From the IMG/VR virus record IMGVR_UViG_2721755497_000002, positions 1 through 46,410 of that record: DNA of 46,410 bases; one strand, written 5' to 3'. The DNA comes from a virus. Its lineage: Duplodnaviria; Heunggongvirae; Uroviricota; Caudoviricetes. This document shows positions 1 to 46,410 of this stretch, in pieces. The translations under genes were made by a program, and so were the position numbers. How positions within the stretch are numbered: the first letter of the stretch is position 1; the number at the start of each line of letters is the position of its first letter. Below the pieces are notes generated by a model. The model was not told the origin of the DNA. It was given only the letters and a program-made list of their open reading frames with translations, and ran no database searches.

Positions 1-798
1 TTAATGAACATTCGTCGCCGAAAACGAGTCTGTATCATTAGTGCGATGCAGTCTCTGCAAAGGATCTTGTTGATAAAATTGGCAGAAACGTTGCCACAAT
101 GAAGGGAAACGAGGAGCAAAAAGTTCTGGGGCGCTAAAGAAATATTCAGAAAGTACGGCAAAACATTCAGCAGGATCACTGGCAGCATAAGCATCAATGC
201 TCGCCGCATTCTCGCCAACCAATTCGATTTCTTCCTGAATGTTGTTCATTGCAGCATGAAGATCGTGTTCCCAGCCAGCAACCTCACGCAACGGAATAAA
301 GGGAACTCCGCTGGCGCGATCGCCGTTACGGGTGTCCAGCTTATGAGCGACTTCATGAATAATCAGGTTAAAACCAGAAGCATCAAAAGAATCTTGTATA
401 TCCAACCAGTTCAAAACGATAGGCCCTTGCTGCCAGCTCTGACCTGACTGAACAATACGTTGGTTATGCACCAGACCGATATCGTCTTCCCATTCATCAT
501 CGACCACAAATGGCGCAGGATAAATTAAGACTTCATGAAAACCATCCAGCCATTCCAGTCCTAACTCCAGAACGGGTAGGCAAAATAGAAGTGCTATCCG
601 GCAGCTTCTTAATGAATCCAGTTCAAAGCCCTGTAAAGGAACAAGCCGCTTTTGCTGTAAAAAACGTTCGGCAAGAGTGACTAATTTGCTTTGTTCCTGT
701 TCCGTCAGACACGTTAAAAGGGGGATCGATAGTGCTTCCTGCCAGGGAAGGGCAGTTTGATGTGCTGATTCTTGTACTTTCCAGGGCCACTTAATCAT
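1..798 (-). CDS. mtfA: MtfA (Mlc titration factor A, zinc peptidase-like); host gene flanking the prophage
   Basis: ORF 1..837 minus; translation matches MtfA end to end; likely start at internal Met (MIKWPWK...) giving 265 aa; zinc-binding HEVAH motif present; stop at window position 1-3. Confidence 0.85.
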
Positions 799-891
799 CG
801 TTTTGCTCGCAAACTCGTCACTTGAACAAAATTGCACGGACAGGGACTGTTAAAATGCCAAATTTCCTGGCATCATGGCAACCATCTGAAC

Positions 892-981
892 GGAGAGATG
901 CCGGAGCGGCTGAACGGACCGGTCTCGAAAACCGGAGTGGGGGCAACTCCACCGGGGGTTCAAATCCCCCTCTCTCCGCCA
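892..981 (+). tRNA. serU: tRNA-Ser, anticodon CGA; prophage integration target
   Basis: 90-nt sequence GGAGAGATGCCGGAGCGGCTGAACGG...TTCAAATCCCCCTCTCTCCGCCA with long variable arm, anticodon loop CTCGAAA, 3' CCA; sits between mtfA and the phage integrase. Confidence 0.9.
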
Positions 982-1063
982 AAATTCAATCACTTACACA
1001 TCATTAAGTCAGTGACAAAAATCACACTTGGAATTACTTGGAATATTTTCTTGGAATATTTTC
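982..1063. repeat. attL candidate: tRNA 3' flank with tandem direct repeats (CTTGGAAT x3, including TTGGAATATTTTC x2) overlapping the int 3' end; possible arm-type Int binding sites
   Basis: Direct repeats visible at about 1027-1063, immediately between the tRNA and the integrase stop codon. Confidence 0.3.
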
Positions 1064-2059
1064 AGGTAACGGGACATCAAGTGTTGGTGAAACTTTAACC
1101 TTCCTGTCATAGATTAGCACTTGCCCTTCGGTTTTGTGACCAGAGAAAAGTTGCTTATCCCGGCTGCTTCCTTCATAGTCTGAAATTCCTTTCGCCTTCA
1201 GATCATGAAAGGTGAAGTCGGATAAAATACCTGAAATTTTTCCAGCACGATTTCTTGCTTCTACCCACATTTCGTTAAAGCCTTTGTACATATATCGGTT
1301 GCCGTATTGATTGCTGATCACATAGGCAGATTTTGGTAACTGTTTTGCTTTTTCGATCGCTGCCTGTAATCGTGGACTCCATGCTTTTATCTGTTTTTTT
1401 CCGGTTTTCCCTTGCTGGATGAATATCCCGTCGTTTCCAATCTGTTCCCATTTCAGCGATAACACATCGGAAACCCTCGCTGCACACAGATAGGCAATTT
1501 CCATTGCGATAAAAACAGGAAGAGGTGCAACGCTTAATACTGCCTGGTATTCTTTGTCGGTTACATATCGTTCGCGGTTTTTGGCCTTGAATTTACTTAC
1601 ACCTGCACATGGGTTAGCCTTGACGTACCCTCGCTCATACCCCCAACTGTAAACACGGGACATACTGCTTTTTTCATGGTTGGCTTGCGTTTTACTCTGC
1701 TCCCCTCTTTTGTCCATGTATCGACGGATGTGTTCTGGTTTTATGGAATCCGCTGGTACCTTACCGAATACGGCAAGCAACTTTTTTTGATGTTGCAGAT
1801 AATCTTTTTGTGTTCTTGGACTAAGGTCACTGTAATAGGCGCTGGCGAGGAATTTTTCCCACAAGCGACCGAATGTCATTGCACGATCGCGATTATTTAC
1901 AGTTTCCTCATACTTTTTCCATAAAGCAGCTAAACCATCCTTGATGGCGGTTAGTGTGACAGATTCTCTGGATGTTGGTTTCCATACATAACTATATTTA
2001 TTTGGGTATACATTTGGAGGTAATTTTTCGTGTTCAGGATTTTTCCTTCGTCTTCCCAT
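1034..2059 (-). CDS. int: Tyrosine integrase, lambda Int family
   Basis: 341-aa ORF; N-terminus MGRRRK...LPPN resembles lambda Int; directly adjacent to the tRNA integration site. Confidence 0.9.
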   Translation of the reverse strand: MGRRRKNPEHEKLPPNVYPNKYSYVWKPTSRESVTLTAIKDGLAALWKKYEETVNNRDRAMTFGRLWEKFLASAYYSDLSPRTQKDYLQHQKKLLAVFGKVPADSIKPEHIRRYMDKRGEQSKTQANHEKSSMSRVYSWGYERGYVKANPCAGVSKFKAKNRERYVTDKEYQAVLSVAPLPVFIAMEIAYLCAARVSDVLSLKWEQIGNDGIFIQQGKTGKKQIKAWSPRLQAAIEKAKQLPKSAYVISNQYGNRYMYKGFNEMWVEARNRAGKISGILSDFTFHDLKAKGISDYEGSSRDKQLFSGHKTEGQVLIYDRKVKVSPTLDVPLPENIPRKYSK

Positions 2060-2262
2060 CAGATCGCACCAAAATTCGGCTCTACCTCGCGTGGTGGTAA
2101 AGTTTTATTGCAGGTAAATAGATCCCGGCTGACAATCGGTTTGCCACTACGATTGGTATAGAACGGAAGCCCGTTTTCCATTAACCATTTTCGCTGGTGG
2201 CTTGCATATTTGCAGCCCGTTAATATTAGCAATTCATCTTCGGTTAAAAATAAGCTGCTCAT
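2059..2262 (-). CDS. xis: Excisionase-like protein
   Basis: 67-aa ORF immediately upstream of int with overlapping stop/start; size and position typical of lambdoid Xis. Confidence 0.55.
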   Translation of the reverse strand: MSSLFLTEDELLILTGCKYASHQRKWLMENGLPFYTNRSGKPIVSRDLFTCNKTLPPREVEPNFGAI

Positions 2263-2320
2263 AGCTATATCTCATAACCGCCGCTAACTATATACGGTTA
2301 GCGGCAATTAGGGTTGAACA

Positions 2321-4762
2321 TTAAAAATCAGCCTGACTCGGGATCAGTTTTTGCCAGATAGCTGAAACGTATTTTGCCTGGTAACGAGCGTCATCAAGTG
2401 CATTATGGCGCTCACCTTCGAATGGGATAGCAGTTCTGGCATCGAAGTCTATGGCTTTCCCCAGCTCAACGATTGTGCGTACATCGCGATCGTTGCAGTA
2501 GCGCCATGGGCAGGGGATACCCTGTCGTTCGTATGAACGGCGTAAAATCACGTTGTCGAAGTTGGCCCCATTACCCCAGACCTGAACAAAAAATTCACCG
2601 GAGTTTTCGTCGATAAATTCCCGCAATTGCAGTAGTGCATCATCTAACGGGATTTCATCGGTCATAATGGCAGACTGCGCTTCACGTGATTGCTTCAGCC
2701 ACCATTTAATGACGTCACGATCAATGACTCCGCCAGCAGTATCCAGATCGATGGTCTTGCTAAATTCCGGTCCCATATCTCCGGTTTGTGGATCGAAAAA
2801 TATTGCGCCTATTGAGATAATCGGGGCATCGGGATTTATTCCCATGGTTTCAAGGTCGATCATCAGATGAATCCCCGCTCTGCTGGTGGATGTGAGATTA
2901 TGATGACCGTTCGCCTTAATTAAGGGATCTGACGCCTCGCCAGTTTCACTATCGCTGGCATGATGCTGATTGCCGCCAGTGTTCTCCTTGTGCTGATGCG
3001 CAGTGCCTTCCATTTCCTCCGGATCATTTTCCTGAACTTCAGGCTGATTCTCTCCATCGAATATTTCCTGGTATGTTGCGTCACCCATCACCGCACCACA
3101 ATCAGGGCAGTTGCCGCCACCGCTATGACCGCAGGCGGTGCAGATCTTTTCCGGTTCCTGTTGCACTACTGGTTCAGGTTGTTTCGTTTCTGGCTCGTTT
3201 TGTTGCGTATTTGGGCTGTTTTGTTCCGCTTTCTGGTCGTTCTGTTCCGTTTCTTGCTGGTTCTGGTTCACAGAATCGCGAGTCTGGATCCCCTTGACCC
3301 ATTTCGGATCATTAGGGTCGCTAATCCCCTCAACAAATTCACCACGCGATACAGCAAGTAACTTATCGGCGTCAGGCTGGCTGATATTGGCTGCCTGCAT
3401 AATTTTGTTTACTTCGTCAGCGGTGACTTTTACCTGGTTAGCGGAACTCACCTGCGACTGAGCATCCAGCGACTGCGCGTTCTGGCAATGTTCAGTTGTA
3501 TCCGGTTCCATTGTTTCAGTTGTTGCCTGTTCACCTGCCATTGCGTCAGATGGTTGTGGTTTTTCTTCCTCTGTTTCACGTTCAGTAACCACCTCGCGGT
3601 TAATTTCTTCCAGGATATCTTTTTCCGGCGTATGCCGGGCAGCTGTGAGAGTTTCCTTGCTGGGGTTCTCGTGATCAGTTTCCGTCAAATAGGCGTTGAT
3701 ATACCCCTGAAGGCGTCCCGGGTAGTGATAAAATTCAGGGTGTGCGCTTCGGATAAGTGCAAAAATAGCGGCGCGGGAATAGTCCAGAATACCCGGGGTT
3801 GCACGAAGTGCTGAGGACCATTCTTTGAACGGACTTTCTTTTTTCAGGACTACTTCTTTTGCGCGACGATAAACGCTGCCCGGAATTTCATAAATATTAA
3901 AATCCATCGGAAGTGTGGCTGCTGCAATCTCCACATCCAGTGTGTCGAGGGTGTGTACTAAATTCGGATTGCGATCGGTTTTGTTCCCACCGCCAGCATT
4001 AGCACCGGAAGCCGTGCGGGTGATGCGTGAAACACGATTTCCTTTCATCCACTCTTTTGTCAGCAGACCCCGATCAATGTAGTCAGCGTCCAGGTATGCT
4101 TCGAAAAAAGCAGTTATTAGTCCCAGGTCTGAATTACCAGGATTAGGGAAAACTTTGTCAGTGTCACGAACCAGTTTGTGGAGGTCGCGAATCTCCAGCG
4201 AGTCGAGCAGACTGGTTTTATGCGAAATAGCCAGGGCAGTAACAGCCGGTAGTTCTTCAGCCCGTGCAATGTGTAATGCCTGGAGTTCGTCGCGTGAAAC
4301 GTGCGTTACTGGTTTTTCGCTGCCGTGTTGAGCAAGCCAACGAATGGGCAGTTCCTGACCGGAGACAGGCAGAAGCATGCTCTCCTCAATCTCAGTCATG
4401 TCTTCGCCGTTGATGTTGGTATTGTCAGTGCTGGCTGGTTTGTCCTGAACAGAGGGGGAAGGGCCGATAAATGTCATTGTGATGCCATCTTTCCCGCCTT
4501 TTTCATAGCGGTTGCAGAATTCAGTATCAAACACGCCTTCTGGCGGAAGGTCGTCAACAACGGGCAAATTGACGCGGACGGGTTTTTTAAAGTCGTCTTC
4601 ATCATAATCGTTGTCATCCATTGCGGTAATGCAGCGGGAGATTGCAACAGATAATTTTTTTGCTGTAGTCCAGTAAAAACCACCTTTAATTCCCAGGCGT
4701 TTTCTTACTTTGTCATTTTTTGCTTCGCAATATAGTGCAAATTCTTCTTTATCAGTGCTCAT
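2321..4762 (-). CDS. Large phage exonuclease: long acidic N-terminal region with a C4 zinc ribbon and a C-terminal DnaQ-like (DEDDh) 3'-5' exonuclease domain; the type often annotated exodeoxyribonuclease VIII-like in lambdoid prophages
   Basis: 813-aa ORF; C-terminal motifs IDLETMG (Exo I), WGNGANFD (Exo II), HNALDDARY (Exo III); zinc ribbon CTACGHSGGGNCPDCG. Confidence 0.75.
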   Translation of the reverse strand: MSTDKEEFALYCEAKNDKVRKRLGIKGGFYWTTAKKLSVAISRCITAMDDNDYDEDDFKKPVRVNLPVVDDLPPEGVFDTEFCNRYEKGGKDGITMTFIGPSPSVQDKPASTDNTNINGEDMTEIEESMLLPVSGQELPIRWLAQHGSEKPVTHVSRDELQALHIARAEELPAVTALAISHKTSLLDSLEIRDLHKLVRDTDKVFPNPGNSDLGLITAFFEAYLDADYIDRGLLTKEWMKGNRVSRITRTASGANAGGGNKTDRNPNLVHTLDTLDVEIAAATLPMDFNIYEIPGSVYRRAKEVVLKKESPFKEWSSALRATPGILDYSRAAIFALIRSAHPEFYHYPGRLQGYINAYLTETDHENPSKETLTAARHTPEKDILEEINREVVTERETEEEKPQPSDAMAGEQATTETMEPDTTEHCQNAQSLDAQSQVSSANQVKVTADEVNKIMQAANISQPDADKLLAVSRGEFVEGISDPNDPKWVKGIQTRDSVNQNQQETEQNDQKAEQNSPNTQQNEPETKQPEPVVQQEPEKICTACGHSGGGNCPDCGAVMGDATYQEIFDGENQPEVQENDPEEMEGTAHQHKENTGGNQHHASDSETGEASDPLIKANGHHNLTSTSRAGIHLMIDLETMGINPDAPIISIGAIFFDPQTGDMGPEFSKTIDLDTAGGVIDRDVIKWWLKQSREAQSAIMTDEIPLDDALLQLREFIDENSGEFFVQVWGNGANFDNVILRRSYERQGIPCPWRYCNDRDVRTIVELGKAIDFDARTAIPFEGERHNALDDARYQAKYVSAIWQKLIPSQADF

Positions 4763-4855
4763 TATTGGTAAACCTCATCACAGATTTAAGGGTGAACAAA
4801 TCTCTGCCATTGCTGACATATAAGAATGAAACTGGATATTTATTACGGTGCTGTT

Positions 4856-5047
4856 TTAAAATCCTGCCGGGATTTCGTTATTATCCTGGTGAATAACTTT
4901 ATCGACCGGATAACAGTTGCCTGGAATTTTCTGTTCGGTTGCTGCTGCCATACATTCCTGCATTGTTCTGTGAACACTGACTGCAATATCAACTGGCTCT
5001 CCGGAAACAAGAAAAACCGTCAGAATAAGTGCAAATACTGGATTCAT
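4856..5047 (-). CDS. ydfD: YdfD, small membrane lysis protein of the dicB operon
   Basis: Internal Met of ORF 4856..5101 gives 63 aa MNPVFALILTVFLVSGEPVD... matching YdfD as recalled; start overlaps dicB stop (ATGA). Confidence 0.75.
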   Translation of the reverse strand: MNPVFALILTVFLVSGEPVDIAVSVHRTMQECMAAATEQKIPGNCYPVDKVIHQDNNEIPAGF

Positions 5048-5232
5048 TGTGCACATCCCTTTGGCATCAGACGTAAACGGGCCAGCATTGAAACAATGCA
5101 TACTTTATTTAATAACTCCCGTTCGTGTTTTCTTTTGTTAATGGCATCTTCAGTAAATACAGGATTACTGATAGTGACACCAATTTCAAAACAACCTTCA
5201 GACGTATTAACGTTTGGTAATAACGTTTTCAT
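5044..5232 (-). CDS. dicB: DicB cell division inhibitor (MinC-activating)
   Basis: Internal Met of ORF 5044..5337 gives 62 aa MKTLLPNVNTSEGCFEIGVTISNPVFTEDAINKRK...MPKGCAQ, matching DicB of Qin prophage. Confidence 0.85.
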   Translation of the reverse strand: MKTLLPNVNTSEGCFEIGVTISNPVFTEDAINKRKHERELLNKVCIVSMLARLRLMPKGCAQ

Positions 5233-5406
5233 TATCGCGCCCTCAACAATGAGTTTTGTGATGCGGTGCCTGGTGCCTCCAGGTGACGTTAACCAGTTAA
5301 CAATTAACGCCGGATACAGAGAATCCACCCATAACACTGTTTTTGGTTTTAACTGTTCCGCGTGCGCTTAGTCGCATTCACCGCATCACAAAATTCACTT
5401 TAAAAA

Positions 5407-5459
5407 GGGCGGCAGAGCAGTCACGGAGTAAAACTGATACCGCCAAACGTCACCAGAAA
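5407..5459 (-). ncRNA. dicF: DicF small RNA (Hfq-dependent, represses ftsZ)
   Basis: Reverse complement reads TTTCTGGTGACGTTTGGCGGTATCAGTTTTACTCCGTGACTGCTCTGCCGCCC followed by a U-tract; lies between ydfC and dicB as in Qin. Confidence 0.8.
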
Positions 5460-5799
5460 ATTGATAACAGAGGGCGTTGCAGCGGGGTTGTCACTTAAGC
5501 GTATGGTCAACCTGACAACCCGGTGTCCTCAACGGGGAAGGAATAACCCCGCCATACTTACCGCCGCGTCATTTCGCGGAGTGCCACAACCGGAAGCGCA
5601 CGGTCGACGAAAATTTAACGACAGGCTATCTATGAACCAGCTACCTCGCCGTGCGCTTTCGCGTTATGGTCTGACTTTTCATGGAAATATCCTTTCAGTA
5701 AACTGTCAGTGCCGGATGCTCACCCGTGTCCGGCGCACGCACTCCACCTCACCCGTGGAGAACTCCTTAATTACCAACCTTAGCTTCGTTGGTTAGCTA

Positions 5800-6018
5800 T
5801 TAACGCGGGTATGTAATCATTCTGGCAATGCTTAATGCCGCTGCTTTTTCCAGATTGGTGATATCCTGCTCCAGAGCGGACAGATTTTCAGCCTGCTTAG
5901 CCCTGGCTTCATTGGCCCATTTCAGATCCTGCGCTGCATTAATTTTCTGGCGCATCCACTCATAAAGTTCATCATCGGTATAGTCTGGCGCGATGATGAC
6001 GGGTTCTCGTTTCTGCAT
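5800..6018 (-). CDS. ydfC: YdfC-like protein of the dicB operon
   Basis: 72-aa ORF MQKREPVIIAPDYTDDELYEWMRQKINAAQ... in the expected operon position. Confidence 0.7.
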   Translation of the reverse strand: MQKREPVIIAPDYTDDELYEWMRQKINAAQDLKWANEARAKQAENLSALEQDITNLEKAAALSIARMITYPR

Positions 6019-6047
6019 ACTGATTCCTCGCGGTGCTGCTTCGCTTA

Positions 6048-6176
6048 TCAGCCATTAGATTTTGCCGAACTGGAAAGCGCCTGTTTAAACTCACTGAAGC
6101 TGAGAGCTTCTTCGCCTTCGGCAAGGCCTTCGAAGTATTCTTCGTAAGCCTTTTCCATGACTGTGTTGAAATCCAT
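6048..6176 (-). CDS. ydfB: YdfB-like small protein (42 aa)
   Basis: Not in ORF track (under 60 aa); minus strand reads MDFNTVMEKAYEEYFEGLAEGEEALSFSEFKQALSSSAKSNG; adjacent to ydfA stop. Confidence 0.65.
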   Translation of the reverse strand: MDFNTVMEKAYEEYFEGLAEGEEALSFSEFKQALSSSAKSNG

Positions 6177-6177
6177 A

Positions 6178-6333
6178 TCACTCACCTGGATTTCTTTCTA
6201 GCCAGCGACGCGCGCCAGATTCGGTTTTAAACGTTTTACTTTTGGTATACGTCATCGCGGTGAACGTGCCGTCCTGGTTGGGAAACACGCCGTACACCAG
6301 AGATTCGTTGTTGCCAAGATCGATAGTATCCAT
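6178..6333 (-). CDS. ydfA: YdfA-like small protein (51 aa)
   Basis: Internal Met of ORF 6178..6414 gives MDTIDLGNNESLVYGVFPNQDGTFTAMTYTKSKTFKTESGARRWLERNPGE. Confidence 0.7.
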   Translation of the reverse strand: MDTIDLGNNESLVYGVFPNQDGTFTAMTYTKSKTFKTESGARRWLERNPGE

Positions 6334-6622
6334 GCTGACCTCATTTCCCCTTAACGCCGGGGTAGCGGAACAAAAACCTGCTGCATAGTTATTAAAGTTG
6401 AACCCTGCCGTCATGTTCTTACGCCTCGGGCTGGCTACTTAACCCCTGACCACTGCCTGGTAACTCGAAGTATTGCCCGGCGTTCTGTGGGGCGGGGTGG
6501 GTTGGTAGATTCAGTTTAATAAACATTAAACTGAAGTCAAGTAAAAACTAAATCATGGGGCGTAACAAACACAACGCTTTTGATAAAGTCGTTGCGGTTG
6601 TTATTTCTATTGGTAGTGAAAG

Positions 6623-6901
6623 TTAGGGAAACTGGCGTCTTGCGTGGATCACGTTTACTACTTCAACGCTTGATGTTGTTACGCGGTATAGAATTATATA
6701 GTTAGGGTGGGCCACAATCTCACGCAAGCCAGGTACTCTGTCGCTTGGTGGGTATAAATACGGATGTTCGGATAATGGCAGCACACAACCCCTTAATCGC
6801 TGCCATAAGCGTTCAGCCGCATCTACGTCGAAACGAGCAATATAACTAGTTATATCATCTAGGTCGGTATCTGCGCTTTCAAGCCATAACACGGGTAACA
6901 T
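6623..6901 (-). CDS. ParE/RelE-family type II toxin (candidate)
   Basis: About 92 aa from internal Met (MLPVLWLESADTDLDDITSYIARF...IHARRQFP); size and composition typical of ParE/RelE toxins; start is 1 nt after the stop of the upstream small gene. Confidence 0.65.
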   Translation of the reverse strand: MLPVLWLESADTDLDDITSYIARFDVDAAERLWQRLRGCVLPLSEHPYLYPPSDRVPGLREIVAHPNYIILYRVTTSSVEVVNVIHARRQFP

Positions 6902-6902
6902 T

Positions 6903-7094
6903 TTACTGCTTGCTCCGTTCCTTCCGCATTTTAGCAAAGCGTTCTGCCATTCTGCGCTCAACTTCGTCATGGGGAATTGCTGGGCGCGGATCTGCAAGGC
7001 TTGTTGCTACTTTCGCACGCAGCCATTCGTTGTAACTGTTTTCTTGTTCAATGGTTTCAAATTCAGAAACCATTGGTGAAAGGGCTCTATTCAT
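6903..7094 (-). CDS. Cognate antitoxin candidate (small DNA-binding protein)
   Basis: 63 aa from internal Met (MNRALSPMVSEFETIEQENSYNEWLRAK...); GGAGG Shine-Dalgarno 4 nt upstream; immediately upstream of and coupled to the toxin gene. Confidence 0.55.
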   Translation of the reverse strand: MNRALSPMVSEFETIEQENSYNEWLRAKVATSLADPRPAIPHDEVERRMAERFAKMRKERSKQ

Positions 7095-7114
7095 GTTTCC
7101 TCCGGTTTTATAAC

Positions 7115-7486
7115 TCAGGCGCGGCGGCATTTTTGCGCCGCAATCCATCTCGCTATGAGATCTTCCATTGATTCTTTTTTCTGCTTTAACTCGCTGATTA
7201 TCTGGCGTTGCTCATCCTCAGGGAAGGCTGAAAAAATCTGCAATAATTCCAGTTGATTAGACGTTAACCCTGCATGTGGTGGAGAAACCTCAGGTTGTTC
7301 TGCGTATTCCACATCTAGATACCCATCCGGCATCCCGTATGTTTGCTCTATTCTTCTGGCAGCCTTTTCTCCAAACGAGGCTCTCCCACTCATTAGTTGA
7401 GATAGGTAGCTCTTCTCTTTGGGTGGCAGAGTTTTATCTTTAAACCACTCCTTGAGACGTAAACGGCGAATTTCTTTTTTTTGCAT
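7115..7486 (-). CDS. Phage repressor, cI/DicA-like (HTH XRE family)
   Basis: 123 aa from internal Met MQKKEIRRLRLKEWF...; HTH region SYLSQLMSGRASFGEKAARRIEQ; divergent from the cro-like gene across an operator-rich spacer. Confidence 0.8.
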   Translation of the reverse strand: MQKKEIRRLRLKEWFKDKTLPPKEKSYLSQLMSGRASFGEKAARRIEQTYGMPDGYLDVEYAEQPEVSPPHAGLTSNQLELLQIFSAFPEDEQRQIISELKQKKESMEDLIARWIAAQKCRRA

Positions 7487-7582
7487 GTGGTAATTATCTT
7501 TAGTAATCACTAAACAAGCAAATACTTGACTTAATGGTTTATTAAACACTAAACTCGCAAAAAACACTAAACCGAGGAAGGT
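7487..7582. promoter_or_regulatory. Immunity-region divergent promoter/operator spacer with three ACTAAAC-containing direct repeats and a rightward TTGACT-N18-TAAACT promoter
   Basis: Repeats atcACTAAACaag, aacACTAAACtcg, aacACTAAACcga; sigma70-like -35/-10 upstream of the cro-like gene. Confidence 0.45.
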
Positions 7583-7885
7583 ATGACATTAAAAGAGTTT
7601 ATTAAATCATTGAGGGTTGGTGATGCTAAGAAATTCGCGGCCAGACTTGGTGTATCGCCATCTTACTTATCGCAAATGGCGTCTGGACGAGCAGCTATAT
7701 CTCCAACCCGCGCCCTTATGATCGAATCTGCTACGGAAGGCCAAGTAAGTAGGGCGGAGCTACGACCCCATGATTGGGAACTTATTTGGCCTGAGTATGC
7801 GAGCGGCATTCGTTTGGGGCAAACGCATGTAGTTCATGCTGAAGGTGATTGTAGTGCATGCTTATCTGATGGAGTTGATTCATGA
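7583..7885 (+). CDS. Cro-like HTH regulator (YdaS family)
   Basis: 100-aa ORF; HTH motif AARLGVSPSYLSQMASGRAAIS; first gene of the rightward early operon. Confidence 0.7.
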   Translation: MTLKEFIKSLRVGDAKKFAARLGVSPSYLSQMASGRAAISPTRALMIESATEGQVSRAELRPHDWELIWPEYASGIRLGQTHVVHAEGDCSACLSDGVDS

Positions 7886-8307
7886 AAATCAAGCATGAGC
7901 ATATTCGCATGGCGATGAATGCCTGGGCGCGTCCGGATGGTGAAAAAGTTCCGGTAGCCGAGATAACCAGGGTTTATTTCGAGCTGGGCATGACGTTTCC
8001 TGAGCTGTATGACGACAGCCATCCGGAAGCCCTGGCCCGTAATACCCAGAAAATTTTCCGCTGGGTGGAGAAAGACACCCCTGATGCGGTTGAAAAAATT
8101 CAGGCGTTACTGCCAGCGATCGAAAAGGCAATGCCGCCTTTGCTGGTGGCCAGAATGCGTAGTCACAGCTCAGCCTATTTCAGGGAGCTGCTGGAGACAC
8201 GAGAACGGCTGGTGAGAGACGCTGATGATTTTATCGCAGTGGCAATCGCCGGTTTCAATCAGATGAACCGTGGTGGCCCTGCAGGAAATATTGTGGCTGT
8301 GCATTGA
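7882..8307 (+). CDS. YdaT-family protein (CII-like functional analogue)
   Basis: 141-aa ORF overlapping the cro-like stop; size and position match Rac YdaT. Confidence 0.6.
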   Translation: MKIKHEHIRMAMNAWARPDGEKVPVAEITRVYFELGMTFPELYDDSHPEALARNTQKIFRWVEKDTPDAVEKIQALLPAIEKAMPPLLVARMRSHSSAYFRELLETRERLVRDADDFIAVAIAGFNQMNRGGPAGNIVAVH

Positions 8308-8372
8308 CTCGCAATATTCATACCGGATCACTTCCGGCAATTTGTGAGTAAAAAGATTCGGTATCAAAAGAG

Positions 8373-9449
8373 GTGAGTATGGCTAACGCCTGGCTCAGAT
8401 TATGGCATGACATGCCAAATGACCCTAAGTGGCGAACAATTGCCAGGGTGTCAGGGCAGCCAATTGCAACAGTGATGGCAGTGTATATCCACCTATTGGT
8501 GAGCGCGTCACGAAATGTCACGCGAGGTCACATTGATGTCACGACAGAAGATTTGGCAAGTGCGCTCGACGTGACAGAAGAGGTAATTGATTCAATTTTG
8601 CAGACGATGCAGGGGCGGTTACTTGATGGTGATTTAATCACTGGATGGGAAAAACGCCAGGTGCTTAAAGAGGACAACGGCAATATTTCGCAAACCGCAA
8701 AATCTCCTGCAGAGCGCAAGAGGGCGCAGCGAGAGAGGGAAAGAAAGCGGGAACAAAATGGCGATTGTCACGGCGCGTCACGAAATGTCACGCACATGTC
8801 ACGACAAGTCACGACAGATAAAGATACAGATAAAGATACAGATCAAGAAGATCAAAACACTATGGTCCATGGCGTAAAAAATGCCACGAACCAGGCAGGG
8901 GATGTTCAGACCGTCAATCTTGGTCAGCCAGCAGGCACGACACCGGAAGCCGATTCAGCGTATGTGCTGAAAGCCGATTCGGGCGCTGTGCAGCAGGTGA
9001 TGACCGCAAGGCCGGAGCAATCACACCAACTGCAGCAGCCTGAAGCCGATTCCGCCATTCAGCGGGAAGCCGATCGGGTAGTCCCGGAAAAAAACGGGCA
9101 GTCTGTGGGACGAGTGGATTATCCGGATGTGTTCGAACAGGTCTGGCGGGAGTACCCGTTGCGTGCCGGGGCAAACCCGAAGAAATCCGCTTTCAGTGCC
9201 TGGAAGGCCAGATTACGCGAGGGGGTGCCACCAGAGGCCATGCTGGATGGCGTGAGGCGTTACGCAAGATACCTGGCGGCTACCGGGAAAACGGGAACGG
9301 AATTTGTTCAGCGAGCGACGACGTTTTTTGGACCGGACCGGAATTTTGAAAACCCCTGGTTGCTCCCGGTAAGCGGCACGAACAACCTGCGTTGTGTGAA
9401 TCATATTTCTGAACCGGATACCGAAATTCCGCCGGGTTTCAGGGGGTAA
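8373..9449 (+). CDS. Replication initiator / replisome organizer (O-like) with a C-terminal DnaC-interaction-type domain
   Basis: 358-aa ORF; N-terminal WLRLWHDMPNDPKW replisome-organizer-like motif; contains internal iteron DNA repeats; directly precedes the DnaC-like loader. Confidence 0.75.
   Translation: MSMANAWLRLWHDMPNDPKWRTIARVSGQPIATVMAVYIHLLVSASRNVTRGHIDVTTEDLASALDVTEEVIDSILQTMQGRLLDGDLITGWEKRQVLKEDNGNISQTAKSPAERKRAQRERERKREQNGDCHGASRNVTHMSRQVTTDKDTDKDTDQEDQNTMVHGVKNATNQAGDVQTVNLGQPAGTTPEADSAYVLKADSGAVQQVMTARPEQSHQLQQPEADSAIQREADRVVPEKNGQSVGRVDYPDVFEQVWREYPLRAGANPKKSAFSAWKARLREGVPPEAMLDGVRRYARYLAATGKTGTEFVQRATTFFGPDRNFENPWLLPVSGTNNLRCVNHISEPDTEIPPGFRG
8505..8858. repeat. Candidate origin of replication: iteron clusters (GTCACG repeats; 19-bp element GCGTCACGAAATGTCACGC present twice) plus an AT-rich GATAAAGATACA tandem repeat, inside the initiator gene
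   Basis: At least eight GTCAC(G/A) copies in two clusters (about 8505-8546 and 8775-8815), followed by gataaagatacagataaagataca. Confidence 0.5.
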
Positions 9450-9455
9450 CTGACC

Positions 9456-10208
9456 ATGAAAGATATCGCGACAGTTGCAGTTGGTATTCTGGAACGCATC
9501 CGCAGACTGGCTCCTGAGCACGTTCCCGTGCCGTACAGTACGACGGAGGAGTGGCGCGAGTGGCAACTTGCCGAAGGCCGGAAATGCTGCGAGGAGATTA
9601 ACCGCCGGAATCGTCAGTTGCGGGTGGAAAAAATCCTGAACCGTTCGGGCATCCAGCCGCTGCACCGCAAATGTTCGTTCGCGAATTACCAGGTGCGGAA
9701 CGACGGGCAGAAACATGCGCTGAGCCAGGCCAAATCCATCGCTGAGGAAATGATAACCGGTTATACAAACTTCGTGTTCAGCGGGAATCCGGGAACCGGA
9801 AAAAATCATCTGGCGGCGGCTGTGGGTAATCGTCTGCTGAAGGCCGGTAAATCCGTGATAGTGGTCACCGTGGCGGATGTGATGAGCGCGTTACATGCCA
9901 GCTATGACGATGGGCTGTCAGGGGAAAAATTTTTGCGGGAACTGTGTGAAGTGGACCTCCTGGTTCTTGACGAAATTGGCATTCAGCGCGAGACAAAAAA
10001 CGAGCAGGTGGTACTGCACCAGATTGTTGACCGCCGGACGGCATCACTGCGCAGTGTCGGGATGCTGACAAACCTGAATCATGCCGCAATGAGCACGCTT
10101 CTTGGTAAGAGGATTATGGACCGGATGACCATGAACGGTGGTCGCTGGGTGAGTTTTAACTGGGAAAGCTGGCGTCCCAATGTCAGCCATCTGAGTGTGG
10201 CGAAGTAA
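9456..10208 (+). CDS. DnaC-like helicase loader (IstB-like AAA+ ATPase)
   Basis: 250-aa ORF; Walker [14 protein letters not shown], Walker B LLVLDEIG. Confidence 0.85.
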
Positions 10209-10230
10209 TTTTTATCCGGAGGAAAATTTA

Positions 10231-10944
10231 ATGGAAACCGTTTTTGACGCACTGAAAGCACTGAAAAAAGCCTCGTCGCACGAGATTGCAGCCCGTCTTG
10301 AAATCAGCCGTGACGATGCTGTTACCGAACTCTGGAAGCTGAAGCGTCGTGGTGAGGCTGATAACAAGGGGTCGATGTGGTGGCCGACGAGTGAGGCAAG
10401 TGAAGCGGTCCCAAAAACCACAGCAGAGATGCTGATTAACGCGATTGAACAGCATGGTCCTCAGTCGGCTGACGAACTGGCGTTAATGTTCGGGATTACC
10501 TCCCGCCGGGCGAATTCATCACTGGCGATGGCAATCAGCAAAGGTCGTCTGATTCGCGTTAATCAGGACGGTAAATATCGTTACTGCATACCGGGCGATA
10601 ATTTACCGACAGAGCCGAAAGCTGCATCGGTAACGGAAACCGATGGTAAAGCCTTTCCTCAGCCAGCAGGTGTTGCGTTACCAGTCCGGGAAGCGGAAAC
10701 ACAGGAAGAAATTAAAACTGAAAGTGTGGCGGTCACAGTGCAGTCACAGCCGTCGTTCACCAGAAAGCATCCGGATAGTCTGATTTTACCATCGCTGCAT
10801 GTGGCTAACCGCGAACTGCGCCGGGCAAAAGGTCAGGTTCAGAAGTGGGAGCGAGTCTGTGCTGCGCTGCGTGAGCTGAACAAGCACCAGGATATTGTTC
10901 GACAGATTACTGATTCATCCTGTTGTGTTGCATCAGAAAAGTGA
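10231..10944 (+). CDS. Hypothetical protein (nin-like region), possible winged-helix repeats
   Basis: ATG at 10231 with GGAGG Shine-Dalgarno; 237 aa; no recognisable catalytic motif. Confidence 0.55.
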
Positions 10945-10959
10945 TTGCAGGGGACGCTG

Positions 10960-11382
10960 ATGGCAAGAGTATTTACACCAGAAGAGCGGGAAAAAATTAA
11001 GGGGCAGGTTGTTGAACTCGTACGCCAGAGCGGTCGCGAGACGTTACGGCAACTGGAAGCTAAAACAGGTGCAACAAGATATCTGATGAGCGTTCTCGCC
11101 AGAGAGCTGGTTGCCAGTGGTGATGTATACAACTCTGGCTACGGGTTATTTCCGTCTGAACAGGCTCGTAAAGACTGGCAAAACGCCCGCAAAAAACTTT
11201 CAAGGGCAAAGGTGAAGAAACCGGCTGTGGTTGATCCGGACCTTATCTGGTCATTACCAGACGGAGAAATACGCCGCTACGACAGGCGCCTGAACATAAT
11301 CTGTCGCGAGTGCCGGAATAGTGAAGTTATGCAGCGTGTGCTGGCGTTTTATCAGGGTAATTTTCAGGAGGTGATGGCGTGA
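10960..11382 (+). CDS. Hypothetical protein
   Basis: ORF 10945..11382 (track start is TTG); first ATG at 10960 (MARVFTPEE...). Confidence 0.5.
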   Translation: MARVFTPEEREKIKGQVVELVRQSGRETLRQLEAKTGATRYLMSVLARELVASGDVYNSGYGLFPSEQARKDWQNARKKLSRAKVKKPAVVDPDLIWSLPDGEIRRYDRRLNIICRECRNSEVMQRVLAFYQGNFQEVMA

Positions 11383-11678
11383 GGGTGAGAGTTTATATTG
11401 CCGGTCCAATGACCGGGTATAAAAATTTCAACCGTGAGGCGTTCCACAAGGCGGAAGAGGAACTGAAACGGGAAGGGCATACAGTCTTAAACCCGGCAGT
11501 ACTTCCGGACGGGCTGACACAGCCACACTACATGGATATTTGCATGGCAATGATTCGTTGTGTTGATGCGATTTACATGCTGAAAGGCTGGCAGCGGTCA
11601 GCAGGCGCTAAGGCAGAACTGGCGCTGGCGGAGAAGCTGGGGCATGCAGTTATTTTTCAGGAGGCAAACAGTGAGTAA
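11379..11678 (+). CDS. DUF4406-like protein (nucleoside 2-deoxyribosyltransferase-like fold)
   Basis: 99 aa; GTG start with GGAGG upstream; N-terminal VYIAGPMTG motif typical of the family. Confidence 0.6.
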   Translation: MRVRVYIAGPMTGYKNFNREAFHKAEEELKREGHTVLNPAVLPDGLTQPHYMDICMAMIRCVDAIYMLKGWQRSAGAKAELALAEKLGHAVIFQEANSE

Positions 11679-12207
11679 CCAATGGCGACCAGATATTTGC
11701 CCTATAACCGGACGTGCATTTTTCATGTGGATTGAGCATCCGACATTGGGAAATGTGCCGACGTATGGTGGCCCATTAGATAGCTACACCATCCCAACAA
11801 AGGACAGCGACGGTGAGTTTTCATGTGAGCGTTACGATCATGATTTCGGTGGCTGGGTAGAAAGCGAATGTCTTGGGTTATATCTGATTGATGATAAAGA
11901 ACAATGCAGAGTCTACGAACTCGAGGAGCGCGTTAAAGAGCTGGAAGCGCGGGAAATAAAACCGGCCAAGGGCGAAGTTCTTGTCGTTGTATCTGGTTTT
12001 ACTGGTTGCGGAAAAAGCGCCATTGCCGGGGAAATAGAAATCGCGATGAAGGCTATTGGTGTACCGGTTCAGTGGACTAATGGCGATGCAGAAAAGCGCA
12101 TGACAGGAGCTGACTGGCTGACAGCAATTGAGATGTACAAACCAACTGTGCGCATTGTGGAAGTTAATGTGCCACGCGTCGCTGGCATTCGCATCAAAGG
12201 AGAGTGA
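11671..12207 (+). CDS. Hypothetical protein with Walker A-like P-loop (SGFTGCGKS)
   Basis: GTG at 11671 preceded by AGGAGG (alternative ATG at 11644); overlaps upstream stop. Confidence 0.5.
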   Translation: MSNQWRPDICPITGRAFFMWIEHPTLGNVPTYGGPLDSYTIPTKDSDGEFSCERYDHDFGGWVESECLGLYLIDDKEQCRVYELEERVKELEAREIKPAKGEVLVVVSGFTGCGKSAIAGEIEIAMKAIGVPVQWTNGDAEKRMTGADWLTAIEMYKPTVRIVEVNVPRVAGIRIKGE

Positions 12208-12208
12208 C

Positions 12209-12565
12209 GTGGAAATAAATCCAGAAGATGAGTTAAGCAATATCGTTTTATTTCCGGTAAAAGAGGATGACCCACGTAATCAGGTTAATTTTATTTATGA
12301 GCCATCGGAAAGACCATACTGCCATCACGCCTCTGTCCGGGTTGATGAAAAAGAGCGTCAGGTCCGGTGCAAAATATGCGGTGCGGTGGTGGAACCATTT
12401 GACTTGATGCTCTCTGTGGCGAAAAGAGAAACCAGACTGGCGGATGATGTAAAGCTATTGAGGCAGGAGGAACGGGAAAGGCGTAAAAATATAGAAAAGC
12501 TAATCCAGATTGAGCGTAATGCGAAAGCGCGGATACGCAGGGCGACAAAAACCAGGCCAGAATAA
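12209..12565 (+). CDS. Hypothetical protein with zinc-ribbon-like motif and basic coiled-coil tail
   Basis: GTG at about 12209 after AAAGGAGAG; motif CHH...CKIC; ORF track 12128..12565. Confidence 0.45.
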   Translation: MEINPEDELSNIVLFPVKEDDPRNQVNFIYEPSERPYCHHASVRVDEKERQVRCKICGAVVEPFDLMLSVAKRETRLADDVKLLRQEERERRKNIEKLIQIERNAKARIRRATKTRPE

Positions 12566-12610
12566 ACAATATTATTATCGAAAATAAAATACTTAACCGG
12601 ATGAATATCT

Positions 12611-12823
12611 ATGTCAAATATTCAGAAAACCATTAACACTGAAAAATATAACGAGTGGGTGAAAAAATTCTCTGAGCAGGTTTTTAAAATTACTGGTGAC
12701 GAGAATGCGGCAAAAAATGAATTAGAACCGTGGACACTTGAAGGAACCGACCCAAATTATTGCTGGTGGGAGGTTGATCCGGTTGATGCTGCAAATGAAG
12801 CCATGAGTTATTACGACGATTAA
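12611..12823 (+). CDS. Hypothetical small acidic protein
   Basis: 70-aa ORF with compact spacing in the operon. Confidence 0.45.
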   Translation: MSNIQKTINTEKYNEWVKKFSEQVFKITGDENAAKNELEPWTLEGTDPNYCWWEVDPVDAANEAMSYYDD

Positions 12824-12858
12824 TGTCTGGAGGCAGCCCGAAAGGGCGGTAATGAAAA

Positions 12859-13527
12859 ATGAATGAATTAACCAAAGAATGGTTACAGAACACGATTACC
12901 GGAATTGAATCGATAATGGACGATACATCGTTTGTATGTAGCGAAATAGCATTCGAAATCGGTAAGGTTAAAAACGTACTTACCGCATTTAAAATTGCGC
13001 TGGCATCGCTGGAAGAAGAGCCGATAGCGTGGCGATATCGCTACGTGAAAAAAGGTGTTACGGACTATCAGGGGGAGCTGTGGGTTGGTGACTGGAAATA
13101 TGTACCGACAAAAGAGGATTGCAACGACAGGCCGAACTATGAAATTCAGGCGTTATTCACTTCCCCGCCTGTGCCAGTAGTACCTGAAGAAAAACCAATG
13201 CCTAACCCTCTTAAAATGTACGCGGTCGATGCTGTTGCCGCTATTGCAGAGGTGAGAGGCTGGAACGCCTGCCGCGCCGCTATGCTTCAGAGTCAAGATA
13301 GTGGCATCAAAGATGGTTGGATAAGCTGTAGCGAGCGAATGCAGGATAGCAAAACAGGTGTTCTTGTTGCGCGCGAGCTTGACGGGAAAGGTGACTGGCG
13401 AATGAAATGGGCGACTTACATCCCGGGTCATCCTGACGCTAATGACGGGTGGCTAATTCCTGGGGCGTCATGGAAACCGTCACACTGGATGCCACTGCCA
13501 GAACCGCCGCAGGAGGTGAATCAATGA
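12859..13527 (+). CDS. Hypothetical protein, DUF551-like C-terminus (WMPLPEPP)
   Basis: 222-aa ORF; C-terminal motif typical of phage nin-region DUF551 proteins. Confidence 0.55.
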   Translation: MNELTKEWLQNTITGIESIMDDTSFVCSEIAFEIGKVKNVLTAFKIALASLEEEPIAWRYRYVKKGVTDYQGELWVGDWKYVPTKEDCNDRPNYEIQALFTSPPVPVVPEEKPMPNPLKMYAVDAVAAIAEVRGWNACRAAMLQSQDSGIKDGWISCSERMQDSKTGVLVARELDGKGDWRMKWATYIPGHPDANDGWLIPGASWKPSHWMPLPEPPQEVNQ

Positions 13528-13607
13528 CCTGGCCTGAAGCATTCACCACGGTAGGGATTGCAATGGCGGTGGCACTGGTGGTGTATTCGATTTGCAGCTG
13601 GGGATGA
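13524..13607 (+). CDS. Possible 27-aa hydrophobic peptide (MTWPEAFTTVGIAMAVALVVYSICSWG)
   Basis: ATG overlaps upstream stop (ATGA); single predicted transmembrane helix; not in ORF track. Confidence 0.25.
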   Translation: MTWPEAFTTVGIAMAVALVVYSICSWG

Positions 13608-13617
13608 TAAGTAGCAC

Positions 13618-13645
13618 GGTGCGGGGCATTGTTTGCCCCGCTAAT
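13618..13645. terminator. Hairpin GCGGGGCattgtttGCCCCGC between convergent genes; candidate bidirectional terminator
   Basis: Perfect 7-bp GC stem followed by T-rich tract. Confidence 0.45.
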
Positions 13646-13653
13646 TTGATTAT

Positions 13654-13821
13654 TTATTTGGGGGTAATATCCTGAAGTGTAGCGTTTATTTCTTCGCCTG
13701 TATCTGTATTTCTGAGTTGATATGTAATGTCGTCGTTTCTAATAATTTGCACTAAAAGCCATTCTCCATTTTTTTCACGTAAGTGAACAGTACTGTTTTC
13801 TGATATACCATGAACAGTCAT
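13654..13821 (-). CDS. Hypothetical small protein on the opposite strand (about 55 aa from internal Met MTVHGISEN...)
   Basis: ORF 13654..13956 minus in an AT-rich stretch convergent with the nin-like operon; weak support. Confidence 0.3.
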   Translation of the reverse strand: MTVHGISENSTVHLREKNGEWLLVQIIRNDDITYQLRNTDTGEEINATLQDITPK

Positions 13822-14088
13822 TTTTATACCTTTTGTGTTGTGTGAACGATGAGTATAGTCAGAAATGAGACTGTGAAGGGGGATAGAAAATAATAGTTTG
13901 TTTTTGTAGAATCGCTGCGGGTGCTTGGGGCTATCTGTCTCAGGCATGAACACCAAAAGGCAGATAGAGAAAAGCCCCAGTTAACATTACGCGTCCGGCA
14001 AGACGCTTAACATTAATCTGAGGCCATATCTATGACTTGCACGCGTAGGTTAGCCTCTTACGTGCCGAAAGGCAAGGAGAAGCAGGCT

Positions 14089-14244
14089 ATGAAGCAGCAA
14101 AAGGCGATGTTAATCGCCCTGATCGTCATCTGTTTAACCGTCATAGTGACGGCACTGGTAACGAGGAAAGACCTCTGCGAGGTACGAATCCGAACCGGCC
14201 AGACGGAGGTCGCTGTCTTCACAGTCTACGAACCTGAGGAGTAA
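14089..14244 (+). CDS. hokD: Hok/Gef-family type I toxin
   Basis: Internal Met of ORF 14032..14244 gives MKQQKAMLIALIVICLTVIVTALVTRKDLCEVRIRTGQTEVAVFTVYEPEE, a near match to HokD/RelF as recalled; upstream in-frame extension is consistent with a mok-like leader. Confidence 0.8.
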   Translation: MKQQKAMLIALIVICLTVIVTALVTRKDLCEVRIRTGQTEVAVFTVYEPEE

Positions 14245-14312
14245 GAGACCAGGCGGGGGAGAAATCTCCCGCCACCTCTGATGTGTCAGGCATCCTCAAC
14301 GCACCCGCGCTT

Positions 14313-14340
14313 AACCCGCTTCGTCGGGTTTTGTTTTTTC
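14313..14340 (+). terminator. Rho-independent terminator after hok (CCCGcttcgtCGGG + TTTTGTTTTTT)
   Basis: Hairpin followed by T-tract; preceded by a second hairpin GGCGGGGGAGaaatCTCCCGCC. Confidence 0.5.
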
Positions 14341-14411
14341 CTGGCATTCTGGTTTACAATTCGCACGTCAGCCTGAACAACTGGCACCTGCTGCGCCAGC
14401 AGAGACAACCG

Positions 14412-14690
14412 ATGGCGCACGATACCAAATTACACAATTCTGATGATTCTGCCGTCTTTGCCAGCAGGCACGGGCGGCGTTCCCGCACTTTCAAATCTGA
14501 CTGGTTCCAGCATGACCCATGTACTGAAGAACAGGCCGAATGGCTAATTCATAACTATCGCAGACGCGGATACGAGATTAAGAAAGCCCTCAGCCTCGAT
14601 TATCGTCACTGGATAATCTATGTCAGGCTCCCTTATTCCGAACGCCCACCGCGCCCATCCCGCACATACCAGCAACGGATCTGGAGGTAA
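14412..14690 (+). CDS. Rem-like hypothetical protein
   Basis: Internal Met (MAHDTKLHNSDD...) downstream of the hok terminator; position between hok and DUF968 gene mirrors Qin rem. Confidence 0.45.
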   Translation: MAHDTKLHNSDDSAVFASRHGRRSRTFKSDWFQHDPCTEEQAEWLIHNYRRRGYEIKKALSLDYRHWIIYVRLPYSERPPRPSRTYQQRIWR

Positions 14691-14691
14691 C

Positions 14692-15747
14692 GTGCGGATA
14701 TTACTTCGACCTGTTCTGGTACCGGAACTCGGGCTGGTGGTCCTTAGGCCGGGCCGTGAATCCATGCAAGTATTTCATAACCCTCGAGTGCTGGTGGAGC
14801 CTGAACCGAAAAGCATGCGCGGTCTGCCGTCCGGAGTCGTCCCTGCCGTTCGCCAGCCGCTGGCGGAGGATAAATCATTACTGCCATTTTTCAGCGATGA
14901 GCGGGTGATTCGTGCTGCTGGCGGCGCTGGGGCACTGTCTGACTGGCTGTTGCGTCATGTCAAATCCTGCCAGTGGCCTCATGGTGACTATCATCACAGT
15001 GAAATCGTCATACATCGTTACGGTACCGGCGCGATGGTGTTGTGCTGGCACTGCGACAACCAGTTGCGTGACCAGACATCCGAATCACTCGGGCAACTTG
15101 CTCATCAAAACCTGTCAGCATGGATGATTGACGTCATCGGTCACGCAATAAGCGGTACGCAGGAGCGTGAATTATCTCTGGCTGAATTATCCTGGTGGGC
15201 GGTCCGCAATCAGGTGGCGGACGCGCTACCGGAAGCGGTATTACGTCGTTCGCTGGGGTTGCGTGCGGAAAAAATCCGTTCAATGTACCGTGAAAGCGAC
15301 ATCGTACCGGGAGAGCAGACCTCCACCAGCATACTGAAGCAGCGCACAAAAAATCTTGCGCCGCTGCCTCACGCCCACCAGCAAAACCCGCCACAGGAAA
15401 AGACGGTGGTCAGCATTGCTGTTGATCCGGAGTCACCGGCTCAGTATCTCCAGCGCCAGAAACCACAACGGGAAGAGATGCCTGTATACACGCGCTGGGT
15501 AAAAACGCAGAAATGCATGACGTGCGGTAATCAGGCAGATGATCCGCATCACATCATTGGTCATGGACTGGGAGGGACGGGAACAAAGGCTGATGATTTG
15601 TTTGTTATTCCGCTGTGCCGTAAATGTCATAACGAACTGCATGCCGGGGTAAAAGATTTTGAAGAAAAACACGGCAGCCAGCTGTTGTTGCTGATTCGTT
15701 TTTTAATGCACGCGAGAAATTCGGGTGTCCTGAAGTGGAAAGCATGA
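14692..15747 (+). CDS. DUF968 protein (YdfU-like; HNH-like zinc finger CMTCGNQADDPHHIIGHG...CRKCHNELH)
   Basis: ORF 14620..15747; probable GTG start at 14692 with GGAGG overlapping upstream stop (alternative ATG 14620); 352 aa. Confidence 0.65.
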   Translation: MRILLRPVLVPELGLVVLRPGRESMQVFHNPRVLVEPEPKSMRGLPSGVVPAVRQPLAEDKSLLPFFSDERVIRAAGGAGALSDWLLRHVKSCQWPHGDYHHSEIVIHRYGTGAMVLCWHCDNQLRDQTSESLGQLAHQNLSAWMIDVIGHAISGTQERELSLAELSWWAVRNQVADALPEAVLRRSLGLRAEKIRSMYRESDIVPGEQTSTSILKQRTKNLAPLPHAHQQNPPQEKTVVSIAVDPESPAQYLQRQKPQREEMPVYTRWVKTQKCMTCGNQADDPHHIIGHGLGGTGTKADDLFVIPLCRKCHNELHAGVKDFEEKHGSQLLLLIRFLMHARNSGVLKWKA

Positions 15748-16125
15748 ATGACTGAACGCATAGAATTTGTTTTGCCTTACCCGCCGACGGTGAATACCTA
15801 CTGGCGACGTCATGGCAATACGTATTTCATCTCGGAGGCCGGAAAGCGTTATCGCCGTGATGTGGCGCTAATTGTTCGCCAGCAGCGGCTGAAATTAAAC
15901 CTGTCCGGAAGGCTGGCAATAAAAATTACTGCAGAGCCGCCGGATAAGCGCCGTCGGGACCTGGACAATATCCTGAAAGCACCGCTGGATGCACTGACGC
16001 ATGCGGGGCTTCTCATAGACGACGAGCAGTTTGATGAAATCAATATTGTGCGCGGTCAGCTCGTTCCTGGTGGGCGACTGGGCGTGAAGATTTGCGAAAT
16101 CAGAGGTGATGGTAATGGGGCGTGA
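15748..16125 (+). CDS. rusA: RusA Holliday junction resolvase
   Basis: 125 aa; motifs PPTVNTYWR and RRRDLDN...LDAL...AG match the RusA family. Confidence 0.85.
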   Translation: MTERIEFVLPYPPTVNTYWRRHGNTYFISEAGKRYRRDVALIVRQQRLKLNLSGRLAIKITAEPPDKRRRDLDNILKAPLDALTHAGLLIDDEQFDEINIVRGQLVPGGRLGVKICEIRGDGNGA

Positions 16126-16465
16126 TATGTATGAGGTTTTAGATCGCTGGGGGGCATGGGCTGCAGCAGAAAATAGCGGTGTCGATTGGCAACCGATAGC
16201 AGCGGGCTTCAAGGGGCTTTTGCCACATGGCAAAAAGTCACGTCTCCAGTGTGATGATGATGAAGGCATCATGATAGACGGTTGTGTGGCTCGGTTGCGA
16301 AAGTATAAACCAGAGGAATATGAGCTGCTCATAGCTCACTTTGTTATTGGTGTTTCTCTACGCTCAATCGCGAAGAAACGCAGGTGCTCAGATGGAACTA
16401 TAAGAAAGGAGCTGCAAACTGCATTAGGCTTTATTGATGGATGTATATGCTTGATTCTATCATAA
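16115..16465 (+). CDS. Late antiterminator Q (QuuD / phage 82 Q family)
   Basis: ORF 16106..16465; LDRWGAWAA...IAAGFKGL...RLQCDDDEG...DGCVARL resembles QuuD; likely start ATG 16115 after GAGGTGA. Confidence 0.75.
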   Translation: MGRDMYEVLDRWGAWAAAENSGVDWQPIAAGFKGLLPHGKKSRLQCDDDEGIMIDGCVARLRKYKPEEYELLIAHFVIGVSLRSIAKKRRCSDGTIRKELQTALGFIDGCICLILS

Positions 16466-16478
16466 GTTATGACTGTTA

Positions 16479-16865
16479 CTACTCGTTTGCTTGAGCTTTC
16501 GATTCGGCGTCAGATAAAGCATCAATACGAATATTTATGTTTTTTAATAGCTTATTGTCTAGATCGATAAGACATTGGTTGTAGTGCGCAATTTGGTCTG
16601 GTGTTAGGTTAGGGTTGGCCAGGCAGTTCGTGATGAATTTTCTGGCCGTTTTTATTTCCCTTTTCATTCTTACATCATTAAGCGTAGGCAAACCTATGTA
16701 AGCGATAAGAAGAATTACCACATGAGATAAGCCGACAGCAGCTCCAGGCGCCAATGATTTGAAGAAGGCTAATTGAGGAAGCCAGTCAAAAAGGAAATTC
16801 AATCCCGCAGTGATAAGGGTGGTAAACCATGCCTGCATTGCCAGGTAGGATTTAGTGTTCGCCAT
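16479..16865 (-). CDS. Uncharacterised membrane protein (cargo gene 3 of 3), two predicted TM helices plus helical C-terminus
   Basis: 128-aa ORF; hydrophobic segments WFTTLITAGLNFLF and VGLSHVVILLIAYIGL; start abuts stop of upstream gene; convergent with Q, 13-bp gap. Confidence 0.6.
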   Translation of the reverse strand: MANTKSYLAMQAWFTTLITAGLNFLFDWLPQLAFFKSLAPGAAVGLSHVVILLIAYIGLPTLNDVRMKREIKTARKFITNCLANPNLTPDQIAHYNQCLIDLDNKLLKNINIRIDALSDAESKAQANE

Positions 16866-17111
16866 TCACCTTCCTGCACTTGCTTCGTTGCGAGTTTTGA
16901 GTTCGCGTAGCAGTAGCGCCAACTCTTCTGCGTCATTTTCGTTTCTAACGCTGACTTTCCTTTTAGCGGTTCTGCCTTCAGGATCGGTGTAGGTTAGTTC
17001 AATATACGCATTCGGCTTTACCCAAACCAAGAACCTAAGCACAGCATATCTGACCGTCGCTGCGACAGCCATGAATACAGTGATGTAAAGCATAATGCTT
17101 AGGATTGACAT
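16866..17111 (-). CDS. Uncharacterised small membrane protein (cargo gene 2 of 3), one N-terminal TM helix
   Basis: 81-aa ORF; ILSIMLYITVFMAVAATV hydrophobic segment; translationally coupled to neighbours. Confidence 0.6.
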   Translation of the reverse strand: MSILSIMLYITVFMAVAATVRYAVLRFLVWVKPNAYIELTYTDPEGRTAKRKVSVRNENDAEELALLLRELKTRNEASAGR

Positions 17112-17114
17112 GAT

Positions 17115-18026
17115 TTAAAGTAGTTTCCTATCTGCCGCCGCTCTGTGGCGTATAACCTTAGTAATACTATAGCGTGGTTTAGACAGCGCGCCATTTGTTT
17201 CTTTTGTTGTTTCTGTCAGTTCTACAACAAAAAGATCACCCTTACAGAATGCTGCTTGGTTGTGTTCAACCCGTTCAAGAAAAGCCTCATCTTTCATAGA
17301 TGCGCTAACTTCTTCGCCATTTGGCAGGATGATATCCCAGCTTTTGCCTTGCTTGAATCGAACATTAGCAAAATGTACATTAGCTTGGCGTGTCGTTACG
17401 TGCGTTTTCTCGACAAAGGTGGATTTTGCAGTTTTAAAACTTACTGCTTCAGCTTGCGTCACCCTGACTACCTTATGCTTCTGCTGTGAAACTGAGAACG
17501 TGGATGGTTTTTCAGTCTGCAGGGGTTTATAGATTAATTTATCCAGTTCTTTTCGGATGATTGGACTGGTTATTAATTTTTGAATGTCGTTACTGCATTT
17601 AACCTTCTCACCATCCACTTCGATTTCTGCTGTATCTTTTTGTTCATCGACGACAATGGAGCTGATTTTACGCCCTTTGAGCCATTCGATTATCCCGAGT
17701 ACGCCACCTGCGGCAACTCCACCACCTGCAACGAGGCCAAGGGCGTTAATAGTTTTTATGCTCCCCATCACAGCAACAAGCAAAGTAAATGAACCTTCTT
17801 TTGTTGCCTTGATGTTGACTTTCGGCTCTGCTGTTTCGCCATTAATTATTTTTTCGGCGTGTTCAATCAGGGCACTAAGAGAGGTTAAGGCTTCGCCTAA
17901 TGTTTTCGCGTCGATCTGATTATCTGCGTATGCCTCTCCACCGTAGGCAATTTCGATTTCTGTTATTGGCATGTTTTCGAGTTGCTGCGTCATCAAAAGC
18001 ATCCTTTGCGCAAGAGAAATAGCCAC
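17115..18026 (-). CDS. Uncharacterised protein (cargo gene 1 of 3) with central Gly/Ala-rich hydrophobic segment
   Basis: 303-aa ORF (track start is GTG; probable true start ATG at 17993 after AAGGA, giving 292 aa); hydrophobic LLVAVMGSIKTINALGLVAGGGVAAGGVLGII; no recognisable catalytic motif. Confidence 0.6.
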   Translation of the reverse strand: MAISLAQRMLLMTQQLENMPITEIEIAYGGEAYADNQIDAKTLGEALTSLSALIEHAEKIINGETAEPKVNIKATKEGSFTLLVAVMGSIKTINALGLVAGGGVAAGGVLGIIEWLKGRKISSIVVDEQKDTAEIEVDGEKVKCSNDIQKLITSPIIRKELDKLIYKPLQTEKPSTFSVSQQKHKVVRVTQAEAVSFKTAKSTFVEKTHVTTRQANVHFANVRFKQGKSWDIILPNGEEVSASMKDEAFLERVEHNQAAFCKGDLFVVELTETTKETNGALSKPRYSITKVIRHRAAADRKLL

Positions 18027-18115
18027 AGGATACAGATAATTATGAAAAAATCACTAACGCGTACGCAAAAACTATCTTAATCTGTTAAGAGTGGTCGCTT
18101 CGCCACACAACTTAA

Positions 18116-18140
18116 ACCCGCATCAAGCGGTTTTTTTTGT
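18116..18140 (+). terminator. Weak intrinsic terminator (CCGCatcaaGCGG + T8) upstream of the tRNA cluster; possible tR'
   Basis: Short GC stem followed by eight T residues on the plus strand. Confidence 0.35.
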
Positions 18141-18243
18141 GCCACTTATCTCGGATAGACATGGTGAATGCGCTGGTGGAGGAGATAAGGGTGATTTTTG
18201 AATGCTTGCAACATTGATTTCGTAACGTTATTATCCTGCGCCC

Positions 18244-18319
18244 GGCCCTTTAGCTCAGTGGTGAGAGCGAGCGACTCATAATCGCCAGGTCGCTGGTTCA
18301 AATCCAGCAAGGGCCACCA
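18244..18319 (+). tRNA. tRNA with CAU anticodon (Met or lysidine-dependent Ile2; ileZ-like phage tRNA)
   Basis: 76 nt GGCCCTTTAGCTCAGTGGTGAGAGC...ACTCATAATCG...GGTTCAAATCCAGCAAGGGCCACCA; canonical cloverleaf. Confidence 0.8.
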
Positions 18320-18326
18320 TCTCATA

Positions 18327-18403
18327 CCGCCATTAGCTCATCGGGACAGAGCGCCAGCCTTCGAAGCTGGCGGCGCGGGGTTCGGGTCCTCGATGGCGGT
18401 CCA
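18327..18403 (+). tRNA. tRNA-Arg, anticodon UCG (argN-like phage tRNA)
   Basis: 77 nt; acceptor CCGCCAT/ATGGCGG, anticodon loop CTTCGAA, T-arm CGGGG-TTCGGGT-CCTCG, CCA end. Confidence 0.75.
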
Positions 18404-18416
18404 TTATCTGCACCAT

Positions 18417-18490
18417 GCGGTCATCGTATAATGGCTATTGCATCAGCCTTCCTGGCTGATTATGCGGGGCAATTCCCGCTGACCGCTCCA
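18417..18490 (+). tRNA. tRNA-like element, argO-like but degenerate (non-canonical anticodon loop CTTCCTG and shortened T-loop GCAATT)
   Basis: Acceptor GCGGTCA/TGACCGC with CCA end; anticodon and T-loops deviate from consensus; may be a pseudo-tRNA. Confidence 0.4.
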
Positions 18491-18675
18491 TAGTGGATTA
18501 TGGGTACTGTATGTTAAGCATTTTTCTTCGTTACCCTTCATCGGTAAAAAAGCGTACAACAACTATTTATGCTGCCATTAGCGATGATAGTATAGTTACT
18601 GGTTCTTTCGTAGTGTGTTTATTTGTTTGCTATATTTTTATCGATAATTGACATTCTTCAGATGGGGATGAATAA

Positions 18676-19104
18676 ATGTATTGCCGTGGTTTGCCAGTTC
18701 TTGTTTTGATATTCGCCTGCCTGGCAGCAGGCTGCACAAAAGATGTATCAACAAATTATCATGATAGTGCGCCATATCACGCAGGTGAATTAACAAAGGT
18801 TAAGAATGTTAATCCATCTGAAAGTACTGCTGATGTTAGTGAAGACATTCGTCATTATGCCGGTCAAATCAAAAAAGCCATTGAAGAACAGTTCAGGGAA
18901 CCGGGTAAGTATTCCGGGAAAGTGTGTTCACTGAGAATGAATATGGCTCCGAATGGTCTTCTGTTGCAGGTTAAAAGAGAAGGTGGAGACCCCGATTTAT
19001 GTCGTGAAGCGATGAATGCGGTGAAGCATGCTGATATACCAGCACCGCCGTCTCCGGAAGTATATAAAGTATTTCACAATGGAGTGCTGGATTTTAAACC
19101 GTGA
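18676..19104 (+). CDS. Lipoprotein carrying a TolA C-terminal (domain III)-like domain
   Basis: 142 aa; signal peptide with lipobox LAAGC; C-terminal 85 aa (YAGQIKKAIEEQF...GKVCSLRMNMAPNGLLLQVKREGGDPDLC...IPAPPSPEVYKVFHNGVLDFKP) closely parallels E. coli TolA domain III as recalled. Confidence 0.7.
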   Translation: MYCRGLPVLVLIFACLAAGCTKDVSTNYHDSAPYHAGELTKVKNVNPSESTADVSEDIRHYAGQIKKAIEEQFREPGKYSGKVCSLRMNMAPNGLLLQVKREGGDPDLCREAMNAVKHADIPAPPSPEVYKVFHNGVLDFKP

Positions 19105-19304
19105 TTCTACATCTTTGCAGTAAACAATAATCATAATTGCATGTTTTTTCTGTGGTGGGGCATTTGGCTTCTGTTGCCTGCGATGTATTGTGGACCTGGT
19201 ATCAGCCTGCAGAAAATGCACACAGGTGTGAAGTGTTAAATTCCTCACAACTCAGAACGCAGAATGTTGTCCTGCTTGCGGGGAATTTGTTAAAAGAGTA
19301 CAGC

Positions 19305-19423
19305 ATGGTGAATCCCCCTGAGCGGAGGGGCATAATGACAGATGTTTGGTCGTGTTATCGTATAGGCAAGTTGCGGATTCTGTCTGGTCATTGCAGAATT
19401 CACCGGGAGGCACCCGGCACCAT
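19305..19423. repeat. Repeat unit copy 1 (about 119 bp): ATGGTGAATCCCCCTGAGCGGAGGGGC ... CACCGGGAGGCACCCGGCACCAT with two GC-rich hairpins
   Basis: Termini shared with copy 2 and mutually reverse-complementary (ATGGTG / CACCAT). Confidence 0.45.
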
Positions 19424-19558
19424 GTATTTTCAATATGTTATTGATCATTCTCTTTTTCGGAATACTCTGGTTATGTTTTCCTGTAACTGATAATTAAATC
19501 ACATTTTGTGTAACTGCATATTGTCTGAACGGGATAAGTTTCAGTATCTTCTGAATGT

Positions 19559-19678
19559 ATGGCGAATCCCCCTGTGCGGCGGGGCGTACTGATTTAAGTA
19601 GTCATCCAAGAATGCAGCTGAATGAAAACGCGCTCCATATTAATCAGTGGTGGAGCACCGGGAGGCACCCGGCGCCAT
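19559..19678. repeat. Repeat unit copy 2 (about 120 bp): ATGGCGAATCCCCCTGTGCGGCGGGGC ... CACCGGGAGGCACCCGGCGCCAT
   Basis: Same terminal hairpin modules as copy 1, divergent interior. Confidence 0.45.
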
Positions 19679-19707
19679 ACCGATGATGAAAGTAAATGCG
19701 TCCATCC

Positions 19708-19732
19708 GCCCCTCTCCGGAGGGGCTTTTTTA
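19708..19732 (+). terminator. Strong rho-independent terminator (GCCCCTCtccgGAGGGGC + TTTTTT) upstream of nanS-p
   Basis: 7-bp GC stem, 4-nt loop, T-tract. Confidence 0.6.
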
Positions 19733-19913
19733 TGGGCAAAAAAAGCCCGCTACGAATGGTAACGGGCTGCACAAAATAACAAAATGTGAAGTATTCTAAT
19801 CAGCCGCTGAATAATACCCGACAGTAATTAATCTGTGCAACGGTGCTTTTTCCCGCCTTGCAGGCACCGACTCTCTCATTTGATTTAACGCATTATCCCG
19901 TCCGGGAGGATTC

Positions 19914-21857
19914 ATGACATTTAAATATTATGATGTGGTTTCGGCCAGAACAACTGATGAATTAAAGCGGAAACTGAACGAAAAAATCCGTGAAGGATGG
20001 CAGCCTTATGGAACAATATCTGTTTCATCTGTGAGTGGTACTGAAGACATATATCATCAGCCAGTTGCTGCTGAGGGGGAGGTGAGTACGCCGGTGATAC
20101 GTCCTGATGCCGGTGATGATTCATCTGTGGCCGTCTCCGGATCGCCTGATTATTACTACGTGGTGGTACTGGCGGGGCAGTCAAATGGCATGGCCTATGG
20201 TGAAGGGTTTCCGTTACCGGATTCATTTGACCGCCCGGACCCACGGATTAAGCAACTGGCACGCCGCAGCACGGTCACGCCAGGTGGTACGCCGTGTAAA
20301 TACAATGACATCATTCCGGCAGACCACTGCCTGCATGATGTGCAGGACATGAGCGGGATAAACCACCCAAAAGCTGACCTGAACAAGGGGCAGTATGGTT
20401 GTGTGAGTCAGGGGCTGCATATTGCCAAAAAACTGCTGCCTTATATCCCGCAGAATGCCGGGATACTTCTGGTGCCCTGTTGCCGTGGCGGGTCAGCATT
20501 CACCACCGGGCCGGACGGTTCATTCAGTGAGGCCAGCGGTGCTTCCGCTGATTCTTCACGCTGGGGAGTCGGTAAACCTCTGTATCAGGACCTGGTAAGC
20601 CGCACCAAAGTCGCGCTGGCGAAGAACCCGAAAAACAAACTTCTGGCTGTGGTCTGGATGCAGGGAGAGGCAGACCTTGCATCGGGAAGTCAGCAGCATA
20701 ATGGTTTATTCACTGCCATGGTTCAGCAGTTCAGAGCCGACCTGTCTCCGCTTGCTGCGCAGTGCGTGAGTGGAAATGCTGGCACGGTACCGTGGATTTG
20801 TGGTGATACCACGTATTACTGGAAAAACGCTGGCACCGATAAATATGAGGCGGTATACGGTGGCTACAAAGGCAAGGAAACTCAGAATATTTTCTTTGTA
20901 CCGTTCCTGACGGATGAGAATGGACAGAACACGCCAACGAATGCTCCGACGGAAGATCCGGATATTGTGGCTGTCGGGTATTACGGTGCGGCATCCCGTA
21001 CCCAGGGCAGTTTTGTCTCGACACAGCGTGACAGCCATTTCAGTTCATGGGCACGCAGGGGCATCATTTCTGACCGTCTGGCCTCCTCTATTCTGCTCCA
21101 TGCAGGGCGCACGGCTGAACTGCTGGGCGGGCAGGCCGTGACACCACCGGATGAGAAGCCATCACCTGACACTCCATCAACATCACCGGGTGAAACTACC
21201 GGGATGACAACACTGTTTGCATACAGGGCCAGCGATTCGGAAGGACAACTGACTCCACAGGGCTGGGGGGCTGGCGGAGGTAGTGCCGCTGTTGTGGATG
21301 ATGCCGGAGCCAGTGGAGGTAAGGCGATGAAGCTTACCAAAGCGACGGGAAAATCCTCCTGGTACCTGGAACATGATGCCGGTAATGGTGCCGACCTGCT
21401 GGGCAAAGGCGGCCTTGTCAGTTGTCGTTTTAAACTTGATGGCGCGCTTACGGCTAATCAGTACGCACTGGCGCTGTACTGGCCGGTTTCTGCCCTGCCA
21501 CAAGGGGTTACCCTGGAAGGTAATGCTGGTCATAACCTGCTGGCATCTTTTTACGTTCAGAGCGATGCGACAGACCTTAACGTGATGTACCACAAGGGCG
21601 ATACGGCGCAAAACATGAAACTGGGGTCATTCGGTGCATTTGACAACGAGTGGCATACGTTGGGCTTCCGTTTCGCCGGTAACAACAGTATTGAGGTGAC
21701 GCCGGTCATTGATGGTCAGGACGGGACGCCGTTCATGCTGTCGCAGTTACCTGTCGGTTCTTTTGCGGCAGACAAGTTGCGCGTGACCGATATTACCAGT
21801 GCAGCAACGTATCCGGTGCTGATTGACAGCATAGTGGTGGAAGTGAATAACGCGTAA
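19914..21857 (+). CDS. nanS: NanS-p-type sialate O-acetylesterase (DUF1737 N-domain + SGNH/SASA esterase domain)
   Basis: 647 aa; N-terminus MTFKYYDVVSARTTDELKRKLNEKIREGWQPYGTISVSS (DUF1737-like); GQSN motif (VLAGQSNGMAYGEG); position between tRNAs and lysis genes as in EHEC prophages. Confidence 0.8.
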   Translation: MTFKYYDVVSARTTDELKRKLNEKIREGWQPYGTISVSSVSGTEDIYHQPVAAEGEVSTPVIRPDAGDDSSVAVSGSPDYYYVVVLAGQSNGMAYGEGFPLPDSFDRPDPRIKQLARRSTVTPGGTPCKYNDIIPADHCLHDVQDMSGINHPKADLNKGQYGCVSQGLHIAKKLLPYIPQNAGILLVPCCRGGSAFTTGPDGSFSEASGASADSSRWGVGKPLYQDLVSRTKVALAKNPKNKLLAVVWMQGEADLASGSQQHNGLFTAMVQQFRADLSPLAAQCVSGNAGTVPWICGDTTYYWKNAGTDKYEAVYGGYKGKETQNIFFVPFLTDENGQNTPTNAPTEDPDIVAVGYYGAASRTQGSFVSTQRDSHFSSWARRGIISDRLASSILLHAGRTAELLGGQAVTPPDEKPSPDTPSTSPGETTGMTTLFAYRASDSEGQLTPQGWGAGGGSAAVVDDAGASGGKAMKLTKATGKSSWYLEHDAGNGADLLGKGGLVSCRFKLDGALTANQYALALYWPVSALPQGVTLEGNAGHNLLASFYVQSDATDLNVMYHKGDTAQNMKLGSFGAFDNEWHTLGFRFAGNNSIEVTPVIDGQDGTPFMLSQLPVGSFAADKLRVTDITSAATYPVLIDSIVVEVNNA

Positions 21858-21988
21858 GCAGGACAAAAAAATGCCGCCGGGAAAGGGAAAACAAGGAAAC
21901 CGGCGGCAAAGGTCGTCACATCTAAAGCAAAAATGCAGGACGCCTTTTTAACCAACAGGTATTAACGATGTCAACACCATGTCGATAA

Positions 21989-22177
21989 TTGGGAGGGATA
22001 ATGACATTTTTACAGCTTATTTTATTGTATTTCTGTACGGCGGTGTGTGCACTGTATCTGGTGAGTGGTGGGTACAAAATTATACGCAACTACATCCGTA
22101 AAAAGATTGATGCCATGGCGGCTGAAAAAATCAGTGCCGGTCAGTCAGCAGAGCCAAAGTCCACGTCCCTCCCGTAA
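21989..22177 (+). CDS. Hypothetical small membrane protein
   Basis: 62-aa ORF with hydrophobic N-terminus FLQLILLYFCTAVCALYLV. Confidence 0.35.
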   Translation: MGGIMTFLQLILLYFCTAVCALYLVSGGYKIIRNYIRKKIDAMAAEKISAGQSAEPKSTSLP

Positions 22178-22202
22178 TCACATCTCACAGCGAGAAAAAA
22201 CC

Positions 22203-22508
22203 ATGACAGAAATGAAAAAACTGGTCACTGCTGATGCAGTGAAGTCAGCGCTGCGCACTGAAGAAGTCCGCGGGACGCTGAAAGCATCTATCCGTAAAAC
22301 GTTTGAGGCTCAGATTGATGCGGATGTGGAAGCGATTCTGGATGAGCTTATCGGACCTGCTGAGGGGGCATCTGCGCCACAGGTAGGGGATGGTGAGAAT
22401 ACAGCAGACTCTCCGGTGGAAAACAGCAGCGAACAACCTGAGGCACAACCCGCTGCTGGAGAACAACCAGCTGATGTACTGCAGCCTGAACCAGCGACCA
22501 TGCTGTGA
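22203..22508 (+). CDS. Hypothetical acidic protein upstream of holin
   Basis: Internal Met ([14 protein letters not shown]...) of ORF 22065..22508; about 101 aa. Confidence 0.45.
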
Positions 22509-22585
22509 TACATGACGCACAGGCCACCAGCATATCGCGGTGGTCTTTTATTATCGTGCGCTTCCGGTTAACGGGAGGCGGGGAT

Positions 22586-22801
22586 ATGTACCAGATGGAA
22601 AAAATCACAACAGGTGTGTCATACACCACGTCTGCGGTGGGGACGGGATACTGGTTTCTGCAGTTGCTGGACAGGGTATCCCCGTCTCAGTGGGCGGCAA
22701 TAGGCGTGCTGGGGAGTCTGCTGTTTGGTCTGCTGACGTACCTGACCAACCTGTATTTTAAAATCAGAGAGGACCGGCGCAAGGCGGCGCGGGGAGAATG
22801 A
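22586..22801 (+). CDS. Holin, phage 21 S21-like pinholin with dual-start motif
   Basis: 71 aa [26 protein letters not shown]...[22 protein letters not shown] resembles S21; GGGAGG Shine-Dalgarno; two Met within first four codons. Confidence 0.8.
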
Positions 22802-22805
22802 ACTG

Positions 22806-23339
22806 GTGAGTAAAAAACTCCGCTACGGTTTATCTGCGATCGTTCTGGCGCTGATTGCCACAGGTGCTTCTGCGCCTGAAATCCTTGACCAGTTTCTGGA
22901 TGAAAAGGAAGGTAACCACACCACGGCATACCGTGATGGCGCGGGTATCTGGACTGTCTGCCGGGGAGCCACTCGGGTGGATGGCAGACCTGTAGTTCCC
23001 GGTATGAAGCTGACGAAGGAAAAATGCGCTCAGGTTAATGCCATTGAACGGGATAAGGCACTGGCATGGGTGGAGAAAAATATCAGAGTGCCACTGACCG
23101 AACCGCAGAAAGCGGGGATAGCGTCATTCTGCCCGTACAACATTGGTCCCGGTAAGTGTTTTCCGTCGACGTTTTATAAACGAATTAATGCAGGTGATCG
23201 AAAAGGTGCCTGTGAGGCGATTCGCTGGTGGATTAAGGATGGTGGCAGAGACTGCCGTATTCGCTCAAACAACTGCTACGGTCAGGTGTCCCGTCGTGAC
23301 CAGGAGAGCGCGCTGGCGTGCTGGGGAATCGACAGATAA
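22806..23339 (+). CDS. SAR endolysin (T4 lysozyme-like muramidase with N-terminal signal-anchor-release domain)
   Basis: 177 aa; GTG start; N-terminal Gly/Ala-rich hydrophobic SAR segment LSAIVLALIATGASA; resembles phage 21 R21. Confidence 0.85.
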   Translation: MSKKLRYGLSAIVLALIATGASAPEILDQFLDEKEGNHTTAYRDGAGIWTVCRGATRVDGRPVVPGMKLTKEKCAQVNAIERDKALAWVEKNIRVPLTEPQKAGIASFCPYNIGPGKCFPSTFYKRINAGDRKGACEAIRWWIKDGGRDCRIRSNNCYGQVSRRDQESALACWGIDR

Positions 23340-23430
23340 GCAGAATATTTTGCTGAAAAATGCCGTTTGCTCACGCGGGTGGATAACACGATATTCTGCG
23401 AACTGGCAAAAGGTAAGTGAATAAAAGTAA

Positions 23431-23462
23431 AAACCCCGTTTGTTGGCTGCAAGCGGGGTTTT
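23431..23462 (+). terminator. Hairpin AAACCCCG...CGGGGTTT with T-tract inside the lysis cassette (candidate terminator/attenuator)
   Basis: GC stem with long loop followed by TTTTG. Confidence 0.35.
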
Positions 23463-23498
23463 GTGTTTCCTGACTCCGGAAAAGTCAAAGGAGAAAGT

Positions 23499-23636
23499 GT
23501 GTTTGATTTTAGCAAACTGATTCGGGAGATTCGAGTGATGGCTGAAAAATTATCCACCTGGAAGTTCATCCTTATCTGGCTGGTGTTTGTGATTATGGCC
23601 TCCGGTTATTTCATCGGTCAGATACGCTGGTGGTGA
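23499..23636 (+). CDS. Possible small membrane protein between endolysin and Rz (45 aa, [45 protein letters not shown])
   Basis: GTG start 5 nt after AGGAG; stop 1 nt before Rz ATG; one predicted TM helix; not in ORF track. Confidence 0.35.
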
Positions 23637-23637
23637 A

Positions 23638-24105
23638 ATGAACCGCGTTCTGTGTGTGATCATCATTGCCCTGCTGGTGGCCTGTGGTGTGCTGTGGGTG
23701 GCAACAGACTATTACCGCGATAATGCCATCACCTACAAGGCGCAGCGCGATAAAAAAGCCAGGGAGCTGCGGCTGGCAAACGCAACCATTACTGACATGC
23801 AGCAGCGTCAGCGTGATGTTGCTGCACTCGATGCAAAATACACAAAGGAGTTAGCCGATGCGAGAGCTGAAAATGAAACTCTGCGCGTTGATGTTGCCGC
23901 TGGTCGTAAGCGCCTGCGGGTCAACGCCACCTGTGTGTCCGCCACAGACAAAAACACCAGAACCGCCAGCGTGGATAATGCAGCCCGCCCCAGACTGGCA
24001 GACGCCGCTGAACGGAATTATTTCACTCTCAGCGACCGGCTGATGACGATGCAGAAGCAGCTGGAAGGGGCGCAGGAATATATCCGCGCTCAGTGCCTGA
24101 AATAA
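23638..24105 (+). CDS. Rz i-spanin
   Basis: 155 aa; N-terminal TM helix, coiled-coil-rich periplasmic domain; Rz1 embedded in +1 frame. Confidence 0.8.
23873..24043 (+). CDS. Rz1 o-spanin lipoprotein (embedded in Rz)
   Basis: Internal Met of ORF 23858..24043: [32 protein letters not shown]... lipobox VVSAC, proline-rich. Confidence 0.7.
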
Positions 24106-25169
24106 GTTTTGCTGATGCGCAGTATCGTCGCCGTATTCCCGCATTAACAGAGACCGCAGCCCTTGCGGGATACTCCTCTGCGCGAGTGTGCGGGAATAAT
24201 CAGAAACGATGCACGCCGGGTTTTGCAGCGCGAACTGAACGGGGCGCGGATTGTACCCTCATAATCGCCCATCCGGTGCGATGGTGGAAGAAACCGGAAT
24301 GATGAATTGTGAATGCAAAATATGGTTCTGCATTGAATAATACTGGCATTGTTTCCTGTTTACATCCAGAACATATTTAAATATGCCTGCCTGGGACAGA
24401 GTAAGATGGCTACGGAAAAAAGGTATGCTACCGGATAAATGTTTTTTGATAACCAGTTTTGTCCAGATATTGTTTGATCTGTGGTTTATATAAACTGGTC
24501 TTTTTTGGGTCTGTACCGTGATCATACTATGGTTATGTGTGGTAAACCGTATATTTCCTGTAGACAGGAAATAAAAACAATGCGAGATATCATTTTTTTT
24601 AAGATAGTCAGTGACGGAAATAATATCGCTATTGTGTGATGAAATAAGCAAGGATATAACAGAGCTAAGCCGGTTGTTCTCTGTGGTGACACAATCTGGT
24701 GGCGATAAATCAGAATGCGTGATGTAAAGATTAAGCATGTAAAACCATGGTGTTTAACTGAAGGTTACTGTGCGGCGGGAAAATAATGAAGTGAAAAGGT
24801 AATGTCTATTTGTTATTTTCGCATGATAAAGCAGAGGTATTATTTTTTTTGCTAATTTATTCTTTTGATATATCTTATCTGTATTTGTGGTTGATTGTAA
24901 ACCACTATTGCAACTGACATCGTCAGCAATGTTGCATACTCATTCAGGTACAACATGGCGTGGAAGAAAGAATGCAGGTATCAAGATATTTGAGTGGATG
25001 ATAAAAAAAGCCGCAGGTGGTATGCGGCATGAAATGGCACGAATTAGTGGATGTATCTTTTCTCGTTTGTATTTTTATCTTATTTCCTGAGGTGTAATCA
25101 ATTCGAAAAATACGTGAGAACAGAGCGTGTATTTTCGACCTTTTTATGGGTCCTCCTGGTGGGGTGGCC

Positions 25170-25200
25170 TGTCCACGGGGCGGGTCGGCGCGGAAAAAGG
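25170..25200. other. Candidate cos site (cosN-like GC-rich patch CACGGGGCGGGTCGGCGCGG in AT-rich DNA, followed by cosB-like sequence)
   Basis: Resembles lambda cosN region (ACGGGGCGGCGACCT ... CGTCAT ... AACTTA ... TGTTTTTA) as recalled; lies about 190 bp upstream of terS. Confidence 0.45.
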
Positions 25201-25381
25201 CGCATTTTTGTGATTTTATCGTCATCATCATCATGTGTGTAACTTATTGTTTTTAATTGTTTTGATGCAAAAAAGATGATGAATGTGGTTGATTTTTGTT
25301 CGATATCTTTGTGGGGGCGGTATTTCTTTACAAAAAAAACAGAGTCACTTCTGTTTTGCGGGTTACGTGGAGGACGTGTAA

Positions 25382-25858
25382 ATGGACGGCGAGCTGAAAA
25401 ATATGAAGTTAAATATTAATCAACTGGCATCCCTTTCAGGCCTGCACCGGCAGACTGTTACCGCAAGAATGGCAGATGTTCCTCTTGCACCAGGCAGCAA
25501 TGAGAAGAAAAAACTTTATTTCCTGACGGATTTGATTACCTCGCTGCTGGAAAAAACACCATCCACCGAAGATGAGGAGATGAATCCACACGATCGCAAG
25601 GCATGGTATCAGTCCGAGCGCGAGCGCCTTAAATTTCAGCATGAAACTGCTCAGCTTGTGCCCGTCAGTGATGTCAGGCGGTCGTTTTCCGTCGTGGTGA
25701 AAGCCATTGTGCAGATACTGGAAACCTGGCCTGACAGGCTGGAAAGGGACAGGGGGTGGACTGCATCACAACTGAACGAAGTGCAGATCGTTGTTGATGA
25801 GATCCGTGACACGCTGGAAAAGGCAGTGATTGCCTGCTGTGATGAGGCTGATATGTGA
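25382..25858 (+). CDS. Terminase small subunit (Nu1-like, winged HTH)
   Basis: 158 aa; GGAGG Shine-Dalgarno; stop overlaps terL start (ATGTGA). Confidence 0.75.
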   Translation: MDGELKNMKLNINQLASLSGLHRQTVTARMADVPLAPGSNEKKKLYFLTDLITSLLEKTPSTEDEEMNPHDRKAWYQSERERLKFQHETAQLVPVSDVRRSFSVVVKAIVQILETWPDRLERDRGWTASQLNEVQIVVDEIRDTLEKAVIACCDEADM

Positions 25859-27978
25859 ATCCGGTTAACGAGTGCCATAGCCGCGCATCCGATATCTGGC
25901 GCGAAGTGGCCTCGCTGTTTCGCCCACCTGGCCGGTTACCTGTGGCGGAAGCCATCAGGCGTTATATGCGGGTACCACGGGGAGCCAATACTTCCGGTCC
26001 GTGGGAGTCATCGCTGACGCCCTATATGATTGACCCCATTAATACATTATCAGCCCGTGAATATGACGCGGTGGTGTTTGTGGGACCGGCGCGAACCGGG
26101 AAAACCGAAGGGCTGATTGATGGCTGGATTGTGTACGGCATCATCTGTGATCCGGCGGATATGCTGGTGGTGCAGATGACCGAGACCAAGGCGCGTGAGC
26201 ATTCCAGAACGCGTCTTTCCAGGACGTTTCGTCACAGCCCGGAGGTCTGCAAACGCCTCAGTCCTTCCCGTAATGACAACAACGTCCACGATAAAATGTT
26301 TCTTGACGGCTCCTTCCTGAAGATTGGCTGGCCGTCGATCACCGTATTTTCCTCTTCGGATTACCGTCGTGTGGCGCTGACGGATTATGACCGTTTTCCT
26401 GAGAACGTTGACGGTGAAGGGGATGCCTTCACCCTGGCATCAAAGCGTACCACCACCTTTATGTCCTCAGGGATGACCCTGGTCGAAAGTTCACCCGGGC
26501 GGGATATCACTGACACCAAATGGCGATGTGGTGGTGCACATGAGGCTCCGCCAACAACGGGGATCCTGTCGCTGTATAACCGGGGAGACCGCCGCCGGTG
26601 GTACTGGCCGTGTCCGCACTGCGGGGAATATTTTCAGCCGGTGATGGATAACATGACCGGCTACCGGAATAACCCCGATTTTGTGGCTGCAGGTCAGGCT
26701 GCCCGTCTGATGTGCCCGCACTGTCGTGGGCTGATTGCCCCGGAGCAGAAACGTGAACTGAATAACCAGGGGATCTGGCTTCGTGAAGGTGAACGGGCGG
26801 CGGCGGACGGCAGTATCACCGGAACACCACGAAATTCCAGGATTGCGTCATTCTGGATGGAGGGTCCGGCTGCGGCGTTTCAGACCTGGGAACAACTGAT
26901 TTTTAAACTGCTGGCGGCAGAAGAAGAGTATGAGCGAACCGGCAGTGAAGAGACCCTGAAAGCGGTGGTGAACACCGATATCGGACGGCCCTATCTGCCC
27001 CGTTCAGCCACGGAACAGCGCAAAAGTGAGCTGCTTGAACAGCGTGCGGAGCCGGTTCCACGGCGATGTGTGCCGGATGGCGTGCGCTTCATTGAGGCAA
27101 CAGTGGACGTACAGGGCGGTAAAAACAGACGTTTTGTGGTGCAGATCACCGGATACGGAGAACAGGGAGAACGCTGGATTGTTGATCGCTACAACATCCG
27201 GCATTCACTGCGATGCAGTCCCAACGGTGAAAGTCTGCTGGTTGATCCGGCGGCATATCCGGAGGACTGGGATTTGTTGCTGACGGATGTGTTCCATAAA
27301 ACATGGCCGCTGGCGTCTGATCCGGATGTGCGCATGCGGCTGATGGCCATGGCGGTGGATACGGGCGGTGAAGCCGGGGTGACGGATAACGCCTATCGTT
27401 TCTGGCGGCAGTGCCGCCGCGAAGGGCTGGGTAACCGGGTGTTTCTGTTCAAGGGTGATGGCCTGCGTCGCGACAGACTGATTAACCGTACTTTCCCGGA
27501 TAACACCGGCAGAAGTGCCCGCCGTGCCAGGGCCAGCGGTGATGTTGCCCTGTGGCTGGTGCAGACCGATGCGTTTAAGGACCGGGTGAATAATGCCCTG
27601 TGGCGTGACACACCTGGGCCTAACTATATCCACTTTCCCGACTGGCTGGGGCGGTGGTTTTTCGATGAACTGACCTATGAGGAGCGCGGCAGTGACGGAA
27701 AATGGCGAAAACCGGGCAGGGGCGCTAACGAAGCGTTTGACCTGCTGGTCTACGCGGATGCGCTTGCCGTTCTGCATGGTTACGAAAAGATCCGCTGGTC
27801 GTCTGCACCTGACTGGGCACAACGGGAAACGTGGCTTGTCGGTCCGGAGGAGCGTTCAGGGCTGACAACATCACGGGCGCTGCCGGGAAGGAAAGAAAAA
27901 CGCCGTCACCGGCAGGAAAAGCTGCGCACAGAGCGTGCAGAGGATAATCCGTGGATAACATCAGGAGGCTGGTTGTGA
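25855..27978 (+). CDS. Terminase large subunit (lambda gpA-like)
   Basis: 707 aa; Walker A VGPARTGKT; lambda A-like length and order. Confidence 0.9.
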   Translation: MNPVNECHSRASDIWREVASLFRPPGRLPVAEAIRRYMRVPRGANTSGPWESSLTPYMIDPINTLSAREYDAVVFVGPARTGKTEGLIDGWIVYGIICDPADMLVVQMTETKAREHSRTRLSRTFRHSPEVCKRLSPSRNDNNVHDKMFLDGSFLKIGWPSITVFSSSDYRRVALTDYDRFPENVDGEGDAFTLASKRTTTFMSSGMTLVESSPGRDITDTKWRCGGAHEAPPTTGILSLYNRGDRRRWYWPCPHCGEYFQPVMDNMTGYRNNPDFVAAGQAARLMCPHCRGLIAPEQKRELNNQGIWLREGERAAADGSITGTPRNSRIASFWMEGPAAAFQTWEQLIFKLLAAEEEYERTGSEETLKAVVNTDIGRPYLPRSATEQRKSELLEQRAEPVPRRCVPDGVRFIEATVDVQGGKNRRFVVQITGYGEQGERWIVDRYNIRHSLRCSPNGESLLVDPAAYPEDWDLLLTDVFHKTWPLASDPDVRMRLMAMAVDTGGEAGVTDNAYRFWRQCRREGLGNRVFLFKGDGLRRDRLINRTFPDNTGRSARRARASGDVALWLVQTDAFKDRVNNALWRDTPGPNYIHFPDWLGRWFFDELTYEERGSDGKWRKPGRGANEAFDLLVYADALAVLHGYEKIRWSSAPDWAQRETWLVGPEERSGLTTSRALPGRKEKRRHRQEKLRTERAEDNPWITSGGWL

Positions 27979-28187
27979 GTATTGATGATGTCAGGAACAT
28001 GATACAGAGGTACCGCGATGCGGAAATGGCGGTACTGGAGGGAAAATCTGTCACGTTTAACGGGCAGCAACTGACGCTGGAAAGTCTGTCCCAGATCCGC
28101 GCCGGTCGTCAGGAGTGGGAGCGAAGACTTACGGCGATGGTGAACCGCAGACGGGGGGAGCCCGGGTTTAAACTGGCGAGGTTCTGA
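27975..28187 (+). CDS. W: Head-tail joining protein W-like
   Basis: GTG start overlapping terL stop after GGAGG; C-terminus RRRGEPGF resembles lambda gpW. Confidence 0.65.
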   Translation: MSIDDVRNMIQRYRDAEMAVLEGKSVTFNGQQLTLESLSQIRAGRQEWERRLTAMVNRRRGEPGFKLARF

Positions 28188-29692
28188 TGGCGATTAGCGA
28201 TGATGTGATTGGTTTTTTCTCGCCCGGCTGGAAAGCAGCGCGATTACGCTCAAGGGCGTTAATTATGGCCTATGAGGCCGTGAAACCCACCAGGACGCAT
28301 AAAGCACGCCGGGAAAACCGTTCTGCTGATCAGCTCAGTAAATACGGTGCGGTTTCCCTTCGGGAGCAGGCCCGCTTTCTGGATATCAATCATGACCTGG
28401 TGATAGGCGTGTTTGACAAGCTGGAGGAGCGGGTGATTGGTGCTAAGGGGATCACCGTTGAGCCTCATCCGGTACTGAAAAACGGGAAGATTGCGGCGGA
28501 GCTGGCAGCGGATATCCGGCGGCTGTGGGCGGAATGGTCTGTCAGTCCGGATGTGACCGGACAGTACACCCGTCCCATGCTTGAACGTCTTCTGCTGCGC
28601 ACCTGGCTGCGGGACGGGGAAGTGTTTGCGCAGATGGTCAGTGGTGCGGCAGGCGGTCTTAAGCGGTCTGCCGGTGTGCCTTTCTGGCTTGAGGCGATGG
28701 AGCCGGATTTTGTGCCCATGCGCAGTGATGAGTCTGCCGGACTGAATCAGGGCGTTTTTCTGGATGAGTGGGGCAGGCCGAAAAAATATCTGGTTTACAA
28801 AAATTATCCGGTTTCCGGGATACAGAGTGATACCAAAGAGATCGCCGCAGACAATATGGTGCATCTGAAATTCACCCGCCGCCTGCACCAGACGCGCGGT
28901 GCGTCCATGCTGTCCGGCGTGATGGTGCGTATCAGTGCCCTTAAGGAATATGAAGATGCCGAACTGACAGCGGCGCGTATTGCTGCGGCGCTGGGGCTGT
29001 ATATCCGTAAGGGGGATGGACAGGATTACGACGATCAGGGAGCAGATAAAAAAGAAGAGCGTGAAGTGCATATCACCCCGGGCATTATCTATGACGATTT
29101 GCGCAAGGGTGAGGATATCGGCATGGTCAAATCCGACCGTCCTAATCCCAATCTTGAAAATTTTCGTAATGGTCAGTTGCGTGCGGTGGCTGCAGGCAGT
29201 CGTCTGAGCTTTTCCAGTACCGCACGCAACTACAACGGCACCTACAGTGCCCAGCGGCAGGAACTGGTGGAGTCCACTGACGGTTATCTTATCCTGCAGG
29301 ACTGCTTTATTGGCGCGGTAACCCGACCGGTGTACCGGGCATGGCTGAATATGGTGGTTGCTGCCGGTCTGCTGAAAATCCCGTCTGGCCTGGATATGAA
29401 GACGTTATATAACGCGACGTATTCCGGTCCGGTGATGCCGTGGATAGATCCGGTTAAGGAGGCTGAAGCCTGGCGGATACAGATCCGGGGCGGTGCCGCG
29501 ACGGAATCCGACTGGGTACGTGCCGGCGGACGTCATCCGGATGAGGTTAAACGTCGCCGCAAGGCTGAAATTGATGAAAACAGCAGACTGGGGCTGGTCT
29601 TTGATACTGACCCCGTCAACGACAAAGGAGGCAACAGTGCCGGAACTGAACGACAGCATCAGCGCGACACCGAAAGCCAGCATGAAGAATAA
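28187..29692 (+). CDS. B: Portal protein (lambda gpB-like)
   Basis: 501-aa ORF following W with overlapping TGATG; lambda B-like. Confidence 0.85.
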   Translation: MAISDDVIGFFSPGWKAARLRSRALIMAYEAVKPTRTHKARRENRSADQLSKYGAVSLREQARFLDINHDLVIGVFDKLEERVIGAKGITVEPHPVLKNGKIAAELAADIRRLWAEWSVSPDVTGQYTRPMLERLLLRTWLRDGEVFAQMVSGAAGGLKRSAGVPFWLEAMEPDFVPMRSDESAGLNQGVFLDEWGRPKKYLVYKNYPVSGIQSDTKEIAADNMVHLKFTRRLHQTRGASMLSGVMVRISALKEYEDAELTAARIAAALGLYIRKGDGQDYDDQGADKKEEREVHITPGIIYDDLRKGEDIGMVKSDRPNPNLENFRNGQLRAVAAGSRLSFSSTARNYNGTYSAQRQELVESTDGYLILQDCFIGAVTRPVYRAWLNMVVAAGLLKIPSGLDMKTLYNATYSGPVMPWIDPVKEAEAWRIQIRGGAATESDWVRAGGRHPDEVKRRRKAEIDENSRLGLVFDTDPVNDKGGNSAGTERQHQRDTESQHEE

Positions 29693-31661
29693 ATCCTGGT
29701 TCAGGATGCAGGCTGGGGGGCCGGGTGACGCGGATATTTATATTTATGACGAGATTGGTTTCTGGGGAGTTACCGCGAAGCAGTTTGTCTGCGATCTGAA
29801 TGCTCTGGGTGATATCACCCACATTAATCTCCATATCAACTCACCGGGTGGCGATGTCTTTGAAGGCATCGCCATTTTTAATGCCCTGAAAAATCAGGGG
29901 GCGACCATTACCGTGTATGTGGATGGCGTTGCCGCATCGATGGCATCCGTGATTGCGATGGCCGGTGATACGGTCATTATGCCGGAAAATTCTTTCATGA
30001 TGATCCATAAGCCATGGGGCTTCAGTGGGGGGGATGCTGAGGATATGCGCAGTTATGCCGATCTGCTGGATAAAGTCGAATCGGTACTGTTGCCAGCCTA
30101 TGCGCAAAAAACAGGAAAAACCACCGATGAAATTGCCGCCATGCTGGCGGATGAGACCTGGATGTCAGGTGCCGAGTGTCTGGCACACGGATTTGCTGAC
30201 CAGGTGACGCCAGCCGTTAAGGCAATGGCATGTATTCAGTCAAAACGTACAGAGGAATTTAAAAAGATGCCGGAATCCATCCGAAACATGATTACTCCGC
30301 CACGCAACAGTGCCCCGCATGATACCACAGTGACAATCCCTGCACCGGCGGTAACCGAACCATCGCCGGTACCGGCAGTGGCTGATGAAGCGACCATTCG
30401 CGCCGGTGTTCTGGCGGAGCAGAAAGCCCGTATGTCAGGCATTAACGATCTGTTCGCCATGTTTGGCGGTCGCTATCAGGCGCTTCAGGCACAGTGCGTG
30501 GCCGATCCTGACTGTTCGCTGGAAATGGCCCGTGAACGTCTGCTGAATGAAATGGGCAAGGAGTCCTCGCCGACCAACAAAAACACACCGGCCCATATTT
30601 ATGCCGGAAACGGTAATTTTGTGGGAGACGGGATCCGCCAGGCGCTGATGGCCCGCGCCGGATTTGAGACTACGGAGAAGGATAATGCCTATAACGGTAT
30701 GACCCTGCGTGAATGCGCCCGTATGTCACTGACAGAGCGGGGGATCGGGGTGGCCAGTTATAACCCCATGCAGATGGTGGGGCTGGCGCTGACGCACAGT
30801 ACCTCAGATTTTGGCAATATTCTGCTGGATGTGTCGAATAAGGGGTTAATCCAGGGCTGGGAGGAATCAGAAGAAACCTTCCAGAAATGGACCCGCAAAG
30901 GTCGCCTGTCTGACTTCAAAACGGCATACCGTGTGGGGATGGGGGGCTTTGGCTCACTGCGTCAGGTACGGGAAGGGGCGGAGTACAAATACATCACCAC
31001 CTCAGACCGCAAGGAGACCATTGCACTGGCGACCTACGGGGAAATTTTCTCCATCACCCGTCAGGCCATTATCAATGATGACCTGAATATGCTGGTGGAT
31101 GTCCCGATGAAGATGGGGCGTGCCGCGAAGGCAACGATTGGCGATCTAGTGTATGACGTGCTGACAAAAAATCCGAAACTGTCAGACGGTAAGGCGTTGT
31201 TCCATGCCGATCACCAGAATATTGCCACCGGCGGGATCTCCGTTTCCGGTCTGGATGCGGCACGGCAGATGATGCGCCTGCAGAAAGAGGGCAATCGTGC
31301 GCTGAATATCCGTCCGGCCTTCATGCTGGTACCGGTGGCGCTGGAGACGGTGGCAAACCAGACCATCAAATCGGTCAGTGTGAAAGGGGCGGATGCAAAC
31401 GCCGGTGTCATTAACCCGATCCAGAACTTTGCCGAAGTGATTGCGGAAGCGCGTCTTGATGCGGCAGATCCGAAAACCTGGTACCTGGCTGCGGCACAGG
31501 GGACCGACACCATTGAAGTGGCCTGGCTCGATGGTGTGGACACCCCCTACATTGACCAGCAGGAGGGTTTCACCACTGACGGTATTGCCACAAAAATCCG
31601 TATCGATGCCGGTGTGGCACCGCTTGACTGGCGCGGACTGGTACGTTCATCCGCTGCCTGA
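29637..31661 (+). CDS. Prohead protease (ClpP/S49-like) fused to major capsid protein
   Basis: ORF 29493..31661; probable GTG start 29637 after AAAGGAGG; N-terminal ClpP-like motifs (NSPGGDVFEGIAIFNAL), C-terminal capsid-like domain. Confidence 0.75.
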   Translation: MPELNDSISATPKASMKNKSWFRMQAGGPGDADIYIYDEIGFWGVTAKQFVCDLNALGDITHINLHINSPGGDVFEGIAIFNALKNQGATITVYVDGVAASMASVIAMAGDTVIMPENSFMMIHKPWGFSGGDAEDMRSYADLLDKVESVLLPAYAQKTGKTTDEIAAMLADETWMSGAECLAHGFADQVTPAVKAMACIQSKRTEEFKKMPESIRNMITPPRNSAPHDTTVTIPAPAVTEPSPVPAVADEATIRAGVLAEQKARMSGINDLFAMFGGRYQALQAQCVADPDCSLEMARERLLNEMGKESSPTNKNTPAHIYAGNGNFVGDGIRQALMARAGFETTEKDNAYNGMTLRECARMSLTERGIGVASYNPMQMVGLALTHSTSDFGNILLDVSNKGLIQGWEESEETFQKWTRKGRLSDFKTAYRVGMGGFGSLRQVREGAEYKYITTSDRKETIALATYGEIFSITRQAIINDDLNMLVDVPMKMGRAAKATIGDLVYDVLTKNPKLSDGKALFHADHQNIATGGISVSGLDAARQMMRLQKEGNRALNIRPAFMLVPVALETVANQTIKSVSVKGADANAGVINPIQNFAEVIAEARLDAADPKTWYLAAAQGTDTIEVAWLDGVDTPYIDQQEGFTTDGIATKIRIDAGVAPLDWRGLVRSSAA

Positions 31662-31663
31662 TA

Positions 31664-31703
31664 AGCCCTGCGACACAATCCCTGCCCGAAAGGGCTTTTT
31701 TTA
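31664..31703 (+). terminator. Terminator-like hairpin + T7 after the capsid gene
   Basis: AGCCCT...AGGGCT followed by TTTTTTT; second hairpin CAGCCCCCCCGGGGGCTG just downstream. Confidence 0.5.
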
Positions 31704-31748
31704 TGCCTGAAAACAGCCCCCCCGGGGGCTGTCCGGAGAGACAGCATT

Positions 31749-32075
31749 ATGGCTAAAAATTTTGTACAGGACGGCACCACCATTGAACTAGTGAATGCCG
31801 GGGATCAGACCATTCTGAGCGGTGCCGCTGTGGTGGTTGGCAGCATGGTGGCGGTGGCCATTACCGATATTCCTGCCGGGGAAACCGGTGACGGGTTCGC
31901 CGAAGGCGTGTTCCTGCTGCCAAAACAGTCTGCCGACGATATTCAGGCCGGTGTGGCGGTTTATCTGAAGGACGGGACTGTGCAGCCTGTCGCAGACGGC
32001 GCTGTGGCGGCGGGGATGGCATGGGAGCATGCGCCGTCAGGCACCACCACGGTGGCGGTCAAAATCAATGCCTGA
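31749..32075 (+). CDS. DUF2190-like head decoration/stabilisation protein (candidate)
   Basis: 108-aa Gly/Ala/Val-rich ORF immediately after the capsid gene. Confidence 0.55.
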   Translation: MAKNFVQDGTTIELVNAGDQTILSGAAVVVGSMVAVAITDIPAGETGDGFAEGVFLLPKQSADDIQAGVAVYLKDGTVQPVADGAVAAGMAWEHAPSGTTTVAVKINA

Positions 32076-32349
32076 TCTGTTTGCGCGAATGTGCCACCGG
32101 ATGGACCTGGCGACCGTACGCATGATGGGGAAAACGGCGGAGATTAACGGCATCAGTTATGACGTGATACCGGAGTATGAGTCTGCGGATATGGGGGCGC
32201 TTTCCGGCAGTCAGTTATCACTGGTGGTGTTTTCAGCGCAGTACCGGCCTGCCCGCGATGATGTGGTTGTGTTTGACGGTCGCTCACTGGTGGTGACCCG
32301 TTATGACACGTACAACGGTAAACCCCGGATTTTTGTCGAACAGGAGTAA
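32068..32349 (+). CDS. Head-tail joining protein (FII-position)
   Basis: Internal ATG of ORF 32029..32349 overlapping upstream stop; position as lambda FII. Confidence 0.5.
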   Translation: MPDLFARMCHRMDLATVRMMGKTAEINGISYDVIPEYESADMGALSGSQLSLVVFSAQYRPARDDVVVFDGRSLVVTRYDTYNGKPRIFVEQE

Positions 32350-32351
32350 GT

Positions 32352-32978
32352 ATGGCGATAAAAGGTCTGGCGCAGGCCATGAAAAATCTGGATGCGATTA
32401 ACCGCCGTGCCGTTCCCCGGGCTGCCGCCACGACGCTTAACCGCGTGGCGGAGTCCATCATCGCGAAAACGGCCTCTTCGGTTGCCCGGGATCTGGCGGT
32501 CCCACGCCGTCTTATCCGTGAGCGTATCCGCCTGCAACGGGCCAGCGAAGACAGGGTTTATGCGAAGGTCATCATCAACACCGGTAATCTGCCCGCCATA
32601 AAACTGGGGACGGCCAGCGTGCGGCTTTCCCGCAGAAAGCGGCGAAAGAAAGGCGAGCGATCGGTCACGAAAGGCGGTGGCAGCGTGCTGATTGTCGGGA
32701 AACGGCGGATCCCGAATGCCTTTATTACCCGGCTGGAAAATGGCCGGTGGCATGTGATGCAGCGTATGCCGTGGGCGTCGTCGTCAACCGGTGTTGACCG
32801 TAAGGGCAGGCCAGCGCGTTATCGTCTGCCGGTTGAAGTGGTGAAAATACCGACGGTAAAACCGCTGACAGAAACCTTTGAGCGTGAACGTGACCGGATG
32901 TACCGGGAAAAATTACCGGAACAGATGATGAAAGCCATGGCGTATCAGTTGCGTCTTGTTATGAAACGAAAACTGTAA
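32352..32978 (+). CDS. Tail completion protein (Z-position)
   Basis: 208-aa basic protein between FII-like and U. Confidence 0.5.
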   Translation: MAIKGLAQAMKNLDAINRRAVPRAAATTLNRVAESIIAKTASSVARDLAVPRRLIRERIRLQRASEDRVYAKVIINTGNLPAIKLGTASVRLSRRKRRKKGERSVTKGGGSVLIVGKRRIPNAFITRLENGRWHVMQRMPWASSSTGVDRKGRPARYRLPVEVVKIPTVKPLTETFERERDRMYREKLPEQMMKAMAYQLRLVMKRKL

Positions 32979-32987
32979 GGAGGTGGA

Positions 32988-33386
32988 ATGAAACACCGGG
33001 AAATACGGGCGGCAGTTCTGTCTGCCCTGAAGGCAAATATTACTGAGCAGGTGACCTGGTTTGACGGGCGACCTGTTTTTATTGACGAGCAGGAACTTCC
33101 GGCAGTGGCGGTCTATCTGACTGACGCGTCAGCGGCTGACGAGTTCGTGGATGAGGACACCTGGGAGGCGGTACTGCATATCGAAGTGTTTCTCAGGGCG
33201 AAAGAGACGGACTCGGCAATGGATACATGGATGGAAGAAAAAATTTTTCCGGCGATGGAAGGGGGGCCCGGTCTCAGTTCGTTACTGCTGAAAATGAACC
33301 TTCAGGGGTACGACTACCGCCGCGATGATGAGTTCATGATGTGGGGATCGGCAGATCTCCGGTGGAATATTACCTACGAAATGTGA
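32988..33386 (+). CDS. U: Tail terminator protein U
   Basis: 132 aa; [14 protein letters not shown]...GYDYRRDDE...ITYEM closely parallels lambda gpU. Confidence 0.85.
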
Positions 33387-33393
33387 GGACGCT

Positions 33394-34152
33394 ATGCCAA
33401 CACCTAATCCCCTTGAGCCGGTAAAAGGCTCAGGCACCACACTCTGGCTTTATTCCGGGCAGGGTGACCCATATGCAAATCCGCTTTCTGATGATGACTG
33501 GACGCGACTGGCGAAAATCAAGGATCTGACACCGGGAGAAATGACGGCAGAATCCTACGACGATAACTATCTGGATGATGAGGATGCCGACTGGGTATCC
33601 ACCGGGCAGGGGCTTAAATCAGCCGGTGACACCAGTTTTACGCTGGCCTGGAAACCCGGCGAAGCTGGTCAGCAGGCGCTGTTACGGTGGTTTGATGAGG
33701 GCGATTCCAGAGCCTACAAAATTCGTTTTCCCAATGGGACGGTGGATGTGTTCCGTGGCTGGGTGAGCAGTATCGGCAAGGCCGTCACCGCAAAAGAGGT
33801 GATCACCCGCACGGTGAAAGTCACCAATATCGGACGCCCGTCGCTGGCGGAGGACAGCGGGACCATCACGCCGGTGACGGGGATCACTGTCACACCGGCC
33901 ACGGCCTCAGTTGAGGCCGGGAAAACGGTGGAACTGACGGTGGCCGTACAGCCGGATACGGCATCGGACAAAACCTTCCGGGTGTCATCTGATCACAATA
34001 ATGTGGCGACGGTGACCGTGAAGGATAACGTCATCACGGTGAAAGGGGTGGCAAAAGGCACTGCACTTATTCCCATCATGAGCAATGGCGGCGCTTTTGC
34101 TGCAGTGGCCACCGTAACGGTCACCGTCCCTGCAGCACAACCCACCACGTAA
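33394..34152 (+). CDS. V: Major tail protein V with C-terminal Ig-like (Big_2) domain
   Basis: 252 aa; long runs identical to lambda gpV (e.g. [39 protein letters not shown]). Confidence 0.9.
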
Positions 34153-34170
34153 TTATCCCGGAGTGAATTC

Positions 34171-34587
34171 ATGTTTCTGAAAACTGAACCGTTTGAATAT
34201 AACGGGCAGAGCGTCACGCTCAGCGAACTGTCCGCCCTGCAGCGCCTTGAGTATCTTGCCTGGGTGAAGGAGAAGGAAGAACAGCGGGGTGATGCAGTCA
34301 GTGAGCAGCAGGCGCTTGATGATCTCGTCAGAGAGGGTGCCCTGCTGGTGGCGATGTCGCTCTGGCATAATCATGCGCTGAAAGGCACGTTACCCTCCCT
34401 GCGTCAGGAGACTGACAGGATCATGCAGGAGGTGCTGACCACCTGGCCTGTGGAGGCCATCGCCGCAGGCCGAAACGTGGTGGCCAGACTGAGCGGTATG
34501 TCCGCGCCTGTTGATGAATCCTCCGGGAAACAGGAGAAAAAACCGGCTGAACCGGTAACGGCAAAAAAGCGTACGAAGGCGAGCTGA
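34171..34587 (+). CDS. G: Tail assembly chaperone G
   Basis: 138 aa; MFLKTEPFEYNGQSVTLSELSALQR...VAMSLWHNH lambda G-like. Confidence 0.85.
   Translation: MFLKTEPFEYNGQSVTLSELSALQRLEYLAWVKEKEEQRGDAVSEQQALDDLVREGALLVAMSLWHNHALKGTLPSLRQETDRIMQEVLTTWPVEAIAAGRNVVARLSGMSAPVDESSGKQEKKPAEPVTAKKRTKAS
34563..34569 (+). promoter_or_regulatory. Programmed -1 ribosomal frameshift slippery heptamer A_AAA_AAG producing the G-T fusion
   Basis: Heptamer in G frame near G 3' end; -1 frame continues into the T ORF. Confidence 0.6.
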
Positions 34588-34613
34588 ATTTTGCCCTGAA
34601 ACTGGCGCGCGAG

Positions 34614-35003
34614 ATGGGGCGTCCTGACTGGCGCGCCATGCTTGCCGGGATGTCATCAACTGAATATGCCGACTGGTGTCATTTTTACCGCACGCATTAT
34701 TTTCACGATGCACAACTGGACATGCATTTTGCCGGGCTGACGTACGCTGTGCTCAGCCTGTTTTTTGCCGATCCACAGATGCATCCGTCTGACTTCAGTC
34801 TCCTGCGAGCGACGGAGAACGGGGAGGAAGAGGACGATGATGTGCTGATGCAAAAAGCAGCAGGGCTGGCTGGTGGTGTCCGTTATGGTCCGGATGGTGT
34901 GGTGGTGGAATATGACCGCCTGACACCCTTCGTGCATGAAGATGACGCCATGCTGATGACGGTATCAGAAGGTATCGCAGGAGGTGTCCGCTATGTCGGG
35001 TAA
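34614..35003 (+). CDS. T: Tail assembly protein T (expressed as G-T fusion by -1 frameshift)
   Basis: 129-aa ORF in -1 frame relative to G; lambda T-like. Confidence 0.8.
   Translation: MGRPDWRAMLAGMSSTEYADWCHFYRTHYFHDAQLDMHFAGLTYAVLSLFFADPQMHPSDFSLLRATENGEEEDDDVLMQKAAGLAGGVRYGPDGVVVEYDRLTPFVHEDDAMLMTVSEGIAGGVRYVG

Positions 35004-46410: not shown

What the first reader, a model, noticed from the sequence alone, without database searches (positions are those of the whole stretch)
2321..4762. 813-aa early-operon exonuclease with a DnaQ-like DEDDh domain and no adjacent annealase
The C-terminal 180 aa carry clear Exo I/II/III motifs (IDLETMG, WGNGANFD, HNALDDARY) of a 3'-5' DEDDh exonuclease. 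This is joined to a long acidic N-terminal region containing a C4 zinc ribbon. It sits where lambdoid phages carry exo/bet or recE/recT, yet no RecT/Bet-like gene follows; the next genes are ydfD and dicB. A 3'-5' polarity would not generate the 3' overhangs used in Red/RecET recombination, so its role may differ (anti-defence, host DNA processing).
Basis: partly seen in the sequence, partly recalled or inferred. Interest (0 to 1): 0.45.

Follow-up and report, generated by a model that had tools for sequence, protein, structure and literature searches.

The report
RecE scaffold carrying a swapped exonuclease
This prophage gene is a chimera: the first ~613 residues are the poorly understood N-terminal region of the recombination nuclease RecE, but its usual 5'-3' nuclease domain and the partner gene recT have been replaced by a T4 DexA-like 3'-5' exonuclease domain; it is common in E. 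coli, already annotated, and its function has not been tested.

Summary
An intact 813-aa ORF lies at 2321-4762 (- strand). Its C-terminal domain is a DEDDh exonuclease (Pfam Rv2179c-like, E=1e-65; best structural match T4 DexA). It has a CxxC...CxxC zinc ribbon, and no annealase is detectable anywhere in the 46 kb.

They are 93% nucleotide-identical to genuine recE genes up to codon 612-615, where homology stops. The RecE nuclease domain and recT were exchanged together for the DEDDh module.

In viral contigs, all 165 loci with a genuine RecE nuclease carry recT. None of 74 related DEDDh loci carries a detectable annealase or RecBCD inhibitor.

DNA around the fusion gene holds 0.39 Chi sites per kb. 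RecE+RecT loci hold 0.04-0.06.

The full fusion is in 1227 of 5426 complete E. coli genomes, and both halves are under purifying selection.

My best inference is a 3'-end-trimming DNA exonuclease serving a phage that recombines through host RecBCD/Chi/RecA. This is untested.

The gene is annotated, and DnaQ-type nucleases near int were noted in 2025. I rate it a variant of known kinds, of moderate interest.

The parts
2321..4762 (-). Whole gene, 813 aa: RecE N-terminal region fused to a DEDDh exonuclease domain
   Evidence: ORF list; PGAP 'exonuclease' WP_073520620.1; Pfam PF06630 + PF16473
4463..4762 (-). aa 1-100: small alpha/beta domain at the N-terminus (overlaps Pfam Exonuc_VIII, aa 57-189)
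3638..4390 (-). aa 125-375: mostly helical folded domain, the best-conserved part of the RecE N-terminal family (motifs RTxSGxxAGGxxxTDR, PGILDYSRA)
   Evidence: AF2 pLDDT 85-97; no convincing solved or viral structural relative; conserved in the alignment of 73 family members; dN/dS about 0.23
2870..3628 (-). aa 379-631: acidic, predicted-disordered linker
   Evidence: AF2 pLDDT below 50 except short islands; 54-76% Q/N/S/T/P/G/E and pI 4.2-4.6
3275..3373 (-). aa 464-496: conserved motif DxDKLLAxSRGEFVxGISDPNDPKWVKGIxTxD inside the linker, a candidate partner-binding peptide
   Evidence: Invariant in Rac RecE, a long RecE and the window protein. Also kept in the YdfE-type fusion P0447 and in P0280, which lacks the zinc ribbon
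3098..3142 (-). aa 541-555: CxxC-x7-CxxC zinc ribbon
   Evidence: Motif found; four Cys invariant in RecE proteins; dN/dS about 0.12; weak Pfam DZR hit, E=0.13; absent from homologue P0280
2915..2929 (-). Domain-swap breakpoint, codons 612-616 (...ETGEASDPLI|KANGHH...)
   Evidence: Protein alignment with two RecE proteins breaks here. Nucleotide identity of 93% to the genuine recE genes of L083 and L088 ends at window 2929 and 2919
2354..2869 (-). aa 632-803: DEDDh (DnaQ-like, Rv2179c/DexA-type) 3'-5' exonuclease domain
   Evidence: Pfam PF16473 E=1.2e-65; PDB sequence hit to T4 DexA 8kel, E=5e-5; AF2 pLDDT 86; Foldseek top hits DexA 8ken/8kel, E=8e-11, TM 0.72, then RNase T; dN/dS about 0.13
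2840..2860 (-). Exo I motif IDLETMG (D636, E638)
2555..2578 (-). Exo II motif WGNGANFD (D736)
2381..2407 (-). Exo III motif HNALDDARY (H786, D791)
4856..5232 (-). ydfD and dicB, the genes immediately upstream in the early-left operon
   Evidence: Annotation; present upstream of 72 of 75 DEDDh-fusion loci
5407..5458 (-). dicF sRNA of the same operon
   Evidence: Rfam RF00039, 76.7 bits
1009..2262 (-). Excisionase-like DUF4224 ORF (2059-2262) and integrase (1009-2059) directly downstream. The slot where recT would lie is empty
   Evidence: Annotation; PHROGs excisionase; recT follows recE directly in L003, L004 and five IMG/VR loci

Best explanation
What it is (shown). The gene is a recE-family allele of a lambdoid, Qin/dicB-type prophage inserted at a tRNA-Ser gene next to mtfA in E. 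coli.
- Residues 1-~613 are the RecE N-terminal region: two folded domains, then an acidic disordered linker that carries a conserved peptide motif and a zinc ribbon.
- At codon 612-616 the RecE PD-(D/E)XK 5'-3' nuclease domain, together with the downstream recT gene, has been replaced by a DEDDh exonuclease domain of the Rv2179c/T4-DexA type. All five catalytic residues are intact.

How it most likely works (inferred).
- It is made from the early-left transcript (ydfABC-dicF-dicB-ydfD-exo-xis-int) after induction or infection.
- It acts as a 3'-5' DNA exonuclease that trims 3' single-stranded tails or flaps at phage DNA ends.
- The RecE N-terminal region serves as a shared targeting platform, for DNA ends or for a host partner.
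- The phage has no annealase and no RecBCD inhibitor, and it is rich in correctly oriented Chi sites. It therefore probably recombines and makes concatemers through host RecBCD-Chi-RecA.
- In that setting the exonuclease would help by converting 3'-tailed ends into the blunt ends that RecBCD needs, or by removing non-homologous 3' flaps. It would not generate 3' overhangs for an annealase.
For: Identity:
- Pfam PF16473 (E=1e-65) plus PF06630.
- The NCBIfam exodeoxyribonuclease VIII profile is matched only over positions 1-603 of 877.
- There is a sharp alignment break after residue ~613 against two RecE proteins.
- The gene is 93% nucleotide-identical to genuine recE up to window 2919-2929, with no homology beyond.
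- The catalytic residues align with DexA, and DexA is the top fold match.

Cassette logic:
- In IMG/VR, 5 of 5 loci with the RecE nuclease have recT next to it. None of the 74 DEDDh loci has RecT, Bet, Erf, Sak4, SSB, Gam, Abc2 or lambda Exo.
- All 160 further RecT loci have the RecE nuclease and none has DEDDh.
- L088 shows recE-recT behind the same dicB-ydfD genes.

DNA and recombination context of the domain:
- A 58%-identical standalone homologue sits between SSB and Abc2 in phage mEp235.
- In 80 of 80 related viral loci it is beside Abc2, and in 73 of them also with Erf and SSB.
- T4 DexA is a DNA exonuclease (PMC12153337).

Link to RecBCD/Chi:
- The window has 17 Chi sites against 2.3 expected, 14 of them on the late-gene strand.
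- Fusion loci hold 0.39 Chi/kb, 79% in that orientation. RecE+RecT loci hold 0.04-0.06 and Erf-SSB-exo-Abc2 loci 0.01.
- Lambdoid phages without a Rec module are Chi-rich, and phage LLS, the member of this class tested so far, grows better with RecBCD (PMC12315714).

The gene is functional and not decaying:
- 1227 of 5426 complete E. coli genomes carry the full fusion.
- dN/dS is 0.11-0.23 in the folded N-terminal domains, 0.12 in the zinc ribbon and 0.13 in the DEDDh domain.

Operon membership:
- No promoter-like site above chance lies before the gene, and dicF is in the same operon.
Against: - No activity, polarity or substrate (DNA or RNA) was measured. The founding member of the Pfam family, Rv2179c, is an exoribonuclease.
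- 3'-5' exonucleases usually inhibit recombination. PMC12315714 remarks on this, and a xonA mutation enhances RecET-mediated assembly (title of PMC13048471).
- The Chi association may only reflect the absence of an annealase or RecBCD inhibitor, not cooperation with RecBCD.
- The loci compared are related prophages, so the counts are not independent events.
- PMC12315714 states that no gene is universal in the early-left regions of phages without a Rec module. The fusion therefore cannot be essential to that lifestyle.
- The N-terminal region has no structural relative, so its 'targeting' role is a guess.
- This particular prophage may be defective: integrase and tail fibre are annotated as frameshifted.
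Confidence: 0.4

Rival explanations
1. Prophage-encoded exclusion or defence nuclease. The DEDDh domain would degrade the nucleic acid of superinfecting phages. This could resemble the E. coli DexA homologue EcD (HREX), which digests 5hmC-modified T4 DNA, or the ISG20-like TONDO exonucleases, which trim RNA-phage 3' ends.
For: - EcD, a DexA homologue from E. coli, protects against T4 (PMC12153337).
- TONDOs are DEDDh enzymes with auxiliary domains, some of them in prophages (PMC13344964).
- DexA is the closest solved structure.
- The gene sits beside dicB.
- The gene is very widespread in E. coli prophages.
Against: - The residues reported as essential for 5hmC-DNA cleavage in DexA, W152 and D169, align with C756 and A770 here.
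- EcD is a different, standalone sequence: its primers encode MIDTET... and ...TIPETYD.
- Pfam RNase_T/ISG20-type scores below its cut-off, 21.6 against 24 bits.
- PADLOC gives only a weak CRISPR-associated DEDDh hit, E=5e-5.
- The gene lies deep in the repressed early-left operon with no promoter of its own above chance.
- The same module sits in Erf-SSB-exo-Abc2 recombination modules of non-integrated phages.
Confidence: 0.15
2. Anti-recombination or anti-defence factor. The enzyme would destroy 3' single-stranded DNA ends. That could prevent RecA loading and SOS signalling, or degrade single-stranded DNA products of host defence systems such as retron msDNA or DRT cDNAs.
For: - 3'-5' ssDNA exonucleases antagonise recombination (PMC12315714; PMC13048471 title).
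- Titles and abstracts listed (papers not read) link host or phage nucleases to retron and DRT defence systems.
Against: - No defence-system or anti-defence gene association was seen around 75 loci.
- Chi-rich phages are thought to need RecA-loaded 3' tails, which indiscriminate 3' degradation would remove.
- No homology to known anti-defence proteins was found.
Confidence: 0.12
3. Nucleotide scavenging. Like T4 DexA in host-DNA breakdown, the enzyme would convert oligonucleotides or fragmented host DNA into mononucleotides for phage replication.
For: DexA is the closest characterised relative and has this role (PMC12153337; T4 annotation).
Against: - From general knowledge, not checked here: temperate lambdoid phages are not known to degrade the host chromosome.
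- No endonuclease partner is present.
- A 613-residue RecE scaffold is unnecessary for scavenging.
- The gene swaps specifically with recE-recT.
Confidence: 0.08
4. Exoribonuclease acting on phage or host RNA, for example 3' trimming of operon transcripts such as the dicF precursor. This would match the Rv2179c family name.
For: - The Pfam family is named for the M. tuberculosis exoribonuclease Rv2179c.
- RNase T and oligoribonuclease are the next structural matches.
- dicF is in the same operon.
Against: - The closest relative, DexA, is a DNase.
- The standalone homologues sit among DNA-recombination genes.
- The N-terminal region is shared with a DNA exonuclease.
- From my own knowledge, not checked here: dicF processing is attributed to host RNases.
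Confidence: 0.08
5. Non-functional evolutionary debris left by illegitimate recombination in defective prophages.
For: This prophage has a frameshifted integrase and tail-fibre gene. K-12 carries a truncated relative, the ydfE pseudogene.
Against: - 56 of 62 scored genes keep all three Exo motifs. At least three of the six failures are genes cut by contig ends.
- dN/dS is 0.11-0.23 in the folded parts.
- The full gene is in 1227 complete genomes and in sequenced phage isolates such as vB_EcoM-606R7 and Citrobacter phage Chris1.
- The fusion recurs with N-terminal regions only 30-40% identical.
Confidence: 0.03

Closest known systems
RecE (exodeoxyribonuclease VIII) of the Rac prophage and its RecE/RecT two-component recombinase
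   Same: - The N-terminal ~613 residues are homologous, including the Exonuc_VIII Pfam region, the helical domain, the conserved DKLLAxSRGEF...DPKW motif and the zinc ribbon.
- The DNA is up to 93% identical to some recE alleles.
- The operon slot, between the kil/dicB-type genes and xis-int, is the same.
   Different: - The C-terminal PD-(D/E)XK 5'-3' nuclease domain is absent and replaced by a DEDDh domain of opposite expected polarity.
- No recT follows.
- The score falls below the NCBIfam equivalog cut-off, 937 against 1269 bits.
- The host phage DNA is Chi-rich instead of Chi-poor.
T4 DexA (exonuclease A) and the Rv2179c-like DEDDh family (PF16473)
   Same: The catalytic pentad and fold are shared: DexA is the top Foldseek hit (TM 0.72) and a sequence hit at E=5e-5. 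Both are phage-borne.
   Different: - Identity is only about 26%.
- The DexA insertions are lacking.
- The residues reported for 5hmC recognition, W152 and D169, are C756 and A770 here.
- The domain is fused to a 613-residue scaffold, not standalone.
Standalone DnaQ-type exonuclease of lambdoid Rec modules (phage mEp235 gp30, epsilon34 type)
   Same: The exonuclease domain is 58% identical. Both lie in the early-left operon of lambdoid phages. The type was noted as a Rec-module nuclease by Zheng et al. 2025 (PMC12315714).
   Different: - It is standalone, about 182 aa.
- In the 80 closely related loci examined it always lies beside Abc2, and usually beside Erf and SSB. Those loci are almost free of Chi, 0.01/kb.
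- The window gene is fused to the RecE N-terminal region, has none of these partners and sits in Chi-rich DNA.
YdfE-type exonuclease of E. coli prophages (about 812 aa, e.g. P0447; K-12 ydfE pseudogene is its remnant)
   Same: It shares residues ~270-813 at 56% identity: part of the helical domain, the conserved motif, the zinc ribbon, the linker and the DEDDh domain. It lies in the same position after dicB-ydfD.
   Different: The first ~250 residues are unrelated (precomputed Pfam PF27430 instead of Exonuc_VIII). This type is the more common carrier of the DEDDh module in E. coli.
EcD / HREX defence exonuclease (Kang et al. 2025)
   Same: It is a DexA homologue encoded in E. coli genomes with the catalytic residues conserved (PMC12153337).
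   Different: It is a different sequence and standalone. The 5hmC-recognition residues are not conserved in the window protein. No defence phenotype is known for the fusion.

Membership tests
DEDDh (DnaQ-like) 3'-5' exonucleases, Rv2179c/DexA subfamily (PF16473) | Profile match above the curated threshold | tested here: met
   PF16473: 221 bits against a cut-off of 27, aa 632-803 covering profile positions 2-177 of 177
DEDDh (DnaQ-like) 3'-5' exonucleases, Rv2179c/DexA subfamily (PF16473) | Exo I/II/III motifs with the D-E-D-D-h residues | tested here: met
   D636, E638, D736, H786 and D791 align with DexA D7, E9, D119, H186 and D191. All three motifs are kept in 56 of 62 related genes; at least three of the six failures are genes cut by contig ends
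DEDDh (DnaQ-like) 3'-5' exonucleases, Rv2179c/DexA subfamily (PF16473) | RNase H-like DEDDh fold | tested here: met
   AF2 model pLDDT 86; Foldseek hits DexA 8ken/8kel at E=8e-11, then RNase T, Cas2-DnaQ, Orn and Cap18
DEDDh (DnaQ-like) 3'-5' exonucleases, Rv2179c/DexA subfamily (PF16473) | Measured 3'-5' exonuclease activity and substrate (DNA or RNA) | not testable with these tools
   Needs biochemistry
RecE / exodeoxyribonuclease VIII | N-terminal Exonuc_VIII region | tested here: met
   PF06630 E=3.5e-36; NF007259 matched over profile positions 1-603; 93% nucleotide identity to genuine recE genes
RecE / exodeoxyribonuclease VIII | Full-length equivalog score | tested here: not met
   936.7 bits against a cut-off of 1269; profile positions 604-877 unmatched
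RecE / exodeoxyribonuclease VIII | C-terminal PD-(D/E)XK 5'-3' nuclease domain | tested here: not met
   The alignment breaks at residue ~613. tblastn with two RecE nuclease domains finds nothing in the window
RecE / exodeoxyribonuclease VIII | Adjacent recT annealase gene | tested here: not met
   An xis-like ORF follows after 58 bp; no annealase in the window
Lambdoid Rec module (Zheng et al. 2025: annealase, nuclease, SSB, anti-RecBCD) | Contiguous cluster with an annealase and/or an anti-RecBCD gene | tested here: not met
   Only a nuclease is present. The paper's Table 1 lists a nuclease-only, Chi-rich class ('Tritos') and separately mentions DnaQ-type genes near int. Which of these the authors would assign this gene to could not be checked, because the supplement is not held
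HREX / EcD 5hmC-DNA-specific defence exonuclease | Equivalents of DexA W152 and D169 (5hmC recognition) | tested here: not met
   C756 and A770 at the aligned positions. The alignment is at 26% identity, so moderately reliable
HREX / EcD 5hmC-DNA-specific defence exonuclease | Protection against T4 and cleavage of modified DNA only | not testable with these tools
   Needs infection assays and biochemistry
ISG20-like TONDO exoribonucleases | ISG20/RNase_T-type DEDDh domain | tested here: inconclusive
   PF00929 scores 21.6 bits, below its cut-off of 24.

The most novel reading that the evidence does not exclude
The RecE N-terminal region is a general-purpose platform that targets DNA ends or a host partner. 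Lambdoid phages plug nucleases of opposite polarity into it, and the choice marks two recombination lifestyles. One is PD-(D/E)XK nuclease plus RecT in Chi-poor genomes, which is annealase-driven. The other is DEDDh nuclease without any annealase in Chi-rich genomes, where the fusion is a dedicated helper of the host RecBCD-Chi-RecA pathway, for example by blunting 3'-tailed ends so that RecBCD can load.
Probability: 0.2. Interest if true: 0.6.

Novelty: new variant of a known kind. Interest (0 to 1): 0.4.

Why it matters
The N-terminal two-thirds of RecE has had no assigned function for decades, although full-length RecE is what makes linear-linear 'direct cloning' efficient (PMC11611040).

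The same region is kept under purifying selection when the catalytic domain is exchanged for one of opposite polarity and the annealase is lost. This shows that the region works independently of RecT and of the 5'-3' nuclease, and it gives a natural experiment for finding out what it binds.

The roughly eight-fold or greater difference in Chi density between the two allelic states links this very common E. coli prophage gene to the recently described class of RecBCD-aided, Chi-rich lambdoid phages. The full fusion is in 23% of complete genomes and the DEDDh module in 75%. The gene is therefore a concrete candidate for testing how such phages use the host pathway.

If the gene has no such role, it is an ordinary mosaic phage nuclease.

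Tried and rejected
Rejected: Pfam, the alignment and the fold all say DEDDh.
- **An overlooked annealase.** I searched the annotation of all 66 features, ran Pfam and PHROGs on the unnamed ORFs, and ran tblastn with RecT (two types), Bet, Erf, Sak4, two SSBs, Gam, Abc2 and lambda Exo. Nothing was found. RusA and a DUF968/HNH protein are present in the nin region, but they are not annealases.
- **K-12 YdfE as the truncated form of this protein.** Rejected: there is no similarity. YdfE belongs to the second, PF27430-type fusion.
- **Retrieving EcD for direct comparison.** Only the primer-encoded ends were available, and the 23-mer was not found in viral contigs.
- **Gifsy-1/RtcR paper (PMC9879122).** Not relevant to this gene.
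- **A promoter of its own.** Nothing above chance.
- **PADLOC.** Only a weak CRISPR-associated DEDDh hit.
- **Other C-terminal domains in the RecE N-terminal family.** 23 long representatives carry tails of at least 150 aa that match neither the DEDDh domain nor the RecE nuclease by phmmer. The only additional Pfam domain found among them was RecT, in one protein.
- **Literature searches** for ydfE + dicB + exonuclease, and for Rv2179c + phage, found nothing on this protein.


Full report
**Source and context**

The window is identical to E. coli strain M3 chromosome NZ_CP010183.1, positions 4074694-4121103. It holds a lambdoid prophage inserted next to a tRNA-Ser gene beside mtfA. The left arm, transcribed leftward on the - strand from the immunity region at about 7.1-7.6 kb, reads: RelB/RelE, ydfA, ydfB, ydfC, dicF, dicB, ydfD, the gene under study, an excisionase-like DUF4224 ORF, and int. 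dicF is an Rfam hit at 5407-5458. This is an uninterrupted counterpart of the dicBF operon of the K-12 Qin prophage.

**Checking the observation**

- The ORF 2321-4762 (-) is real and encodes 813 aa.
- The three quoted motifs are at aa 635-641, 729-736 and 786-794. A CxxC-x7-CxxC motif is at aa 541-555. The N-terminal 616 residues have pI 4.68 and a net charge of -47.
- Pfam assigns aa 632-803 to the Rv2179c-like 3'-5' exoribonuclease family, with E=1.2e-65.
- The only solved structure detectable by sequence is T4 DexA, 8kel/8ken.
- An AlphaFold2 model of aa 617-813 has pLDDT 86. It superposes best on DexA (E=8e-11, TM 0.72), then on RNase T, the Cas2-DnaQ domain, oligoribonuclease and Cap18.
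- The catalytic residues D636, E638, D736, H786 and D791 align with DexA D7, E9, D119, H186 and D191.

The DEDDh assignment is therefore secure. The 3'-5' polarity follows from established knowledge of this superfamily and was not measured.

The N-terminal region is not anonymous.

- Pfam Exonuc_VIII matches aa 57-189.
- The NCBIfam equivalog for exodeoxyribonuclease VIII matches aa 1-616 to profile positions 1-603 of 877. The score is 937 bits, below the full-length cut-off of 1269.
- I aligned the protein with Rac RecE (866 aa) and a 1048-aa RecE from another E. coli strain. Identity is high up to ...ETGEASDPLI at about residue 613, and nothing aligns after that.
- At the DNA level the gene is 93% identical to genuine recE genes in two viral contigs (L083, L088). 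The identity runs from just upstream of the ATG to window 2929 and 2919, which is codon 612-615. Homology then ends.

This breakpoint lies close to the start of the RecE region delimited as the PD-(D/E)XK domain in a 2023 review (residues 602-866). The same review gives the nuclease domain as residues 564-866 and calls the N-terminal part 'of unknown function' (PMC11611040). The gene is thus a recE allele in which the catalytic domain has been exchanged.

**The exchange includes recT**

- In Rac and in the second E. coli locus, recT follows recE directly.
- Of 80 viral contigs encoding relatives of the window protein, five carry the RecE nuclease tail, and all five have recT next to it.
- The 74 that carry the DEDDh tail, and the window itself, have no RecT, Bet, Erf, Sak4, SSB, Gam, Abc2 or lambda Exo in the DNA fetched.
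- In 72 of the 75 DEDDh loci, dicB-ydfD lie just upstream. In those retrieved contigs the DNA held ends 1.3-2.3 kb downstream in most loci, taken up by xis/int where these are detected.
- A further 160 viral loci were retrieved with two RecT types. All have the RecE nuclease, 156 have the RecE N-terminal region, and none has DEDDh.
- L088 shows recE-recT behind the same dicB-ydfD genes.

The two states behave as alternative cassettes in one slot.

**Absence of an annealase in the window**

No annealase is annotated among the 66 features. Pfam and PHROGs scans of the unnamed ORFs found none, and neither did tblastn.

**Anatomy of the shared N-terminal region**

An AlphaFold2 model built from 73 family members predicts the following:

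- a small alpha/beta domain at aa 1-100;
- a mostly helical domain at aa 125-375, with pLDDT 85-97;
- a disordered acidic stretch at aa 379-631, containing two short helices and the zinc ribbon.

Inside the linker, the peptide DKLLAxSRGEFVxGISDPNDPKWVKGI (aa ~464-496) is invariant between RecE and the fusion. It survives in relatives that have a different N-terminus or lack the zinc ribbon. It looks like a docking motif, but that is inference.

The family is narrow: 265 clusters at 50% identity among 1.84 billion representatives. Among the 80 long representatives:

- 15 carry a DEDDh tail;
- 22 carry the RecE nuclease tail;
- 23 carry another tail of at least 150 aa that matches neither nuclease; one of these is a RecT fusion, and no other additional Pfam domain was found;
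- 20 have little or no tail.

The DEDDh tail occurs on N-terminal regions only 30-40% identical to this one. The combination is therefore old or recurrent.

**Distribution and selection**

- The DEDDh module is in 4065 of 5426 complete E. coli genomes, with up to seven copies per genome.
- The complete RecE-N::DEDDh gene is in 1227 genomes.
- Most of the remaining copies of the module appear to belong to a second fusion of about 812 aa. Its first ~250 residues are unrelated. The K-12 ydfE pseudogene is a remnant of this type.
- Standalone forms of 180-190 aa are common in Enterobacterales.
- The fusion is present in sequenced phages, for example vB_EcoM-606R7 and Citrobacter phage Chris1. In Chris1 it is again followed directly by int.
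- Rough pairwise dN/dS values are 0.11 (aa 1-100), 0.23 (aa 125-375), 0.31 (disordered part), 0.12 (zinc ribbon), 0.53 (last linker) and 0.13 (DEDDh).

Both halves are maintained by selection.

**Clues to function**

First, the domain keeps company with recombination genes. The 58%-identical standalone homologue of phage mEp235 lies between SSB and Abc2, just after Erf. In 80 of 80 close relatives from viral contigs it is beside Abc2, and in 73 of them also with Erf and SSB. It is never with Gam or lambda Exo. Zheng et al. 2025 independently list DnaQ-type nucleases as members of lambdoid Rec modules. They also mention sporadic DnaQ-type genes 'very near int' that they did not count as Rec module members. 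They remark that such nucleases usually inhibit recombination (PMC12315714).

Second, Chi sites. The window has 17 Chi sites against 2.3 expected from shuffles. Fourteen are on the late-gene strand, and three are clustered just before cos. Chi density in the phage DNA around each type of locus is:

| Locus type | Chi per kb |
|---|---|
| RecE-N::DEDDh fusion (79% in the late-gene orientation) | 0.39 |
| RecE+RecT | 0.04-0.06 |
| Erf-SSB-exo-Abc2 | 0.01 |
| E. coli chromosome | 0.22 |

Sources; the chromosome figure comes from PMC12315714.

Zheng et al. showed that lambdoid phages without an annealase or a RecBCD inhibitor are Chi-rich. Their isolate LLS grows better with RecBCD. They propose that such phages use RecBCD-Chi to make concatemers. 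The window prophage fits that class. It even has the fused prohead protease/capsid gene reported for LLS's relatives.

**Best explanation**

The protein is an early-expressed 3'-5' DNA exonuclease, delivered by the RecE N-terminal platform. It processes 3' tails or flaps on phage DNA ends in a phage that recombines through host RecBCD/Chi/RecA and not through an annealase. From established knowledge, RecBCD loads only on blunt or nearly blunt ends, and host 3' exonucleases help to prepare them. A phage-encoded end-blunting activity would therefore be useful.

Shown: the domain identities, the breakpoint, the mutually exclusive cassettes, the Chi contrast, the distribution and the purifying selection.

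Inferred: the substrate, the polarity, the timing of expression, the role of the N-terminal region and any cooperation with RecBCD.

The Chi contrast could simply reflect the absence of an annealase. In addition, the loci compared are related prophages and not independent events.

**Rivals**

- **Defence, DNA version.** An E. coli DexA homologue, EcD, protects against T4 by digesting 5hmC DNA (PMC12153337). However, the two residues reported as needed for that specificity, W152 and D169, are C756 and A770 here. EcD is a different standalone sequence. The gene also lies in a repressed operon without a promoter of its own above chance.
- **Defence, RNA version.** ISG20-like TONDO exonucleases restrict RNA phages (PMC13344964). 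The ISG20/RNase_T profile scores below threshold here.
- **Anti-defence, nucleotide scavenging or RNA processing.** None of these can be excluded, but none has specific support.
- **Decay.** Contradicted by the selection and distribution data.

**Novelty**

The protein is 100% identical to a RefSeq entry, and PGAP names it 'exonuclease' or '3'-5' exonuclease'. PHROGs families cover it. The PF06630+PF16473 architecture is precomputed in public data. DnaQ-type nucleases near int were noted in 2025. I found no paper that describes the RecE-N::DEDDh swap, its exclusivity with recT or its link to Chi, and none that tests the protein.

I rate it a new variant of known kinds: a RecE-family scaffold carrying a DexA-type nuclease. 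It is of moderate interest, mainly because it offers a handle on the long-unexplained RecE N-terminal region and on the RecBCD-dependent lambdoid lifestyle.

Noticed in passing
window, whole; + strand sites at 2193, 2882, 8142, 12762, 14733, 14790, 18172, 23224, 23626, 23673, 26163, 31091, 34344, 34869; - strand at 15323, 15375, 22524: Chi (GCTGGTGG) is strongly over-represented: 17 sites against 2.3 expected from shuffles. It is also strand-biased, 14:3 towards the late-gene strand, with three sites within about 2 kb upstream of the terminase genes (presumed cos end). This fits the Chi-rich, RecBCD-aided class of lambdoid phages described in PMC12315714.
   Followed up: yes
window 2882-2889 (+): One Chi site lies 30-47 bp from the domain-swap breakpoint (2919-2929). 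It sits inside the short leader, where its complement encodes S-T-S. The same leader is present in the YdfE-type fusion. This may be coincidence, or a trace of how the cassette was exchanged.
   Followed up: partly
window 2861-2876 (-): A Shine-Dalgarno-like GGGGA lies 8 nt before the in-frame ATG of M634. Some databases list 180-aa 'complete' proteins that start exactly there (MIDLETMG..., e.g. P0026). Internal initiation giving a free DEDDh domain is conceivable but untested.
   Followed up: no
L092:4079-4999 (K-12 ydfE) and proteins P0392-P0508: There is a second, more common prophage exonuclease architecture of about 812-827 aa. It has an unrelated N-terminus (precomputed Pfam PF27430), then a shared middle region, zinc ribbon and DEDDh domain. 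The K-12 ydfE pseudogene, interrupted by IS2, is a remnant of this type and not of the RecE-N type.
   Followed up: partly
window 5407-5458 (-): A dicF sRNA gene (Rfam 76.7 bits) lies between ydfC and dicB. The operon is an uninterrupted counterpart of the K-12 Qin dicBF operon.
   Followed up: partly
window 6623-7094 (-): A RelE/ParE-RelB toxin-antitoxin pair is inserted between the repressor-like gene (7115-7486) and ydfA. A homologue of the RelE toxin was detected in only 13 of 75 related loci, so this is a variable insertion.
   Followed up: partly
window 19274-19478 and 19529-19737 (+); 18244-18490 (+): Two tandem copies of the sRNA STnc100 (119 and 98 bits) lie downstream of a three-tRNA cluster (Ile, Arg, Gly) in the late-regulatory region after the Q antiterminator.
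   Followed up: no
window 13919-14244 (+) and 43816-43956 (+): A hokD/sok type I toxin-antitoxin locus lies in the nin region, and a second Hok/Gef family gene lies after the tail tip gene J.
   Followed up: no
window 1009-2059 (-) and 44098-45505 (+): PGAP marks both the integrase and the tail-fibre gene as frameshifted, so this copy of the prophage may be defective. However, a 341-aa ORF from an ATG at 2059 reads through to 1034.
   Followed up: no
window 29682-31661 (+): The prohead protease and major capsid protein are fused into one gene (Gifsy-2 type). PMC12315714 reports the same arrangement for relatives of the Chi-rich phage LLS.
   Followed up: no
protein P0244: One representative of the RecE N-terminal family is fused directly to a RecT domain (Pfam RecT E=1e-42 at aa 528-678), with no nuclease domain. 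It may be a deletion product or a real single-chain variant.
   Followed up: no

What the first reader, a model, noticed from the sequence alone, without database searches (positions are those of the whole stretch)
4856..6333. Complete dicB-operon module (ydfA-ydfB-ydfC-dicF-dicB-ydfD)
The sequences of DicB, DicF, YdfD, YdfA and YdfB match the Qin prophage versions as recalled, including the exact 53-nt DicF core. This is a known division-control module, carried here in a lambda-type structural background. An intact copy means repressor loss would block division (DicB/MinC, DicF on ftsZ) and may alter phage receptor availability.
Basis: partly seen in the sequence, partly recalled or inferred. 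Interest (0 to 1): 0.4.

Follow-up and report, generated by a model that had tools for sequence, protein, structure and literature searches.

The report
Intact dicB operon in lambdoid prophage
This stretch is a complete, undamaged copy of the well-known dicB/DicF cell-division-inhibitor operon, here wired as the early-left operon of a CP-933P-like lambdoid prophage of E. coli. It is ordinary, apart from an overlooked structured RNA between dicF and dicB.

Summary
On the minus strand lie ydfA (6178-6333), ydfB (6048-6176), ydfC (5800-6018), DicF (5407-5459), dicB (5044-5232) and ydfD (4856-5047). All reading frames are open. DicF is 53/53 identical to K-12 b1574 and scores 76.7 bits against Rfam RF00039. 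The proteins differ from the Qin versions by 0-7 residues.

The window is 100% identical to E. coli strains M3 and M1: a lambdoid prophage at tRNA-Ser beside mtfA. The module occurs in 4681 of 5426 complete E. coli genomes and in 39 phage records, and the literature describes it well. It is therefore already known.

One refinement: the Qin regulators DicA and DicC are absent. Homology to Qin stops about 38 nt upstream of ydfA. The operon instead sits behind a PL933P-type promoter with operators, next to a paaR2-paaA2-parE2 / ydaS-ydaT immunity region, as in O157:H7 CP-933P. The relevant repressor should therefore be PaaR2.

One unexpected item: the dicF-dicB spacer (5250-5397) is a divergent copy of the core of the STnc100/PasD phage RNA family. 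The core has covarying helices and an apparent pseudoknot. Its function is unknown.

Interest is low.

The parts
6513..6540 (-). PL933P-like sigma-70 promoter (TTGACT-16 nt-TAAACT). The predicted start is near 6506.
   Evidence: Promoter scan. It has the same two hexamers as the PR-like promoter at 7526-7555(+), as reported for PL933P/PR933P in PMC8630535. Activity is inferred.
6514..6553 (.). Two 18-bp operator-like palindromes (6514-6531 and 6536-6553) overlapping the -10 and -35 of PL.
   Evidence: In the whole 46-kb window only four sites lie within 5 mismatches of the published PaaR2/YdaS inverted-repeat consensus GTTTAGTAA|TTACTAAAC. Two are here and two are in OR (7498, 7537). A perfect 11+11 palindrome lies at 6510-6535.
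6334..6507 (-). Transcribed leader of the operon.
   Evidence: Thousands of E. coli prophage copies match up to 6507 and then diverge. The conserved block therefore begins at the predicted transcription start. Qin shares only the last ~38 nt.
6178..6333 (-). ydfA (DUF1391, 51 aa)
   Evidence: PF07151 E=1.3e-28. 49/51 aa identical to K-12.
6048..6176 (-). ydfB (42 aa)
   Evidence: 40/42 aa identical to K-12 YdfB. PGAP names it 'protein YdfB'.
5800..6018 (-). ydfC (72 aa)
   Evidence: 72/72 aa identical to K-12; the two nucleotide changes are synonymous.
5460..5799 (-). ydfC-dicF untranslated spacer. It holds a long imperfect duplex (arms 5591-5603 / 5649-5661) at the position expected for the RNase III cut that gives the 190-nt DicF precursor.
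   Evidence: 330/341 nt identical to K-12. Inverted repeat I4. The fold of 5225-5800 has z=-5.9. The 190-nt species and the roles of RNase III and RNase E come from the paper read. Mapping the cut to these coordinates is my inference.
5407..5459 (-). DicF sRNA with its terminator hairpin, followed by UUUUU.
   Evidence: RF00039 76.7 bits. 53/53 identical to K-12 b1574.
5250..5397 (-). Structured RNA domain in the dicF-dicB spacer. It is a divergent copy of the STnc100/PasD core, closed by a 19-bp stem (5250-5268 / 5379-5397).
   Evidence: RF02076 38 bits, below the gathering score of 47; E=7.5e-5 for the whole window; model positions 21-154. Inverted repeat I1. Folds. Covariation.
5044..5232 (-). 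dicB (62 aa)
   Evidence: PF05358 E=5e-40 and NF049927 134 bits. 60/62 aa identical to K-12.
4856..5047 (-). ydfD (DUF1482, 63 aa; lysis protein in K-12)
   Evidence: PF07358 E=4e-25. 56/63 aa identical to K-12.
6623..7486 (-). paaR2 (7115-7486), paaA2 (6903-7094) and parE2 (6623-6901): the repressor plus toxin-antitoxin operon upstream of PL.
   Evidence: PaaR2 is 119/123 identical to the O157:H7 CP-933P/Sp12-type protein. PF21217 PaaA2 E=1e-19 and PF05016 ParE E=8e-17.
7487..8307 (+). OR region (7487-7582), ydaS (7583-7885, Cro analogue) and ydaT (7882-8307, CII analogue).
   Evidence: PF15943 E=4e-12. PGAP 'toxin YdaT family protein'. Operator repeats. Functional roles come from PMC8630535.

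Best explanation
The region is an intact dicBF operon (ydfA-ydfB-ydfC-DicF-dicB-ydfD). It serves as the early-left (PL) operon of a CP-933P-like lambdoid prophage integrated at tRNA-Ser beside mtfA in E. coli strains M3 and M1.

In the lysogen, the CI analogue PaaR2 should keep the PL-type promoter at 6513-6540 shut by binding the operator palindromes that overlap it. The Cro analogue YdaS should also repress it when present.

When repression is lost, a polycistronic RNA is made. RNase III and RNase E, together with the DicF terminator, release the 190-nt and 53-nt DicF species. DicF then base-pairs with ftsZ, and with xylR, pykA and manX. Read-through transcripts express DicB and YdfD. DicB acts with MinC to block Z-ring formation and to inhibit ManYZ-dependent lambda entry. 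YdfD causes lysis and inhibits IspG.

Shown here: sequence identity, intact frames, family membership, promoter and operator motifs, and synteny with CP-933P. Inferred from published work on near-identical sequences: repression, RNA processing and every phenotype.
For: - Element-by-element identity with K-12 Qin, with open frames throughout.
- Rfam, Pfam and NCBIfam matches above their curated cut-offs.
- Mostly synonymous change in ydfA, ydfC and dicB, which indicates purifying selection.
- A promoter with the same hexamers as PR. The only four operator-like palindromes in the window lie at PL and OR.
- PaaR2 is 97% identical to the O157:H7 protein, and that prophage has the same gene order.
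- PMC8630535 shows that PL933P is repressed about 100-fold by PaaR2 and YdaS.
Against: - Nothing was measured in this strain.
- No convincing intrinsic terminator separates parE2 from PL, so read-through from PRM could give basal expression.
- The DicF terminator sits upstream of dicB. The paper read did not detect full-length ydfABC-dicFB-ydfDE transcripts in K-12, so how much DicB is made after derepression is uncertain.
- PaaR2 has no S24 peptidase domain, so the natural inducing signal is unknown.
- YdfD carries 7 substitutions whose effect is untested.
Confidence: 0.85

Rival explanations
1. The operon is not gated by the prophage repressor. It is transcribed at a low constitutive level by read-through from the paaR2-paaA2-parE2 (PRM) transcript, so DicF and perhaps DicB are present in ordinary lysogens.
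For: The two units are on the same strand and only about 80 nt separate the parE2 stop (6623) from the -35 of PL. The terminator scan finds nothing on the minus strand there. In K-12, DicF accumulates in stationary phase even though DicA represses the operon.
Against: The palindromes overlapping PL would also act as a roadblock when occupied. The operon is toxic when expressed (PMC5069750). PL933P behaves as a strong, repressible promoter.
Confidence: 0.1
2. The module is a decaying, functionless relic carried along by a defective prophage.
For: PGAP marks the integrase (1009-2059) and a tail-fibre gene (44098-45505) as frameshifted. Balasubramanian et al. 2016 found the locus only in defective prophages.
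Against: All five frames are intact and DicF is invariant. DicF and the adjacent spacer remain 97-100% identical across loci where dicB and ydfD have diverged to 63-68%. The module is now also found in 39 deposited phage records, including isolated phages annotated with DicF.
Confidence: 0.04
3. The copy is controlled in trans by a DicA-type repressor from another Qin-like element in the same genome, as in K-12.
For: Strain M3 holds three places matching the module, so other immunity regions are probably present. The PaaR2 C-terminus weakly resembles the DicA C-terminus (NF007257, 28.6 bits).
Against: Homology to Qin, including dicBp and its operators, ends about 38 nt upstream of ydfA. The promoter here carries PaaR2/YdaS-type repeats instead.
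Confidence: 0.03

Closest known systems
dicBF operon of cryptic prophage Qin, E. coli K-12 (b1571-b1576)
   Same: The six elements are the same, in the same order and with the same spacing: the ydfC-dicF gap is 341 nt here against 340 nt in K-12. DicF is identical, YdfC is identical, and DicB is 60/62. Both untranslated spacers and the 93-nt stretch after ydfD are shared.
   Different: There is no dicA/dicC and no dicBp; homology starts about 38 nt before ydfA. The downstream gene is an 813-aa exonuclease unrelated to K-12 ydfE. The host element is a near-complete lambdoid prophage, not a 20-kb remnant.
CP-933P / Sp12 prophage of E. coli O157:H7 (paaR2-paaA2-parE2, ydaS-ydaT, PL933P; Jurenas et al. 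2021, PMC8630535)
   Same: The immunity region is the same (97.7% nt identity; PaaR2 119/123). The PL and PR hexamers and operator repeats match. ydfC-DicF-dicB-DUF1482-exonuclease lies downstream of PL in both.
   Different: The O157 copy lacks ydfA and ydfB and carries an ECs_2282-type gene on the other strand instead. It is integrated at the Qin site near ynfA/rspA, not at tRNA-Ser/mtfA.
Lambda PL operon with cI-rexA-rexB upstream and the Kil division inhibitor downstream
   Same: The layout matches: a repressor gene followed by accessory genes (here a toxin-antitoxin pair), then a leftward operator-controlled promoter driving early genes that include a division inhibitor. PMC8630535 draws this analogy.
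   Different: No N gene or nut sites were recognised. The inhibitors are DicB and DicF, not Kil. No sequence relationship was seen.
Rfam RF02076 STnc100 / PasD prophage sRNAs (for the dicF-dicB spacer only)
   Same: Shared features are the closing stem NNNNGGUG...CACCNNNN, the GGUGAAU junction, hairpin P2 with loop U-N-N-G-C, a penultimate hairpin, and the terminal hairpin CC-N-GG/AGGCA/CC-N-GG. Differences in the stems are compensated.
   Different: The spacer scores 38 bits, below the gathering score of 47. It lacks the STnc100 5' leader and 3' terminator. It is internal to an operon, between an sRNA terminator and a coding gene, and its closing stem is much longer at 19 bp.

Membership tests
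dicBF operon (Qin type) | Gene order ydfA-ydfB-ydfC-dicF-dicB-ydfD on one strand | tested here: met
   same order and spacing as NC_000913 b1571-b1576.
dicBF operon (Qin type) | DicF RNA reaching the Rfam RF00039 gathering score | tested here: met
   76.7 bits against 48. 53/53 identical to K-12.
dicBF operon (Qin type) | DicB protein (PF05358 / NF049927) with an intact frame | tested here: met
   135.4 bits against 27, and 134.3 bits against 100. 62 aa with 2 substitutions.
dicBF operon (Qin type) | Repression of dicBp by DicA, with DicC as the Cro-like partner | tested here: not met
   No dicA or dicC is present. Homology ends about 38 nt upstream of ydfA, and a different immunity region follows.
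dicBF operon (Qin type) | Division block, DicF processing by RNase E/III, and ManYZ-dependent lambda resistance | not testable with these tools
   Inferred from sequence identity and from PMC5069750, PMC6832061 and the paper read.
CP-933P-type immunity region with PL933P | paaR2-paaA2-parE2 operon divergent from ydaS-ydaT | tested here: met
   PF21217, PF05016 and PF15943. PaaR2 is 97% identical to the O157:H7 protein. Synteny.
CP-933P-type immunity region with PL933P | A PL promoter downstream of parE2 with -35/-10 identical to PR and with PaaR2/YdaS operator repeats | tested here: met
   TTGACT/TAAACT at both promoters. Operator-like palindromes occur only at 6514, 6536, 7498 and 7537.
CP-933P-type immunity region with PL933P | Repression of PL by PaaR2 and YdaS | not testable with these tools
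   Shown for CP-933P in PMC8630535, not for this copy.
Rfam RF02076 STnc100 (dicF-dicB spacer) | Score at or above the family gathering score over the full model | tested here: not met
   38 bits against 47. Only model positions 21-154 of 206 match.
Rfam RF02076 STnc100 (dicF-dicB spacer) | Core helices P1, P2 and the terminal hairpin kept through compensatory changes | tested here: met
   RNAalifold on 39 cores: 8 of 18 pairs have both-sided changes. DicF-type sequences supply GC for CG in P2 and UA for GC in the terminal hairpin.
Rfam RF02076 STnc100 (dicF-dicB spacer) | Stand-alone sRNA with its own terminator | tested here: not met
   No terminator follows the domain. The dicB Shine-Dalgarno sequence and ATG follow within about 18 nt of the closing stem.

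The most novel reading that the evidence does not exclude
The dicF-dicB spacer is not a passive linker. It is a seventh functional element of the operon: a compact, pseudoknotted RNA domain homologous to the core of the STnc100/PasD phage RNAs. That core is also found in late-gene, holin and esterase leaders of many temperate phages.

Acting in cis, it would decide whether transcripts that pass the DicF terminator yield DicB and YdfD. Possible routes are an RNase III-processed 5' structure, a ligand- or protein-sensing leader, or an RNA polymerase-modifying element. If so, 'STnc100-type sRNAs' would be by-products of a widespread phage cis-regulatory RNA.
Probability: 0.35. Interest if true: 0.45.

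Novelty: already known. Interest (0 to 1): 0.13.

Why it matters
As a dicBF operon it adds nothing new. The module is in most E. coli genomes, is annotated in the identical public record, and its placement behind a PaaR2-controlled PL promoter matches O157:H7 CP-933P.

Two modest points have value. First, here the toxic operon sits in a nearly complete lambdoid prophage with a non-DicA immunity region. Strain-specific predictions about induction should therefore use the PaaR2/YdaS/YdaT switch rather than DicA/Rem.

Second, the dicF-dicB spacer is as conserved as DicF itself and shares a covarying, pseudoknotted fold with STnc100/PasD RNAs. That suggests an unstudied control point for DicB expression and gives a testable lead on what this widespread phage RNA fold does.

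Tried and rejected
1. STnc100-like domain as an HK022 put-type antiterminator RNA. An Rfam scan of the whole HK022 genome at E<=1 gave no STnc100 hit. The inverted repeats around HK022 PL/PR showed no resemblance. There is no detectable relationship, although functional analogy remains untested.

2. The 813-aa exonuclease downstream of ydfD as the intact form of the K-12 pseudogene ydfE. BLASTP found no similarity, so this was rejected. Homology to Qin ends in the 93-nt stretch after ydfD.

3. The antisense ORF 5461-5796(+), 111 aa, spanning the ydfC-dicF spacer. It is open in K-12 too, but 7 of the 11 nucleotide differences change the amino acid. It is treated as spurious.

4. Short ORFs on the operon strand inside the spacer, for example a 13-codon ATG ORF. 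The ATG is CTG in K-12, so the ORF is not conserved.

5. The perfect palindrome 6510-6535 as a LexA box or a terminator. It is AT-rich, does not fit CTGT-N8-ACAG, and matches the PaaR2/YdaS repeat consensus instead.

6. Other Rfam families in 4700-6700. Only chance-level hits were found (ES173 E=0.22, tsr32 E=0.9).

7. A custom covariance model of the core was considered but not built. The Rfam model already gave an independent test, because DicF-type spacers are not what it was built from.

Full report
**Observation**

Reading the region directly and listing ORFs shows five small open frames and one RNA on the minus strand, in Qin order:
- ydfA 6178-6333
- ydfB 6048-6176
- ydfC 5800-6018
- DicF 5407-5459
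- dicB 5044-5232
- ydfD 4856-5047

Rfam calls DicF at 76.7 bits against a gathering score of 48. I fetched the K-12 Qin region and aligned it. DicF is 53/53 identical. Element by element:
- YdfC is identical.
- YdfA, YdfB and DicB each differ at two residues.
- YdfD differs at seven residues.
- The ydfC-dicF spacer is 330/341 identical.
- The dicF-dicB spacer is 167/174 identical.

Pfam and NCBIfam place YdfA, DicB and YdfD in their families above the curated cut-offs.

**Where the window comes from**

The window is 100% identical to E. coli strains M3 and M1 from mouse. It corresponds to NZ_CP010183.1 4074694-4121103. The element is a lambdoid prophage inserted at tRNA-Ser next to mtfA. It carries the following:
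- integrase and a DUF4224 gene
- an 813-aa exonuclease
- the dicB operon
- an immunity region and replication genes
- hokD/sok, RusA and Q
- a tRNA cluster
- lysis genes
- a lambda-like head and tail set

PGAP marks the integrase and one tail-fibre gene as frameshifted. A 341-aa integrase ORF is nevertheless open. 'Lambda-type structural background' is therefore correct, but intactness of the phage is not established.

**Regulation differs from Qin**

Homology to Qin begins only about 38 nt upstream of the ydfA start, and dicA, dicC and dicBp are absent. Upstream on the same strand lie a ParE-family toxin, a PaaA2-type antitoxin and a 123-aa protein. Divergent from these are a YdaS-type Cro-like gene and a YdaT gene. 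The 123-aa protein is 119/123 identical to the corresponding protein of an O157:H7 strain. In that strain the same block precedes ydfC-dicB-DUF1482-exonuclease.

This is the CP-933P/Sp12 immunity region studied by Jurenas et al. (PMC8630535):
- PaaR2, YdaS and YdaT act as CI, Cro and CII analogues.
- A third promoter, PL933P, lies beyond parE2.
- PL933P has the same -35 and -10 as PR933P.
- PaaR2 and YdaS repress PL933P about 100-fold.

In the window I find TTGACT-16-TAAACT at 6540-6513(-) and TTGACT-18-TAAACT at 7526-7555(+). Only four sites in 46 kb lie within five mismatches of the published 18-bp inverted-repeat consensus. Two overlap PL (6514, 6536) and two lie in OR (7498, 7537).

Thousands of other E. 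coli prophage copies match the operon and its leader up to position 6507 and then diverge. The conserved block therefore begins at the predicted transcription start, and the promoter and operators travel with the immunity region. The dicB operon here is thus the PL operon of this phage type, and 'repressor loss' means loss of PaaR2 control. Binding and repression are inferred for this copy.

**How it most likely works**

The rest follows from published work on near-identical sequences:
- DicF is cut from the polycistronic transcript. RNase III gives the 190-nt form and RNase E the 53-nt form. No internal promoter exists.
- A long imperfect duplex (arms 5591-5603 / 5649-5661) lies exactly where a 190-nt species ending at the DicF terminator would begin. 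That placement is my inference.
- DicF represses ftsZ, xylR, pykA and manX (PMC5069750).
- DicB with MinC blocks division and protects against lambda at the ManYZ entry step without affecting adsorption (PMC6832061).
- YdfD is a lysis protein that inhibits IspG (PMC8835842).

One uncertainty concerns basal expression. No clear terminator separates parE2 from PL, so read-through from PRM is possible. A second uncertainty concerns DicB output. dicB lies beyond the DicF terminator, and full-length transcripts were not seen in K-12.

**How common it is**

The query matched 4681 of 5426 complete E. coli genomes. The median is 2 places per genome and the maximum 9. In 2023 genomes one place covers at least 80% of the query.

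The CP-933P-type immunity region together with the leader is present in 595 genomes.

In 2016 the locus was reported absent from about 2000 phage genomes. Now 39 phage records match, including isolated phages such as Tritos, whose record annotates DicF.

Across 16 divergent loci, ydfA and ydfB are often missing, including in O157 CP-933P. DicF and the dicF-dicB spacer stay 97-100% identical even where dicB falls to 68% and ydfD to 63%.

**The one unexpected item**

A permissive Rfam scan hit the dicF-dicB spacer (5255-5395, minus strand) with STnc100 (RF02076). The score is 38 bits, below the gathering score of 47. E is 7.5e-5 for the whole window, and only the core, model positions 21-154, matches. 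Two full STnc100 copies lie in the late region at 19274-19478 and 19529-19737.

About 16 of these sit between DicF and dicB. The 88 distinct cores are 108-146 nt long.

Evidence for a shared fold:
- RNAalifold on 39 non-redundant cores recovers the closing stem, hairpin P2 and the terminal hairpin.
- Eight of the 18 predicted pairs show changes on both sides.
- The DicF-type spacers differ from STnc100-type sequences by compensated changes.
- The loop of the penultimate hairpin pairs with the stretch just 3' of P2. The mean is 7.0 bp with the sequence's own partner, against 4.6 bp (sd 1.1) with swapped partners.
- That pairing reaches at least 7 bp in 56 of 77 sequences, against about 6% of swapped pairs, through more than a dozen different sequence pairs. 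This is a pseudoknot that the Rfam consensus line does not show.

The swapped-partner control does not correct for relatedness among sequences, so the numbers are descriptive.

Other copies lie shortly upstream of holin genes just after promoter-like sites, upstream of nanS-p-like esterase genes in 2-3 tandem copies, and once upstream of a P2 gpV-like gene.

A 2026 preprint links STnc100 with the PasD sRNAs but does not mention DicF or dicB. The 2023 dicBF regulation paper does not discuss a structure or terminator in this spacer. HK022, the source of put RNA, gives no hit. The function is unknown. I record it as a lead, not as part of the verdict.

**Comparison and verdict**

The region is a member of the dicBF operon family on every sequence criterion tested. 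It fails the one regulatory criterion, DicA/DicC control, and instead matches the CP-933P arrangement. Both are described in the literature, and the identical sequence is publicly annotated. The finding is therefore correct, already known and of low interest. The STnc100-like domain is the only element that might repay further work.

Noticed in passing
window 5250-5397 (minus strand): The dicF-dicB spacer is a sub-threshold STnc100 (RF02076) core: 38 bits against a gathering score of 47. It has a 19-bp closing stem, compensated stems and an apparent pseudoknot (CAGUUAA / UUAACUG). Across divergent dicF loci it is as conserved as DicF itself.
   Followed up: partly
window 19274-19478 and 19529-19737 (+); loci L006-L125: Two tandem full-length STnc100 copies lie upstream of a DUF6645, nanS-p-like gene. 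The core motif CACCNGGAGGCACCNGGCACC is in at least 120 IMG/VR contigs. It often lies just after a promoter-like site and upstream of holin genes, and sometimes occurs in 2-3 copies.
   Followed up: partly
window 6334-6507 (minus strand): The operon leader is shared by thousands of E. coli prophage copies. The shared block ends at about the predicted PL start site, so promoters and operators swap with the immunity region. An in-frame ATG at 6414 would extend YdfA to 78 aa, but Qin lacks that stretch.
   Followed up: partly
window 6623-7486 (minus strand): The three-gene paaR2-paaA2-parE2 unit sits between the repressor start and PL, the position rexA-rexB hold in lambda. PaaR2 residues 71-119 weakly match the C-terminal part of DicA (NF007257, 28.6 bits, E=1e-6).
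   Followed up: partly
window 2321-4762 (minus strand): An 813-aa protein combines an Exonuc_VIII (RecE-like) N-terminal region with a C-terminal Rv2179c-like 3'-5' exoribonuclease domain. It follows ydfD and is unrelated to K-12 ydfE at the same position.
   Followed up: partly
window 1009-2059 and 44098-45505: PGAP marks the integrase and a tail-fibre gene as frameshifted in the identical record. A 341-aa integrase ORF (1034-2059) is still open, so the defect is at the 3' end.
   Followed up: partly
window 13919-14244 and 43689-43956: A hokD/sok module (sok 111.5 bits) lies in the nin-like region. A second Hok/Gef ORF with a weak sok-like hit (27.6 bits) lies between gpJ and the tail-fibre genes.
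   Followed up: no
window 18091-18490: A 36-aa 'antiterminator' fragment is followed by tRNA-Met(CAT), which PGAP calls Ile, and by tRNA-Arg. This is the layout seen upstream of stx in Stx phages, but no toxin genes are present. PGAP's third tRNA (Gly, 18417-18490) is not called by ARAGORN or Rfam.
   Followed up: no
window 5461-5796 (+): A 111-aa antisense ORF spans the whole ydfC-dicF spacer and is open in K-12 too. However, 7 of the 11 nucleotide differences are non-synonymous, so it is probably not a gene.
   Followed up: yes

What the first reader, a model, noticed from the sequence alone, without database searches (positions are those of the whole stretch)
6623..7094. ParE/RelE-like toxin-antitoxin pair co-oriented downstream of the repressor, in the lambda rexAB position
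Two small overlapping genes (63 aa, then 92 aa) follow the cI-like repressor on the same strand, the arrangement of cI-rexA-rexB in lambda. The distal product has the size and character of ParE/RelE toxins; the proximal one has a strong Shine-Dalgarno and looks like a small DNA-binding antitoxin. Expression from the lysogenic promoter would make this a lysogen-expressed addiction or abortive-infection module. The assignment rests on sequence character, not a search.
Basis: partly seen in the sequence, partly recalled or inferred. Interest (0 to 1): 0.7.

Follow-up and report, generated by a model that had tools for sequence, protein, structure and literature searches.

The report
Known paaR2-paaA2-parE2 prophage toxin-antitoxin module

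Summary
On the minus strand, a 63-aa ORF (6903..7094) and a 92-aa ORF (6623..6901) follow a 123-aa repressor gene (7115..7486). They are separated by one base (TAA-A-ATG) and do not overlap.

The pair is the published PaaA2-ParE2 toxin-antitoxin system of E. coli O157:H7 prophage CP-933P:
- The toxin is 91/92 identical to crystallised ParE2 (PDB 5CW7).
- The antitoxin is 62/62 identical to PaaA2 (PDB 3ZBE).
- The repressor is 97% identical to PaaR2.

The surrounding switch is also conserved: the PRM/PR operator region, ydaS (Cro analogue), ydaT (CII analogue), its TTGATT-N6-AATCAA site, and a PL-like promoter just downstream of parE2.

Published work already shows that PaaR2 is a leaderless CI analogue co-transcribed with the pair. 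It shows that the locus is bistable and addictive, and it states that paaA2-parE2 "replace rexA and rexB". An abortive-infection role is untested.

The pair occurs in 633 of 5426 complete E. coli genomes and is routinely annotated there. Verdict: correct, ordinary, already known.

The parts
6623..6901 (-). parE2: 92-aa ParE-family toxin
   Evidence: Translation. Pfam PF05016 ParE_toxin, E 8.3e-17, 62 bits against a cut-off of 23. 91/92 identical (V26 here, I26 in O157) to PDB 5cw7_B/5cze/5czf 'Plasmid stabilization protein ParE'. PGAP annotates it as 'RelE/ParE family toxin' in the identical strain M3 locus.
6903..7094 (-). paaA2: 63-aa antitoxin with no DNA-binding domain; GGAGG Shine-Dalgarno 4 nt before the ATG
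   Evidence: Translation. Pfam PF21217 PaaA2, 70.7 bits against a cut-off of 27. 62/62 identical to PDB 3zbe_A PAAA2. NCBIfam NF050103, 84 bits. The absence of a DNA-binding motif is stated in PMC8630535.
7115..7486 (-). paaR2: 123-aa CI-analogue repressor, the third component and first gene of the operon; leaderless in the O157 orthologue
   Evidence: Translation. Residues 1-65 match PDB 7nkv/8c3k/8c3l 'Phage repressor protein CI' with two substitutions. 97% identical over the full length to the O157 copy; the four substitutions all lie at residues 54-67. The C-terminus resembles the DicA C-terminus, E 1e-6. The published N-terminus MQKKE and leaderless start are in PMC8630535.
7487..7582 (.). 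OR-type operator region holding divergent PRM933P-like and PR933P-like promoters and GTTTAGTAA-type inverted repeats
   Evidence: 96 bp here against 97 bp in O157. The sequence is identical apart from one A missing from an A-run. PR is TTGACT-18-TAAACT at 7526..7555. Repeat half-sites lie at 7498-7515 and 7537-7547. Footprints and operators in the orthologue are in PMC8630535. PRM (TTGCTT-17-GATAAT, 6 nt before the A of the paaR2 ATG) is my own reading of the sequence.
7583..7885 (+). ydaS: Cro analogue (HTH_XRE)
   Evidence: Pfam YdaS_toxin 46 bits, HTH_3, weak P22_Cro. PHROG 35 transcriptional repressor. Function in the orthologue is in PMC8630535.
7882..8307 (+). ydaT: CII analogue
   Evidence: Pfam YdaT_toxin 39.5 bits. 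PHROG 163 CII-like activator, E 1e-43. Function in the orthologue is in PMC9986795.
7875..7892 (+). YdaT primary binding site (OM), TTGATTCATGAAAATCAA, at the ydaS/ydaT junction, next to the PRE-like alternative start for the leftward operon
   Evidence: The only match in the window to TTGATTN6AATCAA. The motif is defined by footprinting in PMC9986795.
6513..6540 (-). PL933P-like promoter, TTGACT-16-TAAACT, with the same hexamers as PR, 83 bp downstream of the parE2 stop and reading leftward into ydfA-ydfB-ydfC/dicF/dicB
   Evidence: Promoter scan. A GTTTAATAAAC palindrome overlaps it at 6514-6524. The region is conserved in O157 and phage Evi. PL933P with hexamers identical to PR933P is described in PMC8630535.
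6563..6603 (-). Stem-loop between the parE2 stop and PL; a possible but weak transcript end
   Evidence: The RNA fold centroid has a 17-pair hairpin, z = -2.29 against shuffles. No adjacent U-run, and the terminator scan did not call it. This is inference only.

Best explanation
This is the paaR2-paaA2-parE2 ('RAE2') three-component type II toxin-antitoxin operon, embedded in the immunity region of a CP-933P-type lambdoid prophage of E. coli. PaaR2, a CI analogue translated from a leaderless mRNA, is transcribed leftward from a PRM-like promoter together with paaA2 and parE2. PaaR2 represses the divergent PR (ydaS and ydaT, the Cro and CII analogues) and a PL-like promoter just beyond parE2. 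YdaS competes for the same operators, which makes the switch bistable. YdaT activates an alternative PRE-like start from its TTGATT-N6-AATCAA site. ParE2 is a ParE-fold toxin that triggers the SOS response and probably acts on a topoisomerase, although its exact target is unknown. PaaA2 is a short, protease-labile (ClpAP/ClpXP) antitoxin with no DNA-binding domain, and it neutralises ParE2 by wrapping around it. Because the antitoxin decays faster than the toxin, cells that lose the locus are poisoned. The most likely role is therefore addiction: stabilising the prophage, and specifically its immunity region, in lysogens. What I showed here is sequence identity, gene order and conservation of the cis elements. 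The regulation, toxicity, proteolysis and addiction are shown in the literature for the O157 orthologue. Their transfer to this copy is inference from 97-100% protein identity and a near-identical operator region.
For: Identity: ParE2 is 91/92 identical to PDB 5CW7. PaaA2 is 62/62 identical to 3ZBE. The PaaR2 N-terminal domain matches 7NKV/8C3K, and the full-length protein is 97% identical to the O157 copy. Families: Pfam ParE_toxin, PaaA2, YdaS and YdaT hits are all above cut-off. Cis elements: the OR region is identical to O157 except for 1 bp. The PR and PL promoters share the hexamers TTGACT/TAAACT, and PL is conserved. There is a single YdaT site, at the ydaS/ydaT junction. Literature: PMC8630535 covers the CI-like, leaderless PaaR2, operator footprints, PL933P, bistability and mini-F stabilisation as efficient as ccdAB. 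PMC9986795 states that paaA2-parE2 replace rexA/rexB. PMC4803016 describes co-transcription from the promoter upstream of paaR. Population data: the pair is present in 633 of 5426 complete E. coli genomes, 594 of them at >=95% identity. The paaR2-ydaS region is present in 593, all at >=95%. By counts, then, the pair and this immunity type travel together.
Against: Nothing was tested on this copy itself. In the O157 orthologue, single-cell assays found no ParE2 activation in either switch state. The authors therefore call the biological role open and present stabilisation of the immunity region as a proposal. The molecular target of ParE2 is not established. An earlier report, summarised in PMC4803016, says the PaaA-ParE complex itself partly represses the promoter, so the statement that the antitoxin plays no role in regulation is not absolute. 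The linkage between the pair and the immunity type rests on counts from two separate searches, not on a per-genome cross-table.
Confidence: 0.93

Rival explanations
1. The pair is a lysogen-expressed anti-phage abortive-infection or exclusion module, a functional analogue of lambda RexAB. An infecting phage would shut off host transcription or trigger degradation of PaaA2, which would free ParE2 to kill or arrest the cell. This is compatible with the addiction role and does not exclude it.
For: The pair occupies the rexAB slot between the repressor gene and PL. It is transcribed in both switch states in the orthologue. PaaA2 is labile to ClpAP/ClpXP. From general knowledge, other type II toxin-antitoxin systems and repressor-adjacent prophage genes are known defence genes.
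Against: None of the five proteins gave a significant PADLOC hit; the only match was a weak HTH model on YdaS, E 0.007. None of the retrieved papers on this system reports a phage-challenge phenotype. The authors of the main study propose genome stabilisation instead.
Confidence: 0.15
2. The pair is a canonical two-component ParD/ParE or RelB/RelE module, with the antitoxin binding its own promoter. This is what the reader implied by 'small DNA-binding antitoxin'. The upstream repressor would then be an unrelated phage gene.
For: PGAP and NCBIfam name the antitoxin 'RelB family antitoxin'. The gene order, antitoxin then toxin, is typical. The PaaA-ParE complex has been reported to repress the promoter partially.
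Against: At E<=0.01 the antitoxin's only Pfam hit is PaaA2, with no ParD, RHH or RelB DNA-binding family. The identical protein is described as lacking any DNA-binding motif. Only 20 nt separate paaR2 from paaA2, and no promoter or terminator was called in that spacer. Co-transcription from the paaR promoter is published.
Confidence: 0.03
3. The toxin is a RelE-type ribosome-dependent mRNA interferase, not a ParE-type toxin.
For: There is a weak NCBIfam RelE_StbE match at 22.2 bits. ParE and RelE share a fold.
Against: The RelE_StbE score is below its cut-off of 27.9. The nearest solved relatives after ParE2 itself are ParE toxins, 3KXE and 6X0A. The orthologue colocalises with the nucleoid and induces SOS.
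Confidence: 0.03

Closest known systems
paaR2-paaA2-parE2 (RAE2) of cryptic prophage CP-933P / Sp12, E. coli O157:H7 (Hallez 2010; Sterckx 2014, 2016; Jurenas 2021, PMC8630535)
   Same: Same three genes, order and strand. PaaA2 is 100% identical, ParE2 99% and PaaR2 97%. The same divergent ydaS-ydaT pair is present, the operator region is the same apart from 1 bp, and the PL-like promoter and YdaT site are the same.
   Different: ParE2 has V26 where O157 has I26. PaaR2 has four substitutions in the 54-67 linker. The OR spacer is 96 bp, not 97 bp. The prophage backbone and insertion site differ: here it sits next to mtfA/tRNA-Ser, and the leftward PL operon is a Qin-like ydfA-ydfB-ydfC-dicF-dicB set. 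In O157 it sits beside ynfA/ynfB, and several of its replication genes are frameshifted.
paaR1-paaA1-parE1 of CP-933M, E. coli O157:H7
   Same: It is a paralogous three-component ParE system in a prophage.
   Different: It is a separate specificity group: PaaA1 does not neutralise ParE2 and vice versa. The window copy is of the '2' type by near-identity. I did not retrieve the '1' sequences for direct comparison.
Lambda cI-rexA-rexB
   Same: The position matches: immediately downstream of the repressor gene and upstream of PL. The pair is co-transcribed with the repressor in lysogens.
   Different: There is no sequence relationship; the Pfam hits are ParE_toxin and PaaA2 only. From general knowledge, RexAB is an exclusion/abortive-infection system, whereas this pair has been shown to be an addiction module with no demonstrated exclusion.
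Classical ParD-ParE modules (RK2; Caulobacter ParDE1, PDB 3KXE; Vibrio cholerae ParDE2)
   Same: The toxin fold and family are the same (3KXE at E 2.7e-5; Pfam PF05016). The antitoxin neutralises the toxin by direct binding.
   Different: The antitoxin lacks the ribbon-helix-helix DNA-binding domain, and transcription is controlled by a separate repressor and the prophage switch. Gyrase has not been shown to be the target of ParE2.
Omega-epsilon-zeta of pSM19035
   Same: It is a three-component type II toxin-antitoxin system in which a separate regulator gene heads the operon.
   Different: The proteins are unrelated, the system is plasmid-borne, and its regulator is not a phage immunity repressor.

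Membership tests
ParE toxin family (Pfam PF05016; RelE/ParE superfamily) | Profile match above the curated cut-off over the full domain | tested here: met
   62 bits against a cut-off of 23, covering profile positions 1-89 of 89.
ParE toxin family (Pfam PF05016; RelE/ParE superfamily) | ParE/RelE fold | tested here: met
   91/92 identical to the crystallised ParE2 chains 5cw7_B, 5cze and 5czf. The next hits are the ParE toxins 3kxe and 6x0a. No new structure prediction was needed.
ParE toxin family (Pfam PF05016; RelE/ParE superfamily) | Toxicity when expressed alone, with SOS induction or topoisomerase poisoning | not testable with these tools
   Reported for the 99%-identical O157 protein. 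The target is still unknown.
PaaA2 antitoxin family (Pfam PF21217) | Profile match above cut-off, with the gene immediately upstream of a parE gene | tested here: met
   70.7 bits against a cut-off of 27. 62/62 identical to 3zbe_A. One base separates it from parE2.
PaaA2 antitoxin family (Pfam PF21217) | No DNA-binding domain | tested here: met
   No RHH, ParD, RelB or HTH Pfam family at E<=0.01. The literature says the same for the identical protein.
paaR-paaA-parE three-component system | A regulator gene (paaR) heads the operon, on the same strand and closely spaced | tested here: met
   paaR2 lies at 7115..7486(-), 20 nt upstream of paaA2. It is 97% identical to O157 PaaR2.
paaR-paaA-parE three-component system | Conserved PRM/PR operator region, with a leaderless paaR2 start | tested here: met
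   The intergenic region is identical to O157 apart from 1 bp, and the protein begins MQKKE as in the sequenced O157 protein. Leaderless transcription itself was not testable.
paaR-paaA-parE three-component system | Co-transcription of the three genes and post-segregational killing | not testable with these tools
   Shown for the orthologue. Here, no promoter or terminator consensus was called in the paaR2-paaA2 spacer.
CP-933P-type lambdoid immunity region | Divergent ydaS (Cro analogue) and ydaT (CII analogue), a YdaT operator and a PL-like promoter beyond the toxin-antitoxin pair | tested here: met
   Pfam YdaS and YdaT hits. TTGATTCATGAAAATCAA at 7875-7892. TTGACT-16-TAAACT at 6540..6513 on the minus strand.
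Lambda RexA/RexB | Sequence homology to RexA or RexB | tested here: not met
   Pfam gives only ParE_toxin and PaaA2. The analogy is positional, not membership.
Known anti-phage defence systems (PADLOC-DB v2) | Match to a defence-system protein model | tested here: not met
   No hit for the toxin, antitoxin or repressor.
RelE/StbE mRNA interferase (NCBIfam TIGR02385) | Score at or above the curated cut-off | tested here: not met
   22.2 bits against a cut-off of 27.9.

The most novel reading that the evidence does not exclude
In this near-complete prophage, and in the isolated temperate coliphage Evi that carries the same module, the lysogen-expressed PaaA2-ParE2 pair could act as a RexAB-like abortive-infection or superinfection-exclusion system against heterologous phages, as well as being an addiction module. 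The published work used a defective O157 prophage and did not report phage challenge, so my evidence does not exclude this.
Probability: 0.15. Interest if true: 0.45.

Novelty: already known. Interest (0 to 1): 0.08.

Why it matters
It matters little as a discovery. The system has been named since 2010, its structures are solved, its regulation has been dissected, and NCBI's pipeline annotates it routinely in about 12% of complete E. coli genomes.

Three modest points come out of this copy:
- The module, with an intact switch, sits in a prophage that still carries a nearly full set of structural and lysis genes. It also sits in an isolated temperate coliphage (Evi). It is therefore not confined to the defective O157 prophage in which it was studied.
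- By counts, the pair and the PaaR2/YdaS immunity type are essentially always found together. That fits the published idea that the pair protects the immunity region.
- Whether a toxin-antitoxin pair in the rexAB slot also excludes other phages is an open question that could be tested directly.

Tried and rejected
- **PADLOC defence models:** scanning all five proteins gave nothing apart from a marginal HTH match on YdaS.
- **Literature on abortive infection:** a search combining paaA, parE, abortive infection and prophage returned only reviews and papers on other ParE systems. None tested this pair against phages.
- **Gyrase as target:** I looked in a gyrase-inhibitor review (PMC10886550) for a statement that E. 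coli ParE2 targets gyrase. It only cites the structural papers, so I leave the target as unknown, as.
- **Terminator after parE2:** the terminator scan found none between parE2 and PL. A fold of that spacer gives a moderate hairpin without a U-tract, which I list only as a weak candidate.
- **Longer toxin ORF:** I rejected the 124-aa TTG-start version, which would give a true overlap. The crystallised protein starts at the ATG, and the Pfam domain covers residues 4-91 of the 92-aa form.
- **Operator motif window-wide:** the GTTTAGTAA consensus at one mismatch is not significantly enriched across the whole window (12 matches against 5.7 expected; 3 of 100 shuffles reach 12). Only the clustering at 7498-7547 and 6514-6524 is meaningful.

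Full report
**1. Observation**

The region 6623-7094 holds two minus-strand ORFs of exactly the stated sizes:
- a 63-aa ORF at 6903..7094 (MNRALSPMVSEFETIEQENSYNEWLRAKVATSLADPRPAIPHDEVERRMAERFAKMRKERSKQ);
- a 92-aa ORF at 6623..6901 (MLPVLWLESADTDLDD...HARRQFP).

They follow a 123-aa repressor gene at 7115..7486 on the same strand. The proximal gene has a GGAGG Shine-Dalgarno four bases before its ATG (read).

The only inaccuracy is the word "overlapping". The junction is TAA-A-ATG, so one base separates the stop from the start. An overlap exists only for the mechanical 124-aa ORF that begins at a TTG, and that is not the characterised protein.

**2. What it is**

A sequence search of the Protein Data Bank settles the identity:
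- The 92-aa product is 91/92 identical to the crystallised ParE2 toxin of E. coli O157 (5CW7, 5CZE, 5CZF; E 1e-59). The next relatives are the ParE toxins 3KXE and 6X0A.
- The 63-aa product is 62/62 identical to PaaA2 (3ZBE, 5CW7).
- The N-terminal domain of the upstream repressor matches 7NKV/8C3K/8C3L, "Phage repressor protein CI".

Pfam agrees:
- ParE_toxin, 62 bits against a cut-off of 23.
- PaaA2, 70.7 bits against a cut-off of 27.
- The divergent genes at 7583..7885 and 7882..8307 are YdaS and YdaT family members.

PHROGs calls the last of these a CII-like activator. NCBIfam names the antitoxin with its "RelB family" model. It also shows that the C-terminus of the repressor resembles that of DicA.

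**3. Source and spread**

The window is 100% identical over the 2.5-kb query (5800-8310) to a prophage of the mouse E. coli strains M1 and M3. That prophage is inserted next to mtfA and a tRNA-Ser gene.

PGAP already annotates the pair there as a RelE/ParE-family toxin and a RelB-family antitoxin.

- The pair occurs in 633 of 5426 complete E. coli genomes, 594 of them at 95% identity or more.
- The paaR2-ydaS stretch occurs in 593 genomes, all at 95% or more, EDL933 among them.

By counts, the pair and this immunity type are found together. I could not build a per-genome table.

Only one record in the phage collection carries the module: Escherichia phage Evi, at 98.4% identity. Its parE2 ORF is intact but not annotated. 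Evi is described as a coliphage isolated from infant faeces (PMC10910852).

**4. Anatomy of the switch in this window**

I compared the window with an O157:H7 genome (ATCC 43894, locus L004).
- PaaR2 is 97% identical. All four substitutions lie in the 54-67 linker.
- The paaR2-ydaS intergenic region is identical except for one A missing from an A-run, giving 96 bp against the published 97 bp.
- A PR-like promoter, TTGACT-18-TAAACT, lies at 7526..7555. A promoter with the same hexamers, TTGACT-16-TAAACT, lies at 6540..6513 on the minus strand, 83 bp beyond the parE2 stop. Its region is conserved in O157 and Evi. This matches the published PL933P.
- GTTTAGTAA-type half-sites cluster at 7498-7515, 7537-7547 and 6514-6524.
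- The single window match to the YdaT operator, TTGATTN6AATCAA, sits at 7875-7892 on the ydaS/ydaT junction, as published.
- No promoter or terminator consensus falls in the 20-nt paaR2-paaA2 spacer.

**5. How it works**

These points are shown in the literature for the orthologue and are inferred for this copy.

*Regulation*
- PaaR2 is a functional CI analogue. It is translated from a leaderless mRNA that starts at its ATG.
- PaaR2 and YdaS bind overlapping operators over PRM and PR, and both repress PL.
- YdaT activates an alternative start for the leftward operon.
- The locus is bistable.

*The toxin-antitoxin pair*
- PaaA2 has no DNA-binding motif and is degraded by ClpAP and ClpXP.
- ParE2 colocalises with the nucleoid and induces SOS, and its target is unknown.

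*Role*
- The locus stabilises an unstable mini-F plasmid as well as ccdAB does.
- No toxin activation is seen at steady state in either switch state.
- The authors propose that the pair protects the immunity region against loss or recombinational replacement.

**6.

- The antitoxin is not a DNA-binding protein. An older report does say the PaaA-ParE complex gives partial repression.
- The system is three-component, and the "cI-like repressor" is itself the named third component.
- The abortive-infection idea is untested. There is no PADLOC hit and no phage-challenge data in the papers retrieved.
- The genes abut; they do not overlap.

**7. Comparison and novelty**

This is a member of the paaR2-paaA2-parE2 system. 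All the sequence-level defining features that I tested were met.

It works like a ParDE addiction module, but with regulation handed over to a phage immunity switch. It is a positional analogue of lambda rexAB and not a homologue.

Novelty: already known. Interest is low.

The residual open reading is a RexAB-like exclusion role. I rate it at about 0.15, and of moderate interest if true.

Noticed in passing
window 4856-6333 (-): ydfD 4856-5047, dicB 5044-5232, DicF RNA 5407-5458, ydfC 5800-6018, ydfB 6048-6176, ydfA 6178-6333: The leftward operon driven by the PL-like promoter is a Qin-type ydfA-ydfB-ydfC-dicF-dicB-ydfD set (Rfam DicF at 76.7 bits; PGAP names from the identical strain M3). The PaaR2 switch here would therefore also control a cell-division inhibitor and the DicF sRNA. 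The C-terminus of PaaR2 resembles that of DicA.
   Followed up: partly
window 13919-14244 (+) and 43816-43956 (+): The same prophage carries two type I Hok-family toxin loci. One is a sok/hokD locus (Rfam sok at 111.5 bits, 13919-14094; hokD CDS about 14089-14244). The other is a second Hok/Gef-family CDS between the tail-tip J gene and the tail fibre. The element therefore carries three toxin-antitoxin loci.
   Followed up: no
window 19274-19478 and 19529-19737 (+): Two tandem copies of the sRNA family STnc100 (118.9 and 98.5 bits) lie downstream of the Q antiterminator, the tRNA cluster and the 'tolA' CDS, and ahead of the lysis genes.
   Followed up: no
window 18244-18490 (+): There is a phage tRNA cluster after the Q antiterminator. 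ARAGORN finds a CAT-anticodon tRNA, which PGAP calls Ile, and tRNA-Arg(TCG). PGAP annotates a third, tRNA-Gly, at about 18417-18490, but neither ARAGORN nor Rfam called it.
   Followed up: partly
window 1009-2059 (-) and 44098-45505 (+): In the identical M3 locus, PGAP marks the integrase and a tail-fibre gene as frameshifted. In the window the integrase ORF reads 341 aa (1034..2059). All other head, tail, lysis and replication genes look intact. The prophage may be only mildly defective, unlike CP-933P, where several replication genes are frameshifted.
   Followed up: partly
L003 (phage Evi, LR597642.1) 5001-5279 (-): The deposited annotation of phage Evi omits the intact 92-aa parE2 ORF, which is identical to O157 ParE2, while annotating paaA2 and paaR2 as hypothetical protein and regulator. 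A toxin gene is therefore missing from that record's annotation.
   Followed up: yes
window 1-981: The window starts inside host DNA. An mtfA-like ORF runs off the left end (1..837, minus strand), and tRNA-Ser(CGA) lies at 892-981. The integrase gene begins right after the tRNA, so this tRNA is probably the attachment site.
   Followed up: no

What the first reader, a model, noticed from the sequence alone, without database searches (positions are those of the whole stretch)
8505..8858. Iteron clusters and AT-rich tandem repeat inside the initiator gene (candidate ori)
A 19-bp element GCGTCACGAAATGTCACGC occurs twice, about 270 bp apart, each followed by further GTCACG hexamers (at least eight in total). 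The second cluster runs into a GATAAAGATACA tandem repeat. This mirrors ori-lambda inside gene O, but with the iterons split into two clusters. The repeats impose repeated peptides (SASRNVT / GASRNVT) on the protein.
Basis: partly seen in the sequence, partly recalled or inferred. Interest (0 to 1): 0.4.

Follow-up and report, generated by a model that had tools for sequence, protein, structure and literature searches.

The report
Two-part prophage replication origin inside initiator gene
The repeats are real and are almost certainly the replication origin of an E. coli lambdoid prophage, built like phage lambda's origin inside its initiator gene but with an extra, strongly conserved second cluster of binding sites 260 bp upstream.

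Summary
GCGTCACGAAATGTCACGC occurs exactly twice (8505, 8775). Nine GTCACG copies lie in 307 bp, where 0.15 are expected. They form two phased clusters with 10-11 bp spacing. The second cluster runs into ACAGATAAAGAT x2.9, the least stable duplex of the region.

The gene (8379-9449) encodes a 356-aa initiator (PHROG 3729) and is followed by a DnaC-like loader. The repeats are selected as DNA, not as peptide:
- The hexamer is read in all three frames.
- In 16 diverged homologues, codons under cluster 1 are fixed at synonymous sites (0.98 against 0.55, p=3.5e-7).
- Cluster 2 keeps 3-6 phased copies although its peptide varies.

The motif changes in both clusters together (GTCACG, GTAACG, CGAACGC). 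It follows the initiator's N-domain and not the neighbouring regulators, the C-domain or the loader. A second N-domain family with no detectable similarity, and probably Rac's YdaU, show the same two-cluster layout.

Most likely mechanism: the N-domain binds the iterons, the DNA opens at 8814-8858, and a DnaT-like C-terminal tail recruits the DnaC-like loader with host DnaB. Binding and origin activity are inferred, not shown. This is a variant of a known kind and of moderate interest.

The parts
8379..9449 (+). Initiator gene (356 aa). The AF2 model (mean pLDDT 71.3, moderate) gives a winged-helix-like N-domain (aa 1-~90), a basic helix (aa 110-130) and a low-confidence, probably disordered stretch from aa 130 to the end of the modelled part (aa 159). 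Residues 160-356 were not modelled: by sequence they are a low-complexity linker to about aa 230, a C-terminal domain and a DnaT-like tail.
   Evidence: ORF. PHROG 3729 'replication initiation protein', E=1.2e-253, full length. Annotated 'phage replisome organizer' in the identical E. coli M3 record. AF2 model of aa 1-159. ATG 8379 is preceded by AAGAGGTGAGT.
8507..8543 (+). Iteron cluster 1: GTCACG at 8507, 8517 and 8538, and GTCACA at 8527, spaced 10/10/11 bp. It codes for aa 43-55, the end of helix 3 and the loop before the HTH.
   Evidence: Synonymous sites of these codons are invariant in 16 diverged homologues. Copy number changes through in-frame indels in L002, L003, L006, L020, L025 and L030.
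8570..8575 (-). Single inverted iteron copy (GTCACG on the minus strand), 33 bp downstream of cluster 1. It codes for D64-V65-T66, the turn of the HTH.
   Evidence: In 16 class-A loci, Val65 is GTG wherever the residue is Val (14/14), and Thr66 is ACA in 85% of the 13 that have Thr. A minus-strand copy at gene nt 193 is present in most class-A loci.
8767..8813 (+). Iteron cluster 2: five direct GTCACG copies at 8767, 8777, 8787, 8798 and 8808, spaced 10/10/11/10 bp and read in frames 1, 2, 0, 2, 0. It codes for the low-confidence (probably disordered) segment after the basic helix.
   Evidence: All 21 class-A loci keep 3-6 copies at 10 bp (50 cases) or 11 bp (9 cases) spacing, although the encoded peptides differ.
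8814..8858 (+). Candidate DNA-unwinding element: ACAGATAAAGAT x2.9 and then GATCAAGAAGATCAAAA. It is A-rich on the + strand and codes for the DKDTDKDTDQEDQ linker.
   Evidence: It is the least stable 40-bp window in 7000-10300. In all 21 class-A loci the last iteron is followed within a few nucleotides by a purine-rich, GATA-containing tract, AGATAAAGATA... in most of them. The same GATAAAGATACAGATAAAGAT is present in Rac ydaU.
9387..9446 (+). C-terminal tail LRCVNHISEPDTEIPPGFRG, similar to the C-terminus of E. coli DnaT. It is the inferred contact for the DnaC-like loader/DnaB complex.
   Evidence: Weak phmmer matches to PDB 2ru8, 6aep and 9zbt (E=0.043-0.12, tail only). A weak NCBIfam DnaT hit at aa 334-356. 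Rac YdaU, also followed by a DnaC-like gene, ends ...LPDSAIPPGFRG. Five of the 23 displayed homologues in alignment A1 end in or near the same motif; their partner genes were not examined.
9456..10208 (+). DnaC/IstB-type helicase loader, 83% identical to Rac YdaV.
   Evidence: PF01695 at E=4e-20. NF009043 at 476.8 bits, above its cutoff of 389. PHROG 50. tblastn against Rac.
7583..8307 (+). Upstream cro-like (YdaS family) and cII-like (YdaT family) genes. The initiator and loader lie just downstream on the same strand, so rightward transcription is inferred to pass through the origin, as in lambda. No transcript data support this.
   Evidence: Pfam and PHROG hits. A promoter-like site at 7526-7555, although such hits are at chance level in this stretch. 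Gene order.

Best explanation
The segment 8505-8858 is the vegetative replication origin of a lambdoid E. coli prophage, and it lies inside the gene of its own initiator.

Proposed mechanism:
1. The initiator's N-terminal winged-helix-like domain binds the short iterons (core GTCACG, roughly WTGTCACGAC). They are spaced one helical turn apart, so the bound proteins line up on one face of the DNA.
2. The five copies of cluster 2 (8767-8813) nucleate an oligomer directly next to the weak, A-rich (GATAAAGATACA)n tract (8814-8858), which opens.
3. The C-terminal part of the initiator, ending in a DnaT-like tail, brings in the DnaC-like loader (9456-10208) with host DnaB.
4. Cluster 1 (8507-8543 plus the inverted copy at 8570) lies 260 bp upstream inside the DNA that codes for the binding domain. 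It is a second set of sites for the same protein. It most likely works as an auxiliary or enhancing site through a DNA loop, or as a control site.

What is shown: the repeats, their phasing, DNA-level selection on both clusters, the concerted change of motif in both clusters, linkage to the N-domain only, and the instability of the AT tract.

What is inferred: binding by the initiator, unwinding at the AT tract, loader recruitment by the tail, and the role of cluster 1.
For: 1. Non-random repeats. Nine GTCACG copies lie in 307 bp where 0.146 are expected, P=7.5e-14. The 19-mer occurs twice where 0.02 are expected.
2. Selection on DNA rather than peptide.
- In cluster 2 the hexamer is read as CH, SR and VT, one reading per frame.
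- L002 and L003 (N-domain 84-87% identical) keep five copies with different peptides.
- All 21 class-A loci from gamma- and beta-proteobacteria keep 3-6 copies at 10 or 11 bp spacing.
- In 16 loci with saturated synonymous sites, the top-codon fraction is 0.98 for cluster-1 codons and 0.55 elsewhere, Mann-Whitney p=3.5e-7. Ser44 TCA, Val47 GTC, Thr48 ACG, Gly50 GGT, His51 CAC, Val54 GTC and Thr55 ACG are each 16/16.
3. Concerted motif switching. The motif is GTCACG, GTAACG or CGAACGC, and it is always the same in both clusters of a locus. A shared 6-mer repeated at least twice in both zones was found in 28 of 31 loci.
4. The motif follows the N-domain only.
- The C-domain and partner can be swapped with the iterons unchanged. 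The partner is a lambda-P-like loader in L002, L003 and L006, and a DnaB-like helicase in P. aeruginosa L199.
- L004 has an 86.5%-identical YdaT but AAGGGGC repeats. More than 17 GTCACG loci have no homologue of the window's YdaT, Cro or repressor.
5. Same layout in another N-domain family. 59 of 70 distinct loci share a 7-mer repeated in both zones, and cluster 2 is sometimes inverted (EGASKGL against EAPSKPL). Rac ydaU shows a similar pattern.
6. Position and anatomy match ori-lambda: iterons and then an AT tract at mid-gene, in a stretch the AF2 model does not resolve as folded. The AT tract is the least stable duplex of the region.
7. Recombination breakpoints in E. coli fall at the cluster 2/linker junction. 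BLAST matches cover gene nt 1-458 or nt 476-1069.
8. Literature: the lambdoid origin lies in the middle of the initiator gene and consists of iterons and an AT-rich tract (PMC7466680). Phage L gene 18 has six 11-bp repeats proposed as its origin (PMC8022706).
Against: - There is no experimental evidence for this family. No paper in the searched library describes GTCACG iterons or an origin for this initiator.
- The N-domain has no significant Pfam or PDB relative. HTH_Crp_2 scores E=0.011 and Phage_rep_org_N scores E=0.12, both below their cutoffs. All Foldseek hits have E>0.27. Its DNA-binding role therefore rests on a moderate AF2 model (pLDDT 71) and on annotation.
- Linkage of the motif to the N-domain is partly trivial, because the sites lie inside that coding sequence.
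- The role of cluster 1 is unknown, and lambda needs no such cluster.
- The prophage may be defective, since its integrase and tail-fibre genes are frameshifted. The origin need not be active in this strain.
Confidence: 0.8

Rival explanations
1. The repeats are initiator-binding sites whose main job is control rather than initiation. They could act as an operator or roadblock inside the gene for autoregulation, or as handcuffing or incompatibility sites like P1 incA. The real unwinding site would then lie elsewhere.
For: Cluster 1 sits inside coding DNA, far from any AT-rich tract. Separated iteron clusters with control roles are known in plasmids (own knowledge: P1 incA, RK2, R6K). The relative orientation of the two clusters is not conserved in the second N-domain family, which fits looping or control.
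Against: In all 21 class-A loci, cluster 2 is followed within a few nucleotides by a weak purine-rich, GATA-containing tract. That tract is the least stable duplex of the replication region. This is the anatomy of ori-lambda. No other iteron cluster exists in the 46-kb window. A control role for cluster 1 is compatible with the main explanation.
Confidence: 0.1
2. The repeats bind another phage regulator, such as the CII-like YdaT protein, Cro or the repressor. Alternatively they form an antisense promoter array: the reverse complement GTGACA resembles a -35 hexamer, and lambda CII sites are direct repeats with a 10-bp period.
For: There is one promoter-like hit on the minus strand at 8791-8764. 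A CII-like gene lies directly upstream. The 10-bp direct-repeat geometry recalls TTGC-N6-TTGC (own knowledge).
Against: Promoter-like hits are at chance level, 3 found against 3.0 expected. GTCACG iterons persist in at least 17 loci that have no detectable homologue of the window's YdaT, Cro or repressor. L004, with an 86.5%-identical YdaT, has different repeats. L004 and L005 have different upstream regulators but the same repeats.
Confidence: 0.05
3. The DNA repeats are a by-product of repeated peptides (SASRNVT and GASRNVT) needed by the protein, or of replication slippage in a low-complexity linker, and have no function as DNA.
For: The 19-mer is repeated in frame and gives the same peptide twice. 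The linker is low-complexity and varies in length.
Against: The hexamer is read in all three frames. Cluster-2 peptides differ between homologues while the hexamers and their phasing persist. Synonymous sites of cluster-1 codons are invariant (0.98 against 0.55, p=3.5e-7), while the Arg49 codon between two hexamers uses four codons. In the second family cluster 2 can be inverted, which gives an unrelated peptide from the same DNA motif.
Confidence: 0.02

Closest known systems
ori-lambda inside gene O (lambda and Stx phages)
   Same: The origin lies mid-gene at the junction between the N- and C-terminal parts of the initiator. Iterons are immediately followed by an AT-rich, strand-asymmetric tract. 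The position is nearly the same: gene nt 349-475 in O against 389-470 here. The gene sits downstream of cro and cII in the rightward operon. The N-module with its origin and the C-module with its loader are exchanged as separate units. Background from PMC7466680.
   Different: Lambda iterons are four 18-bp elements with inverted symmetry, about 20-24 bp apart. Here the core is a 6-7-bp direct repeat every 10-11 bp. Lambda has a single cluster and no iteron-like sequence elsewhere in O. The N-domain does not match the Phage_rep_O family, since Pfam gives no hit. The partner here is a DnaC-like loader rather than P.
Phage L / P22 gene 18 origins
   Same: [quoted passage not shown] These are short, helically phased direct repeats inside a lambdoid initiator gene, as here.
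   Different: The repeat sequence and the initiator family differ. The partner is a DnaB-type helicase (gp12). No distal second cluster is described. That origin is also only inferred from sequence.
Rac prophage replication module (ydaU-ydaV, oriJ)
   Same: Gene order is the same: repressor, ydaS, ydaT, initiator, DnaC-like loader. YdaV is 83% identical to the window's loader. YdaU ends in the same ...IPPGFRG tail. It contains GATGTTCAA-type repeats at gene nt 145 and 232 and at 391, 425 and 448, followed by AATAAAGATACAGATAAAGAT. Rac is reported to have an active origin, oriJ (PMC3945230).
   Different: The YdaU N-domain is DUF1376, and the iteron sequence differs. I could not find where oriJ was mapped at sequence level, so equating it with these repeats is my inference.
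SPP1 G38P replisome organizer / oriL
   Same: The origin lies inside the initiator gene. Direct repeats (AGAAACGACAG x2) are followed by AT-rich repeats (AACAATGATAACAA x3) at mid-gene. NCBI names the window's protein 'phage replisome organizer'.
   Different: No detectable sequence relationship: hhalign probability is 0.1 and Pfam Phage_rep_org_N is below threshold (12.8 bits against 23.3). The host is Gram-positive, and the loader (G39P) and helicase (G40P) are different. That G38P binds oriL is from my own knowledge.
Iteron plasmids and P4 with separated iteron clusters (P1 incC/incA, RK2 oriV, R6K, P4 ori/crr)
   Same: Two separated clusters of the same initiator-binding repeat, one next to the unwinding element and one at a distance (own knowledge, not tested here).
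   Different: Those clusters lie outside or flanking the rep gene, and the repeats are 17-22 bp long. Here both clusters are inside the coding sequence, one of them within the DNA-binding-domain coding part, about 250-280 bp apart.

Membership tests
Lambda O-type initiator/origin (Pfam Phage_rep_O) | [quoted passage not shown] | tested here: met
   Cluster 2 and the AT tract are at gene nt 389-470 of 1071. Lambda's are at nt 349-475 of 900.
Lambda O-type initiator/origin (Pfam Phage_rep_O) | N-terminal domain homologous to lambda O | tested here: not met
   No Pfam family at E<=0.01 for the whole protein. At E<=5 only HTH_Crp_2 and Phage_rep_org_N appear for the N-domain, both below threshold.
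Lambda O-type initiator/origin (Pfam Phage_rep_O) | About four iterons of 18-19 bp with internal inverted symmetry | tested here: not met
   The repeats are direct, with a 6-7-bp core and a 10-11-bp period. The lambda iterons were read from NC_001416.
Lambda O-type initiator/origin (Pfam Phage_rep_O) | Partner is a lambda P-type loader | tested here: not met
   The downstream gene is of the DnaC/IstB type. Relatives L002, L003 and L006 with the same N-domain and iterons do pair with a P-like protein.
Phage replisome organizer (Pfam PF09681, SPP1 G38P) | N-terminal domain matches Phage_rep_org_N at the curated threshold | tested here: not met
   12.8 bits, E=0.12, against a cutoff of 23.3 bits. 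The aligned stretch is aa 5-78 to profile positions 1-78. hhalign of the family alignment against G38P gives probability 0.1.
PHROG 3729 'replication initiation protein' | Full-length profile match | tested here: met
   E=1.2e-253, aa 1-356 against profile 1-356.
Iteron-type replication origin (general) | Multiple copies of a short repeat, helically phased, more than chance gives | tested here: met
Iteron-type replication origin (general) | Adjacent easily melted (AT-rich) element | tested here: met
   25% G+C. It is the least stable 40-bp window in 7000-10300. A comparable purine-rich, GATA-containing tract follows cluster 2 in all 21 class-A loci.
Iteron-type replication origin (general) | Repeats conserved as DNA and co-varying with the cognate initiator | tested here: met
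Iteron-type replication origin (general) | Specific binding by the initiator, and autonomous replication of the segment | not testable with these tools
   This needs EMSA or footprinting and a replication assay.
DnaC/IstB helicase-loader family (downstream gene) | AAA+ loader domain above the curated cutoffs | tested here: met
   PF01695 at 72.7 bits (cutoff 24.1). NF009043 at 476.8 bits (cutoff 389). The DnaC equivalog NF005931 scores 303 bits, below its cutoff of 357, so the protein is DnaC-like and not DnaC itself.
Rac-type module (ydaU/ydaV, oriJ) | DUF1376 initiator N-domain | tested here: not met
   YdaU matches PF07120 at E=2.7e-26. The window's protein does not.
Rac-type module (ydaU/ydaV, oriJ) | YdaV-like loader, DnaT-like C-terminal tail, GATAAAGATACAGATAAAGAT tract | tested here: met

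The most novel reading that the evidence does not exclude
The distal cluster, placed inside the DNA that codes for the initiator's own DNA-binding domain, is an obligatory second half of a looped, bipartite origin. This two-cluster layout, about 250-280 bp apart with the same motif in both, would be a general design of proteobacterial prophage origins. It appears in at least two, and probably three, initiator N-domain families with no detectable similarity to one another: this one, the O157-type MRDYAKVSPRFW family, and DUF1376/Rac. It could couple passage of RNA polymerase or ribosomes through the initiator gene to origin firing, or provide handcuffing-type copy control. A more extreme version is that the loop peptide encoded by cluster 1, which is the most variable part of an otherwise highly conserved N-domain, helps to set iteron specificity.
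Probability: 0.3. Interest if true: 0.55.

Novelty: new variant of a known kind. Interest (0 to 1): 0.4.

Why it matters
This initiator gene gives a BLAST match in 2,530 of 5,426 complete E. coli genomes. Its N-domain is widespread in prophages of gamma- and beta-proteobacteria, including P. aeruginosa phages. Even so, I found no description of its origin.

Defining the origin gives:
- a testable replicon for a very common prophage type;
- a set of natural specificity classes (GTCACG, GTAACG, CGAACGC) for studying how initiator and iteron co-evolve;
- a clear example of a DNA signal overriding codon choice inside a gene;
- a conserved second iteron cluster whose role, whether looping, control or coupling to gene expression, is open.

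The DnaT-like tail next to a DnaC-like gene also offers a way to study how DnaT-type proteins recruit DnaB/DnaC. The 2026 preprimosome structure paper calls that step unknown (PMC13377028).

Tried and rejected
- DnaA boxes: TTWTNCACA with up to 1 mismatch is at chance level (80 found, 80.1 expected) and nothing is notable at the origin.
- Rfam: no RNA family in 7000-10500 at E<=1.
- Promoter and terminator scans are at chance level.
- PDB sequence search found only the short DnaT-like tail, at weak E-values.
- Foldseek of the N-domain model against the PDB gave only weak winged-HTH regulators (E>0.27), so no fold family can be assigned beyond 'winged-helix-like'.
- hhalign of the family alignment against SPP1 G38P and against the O157-type N-domain found no relationship. 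These were low-power, single-sequence targets.
- A viral-contig scan with the window's N-domain returned only 99%-identical copies. These served only to show that the iterons are nearly invariant within E. coli: 69 of 71 have the same nine positions.
- The plasmid search found no plasmid that clearly uses this module as its replicon. The two 50.9-kb P. aeruginosa 'plasmids' look like circular phage genomes.
- The Stx-phage replication-region paper PMC8044961 does not mention iterons or DnaC.
- The peptide-repeat explanation and the binding site for a neighbouring regulator explanation were considered and rejected.
Full report
**Context**

The window is identical to a lambdoid prophage of E. 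coli strain M3 integrated at tRNA-Ser next to mtfA. The early-right region reads as follows:
- repressor, 7115-7567 on the minus strand;
- cro-like YdaS-family gene, 7583-7885;
- cII-like YdaT-family gene, 7882-8307;
- a 356-aa protein, 8379-9449;
- a DnaC/IstB-type ATPase, 9456-10208;
- DUF1627, DUF977 and further genes.

The 356-aa protein matches PHROG 3729 'replication initiation protein' over its full length (E=1e-253). RefSeq calls it 'phage replisome organizer'. It has no Pfam family above threshold.

**1. The observation**

- The 19-mer GCGTCACGAAATGTCACGC occurs at 8505 and 8775 and nowhere else, even with 3 mismatches allowed. 0.02 matches are expected.
- Nine of the window's 31 GTCACG copies lie in 8507-8813. 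From the background rate 0.146 are expected, so P(>=9)=7.5e-14.
- Cluster 1 consists of 8507, 8517, 8527 (GTCACA) and 8538, plus an inverted copy at 8570-8575.
- Cluster 2 consists of 8767, 8777, 8787, 8798 and 8808.
- Spacing is 10-11 bp.
- Cluster 2 abuts ACAGATAAAGAT x2.9 at 8814-8848. This tract has 25% G+C, is A-rich on the top strand, and is the least stable 40-bp duplex in 7000-10300: -43.4 kcal/mol against a gene mean of -57.1 +/- 3.8.
- The peptides SASRNVT and GASRNVT are correct.

**2. DNA signal or peptide?**

Three independent lines of evidence say the signal is in the DNA.

(a) Because the spacing is 10 bp, successive hexamers fall in different reading frames. The same GTCACG is translated as Cys-His, Ser-Arg and Val-Thr.

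(b) E. coli relatives whose N-domain is 84-87% identical (L002, L003) keep five hexamers in cluster 2. Their peptides differ: CHDESRICHDMSRRVTT and CHDESRRVTHLSRQVTT against CHGASRNVTHMSRQVTT. Their cluster 1 has six copies through a 21-bp insertion that adds seven residues to the protein.

(c) A genome-wide scan gave 28 loci from Aquitalea, Bordetella, Pseudomonas, Acidovorax, Serratia, Rahnella, Chromobacterium and other genera, with N-domains 42-85% identical.
- In 21 loci with the GTCACG motif, cluster 2 has 3-6 copies spaced 10 bp (50 cases) or 11 bp (9 cases).
- In these loci cluster 1 starts at the same codon in most.
- The distance between the clusters is 250-281 bp in 20 of the 21.
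- The last hexamer is always followed within a few nucleotides by a purine-rich, GATA-containing tract, AGATAAAGATA... in most loci.
- In a gap-free codon alignment of 16 of these loci, synonymous sites are saturated. Conserved residues use their commonest codon in 0.55 of sequences on average.
- The ten codons that overlap cluster-1 hexamers use a single codon in 0.98 (Mann-Whitney p=3.5e-7).
- Ser44 is always TCA, Val47 GTC, Thr48 ACG, Gly50 GGT, His51 CAC, Val54 GTC and Thr55 ACG.
- The Arg49 codon between two hexamers uses four different codons.

The sequences are phylogenetically related, so the p-value is only indicative. The contrast with immediately adjacent codons is nevertheless clear.

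**3. Who binds the repeats?**

The motif is not the same in all relatives. Four loci have GTAACG and three have CGAACGC. In every one of these loci both clusters carry the same motif.

A second N-domain family has no detectable similarity to this one. It begins MRDYAKVSPRFW, is found in O157-type prophages, and is fused to the same C-terminal module and a DnaC-like loader (L004, L005).
- It has AAGGGGC/CTTCGAA repeats in the same two places.
- Among 70 distinct viral loci of this family, 59 share a 7-mer repeated at least twice in both zones.
- In many of them cluster 2 is inverted relative to cluster 1, which turns the peptide EGASKGL into EAPSKPL.

Rac's YdaU (DUF1376) has GATGTTCAA-type repeats at comparable positions, followed by nearly the same GATAAAGATACAGATAAAGAT tract.

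The other components vary independently of the motif.
- The C-domain and the partner protein change freely with the iterons unchanged. The partner is a lambda-P-like loader in L002, L003 and L006, and a DnaB-like helicase in a circular P. aeruginosa phage-like element, L199.
- The upstream regulators do not track the motif either. L004 has an 86.5%-identical YdaT but different repeats, and at least 17 GTCACG loci have no homologue of the window's YdaT, Cro or repressor.

The only constant partner of a given motif is the initiator's N-domain. This linkage is partly trivial, because the sites lie inside that coding sequence. It does, however, exclude the obvious alternative binders.

**4. The protein**

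An AlphaFold2 model of residues 1-159, built on a 46-sequence alignment, has mean pLDDT 71 and more than 87 for most of residues 11-80. It shows these elements:
- three helices (2-11, 16-25, 29-45);
- a loop (46-55);
- a helix-turn-helix (56-63, 67-77) with a beta-hairpin wing (78-88);
- a disordered stretch;
- a long basic helix (110-130);
- disorder from residue 130 on.

Foldseek finds only weak similarity to winged-HTH regulators such as CRP, MarR and GntR (E>0.27). Pfam gives sub-threshold HTH_Crp_2 and Phage_rep_org_N hits.

Cluster 1 therefore codes for the end of helix 3 and a surface loop. That loop is exactly where homologues carry insertions that change the iteron number. The inverted copy codes for the turn of the HTH. 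Cluster 2 and the AT tract code for the stretch after the basic helix that the model does not resolve as folded. The lambda iterons likewise occupy the middle of gene O, between its two parts (PMC7466680).

The last 20 residues, LRCVNHISEPDTEIPPGFRG, resemble the C-terminus of E. coli DnaT. The evidence is a set of weak tail-only PDB matches to 2ru8, 6aep and 9zbt (E=0.043-0.12) and a weak NCBIfam DnaT hit. The dnaT gene precedes dnaC in E. coli. Rac YdaU, which also precedes a DnaC-like gene, ends in the same motif, and several homologues in alignment A1 do too. I infer that this tail contacts the loader/DnaB complex. How DnaT itself recruits DnaB/DnaC is still unknown (PMC13377028).

**5. 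Mechanism**

Confidence that this is the origin is about 0.8. The proposed steps are:
1. Initiator monomers or dimers occupy the phased hexamers of cluster 2 and oligomerise.
2. They stress the adjacent (GATAAAGATACA)n tract, which opens.
3. The C-terminal part recruits the DnaC-like loader with host DnaB.
4. Cluster 1 is bound by the same protein. It either stabilises the complex through a loop of about 260 bp or serves a control function.

Transcription from the cro promoter is expected to pass through the origin, as in lambda. Binding, opening, recruitment and the role of cluster 1 are all inferences.

**6. Comparison with known systems**

The design, an origin inside the initiator gene made of iterons and then an AT tract, is classical for lambdoid phages (PMC7466680). 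Short 11-bp repeats have been proposed as the origin of phage L (PMC8022706).

- The initiator does not meet the tests for the lambda O family.
- It also fails the Pfam threshold for the SPP1-type replisome organizer.
- Lambda has no second cluster.
- Separated iteron clusters are known in plasmids and in P4 (own knowledge), but not, to my knowledge, inside the binding-domain coding sequence.

I found no paper that describes these iterons.

**7. Verdict**

It belongs to a known kind, the lambdoid iteron origin inside the initiator gene. It represents an uncharacterised and very common initiator family: the gene gives a BLAST match in 2,530 of 5,426 complete E. coli genomes.

It adds one variant feature, a conserved and co-evolving distal iteron cluster. 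That feature recurs in N-domain families with no detectable similarity to this one. Interest is moderate (0.4).

Noticed in passing
window 8946-9074: GAAGCCGAT occurs four times (8946, 8970, 9042, 9066) in the low-complexity linker of the initiator, giving the peptides PEADSA, KADSG, PEADSA and READR. The same segment is present in L004 and L005, which share the C-terminal module. Whether this is a DNA signal or a peptide repeat is unknown.
   Followed up: no
window 9387-9446; L034 (Rac ydaU) 3418-3474: The initiator ends in a 20-residue tail that resembles the C-terminus of E. coli DnaT (...SEPDxxIPPGFRG), and the next gene is DnaC-like. This mirrors the host dnaT-dnaC operon. It suggests that the tail is the loader contact and that dnaT-dnaC and these phage modules share ancestry.
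   Followed up: partly
E. coli genomes, gene nt 1-458 against nt 476-1069 of window 8379-9449: BLAST matches in other E. coli prophages break exactly at the junction between cluster 2 and the AT tract. The N-domain with its origin and the C-domain with its loader are exchanged as separate modules, with P-like, DnaC-like and DnaB-like partners. The origin and linker act as a recombination joint.
   Followed up: partly
L004, L005 and L038-L117 (O157-type initiators): A second initiator N-domain family (MRDYAKVSPRFW...) has AAGGGGC/CTTCGAA repeats in the same two-cluster layout, followed by a (GAACAG)n tract that codes for QEQEQE. In many loci cluster 2 is inverted relative to cluster 1.
   Followed up: partly
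L034 (E. coli K-12 Rac) 2620-3477: ydaU contains GATGTTCAA-type repeats at gene nt 145 and 232 and at 391, 425 and 448 (the last inverted), followed by AATAAAGATACAGATAAAGAT. This is a candidate for the sequence-level position of oriJ.
   Followed up: no
window 6623-7094 (-): A RelE/ParE toxin and RelB antitoxin pair is inserted between ydfA and the prophage repressor.
   Followed up: no
window 1009-2059 (-) and 44098-45505 (+): The integrase and a tail-fibre gene are annotated as frameshifted in the identical E. coli M3 record, so the prophage may be defective.
   Followed up: no
window 5407-5458 (-), 13919-14094 (+), 19274-19737 (+), 18244-18490 (+): Rfam finds DicF sRNA next to dicB, a sok antitoxin RNA upstream of hokD, and two tandem STnc100 sRNA copies. 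The RefSeq record adds a tRNA Ile/Arg/Gly cluster after the Q antiterminator.
   Followed up: no
window 8764-8791 (-): The reverse complement of the iteron (GTGACA) resembles a -35 hexamer. One promoter-like site on the minus strand falls in cluster 2, but such hits are at chance level in this stretch.
   Followed up: partly
L026, L031, L033: Three relatives with the same N-domain (two Ventosimonas MAGs and a Pantoea) show no repeated 6-mer in either zone. L031 has a long (GATAAA)n tract only. Either their iterons are too degenerate to detect or they use another arrangement.
   Followed up: no

What the first reader, a model, noticed from the sequence alone, without database searches (positions are those of the whole stretch)
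11379..12565. Nin-region trio: DUF4406 (nucleoside deoxyribosyltransferase-like), P-loop protein, zinc-ribbon protein
Three translationally coupled genes with overlapping stop/starts and strong Shine-Dalgarno sites. They encode a 99-aa protein with the VYIAGPMTG signature of the nucleoside 2-deoxyribosyltransferase-like fold, a 178-aa protein with a Walker A-like SGFTGCGKS motif, and a 118-aa zinc-ribbon protein with a basic coiled-coil tail. The combination suggests a small nucleotide-processing or nucleotide-sensing unit of unknown purpose.
Basis: inference. Interest (0 to 1): 0.45.

Follow-up and report, generated by a model that had tools for sequence, protein, structure and literature searches.

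The report
Three unlinked prophage accessory genes
The three tightly packed genes are real, but they are three separately travelling prophage accessory genes rather than one nucleotide-handling machine, and the "P-loop protein" is a shortened member of the mosaic lambda Ea22 family with an undescribed 72-residue Walker-A domain at its variable end.

Summary
Three translationally coupled genes lie at 11379-12565 in the nin-type region of a lambdoid prophage that is 100% identical to E. coli M1/M3.

- **Gene 1** is a clear DUF4406 protein (Pfam E=6e-38).
- **Gene 2** is not an orphan P-loop protein. It equals the C-terminal 178 residues of 270-310-aa ead/Ea22-like proteins: a conserved 63-75-aa domain, a coiled-coil linker, a swappable C-terminal cassette and the Ea22 "KGE" tail. 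The Ead/Ea22 N-terminal region is missing.
- **The cassette in gene 2** is a self-contained 72-aa Walker-A domain. It occurs in 439 protein clusters, shows pN/pS of 0.02-0.04, and has no Pfam family.
- **Gene 3** is a conserved CxH...CxxC zinc ribbon followed by an invariant basic helix.

Among 5426 E. coli genomes, the genes occur in 1220, 355 and 1679 genomes, but together in only 75. In other genera, neither DUF4406 nor gene 3 keeps the other two genes as neighbours. In 12 of 14 such loci, gene 3 sits directly upstream of an antiterminator Q gene.

The coupling comes from junction sequences that act as Shine-Dalgarno sites, and I infer they also serve as recombination joints. Overall interest is modest.

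The parts
11366..11371 (+). Shine-Dalgarno AGGAGG for g1, lying inside the 3' end of the upstream DUF977 gene
   Evidence: Sequence read directly; 7 nt before GTG 11379.
11379..11678 (+). g1: DUF4406 protein, 99 aa, with a nucleoside 2-deoxyribosyltransferase/DNPH1-like fold. Candidate catalytic residues are Y6, D53, S74 and E80.
   Evidence: Pfam PF14359 E=6e-38, 129.6 bits against a cut-off of 22. Weak hits to PF05014, PF09152 and PF24963. PHROG 355 'nucleoside 2-deoxyribosyltransferase' E=5e-48. Invariant Y6, D53, S74 and E80 in 40 homologues. pN/pS 0.11.
11659..11664 (+). Shine-Dalgarno AGGAGG for g2, encoded in the last codons of g1. The recombination joint lies just downstream, at about 11665-11674.
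   Evidence: DNA alignment shows homology to other DUF4406 3' ends stopping after CAGGAGG, and homology to internal Ea22-like sequence of P7 starting at GTAACCAATGG.
11671..12207 (+). g2: short-form ead/Ea22-family protein, 178 aa, lacking the Ead_Ea22 N-terminal region
   Evidence: 85-96% identical over its whole length to the C-terminal 178 aa of 269-310-aa proteins that carry PF13935 and are named ead/Ea22-like (P0003, P0004, P0006). No Pfam hit of its own.
11677..11907 (+). Conserved domain WRPDICPITGR...YGGP...CERYDHDxGGW (g2 aa 3-79). It probably corresponds to the '63-aa segment absent from lambda Ea22' described in the literature.
   Evidence: Invariant in 18 aligned homologues. Present in P7 upf88.3 and Stx-phage Ea22-like genes. 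Tandemly duplicated in P0013. pN/pS 0.04. Described in PMC10834534.
11908..11958 (+). Coiled-coil linker ending ...ELEERVKELEAREI, which is the upstream boundary of the variable cassette slot
   Evidence: Conserved across proteins with different cassettes. Helix 81-93 in the low-confidence AF2 model.
11959..12177 (+). 72-73-aa Walker-A cassette (g2 aa 97-169). Walker A GFTGCGKS lies at 11995-12018, followed by an invariant EIEI, EK, T..DW and V.I.E.N.
   Evidence: 439 representative clusters at E<=1e-3 and 348 at E<=1e-10. The domain is always about 70 aa and usually 8-9 residues from the C-terminus, in proteins of 110-510 aa that include Stenotrophomonas. 29 invariant columns in 28 diverse copies. 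Only sub-threshold Pfam hits, confined to the first ~40 positions of APS_kinase (27/28 members), AAA_16 (28/28) and AAA_18 (25/28). pN/pS 0.02-0.04.
12178..12207 (+). Conserved Ea22 tail ...VAGIRIKGE plus stop. Its KGE codons AAA GGA GAG contain the SD AAGGAG (12197-12202) for g3.
   Evidence: The last 27 nt (12181-12207) are identical to the 3' end of lambda ea22. The '+GE' motif is reported as being of unknown significance in PMC7093339. In 67 of 75 distinct tails, an ORF of at least 50 aa starts 2-11 nt downstream, before many unrelated genes.
12209..12565 (+). g3: 118-aa zinc-ribbon protein. It has an N-terminal ELSN(I/V)VxFP motif, a CxH...CxxC ribbon (about 12314-12394; C38, H40, C54, C57) and one long basic helix (about 12395-12550).
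   Evidence: PHROG 1621 E=2e-54, function unknown. Pfam Zn_Ribbon_TF 23.2 bits, below the cut-off of 29. 48-sequence alignment with invariant C38, H40, C54 and C57 and a near-invariant NIEKLIQIERNAKARIRR. AF2 pLDDT 74 with helix 63-114. Codons vary freely in the invariant helix. pN/pS 0.10.

Best explanation
**Overall picture.** The stretch is not one device. It is three independently mobile accessory genes, packed head to tail in the early-right (nin-type) operon of a lambdoid prophage integrated next to tRNA-Ser and mtfA.

**Why they look like a unit (the SD signals are shown; the joint role is inferred).** Each gene's last codons carry the Shine-Dalgarno site of the next gene. These are CAGGAGG at the end of DUF4406 and AAAGGAGAGTGA at the end of every Ea22-type gene examined. 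I infer that the same short conserved joints are where recombination swaps neighbours.

**g1 (fold shown, activity inferred).** It is a DUF4406 enzyme of the nucleoside-deoxyribosyltransferase/DNPH1 fold. It keeps the Tyr, Asp, Ser and Glu that this fold uses to cleave N-glycosidic bonds. It most likely hydrolyses or transfers the base of a (deoxy)nucleoside monophosphate or nucleoside early in induction.

**g2 (identity shown, function inferred).** It arose when the DUF4406 3' end was joined to the interior of an ead/Ea22-like gene. It keeps the conserved middle domain, the coiled-coil linker, a cassette slot and the KGE tail, but lacks the N-terminal Ead/Ea22 region. The slot holds a 72-aa Walker-A domain that is one of at least four interchangeable cassettes, with lambda's own C-terminal domain being a further, unrelated one. 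I infer that g2 is a coiled-coil oligomer, like characterised Ea22 proteins. I also infer that it presents a phosphate- or nucleotide-binding head and modulates host physiology or the lysis-lysogeny balance, as Ea22 does.

**g3 (structure features shown, function inferred).** It is a zinc-ribbon protein with a long, strictly conserved basic helix. In other Enterobacterales its home position is immediately upstream of the late antiterminator gene Q. I infer that it binds nucleic acid or a conserved host or phage protein and acts independently of g1 and g2.
For: **Identity and context**
- The window is 100% identical to E. coli M3/M1. The genes lie between the replisome organiser, DnaC-like, DUF1627 and DUF977 genes on one side and the DUF551, hokD, DUF968, RusA and Q genes on the other.

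**g1**
- Searches support the DUF4406 assignment and the conserved residues.

**g2 is Ea22-family**
- Long PF13935 proteins contain all of g2.
- RefSeq names cassette-bearing genes 'ead/Ea22-like'.
- The KGE tail and mosaic architecture match the published descriptions.
- The tail DNA is identical to lambda ea22.
- The joint was mapped.

**The cassette is autonomous and constrained**
-.

**Cassette exchange**
- Four cassette classes occupy the same slot. The lambda C-terminal domain is unrelated to the Walker-A cassette.

**Not a unit**
- E. coli counts are 1220, 355 and 1679 genomes against 75 for the whole trio.
- The dominant context of the cassette is Ead N-terminus plus cassette in one ORF, without DUF4406 or g3 (at least 60 of 80 loci).
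- DUF4406 in Edwardsiella, Enterobacter and a Klebsiella P2-like element has other neighbours.
- g3 in 14 other species is flanked by NinG, YbcO or RusA-type genes. In 12 of the 14 it is followed by a Pfam-verified Q from three different Q families.

**Joints act as SD sites**
-.

**Longer operon**
-.
Against: - Among close E. coli relatives, the order DUF4406, then some Ea22-type gene, then g3 is common: 36 of 70 DUF4406 loci with enough flank have g3 within 1.5 kb. A family-level functional link cannot be excluded from sequence alone. I attribute it to shared descent, because these loci are 88-99% identical and the link vanishes in other genera.
- No biochemical function of any of the three proteins was tested.
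- The AF2 model of g2 was unusable (pLDDT 47), so the fold of the cassette is inferred from motifs only.
- The short form of g2 lacks the region that Pfam uses to define Ea22. The literature reports that the lambda C-terminal domain alone is inactive, so Ea22-like activity of g2 is uncertain.
Confidence: 0.75

Rival explanations
1. One reading: the three genes form a dedicated nucleotide-processing or nucleotide-sensing module. An N-glycosidase, a P-loop nucleotide binder and a zinc-ribbon regulator would act together.
For: The genes are tightly coupled. Two of the three have nucleotide-related motifs. The order DUF4406, Ea22-type gene, g3 recurs in about half of close E. coli DUF4406 loci. 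Two loci carry DUF4406, a full-length Ea22 with the cassette, then g3.
Against: The exact trio is in 75 of 5426 genomes, against 1220, 355 and 1679 for the parts. The middle gene's cassette is freely exchanged for unrelated ones while the neighbours stay. Most cassette copies have neither partner. Neither DUF4406 nor g3 keeps the other two genes as neighbours in other genera. There is no PADLOC hit. The genes sit inside a longer operon.
Confidence: 0.07
2. g2 is an inert remnant. The recombination that placed DUF4406 in front of it removed the functional N-terminal part of an Ea22-like gene, and the remaining ORF is carried passively.
For: g2 lacks the PF13935 region. The joint lies inside a formerly longer ORF. 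The lambda Ea22 C-terminal domain alone does not reproduce the Ea22 phenotype (PMC10834534). The prophage integrase is annotated as frameshifted, so the element may be decaying.
Against: A strong SD sits at ideal spacing before an in-frame GTG. Short forms beginning MSNQWRPD are common and carry three different cassettes (P0001 with 240 member sequences, P0017, P0019). No frameshift or stop appears in 75 genomes. The strong purifying selection was, however, measured mostly on copies in other contexts.
Confidence: 0.15
3. Ea22-type proteins are oligomeric scaffolds that display fast-swapping 'warheads' against host immunity. On this view the Walker-A cassette is a nucleotide sponge or a decoy of a host P-loop protein. 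DUF4406 and g3 would be further counter-defence or host-takeover genes gathered in the same hotspot.
For: Cassette swapping at a fixed slot is typical of arms-race genes. The cassette has spread across Enterobacterales and Xanthomonadales prophages and P1/P7-type plasmid prophages. A 2026 preprint reports an anti-OLD protein related to P22 EaE that can be fused to EaD/Ea22, and calls such loci reservoirs of anti-immunity proteins. The NDT fold is used as an N-glycosidase in nucleotide-pool manipulation by phages.
Against: There is no direct evidence. The only experimentally supported role of Ea22 is favouring lysogeny. The very high sequence conservation of the cassette (pN/pS 0.02-0.04) does not resemble a rapidly co-evolving inhibitor surface.
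Confidence: 0.2

Closest known systems
Lambda Ea22 and the Stx-phage Ea22 variants V1-V3 (ead/Ea22-like family, PF13935/IPR025153)
   Same: g2 shares the 63-75-aa middle domain of the Stx-type variants, a coiled-coil segment and a variable C-terminal domain slot. It also shares the terminal K/R-G-E tripeptide, and its last 27 nt are identical to lambda ea22.
   Different: g2 lacks the N-terminal Ead/Ea22 signature region and the first coiled coil. It lies in the nin-type region rather than between exo and xis. Its C-terminal domain is a Walker-A domain not mentioned in the Ea22 papers read, and it is unrelated to the solved lambda C-terminal domain.
DNPH1/Rcl (2'-deoxynucleoside 5'-phosphate N-hydrolase) and nucleoside 2-deoxyribosyltransferases (PF05014)
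   Same: g1 belongs to a sister Pfam family (DUF4406) and gives weak full-length hits to PF05014. It keeps residues that align with the catalytic Tyr, Asp and Glu and the phosphate-binding Ser.
   Different: g1 has only 99 aa and lacks the C-terminal part of DNPH1. No PDB relative is detectable by sequence. Substrate and activity are unknown.
P-loop kinases (APS kinase type) and minimal or designed P-loop proteins (PDB 6c2u 'phosphate-loop protein', 9jix)
   Same: The strand, Walker A and helix element, followed by a strand and an acidic 'NGD.EK' stretch, resembles the first ~40-45 residues of APS kinase. The minimal designed P-loop proteins appear among the weak PDB profile hits.
   Different: The cassette has only 72 residues, so it has no room for the five-stranded core and substrate lid of real kinases. 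All matches are below family thresholds. It is a natural, mobile, C-terminal module of prophage mosaic proteins.
TFIIB-type zinc ribbons (PF08271)
   Same: g3 has four conserved metal ligands on two beta hairpins. Its best Pfam and Foldseek matches are TFIIB N-terminal ribbons.
   Different: The first knuckle is CxH rather than CxxC/H. Scores are below threshold (23.2 against 29 bits; Foldseek E=0.18). The 52-residue invariant basic helix and the N-terminal ELSNVVxFP motif have no counterpart.

Membership tests
DUF4406 (PF14359) | Match to the family HMM above the gathering score | tested here: met
   129.6 bits against a cut-off of 22, E=6e-38, covering profile positions 2-91 of 91.
Nucleoside 2-deoxyribosyltransferase / DNPH1 enzymes | Catalytic Glu nucleophile with Tyr and Asp, plus the phosphate-binding Ser for DNPH1 | tested here: inconclusive
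   Y6, D53, S74 and E80 are invariant in 40 homologues. The PF05014 hit scores 13.9 bits against a cut-off of 28.8.
Nucleoside 2-deoxyribosyltransferase / DNPH1 enzymes | N-glycosidase or transferase activity on (deoxy)nucleosides or nucleotides | not testable with these tools
   Needs an enzyme assay.
ead/Ea22-like (PF13935 / IPR025153) | N-terminal Ead_Ea22 signature region | tested here: not met
   g2 has no PF13935 hit. In the alignment, g2 starts after this region.
ead/Ea22-like (PF13935 / IPR025153) | Homology of the remainder to accepted family members | tested here: met
   85-96% identity over 100% of g2 to P0003, P0004 and P0006, which carry PF13935 and the NCBI name ead/Ea22-like.
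ead/Ea22-like (PF13935 / IPR025153) | Terminal basic-Gly-Glu tripeptide | tested here: met
   g2 ends ...IRIKGE. The motif is described in PMC7093339. The tail DNA is identical to lambda ea22.
ead/Ea22-like (PF13935 / IPR025153) | Position in the exo-xis / early-left region | tested here: not met
   Here the gene lies between the replication genes and Q. Other cassette-bearing copies are in early-left regions.
ead/Ea22-like (PF13935 / IPR025153) | Tetramer formation and pro-lysogenic effect | not testable with these tools
   Known only from experiments on lambda and Stx-phage proteins.
P-loop NTPases | Walker A motif GxxxxGK[ST] after a beta strand | tested here: met
   VLVVVSGFTGCGKS. G13, T15, G16, G18, K19 and S20 are invariant in 28 diverse copies.
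P-loop NTPases | Walker B motif (hydrophobic strand ending in Asp or Glu) | tested here: inconclusive
P-loop NTPases | Complete five-stranded alpha/beta core, and a match to a family model above threshold | tested here: not met
   The domain has 72 aa and is self-contained. The best Pfam hits cover only the first ~40 model positions and fall below the cut-offs. PDB profile hits have E>=0.005.
TFIIB-type zinc ribbon (PF08271) | Four conserved zinc ligands on two hairpins | tested here: met
   C38, H40, C54 and C57 are invariant in 48 sequences. Strands 43-46, 51-54 and 60-61 appear in the AF2 model.
TFIIB-type zinc ribbon (PF08271) | Match to the family HMM above the gathering score, or a significant fold match | tested here: not met
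   23.2 bits against a cut-off of 29. Foldseek top hit is 1pft at E=0.18. Nothing significant in BFVD.
Known anti-phage defence systems (PADLOC) | Match to any model in the defence-protein library | tested here: not met
   No hits for g1 or g2, and only a chance-level hit for g3 (E=0.025).

The most novel reading that the evidence does not exclude
The 72-residue Walker-A cassette may be a natural, autonomous, minimal P-loop domain, far smaller than any canonical P-loop NTPase. On this reading it binds a nucleotide or phosphorylated ligand on its own or across an Ea22-type oligomer. Prophages of several proteobacterial orders would then shuffle it as a plug-in head to sense, sequester or mimic a host nucleotide-dependent factor. 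A second, smaller novelty concerns the g3 family, which is almost always parked directly upstream of Q genes of three unrelated families. It could be an unrecognised regulator of the late-gene switch.
Probability: 0.2. Interest if true: 0.6.

Novelty: new variant of a known kind. Interest (0 to 1): 0.3.

Why it matters
- **For annotation.** The result removes a tempting but wrong "operon equals pathway" reading. It also gives a name, short-form Ea22 family, to a gene that RefSeq calls hypothetical.
- **For Ea22 biology.** It adds a widespread, strongly constrained Walker-A C-terminal domain to the list of Ea22 heads. It also offers a simple explanation for the K/R-G-E tail, whose significance the Ea22 literature lists as unknown. 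The tail's codons form the ribosome-binding site, and probably the recombination joint, for whatever gene follows.
- **If the cassette binds nucleotides by itself.** It would be a natural counterpart of the minimal P-loop proteins built in the laboratory to model early enzyme evolution.
- **For g3.** Its position next to Q gives a concrete candidate to test in late-gene regulation of lambdoid phages.

Tried and rejected
- **PDB sequence searches.** Searches with each protein and with profiles of DUF4406 and the cassette found nothing significant.
- **Library searches.** NCBIfam and PADLOC gave nothing useful.
- **Fold searches with the g3 model.** Searches against PDB and BFVD returned only zinc-ribbon fragments below significance. 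The afdb50 library was not available.
- **Is the cassette a diverged lambda Ea22 C-terminal domain?** I tested this because lambda has 'HPGKT' after a strand. It was rejected: hhalign E=0.42 with only 13 aligned columns elsewhere, and the lambda domain never appeared in the PDB searches.
- **Is the invariant g3 helix conserved because of an embedded DNA or RNA signal upstream of Q?** Rejected, because up to 6 synonymous codons are used at invariant residues.
- **A stand-alone three-gene operon.** Rejected: the scan found no promoter or terminator matches that would set the trio apart from its neighbours.
- **Literature.** Searches for DUF4406 and for Ea22 with ATP or P-loop found no functional study of these proteins.
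Full report
**1. Observation**

The window is a lambdoid prophage that is 100% identical to E. coli strains M3 and M1. It is integrated beside tRNA-Ser and mtfA.

- g1, 11379-11678, GTG start, 99 aa
- g2, 11671-12207, GTG start, 178 aa
- g3, 12209-12565, GTG start, 118 aa

Each start is preceded by a strong Shine-Dalgarno site at 6-7 nt: AGGAGG at 11366-11371, AGGAGG at 11659-11664 and AAGGAG at 12197-12202. Starts and stops overlap or abut. PGAP calls g2 from ATG 11644. However, the GTG has the better ribosome-binding site, and many database entries begin MSNQWRPD.

The consensus scan of 10500-14500 found no promoter or terminator matches that set the trio apart. Its only nearby matches are a weak minus-strand terminator-like site at 11284-11272 and a promoter-like site at 12563-12590. 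The first plus-strand terminator-like hairpin lies at 13621-13641, after the DUF551 gene. All modules are under purifying selection, with pN/pS of 0.02-0.11.

**2. What each gene is**

*g1.* This is an unambiguous DUF4406 protein: Pfam E=6e-38 and PHROG 355 "nucleoside 2-deoxyribosyltransferase". Forty homologues keep Y6, D53, S74 and E80 invariant. No solved relative is detectable by sequence.

*g2.* This gene has no Pfam family, but its homologues are revealing. Proteins of 269-310 aa that carry PF13935 and are named "ead/Ea22-like" contain the whole of g2 as their C-terminal 178 residues, at 85-96% identity. The alignment resolves these modules:
- the Ead/Ea22 N-terminal region plus a first coiled coil, which is absent from g2
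- an invariant domain WRPDICPITGR...CERYDHDxGGW (g2 aa 3-79)
- a linker ...ELEERVKELEAREI
- a variable cassette
- the tail AGIRIKGE

The published descriptions of Ea22 match this layout. They report an N-terminal region, a coiled coil, non-homologous portable C-terminal domains, a 63-aa segment present in Stx-phage variants but not in lambda, and a terminal K/R-G-E "of unknown significance" (PMC7093339 and PMC10834534). The last 27 nt of g2 are identical to the 3' end of lambda ea22.

DNA alignment puts the joint that created the short form between CAGGAGG, at the end of DUF4406, and GTAACCAATGG, which is internal Ea22 sequence encoding R-N-Q-W.

*The Walker-A cassette.* Residues 97-169 of g2 (window 11959-12177) were searched alone against 1.84 billion representative proteins. 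This gave 439 clusters at E<=1e-3 and 348 at E<=1e-10.
- The matched stretch is always about 70 residues. It usually ends 8-9 residues before the C-terminus.
- It occurs in proteins of 110-510 aa whose other parts are unrelated. These include GC-rich mosaic proteins, two of which are from Stenotrophomonas maltophilia.
- Twenty-nine columns are invariant in 28 diverse copies. They include the Walker A motif G-x-T-G-x-G-K-S, then A-x-A-G-E-I-E-I, E-K, T-x-x-D, and V-x-I-x-E.
- Pfam gives only sub-threshold matches, confined to the first strand, P-loop and helix (plus the next strand) of APS_kinase (27/28 members), AAA_16 (28/28) and AAA_18 (25/28). PDB profile hits are all weak.
- Across 42 distinct DNA variants, pS is 0.14-0.17 and pN is 0.003-0.005.

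*g3.* This gene belongs to PHROG 1621, of unknown function. A 48-sequence alignment spanning Escherichia to Erwinia, Serratia and Yersinia shows three conserved features:
- invariant C38, H40, C54 and C57
- a conserved N-terminal ELSN(V/I)VxFP motif
- an almost invariant C-terminal LRxEExxRRxNIEKLIQIERNAKARIRR

AF2 (pLDDT 74) gives a small ribbon followed by a single 52-residue helix. The best fold and Pfam matches are TFIIB-type ribbons, below significance. The helix is conserved at the protein level, because invariant Leu and Arg positions use five or six different codons.

**3. Is it a unit?**

The evidence is as follows.
- **E. coli genomes.** Among 5426 complete genomes, g1 DNA is present in 1220, the cassette in 355 (81 places on plasmids) and g3 in 1679. 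The contiguous trio is in only 75, including ST131 strains. Only one of 50,697 phage records has all three.
- **Closest cassette loci.** Of the 80 closest in IMG/VR, at least 60 are "Ead N-terminus plus cassette" in a single ORF with neither neighbour. Three have DUF4406 upstream and six have g3 downstream.
- **Closest DUF4406 loci.** Of the 70 among the closest 80 with enough flank, 36 have g3 within 1.5 kb. Between them there is usually some Ea22-type gene, most often a different one (MREVNYEALRE...QLPTRY...AGIRIKGE). Three loci have the exact trio. These loci are 88-99% identical, so the linkage reflects shared descent.
- **Distant DUF4406 loci.** In Edwardsiella it lies between P22-type ea genes and a 3'-5' exonuclease. 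In Enterobacter it follows a Dcm/Dam methylase and precedes DUF1382 and TraR. In a Klebsiella P2-like element it precedes the GPA replication gene. None has g3 or the cassette.
- **Distant g3 loci.** In 14 species outside Escherichia and Shigella, no locus has DUF4406 or the g2 domains next to g3. One Yersinia locus has DUF4406 1.4 kb downstream. Instead g3 follows NinG, YbcO, RusA-type or HNH genes. In 12 of the 14, the next gene is a Pfam-verified antiterminator Q from three unrelated families: PF06323 six times, PF06530 five times and PF03589 once.

The trio is thus a local, recent combination of three separately mobile genes.

**4. Why they look like a unit**

The joints explain the appearance of a unit. 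The DUF4406 3' end supplies CAGGAGG for whatever follows it, either the ATG of a full Ea22-type gene or the GTG of the short form.

The Ea22 tail AAA-GGA-GAG-TGA supplies AAGGAG. In 67 of 75 distinct tails in the fetched loci, an ORF of at least 50 aa starts 2-11 nt downstream, typically as AAAGGAGAGTGAnATG. These ORFs include many unrelated downstream genes.

This gives a simple reading of the K/R-G-E motif: it is the protein-level shadow of a ribosome-binding site, and I infer that it is also a recombination joint. The slot boundaries ...ELEAREI and AGIRIKGE flank four cassette classes in the sample, with lambda's own C-terminal domain being a further, unrelated one. The same EIKP microhomology links the coiled coil to the body of g3 in natural in-frame fusions such as P0129.

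**5. Mechanism, with shown and inferred steps**

*Shown:*
- gene structures and coupling signals
- family assignments
- the mosaic architecture of g2
- the autonomy and constraint of the cassette
- the lack of co-conservation
- the Q-proximal home of g3

*Inferred:*
- g1 is an N-glycosidase or transferase acting on (deoxy)nucleoside monophosphates or nucleosides.
- g2 oligomerises through its coiled coil and presents a phosphate- or nucleotide-binding head. It would modulate host physiology or the lysis-lysogeny balance, as reported for Ea22.
- g3 binds nucleic acid or a conserved protein through its basic helix and may relate to the late switch.

An anti-defence role for Ea22-type scaffolds is possible. 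A 2026 preprint notes fusions of an anti-OLD protein to EaD/Ea22. This role is untested, and the cassette's extreme conservation does not look like an arms-race surface.

**6. Verdict**

The per-gene calls are right. The "P-loop protein" is a short-form Ea22-family member with an undescribed Walker-A cassette. The proposed three-gene nucleotide unit is not supported.

For novelty, this is a new variant of a known kind. Interest is modest (0.3). It rests mainly on the minimal Walker-A domain, the SD/joint explanation of the Ea22 tail, and the Q-adjacent zinc-ribbon family.

Noticed in passing
window 12181-12211; also L001-L190 and lambda L192:548-575: The Ea22 'K/R-G-E' tail, reported as being of unknown significance, is encoded by AAAGGAGAG followed by TGA-n-ATG/GTG, so it is a Shine-Dalgarno site for the next gene. 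67 of 75 distinct tails have an ORF of at least 50 aa starting 2-11 nt downstream, before many unrelated genes. Lambda keeps the identical 27-nt tail but has no coupled gene there.
   Followed up: partly
L010-L024 (g3 homologues in 14 non-Escherichia Enterobacterales); window 12209-12565: The g3 family sits immediately upstream of the antiterminator Q gene in 12 of 14 species, whichever of three unrelated Q families is present. In this window it has moved about 3.5 kb away from Q.
   Followed up: yes
window 12395-12550 (g3 aa 63-114): A helix of about 30 residues (LRxEExxRRxNIEKLIQIERNAKARIRR) is nearly invariant between genera that are otherwise 45-55% identical, while its codons vary freely. 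It has no known partner or function.
   Followed up: partly
window 12859-13527: The DUF551 protein two genes downstream carries another domain that the literature lists as a portable Ea22 C-terminal domain (variant V2). Several 'ea-region' type genes have therefore collected in the nin-type region of this prophage.
   Followed up: no
proteins P0013, P0032, P0129, P0237 (relatives): Natural rearrangements occur at the same joints. These are a tandem duplication of the WRPD domain (P0013), DUF4406 joined to the g2 frame with QRQTV in place of QEANSE at the joint, consistent with a small frameshift (P0032), an Ead N-terminus and coiled coil fused in frame to the g3 body (P0129), and DUF4406 fused to part of g3 (P0237).
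   Followed up: no
L048:4130-4525: A distant paralogue of g3 (131 aa, CxH...CxxC...EKNAKARL...) lies about 0.85 kb downstream of DUF4406 in another prophage, so the zinc-ribbon family is broader than PHROG 1621.
   Followed up: no
window 5407-5458 (-), 13919-14094 (+), 19274-19478 and 19529-19737 (+), 18244-18400 (+): Rfam finds DicF, the sok antitoxin RNA next to hokD, two tandem copies of sRNA STnc100, and tRNA genes after Q.
   Followed up: no
window about 1000-2060 (L002:2631-3681) and about 6620-7100 (L002:8245-8716): RefSeq annotates the prophage integrase as frameshifted, so the element may be defective. A RelE/RelB toxin-antitoxin pair sits next to the immunity region.
   Followed up: no
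E. coli plasmid records; P7 L004:2730-3416: 81 of the 395 cassette matches in E. coli genomes are on plasmids. P7 carries an Ea22-like gene (upf88.3) with the WRPD domain, so the Ea22 module pool is probably shared between lambdoid prophages and P1/P7-like plasmid prophages.
   Followed up: no

What the first reader, a model, noticed from the sequence alone, without database searches (positions are those of the whole stretch)
13960..14345. hok locus with in-frame upstream leader and structured 3' end
The Hok-family toxin ORF is preceded by an in-frame upstream reading frame (mok-like) and followed by two hairpins, the second a clear intrinsic terminator. A sok-like antisense RNA would be expected on the minus strand across the leader, about 13960-14090, but cannot be delimited by eye. 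A small convergent minus-strand ORF (13654..13821) ends just upstream.
Basis: partly seen in the sequence, partly recalled or inferred. Interest (0 to 1): 0.4.

Follow-up and report, generated by a model that had tools for sequence, protein, structure and literature searches.

The report
Complete hok/mok/sok toxin-antitoxin module in prophage
This is an ordinary, complete copy of the well-known hok/sok toxin-antitoxin cassette (a small membrane-killing peptide held in check by an antisense RNA) in a lambda-like prophage of E. coli, about 93% identical to the experimentally studied hokW-sokW of Shiga-toxin phages.

Summary
The window matches E. coli M1/M3 chromosomes at 100% and lies in a lambdoid prophage. 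It carries a 51-aa Hok toxin gene (14089-14244, Pfam HOK_GEF 2.6e-22, PGAP name hokD), an in-frame mok ORF from ATG 14032, a post-stop hairpin (14252-14273) and an intrinsic terminator (14313-14339).

The module is larger than the finding's coordinates. The conserved cassette runs from 13906 to about 14338, and the inferred mRNA starts at G13919.

All sequence-level hallmarks of the hok family are present:
- a 5'/3' tac-fbi helix (13919-13930 with 14294-14306) that covaries across genera;
- ucb sequestering the mok Shine-Dalgarno;
- an alternative tac/ucb stem;
- a Sok antisense gene (14040 to 13970, minus strand) whose promoter and terminator hairpin are identical to the tested sokW.

Two corrections apply. 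The neighbouring minus-strand ORF (13821 to 13654) is divergent from hok, not convergent. The Rfam "sok" hit lies on the hok-sense strand, so it marks the leader, not Sok.

K-12 hokD is a leaderless remnant of this locus type. Transcripts, processing and toxicity were not testable here.

Verdict: already known, low interest. Side observations: a hypervariable Sok 5' tail, an invariant TadA-editing motif (TACG, Tyr47), and a second divergent hok locus at 43689-44086.

The parts
13884..13912 (+). hok promoter-like site: TAGAAA, 17 nt, TAGAAT. Only the -10 box (13907-13912) lies inside the conserved cassette; the -35 comes from the local context.
   Evidence: Consensus scan. Homology with 933W, Rac and most E. 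coli copies begins at 13906.
13919..14339 (+). Inferred full-length hok mRNA (421 nt), from the G 7 nt after the -10 box to the terminator T-run.
   Evidence: The Rfam RF01794 model starts at 13919. The MFE fold is -169 kcal/mol with 5'/3' closure. The ends are inferred, not mapped.
13919..13930 (+). tac (translational activator) element, GGGUGCUUGGGG.
   Evidence: It pairs with fbi in the full-length fold and with ucb in the alternative fold. Position 4 covaries with its fbi partner (U:A in 19 sequences, C:G in 11).
13972..13980 (+). ucb / anti-SD box (AAGCCCCAG).
   Evidence: In the closed fold it pairs with the mok SD region 14018-14024. In the open fold it pairs with tac.
13970..14040 (-). 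Sok antisense RNA homolog (about 71 nt; 3' end somewhere in 13964-13970). It has a 5' single-stranded tail of about 15 nt (14040 to 14026), then a long imperfect hairpin followed by UUUUCUCU.
   Evidence: Annotated sokW and sokC map onto these coordinates. Fold -28.6 kcal/mol. 55/55 identity to sokW over 13970-14023, but only 8/17 in the tail segment 14024-14040.
14047..14075 (-). sok promoter: -35 TTGCCT (14075 to 14070), 17-nt spacer, -10 TAACCT (14052 to 14047); transcription start inferred at 14040.
   Evidence: 30/30 identical to the sokW promoter. Mutating that -10 box abolished antitoxin activity in Sp5 (PMC8621323). The generic consensus scan did not flag it.
14020..14023 (+). mok Shine-Dalgarno (GAGG), 8 nt upstream of the mok ATG.
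   Evidence: Read directly from the sequence. Invariant in 32 homologs. Sequestered by ucb in the full-length fold.
14032..14244 (+). mok reading frame (70 codons), here in frame with hok, so it encodes an N-terminally extended Hok.
   Evidence: The ATG is conserved in 30/32 homologs. It is in frame in 23; in the 7 out-of-frame copies that keep the ATG the ORF still reads across the hok start.
14054..14058 (+). dcb (GCCUC), partner of the mok SD in the open conformation. It overlaps the spacer of the sok promoter on the other strand.
   Evidence: Rfam consensus structure. The pairs at columns 102-107 with 139-143 are invariant. The model is described in PMC9841398.
14089..14244 (+). hok toxin gene, 51 aa; SD AAGGAG at 14074-14079.
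   Evidence: Pfam HOK_GEF 2.6e-22. PGAP name hokD, WP_000813256.1. 154/156 nt identical to K-12 hokD.
14226..14232 (+). CUACGAA: Tyr47 codon UAC followed by G, which is the TadA A-to-I editing motif (predicted Tyr-to-Cys recoding at A14228).
   Evidence: TACGAA is invariant in all 32 homologs. The motif and recoding are described for hokB, C, D and E (bioRxiv 10.1101/2025.08.07.668861). Editing itself was not tested here.
14252..14273 (+). Post-stop hairpin (9 bp, GAAA loop); presumed protective 3' hairpin of the processed (truncated) mRNA.
   Evidence: 96% of cells are paired across homologs, 2 pairs with double changes (helix 16). The role is inferred from the R1 system (PMC9841398).
14294..14306 (+). 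fbi (fold-back inhibition) element, CCUCAACGCACCC.
   Evidence: It forms a 12-bp helix with one bulge to 13919-13930. A complement of tac lies 45-56 nt after the hok stop in 30 of the 32 intact, full-length homologous loci tabulated.
14313..14339 (+). Intrinsic terminator of the hok mRNA.
   Evidence: Terminator scan. All 6 pairs show compensatory changes among homologs (helix 18).

Best explanation
The locus is a complete hok/mok/sok type I toxin-antitoxin cassette (about 13906-14339). It is of the HokD/HokW type and sits in the nin region of a lambdoid E. coli prophage. The mechanism below is inferred by homology to plasmid R1 hok/sok and phage hokW/sokW.

1. A weak promoter makes a 421-nt hok mRNA. 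Its 5' tac element pairs with the 3' fbi element while ucb masks the mok ribosome-binding site, so the full-length RNA is neither translated nor bound by Sok.
2. Slow 3' trimming back to the hairpin at 14252-14273 removes fbi. tac then pairs with ucb, which exposes the mok Shine-Dalgarno and a target hairpin.
3. The short-lived 71-nt Sok RNA (14040 to 13970, minus strand) pairs there through its 5' tail. It blocks mok translation, and hence coupled hok translation, and triggers RNase III cleavage.
4. If sok transcription stops (loss or induction of the prophage), Sok decays. Mok and Hok are then made and Hok damages the inner membrane.

Shown here: every sequence and structure element, its conservation and its covariation. 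Inferred: the transcripts, the processing, the toxicity and the biological role. The role could be prophage retention, accelerated lysis and release on induction as reported for hokW-sokW, or both.
For: - Hok domain E=2.6e-22; hok leader model RF01794 at 111.5 bits.
- End-to-end alignment with annotated hokW/mokW/sokW and hokC/mokC/sokC, with the Sok and mok starts coinciding.
- The sok promoter (30/30) and Sok hairpin (55/55) are identical to sokW. The antitoxin function and promoter of sokW were tested genetically (PMC8621323).
- The unconstrained MFE fold of 13919-14339 reproduces the textbook closed form (tac/fbi plus ucb/SDmok).
- tac/fbi complementarity is kept in Escherichia, Kluyvera, Citrobacter, Pantoea and Photorhabdus copies, with a compensatory U:A to C:G change.
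- Across 32 homologs the whole fold is 86% paired against about 42% for slid controls, with 39 double-sided changes against about 18.
- The closed form is favoured by 11.7 kcal/mol in the full-length RNA. The open tac/ucb form is within 0.2 kcal/mol of the optimum once the 3' end is removed.
- The mok ATG is conserved in 30/32 homologs, and its ORF crosses the hok start whatever the frame.
Against: - There is no expression data for this strain. The transcription starts and the 3' processing site are inferred.
- The sok promoter matches the sigma-70 consensus poorly (7/12) and was not picked up by the generic scan.
- The truncated RNA's MFE is the 5' metastable hairpin, not the tac/ucb stem, although the two are nearly isoenergetic.
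- The single-sequence shuffle test for tac/fbi is only modest (60 of 2000 shuffles as good), because tac is G-rich and the 3' UTR is C-rich.
- Chromosomal hok loci tested in the literature did not mediate post-segregational killing, so a complete anatomy does not prove activity.
- This copy has G instead of A at tac position 10 (13928), which turns an A-U pair with fbi into G-U.
Confidence: 0.92

Rival explanations
1. The cassette is an anatomically intact but functionally silent relic. It would resemble the K-12 chromosomal hok loci, carried along passively with the prophage and never producing enough Hok to matter.
For: [quoted passage not shown]
- The prophage integrase is frameshifted and a tail-fibre gene is frameshifted, so the element may be decaying.
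- tac position 10 carries an A-to-G variant.
Against: - No element is missing or disrupted, unlike K-12 hokD (leader replaced, no RF01794 hit) or K-12 hokC (IS186 just downstream of hokC, with the fbi complement lost).
- The ORF is intact, and HokD-type peptides are toxic when expressed.
- The sok promoter is identical to a functional one.
- The A-to-G change keeps pairing as a G-U wobble.
Confidence: 0.15
2. hok is expressed mainly as a passenger of the phage delayed-early (PR) transcript rather than from its own promoter. On induction, antiterminated read-through from the replication genes crosses the cassette. This occludes the convergent sok promoter and makes 5'-extended hok RNAs that cannot form the tac/fbi lock, so Hok production is coupled to induction and speeds up lysis.
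For: - hok is co-oriented with the upstream replication genes and the downstream DUF968-RusA-Q genes.
- In Sp5, SokW disappears and HokW appears only on RecA-dependent induction, and deleting the locus halves phage release (PMC8621323).
- K-12 hokD lies directly downstream of relBE on the same strand, with its own leader replaced by relBE sequence. That it is co-transcribed with relBE is from my own knowledge and was not checked here.
Against: - A terminator-like hairpin lies upstream at 13621-13641.
- The cassette keeps its own -10 box and a free 5' tac end that is conserved and covaries.
- In 933W the homologous cassette sits in a different place and orientation, so the read-through geometry is not a conserved feature.
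- No transcript data are available.
Confidence: 0.2
3. The upstream in-frame ORF is simply the true start of a longer 70-aa Hok protein. On this view there is no separate mok function and no antisense control.
For: The ORF from 14032 is open and in frame. 933W and K-12 annotate the equivalent 70- and 69-aa products.
Against: - In 7 of 30 homologs that keep the ATG, the upstream ORF is in another frame yet still reads across the hok start. Translation through the region is therefore conserved, not the peptide.
- The first codons are the most variable part of the whole cassette.
- hok has its own AAGGAG Shine-Dalgarno, and the Pfam domain starts at Hok residue 6.
Confidence: 0.05

Closest known systems
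hokW / mokW / sokW of Stx2 phages 933W and Sp5 (VT2-Sakai)
   Same: About 93% identical over 13906-14316. The mok and hok starts are at the same positions. Annotated sokW maps onto 13970-14040. The sok promoter is 30/30 and the Sok hairpin 55/55 identical. It is shown experimentally to be a type I toxin-antitoxin pair that is partly dependent on RNase III and Hfq (PMC8621323).
   Different: The Sok 5' tail and the first mok codons are only 8/17 identical. Four C-terminal Hok residues differ (…FTVYEPEE here, …FVDYESEK in HokW). The terminator segment is not shared (10/33). The position in the phage genome differs: the nin region, co-oriented with Q, here; beyond the large gene L0134 near the right end of 933W.
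hokD (relF) of the Qin cryptic prophage, E. coli K-12
   Same: The Hok peptide is 50/51 identical, the CDS 154/156 nt, the 3' UTR with fbi 59/63 and the terminator 29/33. PGAP therefore names this gene hokD.
   Different: K-12 hokD lacks the whole leader: tac, ucb, mok and sok are replaced by relBE sequence, homology starts only about 20 nt before the ATG, and RF01794 gives no hit. The window holds the complete form, of which K-12 hokD looks like a truncated derivative.
hokC (gef) / mokC / sokC, E. coli K-12 chromosome
   Same: Same architecture, with an in-frame mok. The annotated sokC start coincides with 14040, and RF01794 scores 118 bits on the hok-sense strand.
   Different: The CDS is 83% identical (130/156). 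The Sok hairpin is 18 nt shorter. The K-12 copy has IS186 just downstream of hokC and no longer shows the fbi complement.
hok/sok of plasmid R1 (the paradigm)
   Same: The same regulatory logic: tac/fbi lock, ucb/SDmok, tac/ucb switch after 3' processing, mok-coupled translation and a cis-antisense Sok (model summarised in PMC9841398).
   Different: It is a distant homolog (HokW is 44% identical to R1 Hok, per PMC8621323) and is plasmid-borne. Post-segregational killing is demonstrated there but not for this locus.

Membership tests
[quoted passage not shown] | Small (about 50 aa) hydrophobic Hok/Gef-family toxin ORF | tested here: met
   PF01848 E=2.6e-22, covering 42/42 profile positions. 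50/51 aa identical to K-12 HokD.
[quoted passage not shown] | Upstream mok ORF with its own SD that reads across the hok start (translational coupling) | tested here: met
   GAGG at 14020-14023 and ATG at 14032. The ORF runs to 14244 and coincides with annotated mokW and mokC. It is conserved in 30/32 homologs irrespective of frame. Coupling itself was not tested.
[quoted passage not shown] | cis-encoded antisense Sok gene opposite the mok translation-initiation region, with its own promoter and terminator | tested here: met
   The region 14040 to 13970 is homologous to annotated sokW and sokC. It folds as a tail plus a hairpin plus a U-rich stretch. The promoter is identical to the functionally tested sokW promoter.
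[quoted passage not shown] | Long-range tac/fbi pairing between the 5' end and the 3' UTR of the hok mRNA | tested here: met
   A 12-bp helix in the unconstrained MFE fold. None of 312 other 13-mers of the mRNA binds the 3' UTR as well, and 60 of 2000 UTR shuffles do. It is conserved with a compensatory change across genera.
[quoted passage not shown] | ucb masks the mok SD in the full-length RNA; alternative tac/ucb and SDmok/dcb stems form in the truncated RNA | tested here: met
   ucb/SD pairs are in the MFE fold, with covariation at two pairs. The Rfam consensus open structure fits. The energy gap between closed and open forms drops from 11.7 to 0.2 kcal/mol when the 3' end is removed.
[quoted passage not shown] | Sok RNA and full-length or truncated hok mRNAs are actually produced; 3' exonucleolytic processing; RNase III cleavage of the duplex | not testable with these tools
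   This needs Northern blots, RACE or RNA-seq. Partial evidence exists only for the 93% identical hokW-sokW (PMC8621323).
[quoted passage not shown] | Hok toxicity that is neutralised by Sok | not testable with these tools
   Shown for HokW/SokW, and toxicity for HokD-type peptides. Not shown for this copy.
[quoted passage not shown] | YUNR (U-turn) motif in the Sok-target loop | tested here: inconclusive
   The loop of the target hairpin in the window contains CUUG (14036-14039) opposite the Sok 5' end. I could not find the motif consistently by eye in the loop alleles listed. No systematic test was done.
K-12-type hokD (relBE-hokD operon) | hok gene directly behind relBE with no leader, mok or sok of its own | tested here: not met
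   The window has the full leader and sok. The prophage's RelE/RelB-like pair lies 7 kb away on the other strand (6623-7094). The name hokD fits the peptide, not the locus architecture.
TadA-edited hok mRNAs | Tyr codon UAC followed by G (UACG) at the second-cysteine position | tested here: met
   UACG at 14227-14230 within CUACGAA. It is invariant in 32 homologs, and the motif is defined. Editing itself is not testable here.

The most novel reading that the evidence does not exclude
The 23-nt stretch that encodes the Sok 5' recognition tail, the target loop and the first mok codons (14024-14046) may be a specificity cassette under diversifying pressure.

Among 77 prophage copies whose Hok is at least 98% identical, it is by far the most variable part of the module. 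There are 20 distinct variants of the 41-nt stretch 14016-14056 around it, flanked by an invariant Sok hairpin and promoter. The three co-resident copies with a leader in one Shigella flexneri genome (L010, L012, L016) carry three different tails.

This would insulate the several hok/sok cassettes that many E. coli genomes carry (median 2 and up to 11 places that match the query per genome) from one another's antitoxins. Each prophage would then stay individually 'addictive'.

The neutral alternative is that this is the only stretch free of protein, structure and promoter constraints, with antisense complementarity being automatic. My data do not exclude that alternative.
Probability: 0.3. Interest if true: 0.4.

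Novelty: already known. Interest (0 to 1): 0.1.

Why it matters
It matters little beyond annotation.

- The RefSeq record names only the toxin CDS (hokD). The mok frame, the Sok RNA gene, both promoters and the mRNA fold-back elements can now be annotated to the base.
- The locus shows the complete form of the cassette, of which K-12 hokD/relF looks like a truncated derivative.
- The Rfam family called 'sok' in fact models the sense-strand hok leader. That is worth knowing for anyone who reads automated ncRNA calls.
- The hypervariable Sok tail is a cheap, testable lead on how multiple co-resident hok/sok cassettes might avoid cross-talk.

Tried and rejected
1. The generic sigma-70 scan found the hok promoter but not the sok promoter (TTGCCT/TAACCT, 7/12). 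I located it by homology instead.
2. I first took the Rfam 'sok' hit as evidence for Sok. Checking K-12 hokC and 933W showed that the model always matches the hok-sense strand, opposite the annotated sokC and sokW. It therefore supports the leader, not the antisense RNA.
3. The MFE fold of the 3'-truncated RNA did not give the tac/ucb stem spontaneously. It gave the 5' metastable hairpin. A constrained fold shows the two are within 0.2 kcal/mol.
4. The shuffle test of tac/fbi on the single sequence is weak (p about 0.03), because tac is G-rich and the UTR is C-rich. Covariation carries the argument.
5. In alignment A2 the distal half of tac/fbi is out of register for Photorhabdus and Pantoea, because the Escherichia-type copies have a bulged C. 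The tool therefore counts those cells as unpaired. Per-sequence duplex folding shows that they pair.
6. I tested whether the downstream ORF (14412-14690) is Rem, as in Qin and Rac. It shows no similarity.
7. No Pfam family matches the divergent 55-aa ORF or its 100-aa TTG extension.
8. A look for a YUNR motif in the target loops was inconclusive.
9. I could not run a genome-wide test of whether co-resident copies carry different Sok tails.

Full report
**What is there**

The window is 100% identical to the chromosomes of mouse E. coli strains M1 and M3 over the queried 551 bases. The RefSeq annotation shows a lambdoid prophage integrated next to tRNA-Ser.

The finding lies in the nin region. 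Upstream are the replication genes and a DUF551 gene. Downstream are a hypothetical gene, DUF968, RusA and the Q antiterminator, all on the + strand. PGAP annotates only one feature inside the finding: hokD at 14089-14244.

**Check of the observation**

- The 51-aa ORF is a Hok/Gef toxin (PF01848, E=2.6e-22).
- An ATG at 14032 opens a 70-codon frame that is in frame with hok.
- The MFE fold shows a 9-bp hairpin at 14252-14273.
- The terminator scan finds 14313-14330 followed by a T-run to 14339.
- Rfam RF01794 matches 13919-14094 at 111.5 bits.

Three details need correction.

1. The locus starts earlier than 13960. A TAGAAT -10 box sits at 13907-13912, and the leader model begins at G13919.
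2. Sok is short, 14040 to about 13970. It does not span 13960-14090.
3. The minus-strand ORF 13821 to 13654 (55 aa, hypothetical, no Pfam hit) has its start codon next to hok. It is divergent, not convergent.

**Homology**

The segment 13906 to about 14338 behaves as a discrete cassette. Most E. coli and phage matches begin exactly at 13906. It is found in 4,739 of 5,426 complete E. coli genomes (median 2 places, up to 11), in Stx phages, in P1-like phages and on plasmids.

Phage 933W annotates the homologous cassette as mokW, hokW and the SokW antisense RNA. K-12 annotates mokC, hokC and sokC. In a five-way alignment the annotated mok starts map to 14032 and the hok starts to 14089. The 5' ends of both annotated Sok RNAs map to 14040. 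Their 3' ends map to 13970 (sokW) and 13964 (sokC).

Segment identities to 933W are as follows:

| Segment | Identity to 933W |
|---|---|
| sok promoter | 30/30 |
| Sok hairpin | 55/55 |
| hok CDS | 149/156 |
| Sok 5' tail | 8/17 |
| terminator | 10/33 |

K-12 hokD (relF) shares the CDS (154/156), the 3' UTR and the terminator. Its leader is replaced by relBE sequence, and it gives no RF01794 hit. The window thus holds the complete form of a cassette of which K-12 hokD looks like a truncated remnant. The PGAP name reflects the peptide only.

**A caution on Rfam**

RF01794 is called 'sok antitoxin'. In the window, in 933W and at K-12 hokC it matches the hok-sense strand, opposite the annotated sokW and sokC. 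It is a model of the hok mRNA leader, from tac to the hok AUG. The evidence for Sok itself comes from the mapping and fold described above.

**Structure**

The regulatory model is summarised in PMC9841398. The full-length hok mRNA is locked by a tac/fbi 5'-3' stem while ucb sequesters the mok SD. 3' processing then allows tac/ucb and SDmok/dcb stems to form, permitting Sok binding or mok/hok translation. A metastable 5' hairpin acts during transcription.

The unconstrained fold of 13919-14339 (-169 kcal/mol) reproduces the closed form. Positions 13919-13930 pair with 14294-14306, and 13974-13980 pair with the mok SD region 14018-14024. Forcing tac/ucb costs 11.7 kcal/mol in the full-length RNA. 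It costs only 0.2 kcal/mol once the RNA ends after the 14252-14273 hairpin. The unconstrained fold of the truncated RNA shows the metastable 5' hairpin.

I collected 47 loci from one-genome-per-species contigs. In 30 of the 32 intact, full-length loci tabulated, a complement of the 5' end lies 45-56 nt after the hok stop. Escherichia-type GGGUGC/GCACCC is replaced by GGGCGC/GCGCCC in Photorhabdus and Pantoea.

On a 32-sequence alignment (A2):

- Pair 4 of tac/fbi is U:A in 19 sequences and C:G in 11.
- That same tac position is bulged in the tac/ucb stem, whose pairs never vary.
- The window's full-length fold is 86% paired across homologs against 38-46% for slid controls. It has 39 pairs with double-sided changes against 17-20 for the controls.
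- This includes a conserved, covarying long-range helix that buries the hok start (14084-14098) against the 3' end of the coding region.

The single-sequence shuffle test is only modest (60 of 2000). However, none of 312 other 13-mers of the mRNA binds the 3' UTR as well as tac.

**Sok**

On the minus strand the sequence reads TTGCCT (14075-14070), a 17-nt spacer, TAACCT (14052-14047), 6 nt, then G14040. The predicted RNA has a single-stranded 5' tail of about 15 nt and a long imperfect hairpin followed by UUUUCUCU.

The promoter is weak by consensus and was missed by the scan. It is base-for-base the sokW promoter. In Sp5, mutating that -10 box (primer YO-421) abolished protection from HokW. 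SokW supplied in trans partially restored protection. SokW and hokW RNAs were seen on Northern blots (PMC8621323).

**mok**

The ATG at 14032 is conserved in 30 of 32 homologs. It is in frame with hok in 23, in the +1 frame in 5 and in the +2 frame in 2. In every one of these the ORF crosses the hok start. What is conserved is translation into the hok initiation region, as expected for coupling.

**Mechanism and role**

Identity as a hok/mok/sok module is secure (confidence about 0.92). The steps of the mechanism are inferred from R1 and hokW/sokW. Nothing here shows transcripts, processing or toxicity.

The biological role is open. It could be prophage retention by post-segregational killing. 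It could be faster lysis and release on induction, as shown for hokW-sokW in Sp5. It could be exclusion of other phages, as reported for R1 hok/sok, or nothing at all, as suggested for some chromosomal copies. Because this copy is co-oriented with the early-right operon, read-through on induction could occlude the sok promoter. That is speculation.

**Known or new**

Prophage-borne hok loci are catalogued at scale. A recent survey reports 6,290 Hok homologs in IMG/VR and a four-fold enrichment in prophages (bioRxiv 10.1101/2025.08.07.668861). The closest relative has been characterised experimentally. This is an already-known element, and its interest is low.

**Side observations**

- Among 77 IMG/VR copies with at least 98% identical Hok, the most variable part of the cassette is 14024-14046, the Sok tail, target loop and first mok codons. 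There are 20 distinct variants of the 41-nt stretch 14016-14056, between invariant flanks.
- TACGAA (Tyr47 plus Glu48, 14227-14232) is invariant in all 32 homologs. It forms the TadA editing motif.
- The same prophage carries a second, divergent hok-like locus after gpJ (about 43689-44086). It has its own tac/fbi-like ends, but its leader match is below the Rfam threshold.
- The prophage also carries a RelE/RelB-like pair at 6623-7094.

Noticed in passing
window 43689-44086 (+); CDS 43816-43956: A second, divergent hok-like locus lies in the same prophage, just after gpJ. It has a 46-aa GTG-start 'Hok/Gef family protein' (PGAP). The 5' end GGGUGCC (43689) has a complementary GGCACC(U) near 44017-44023. 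There is a post-stop hairpin at 43966-43987 and a terminator at 44053-44086. The RF01794 leader match is only 27.6 bits, below the gathering score of 59, so the default scan missed it. The prophage therefore carries two unrelated hok cassettes.
   Followed up: partly
window 14024-14046 (both strands): The Sok 5' tail, target loop and first mok codons form the most variable stretch of the cassette among 77 prophage copies with at least 98% identical Hok. There are 20 distinct variants of the 41-nt stretch 14016-14056, and the minor-allele fraction reaches 0.2, against 0.06 or less in the rest of the leader (about 0.01 in its most conserved stretches). The Sok hairpin and promoter are invariant. 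This could be specificity diversification or simply the only unconstrained stretch.
   Followed up: partly
window 14226-14232 (+): CUACGAA is the Tyr47 codon UAC followed by G, which is the TadA A-to-I editing motif predicted to recode Tyr47 to Cys. TACGAA is invariant at the nucleotide level in all 32 homologs from Escherichia to Photorhabdus.
   Followed up: partly
window 13919-14094 (+); L004 602-754 (-); L002 1514-1688 (+): The Rfam family RF01794, named 'sok antitoxin', matches the hok-sense strand in every case checked, opposite the annotated sokC and sokW. It models the hok mRNA leader, so automated 'sok' calls based on it carry the wrong strand and extent for the antitoxin.
   Followed up: yes
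window 6623-7094 (-): A RelE/ParE-family toxin plus RelB-family antitoxin pair lies next to the immunity region. It is 7 kb from hok and on the opposite strand. In K-12 Qin, by contrast, relBE is fused directly upstream of hokD.
   Followed up: no
window 19274-19478 and 19529-19737 (+): Two tandem copies of the sRNA family STnc100 (118.9 and 98.5 bits) lie downstream of the Q gene and the tRNA cluster, ahead of a DUF6645 gene.
   Followed up: no
window 5407-5458 (-) and 5044-5232 (-): A full-length DicF sRNA (76.7 bits) and dicB are present, with the ydfABC genes as in the K-12 Qin dicBF operon. DicF is not among the features listed for this stretch of the RefSeq record.
   Followed up: no
window 892-981 (+), 1009-2059 (-), 44098-45505 (+): The prophage abuts tRNA-Ser. 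Its integrase and a tail-fibre gene are annotated as frameshifted, so the element may be defective.
   Followed up: no
window 13525-13607 (+) and 13621-13641 (+): A short unannotated ORF (MTWPEAFTTVGIAMAVALVVYSICSWG, hydrophobic) overlaps the end of the DUF551 gene and is followed by a terminator-like hairpin. The same sequence (GAATCAATGACCTGGCCTGAAGC) is the forward primer YO-432 that was used to clone hokW-sokW from Sp5, so this short stretch also occurs upstream of hokW in Sp5.
   Followed up: no
window 18244-18490 (+): A phage tRNA cluster (Ile, Arg, Gly) lies downstream of Q. The Rfam gathering scan reported only the first two.
   Followed up: no
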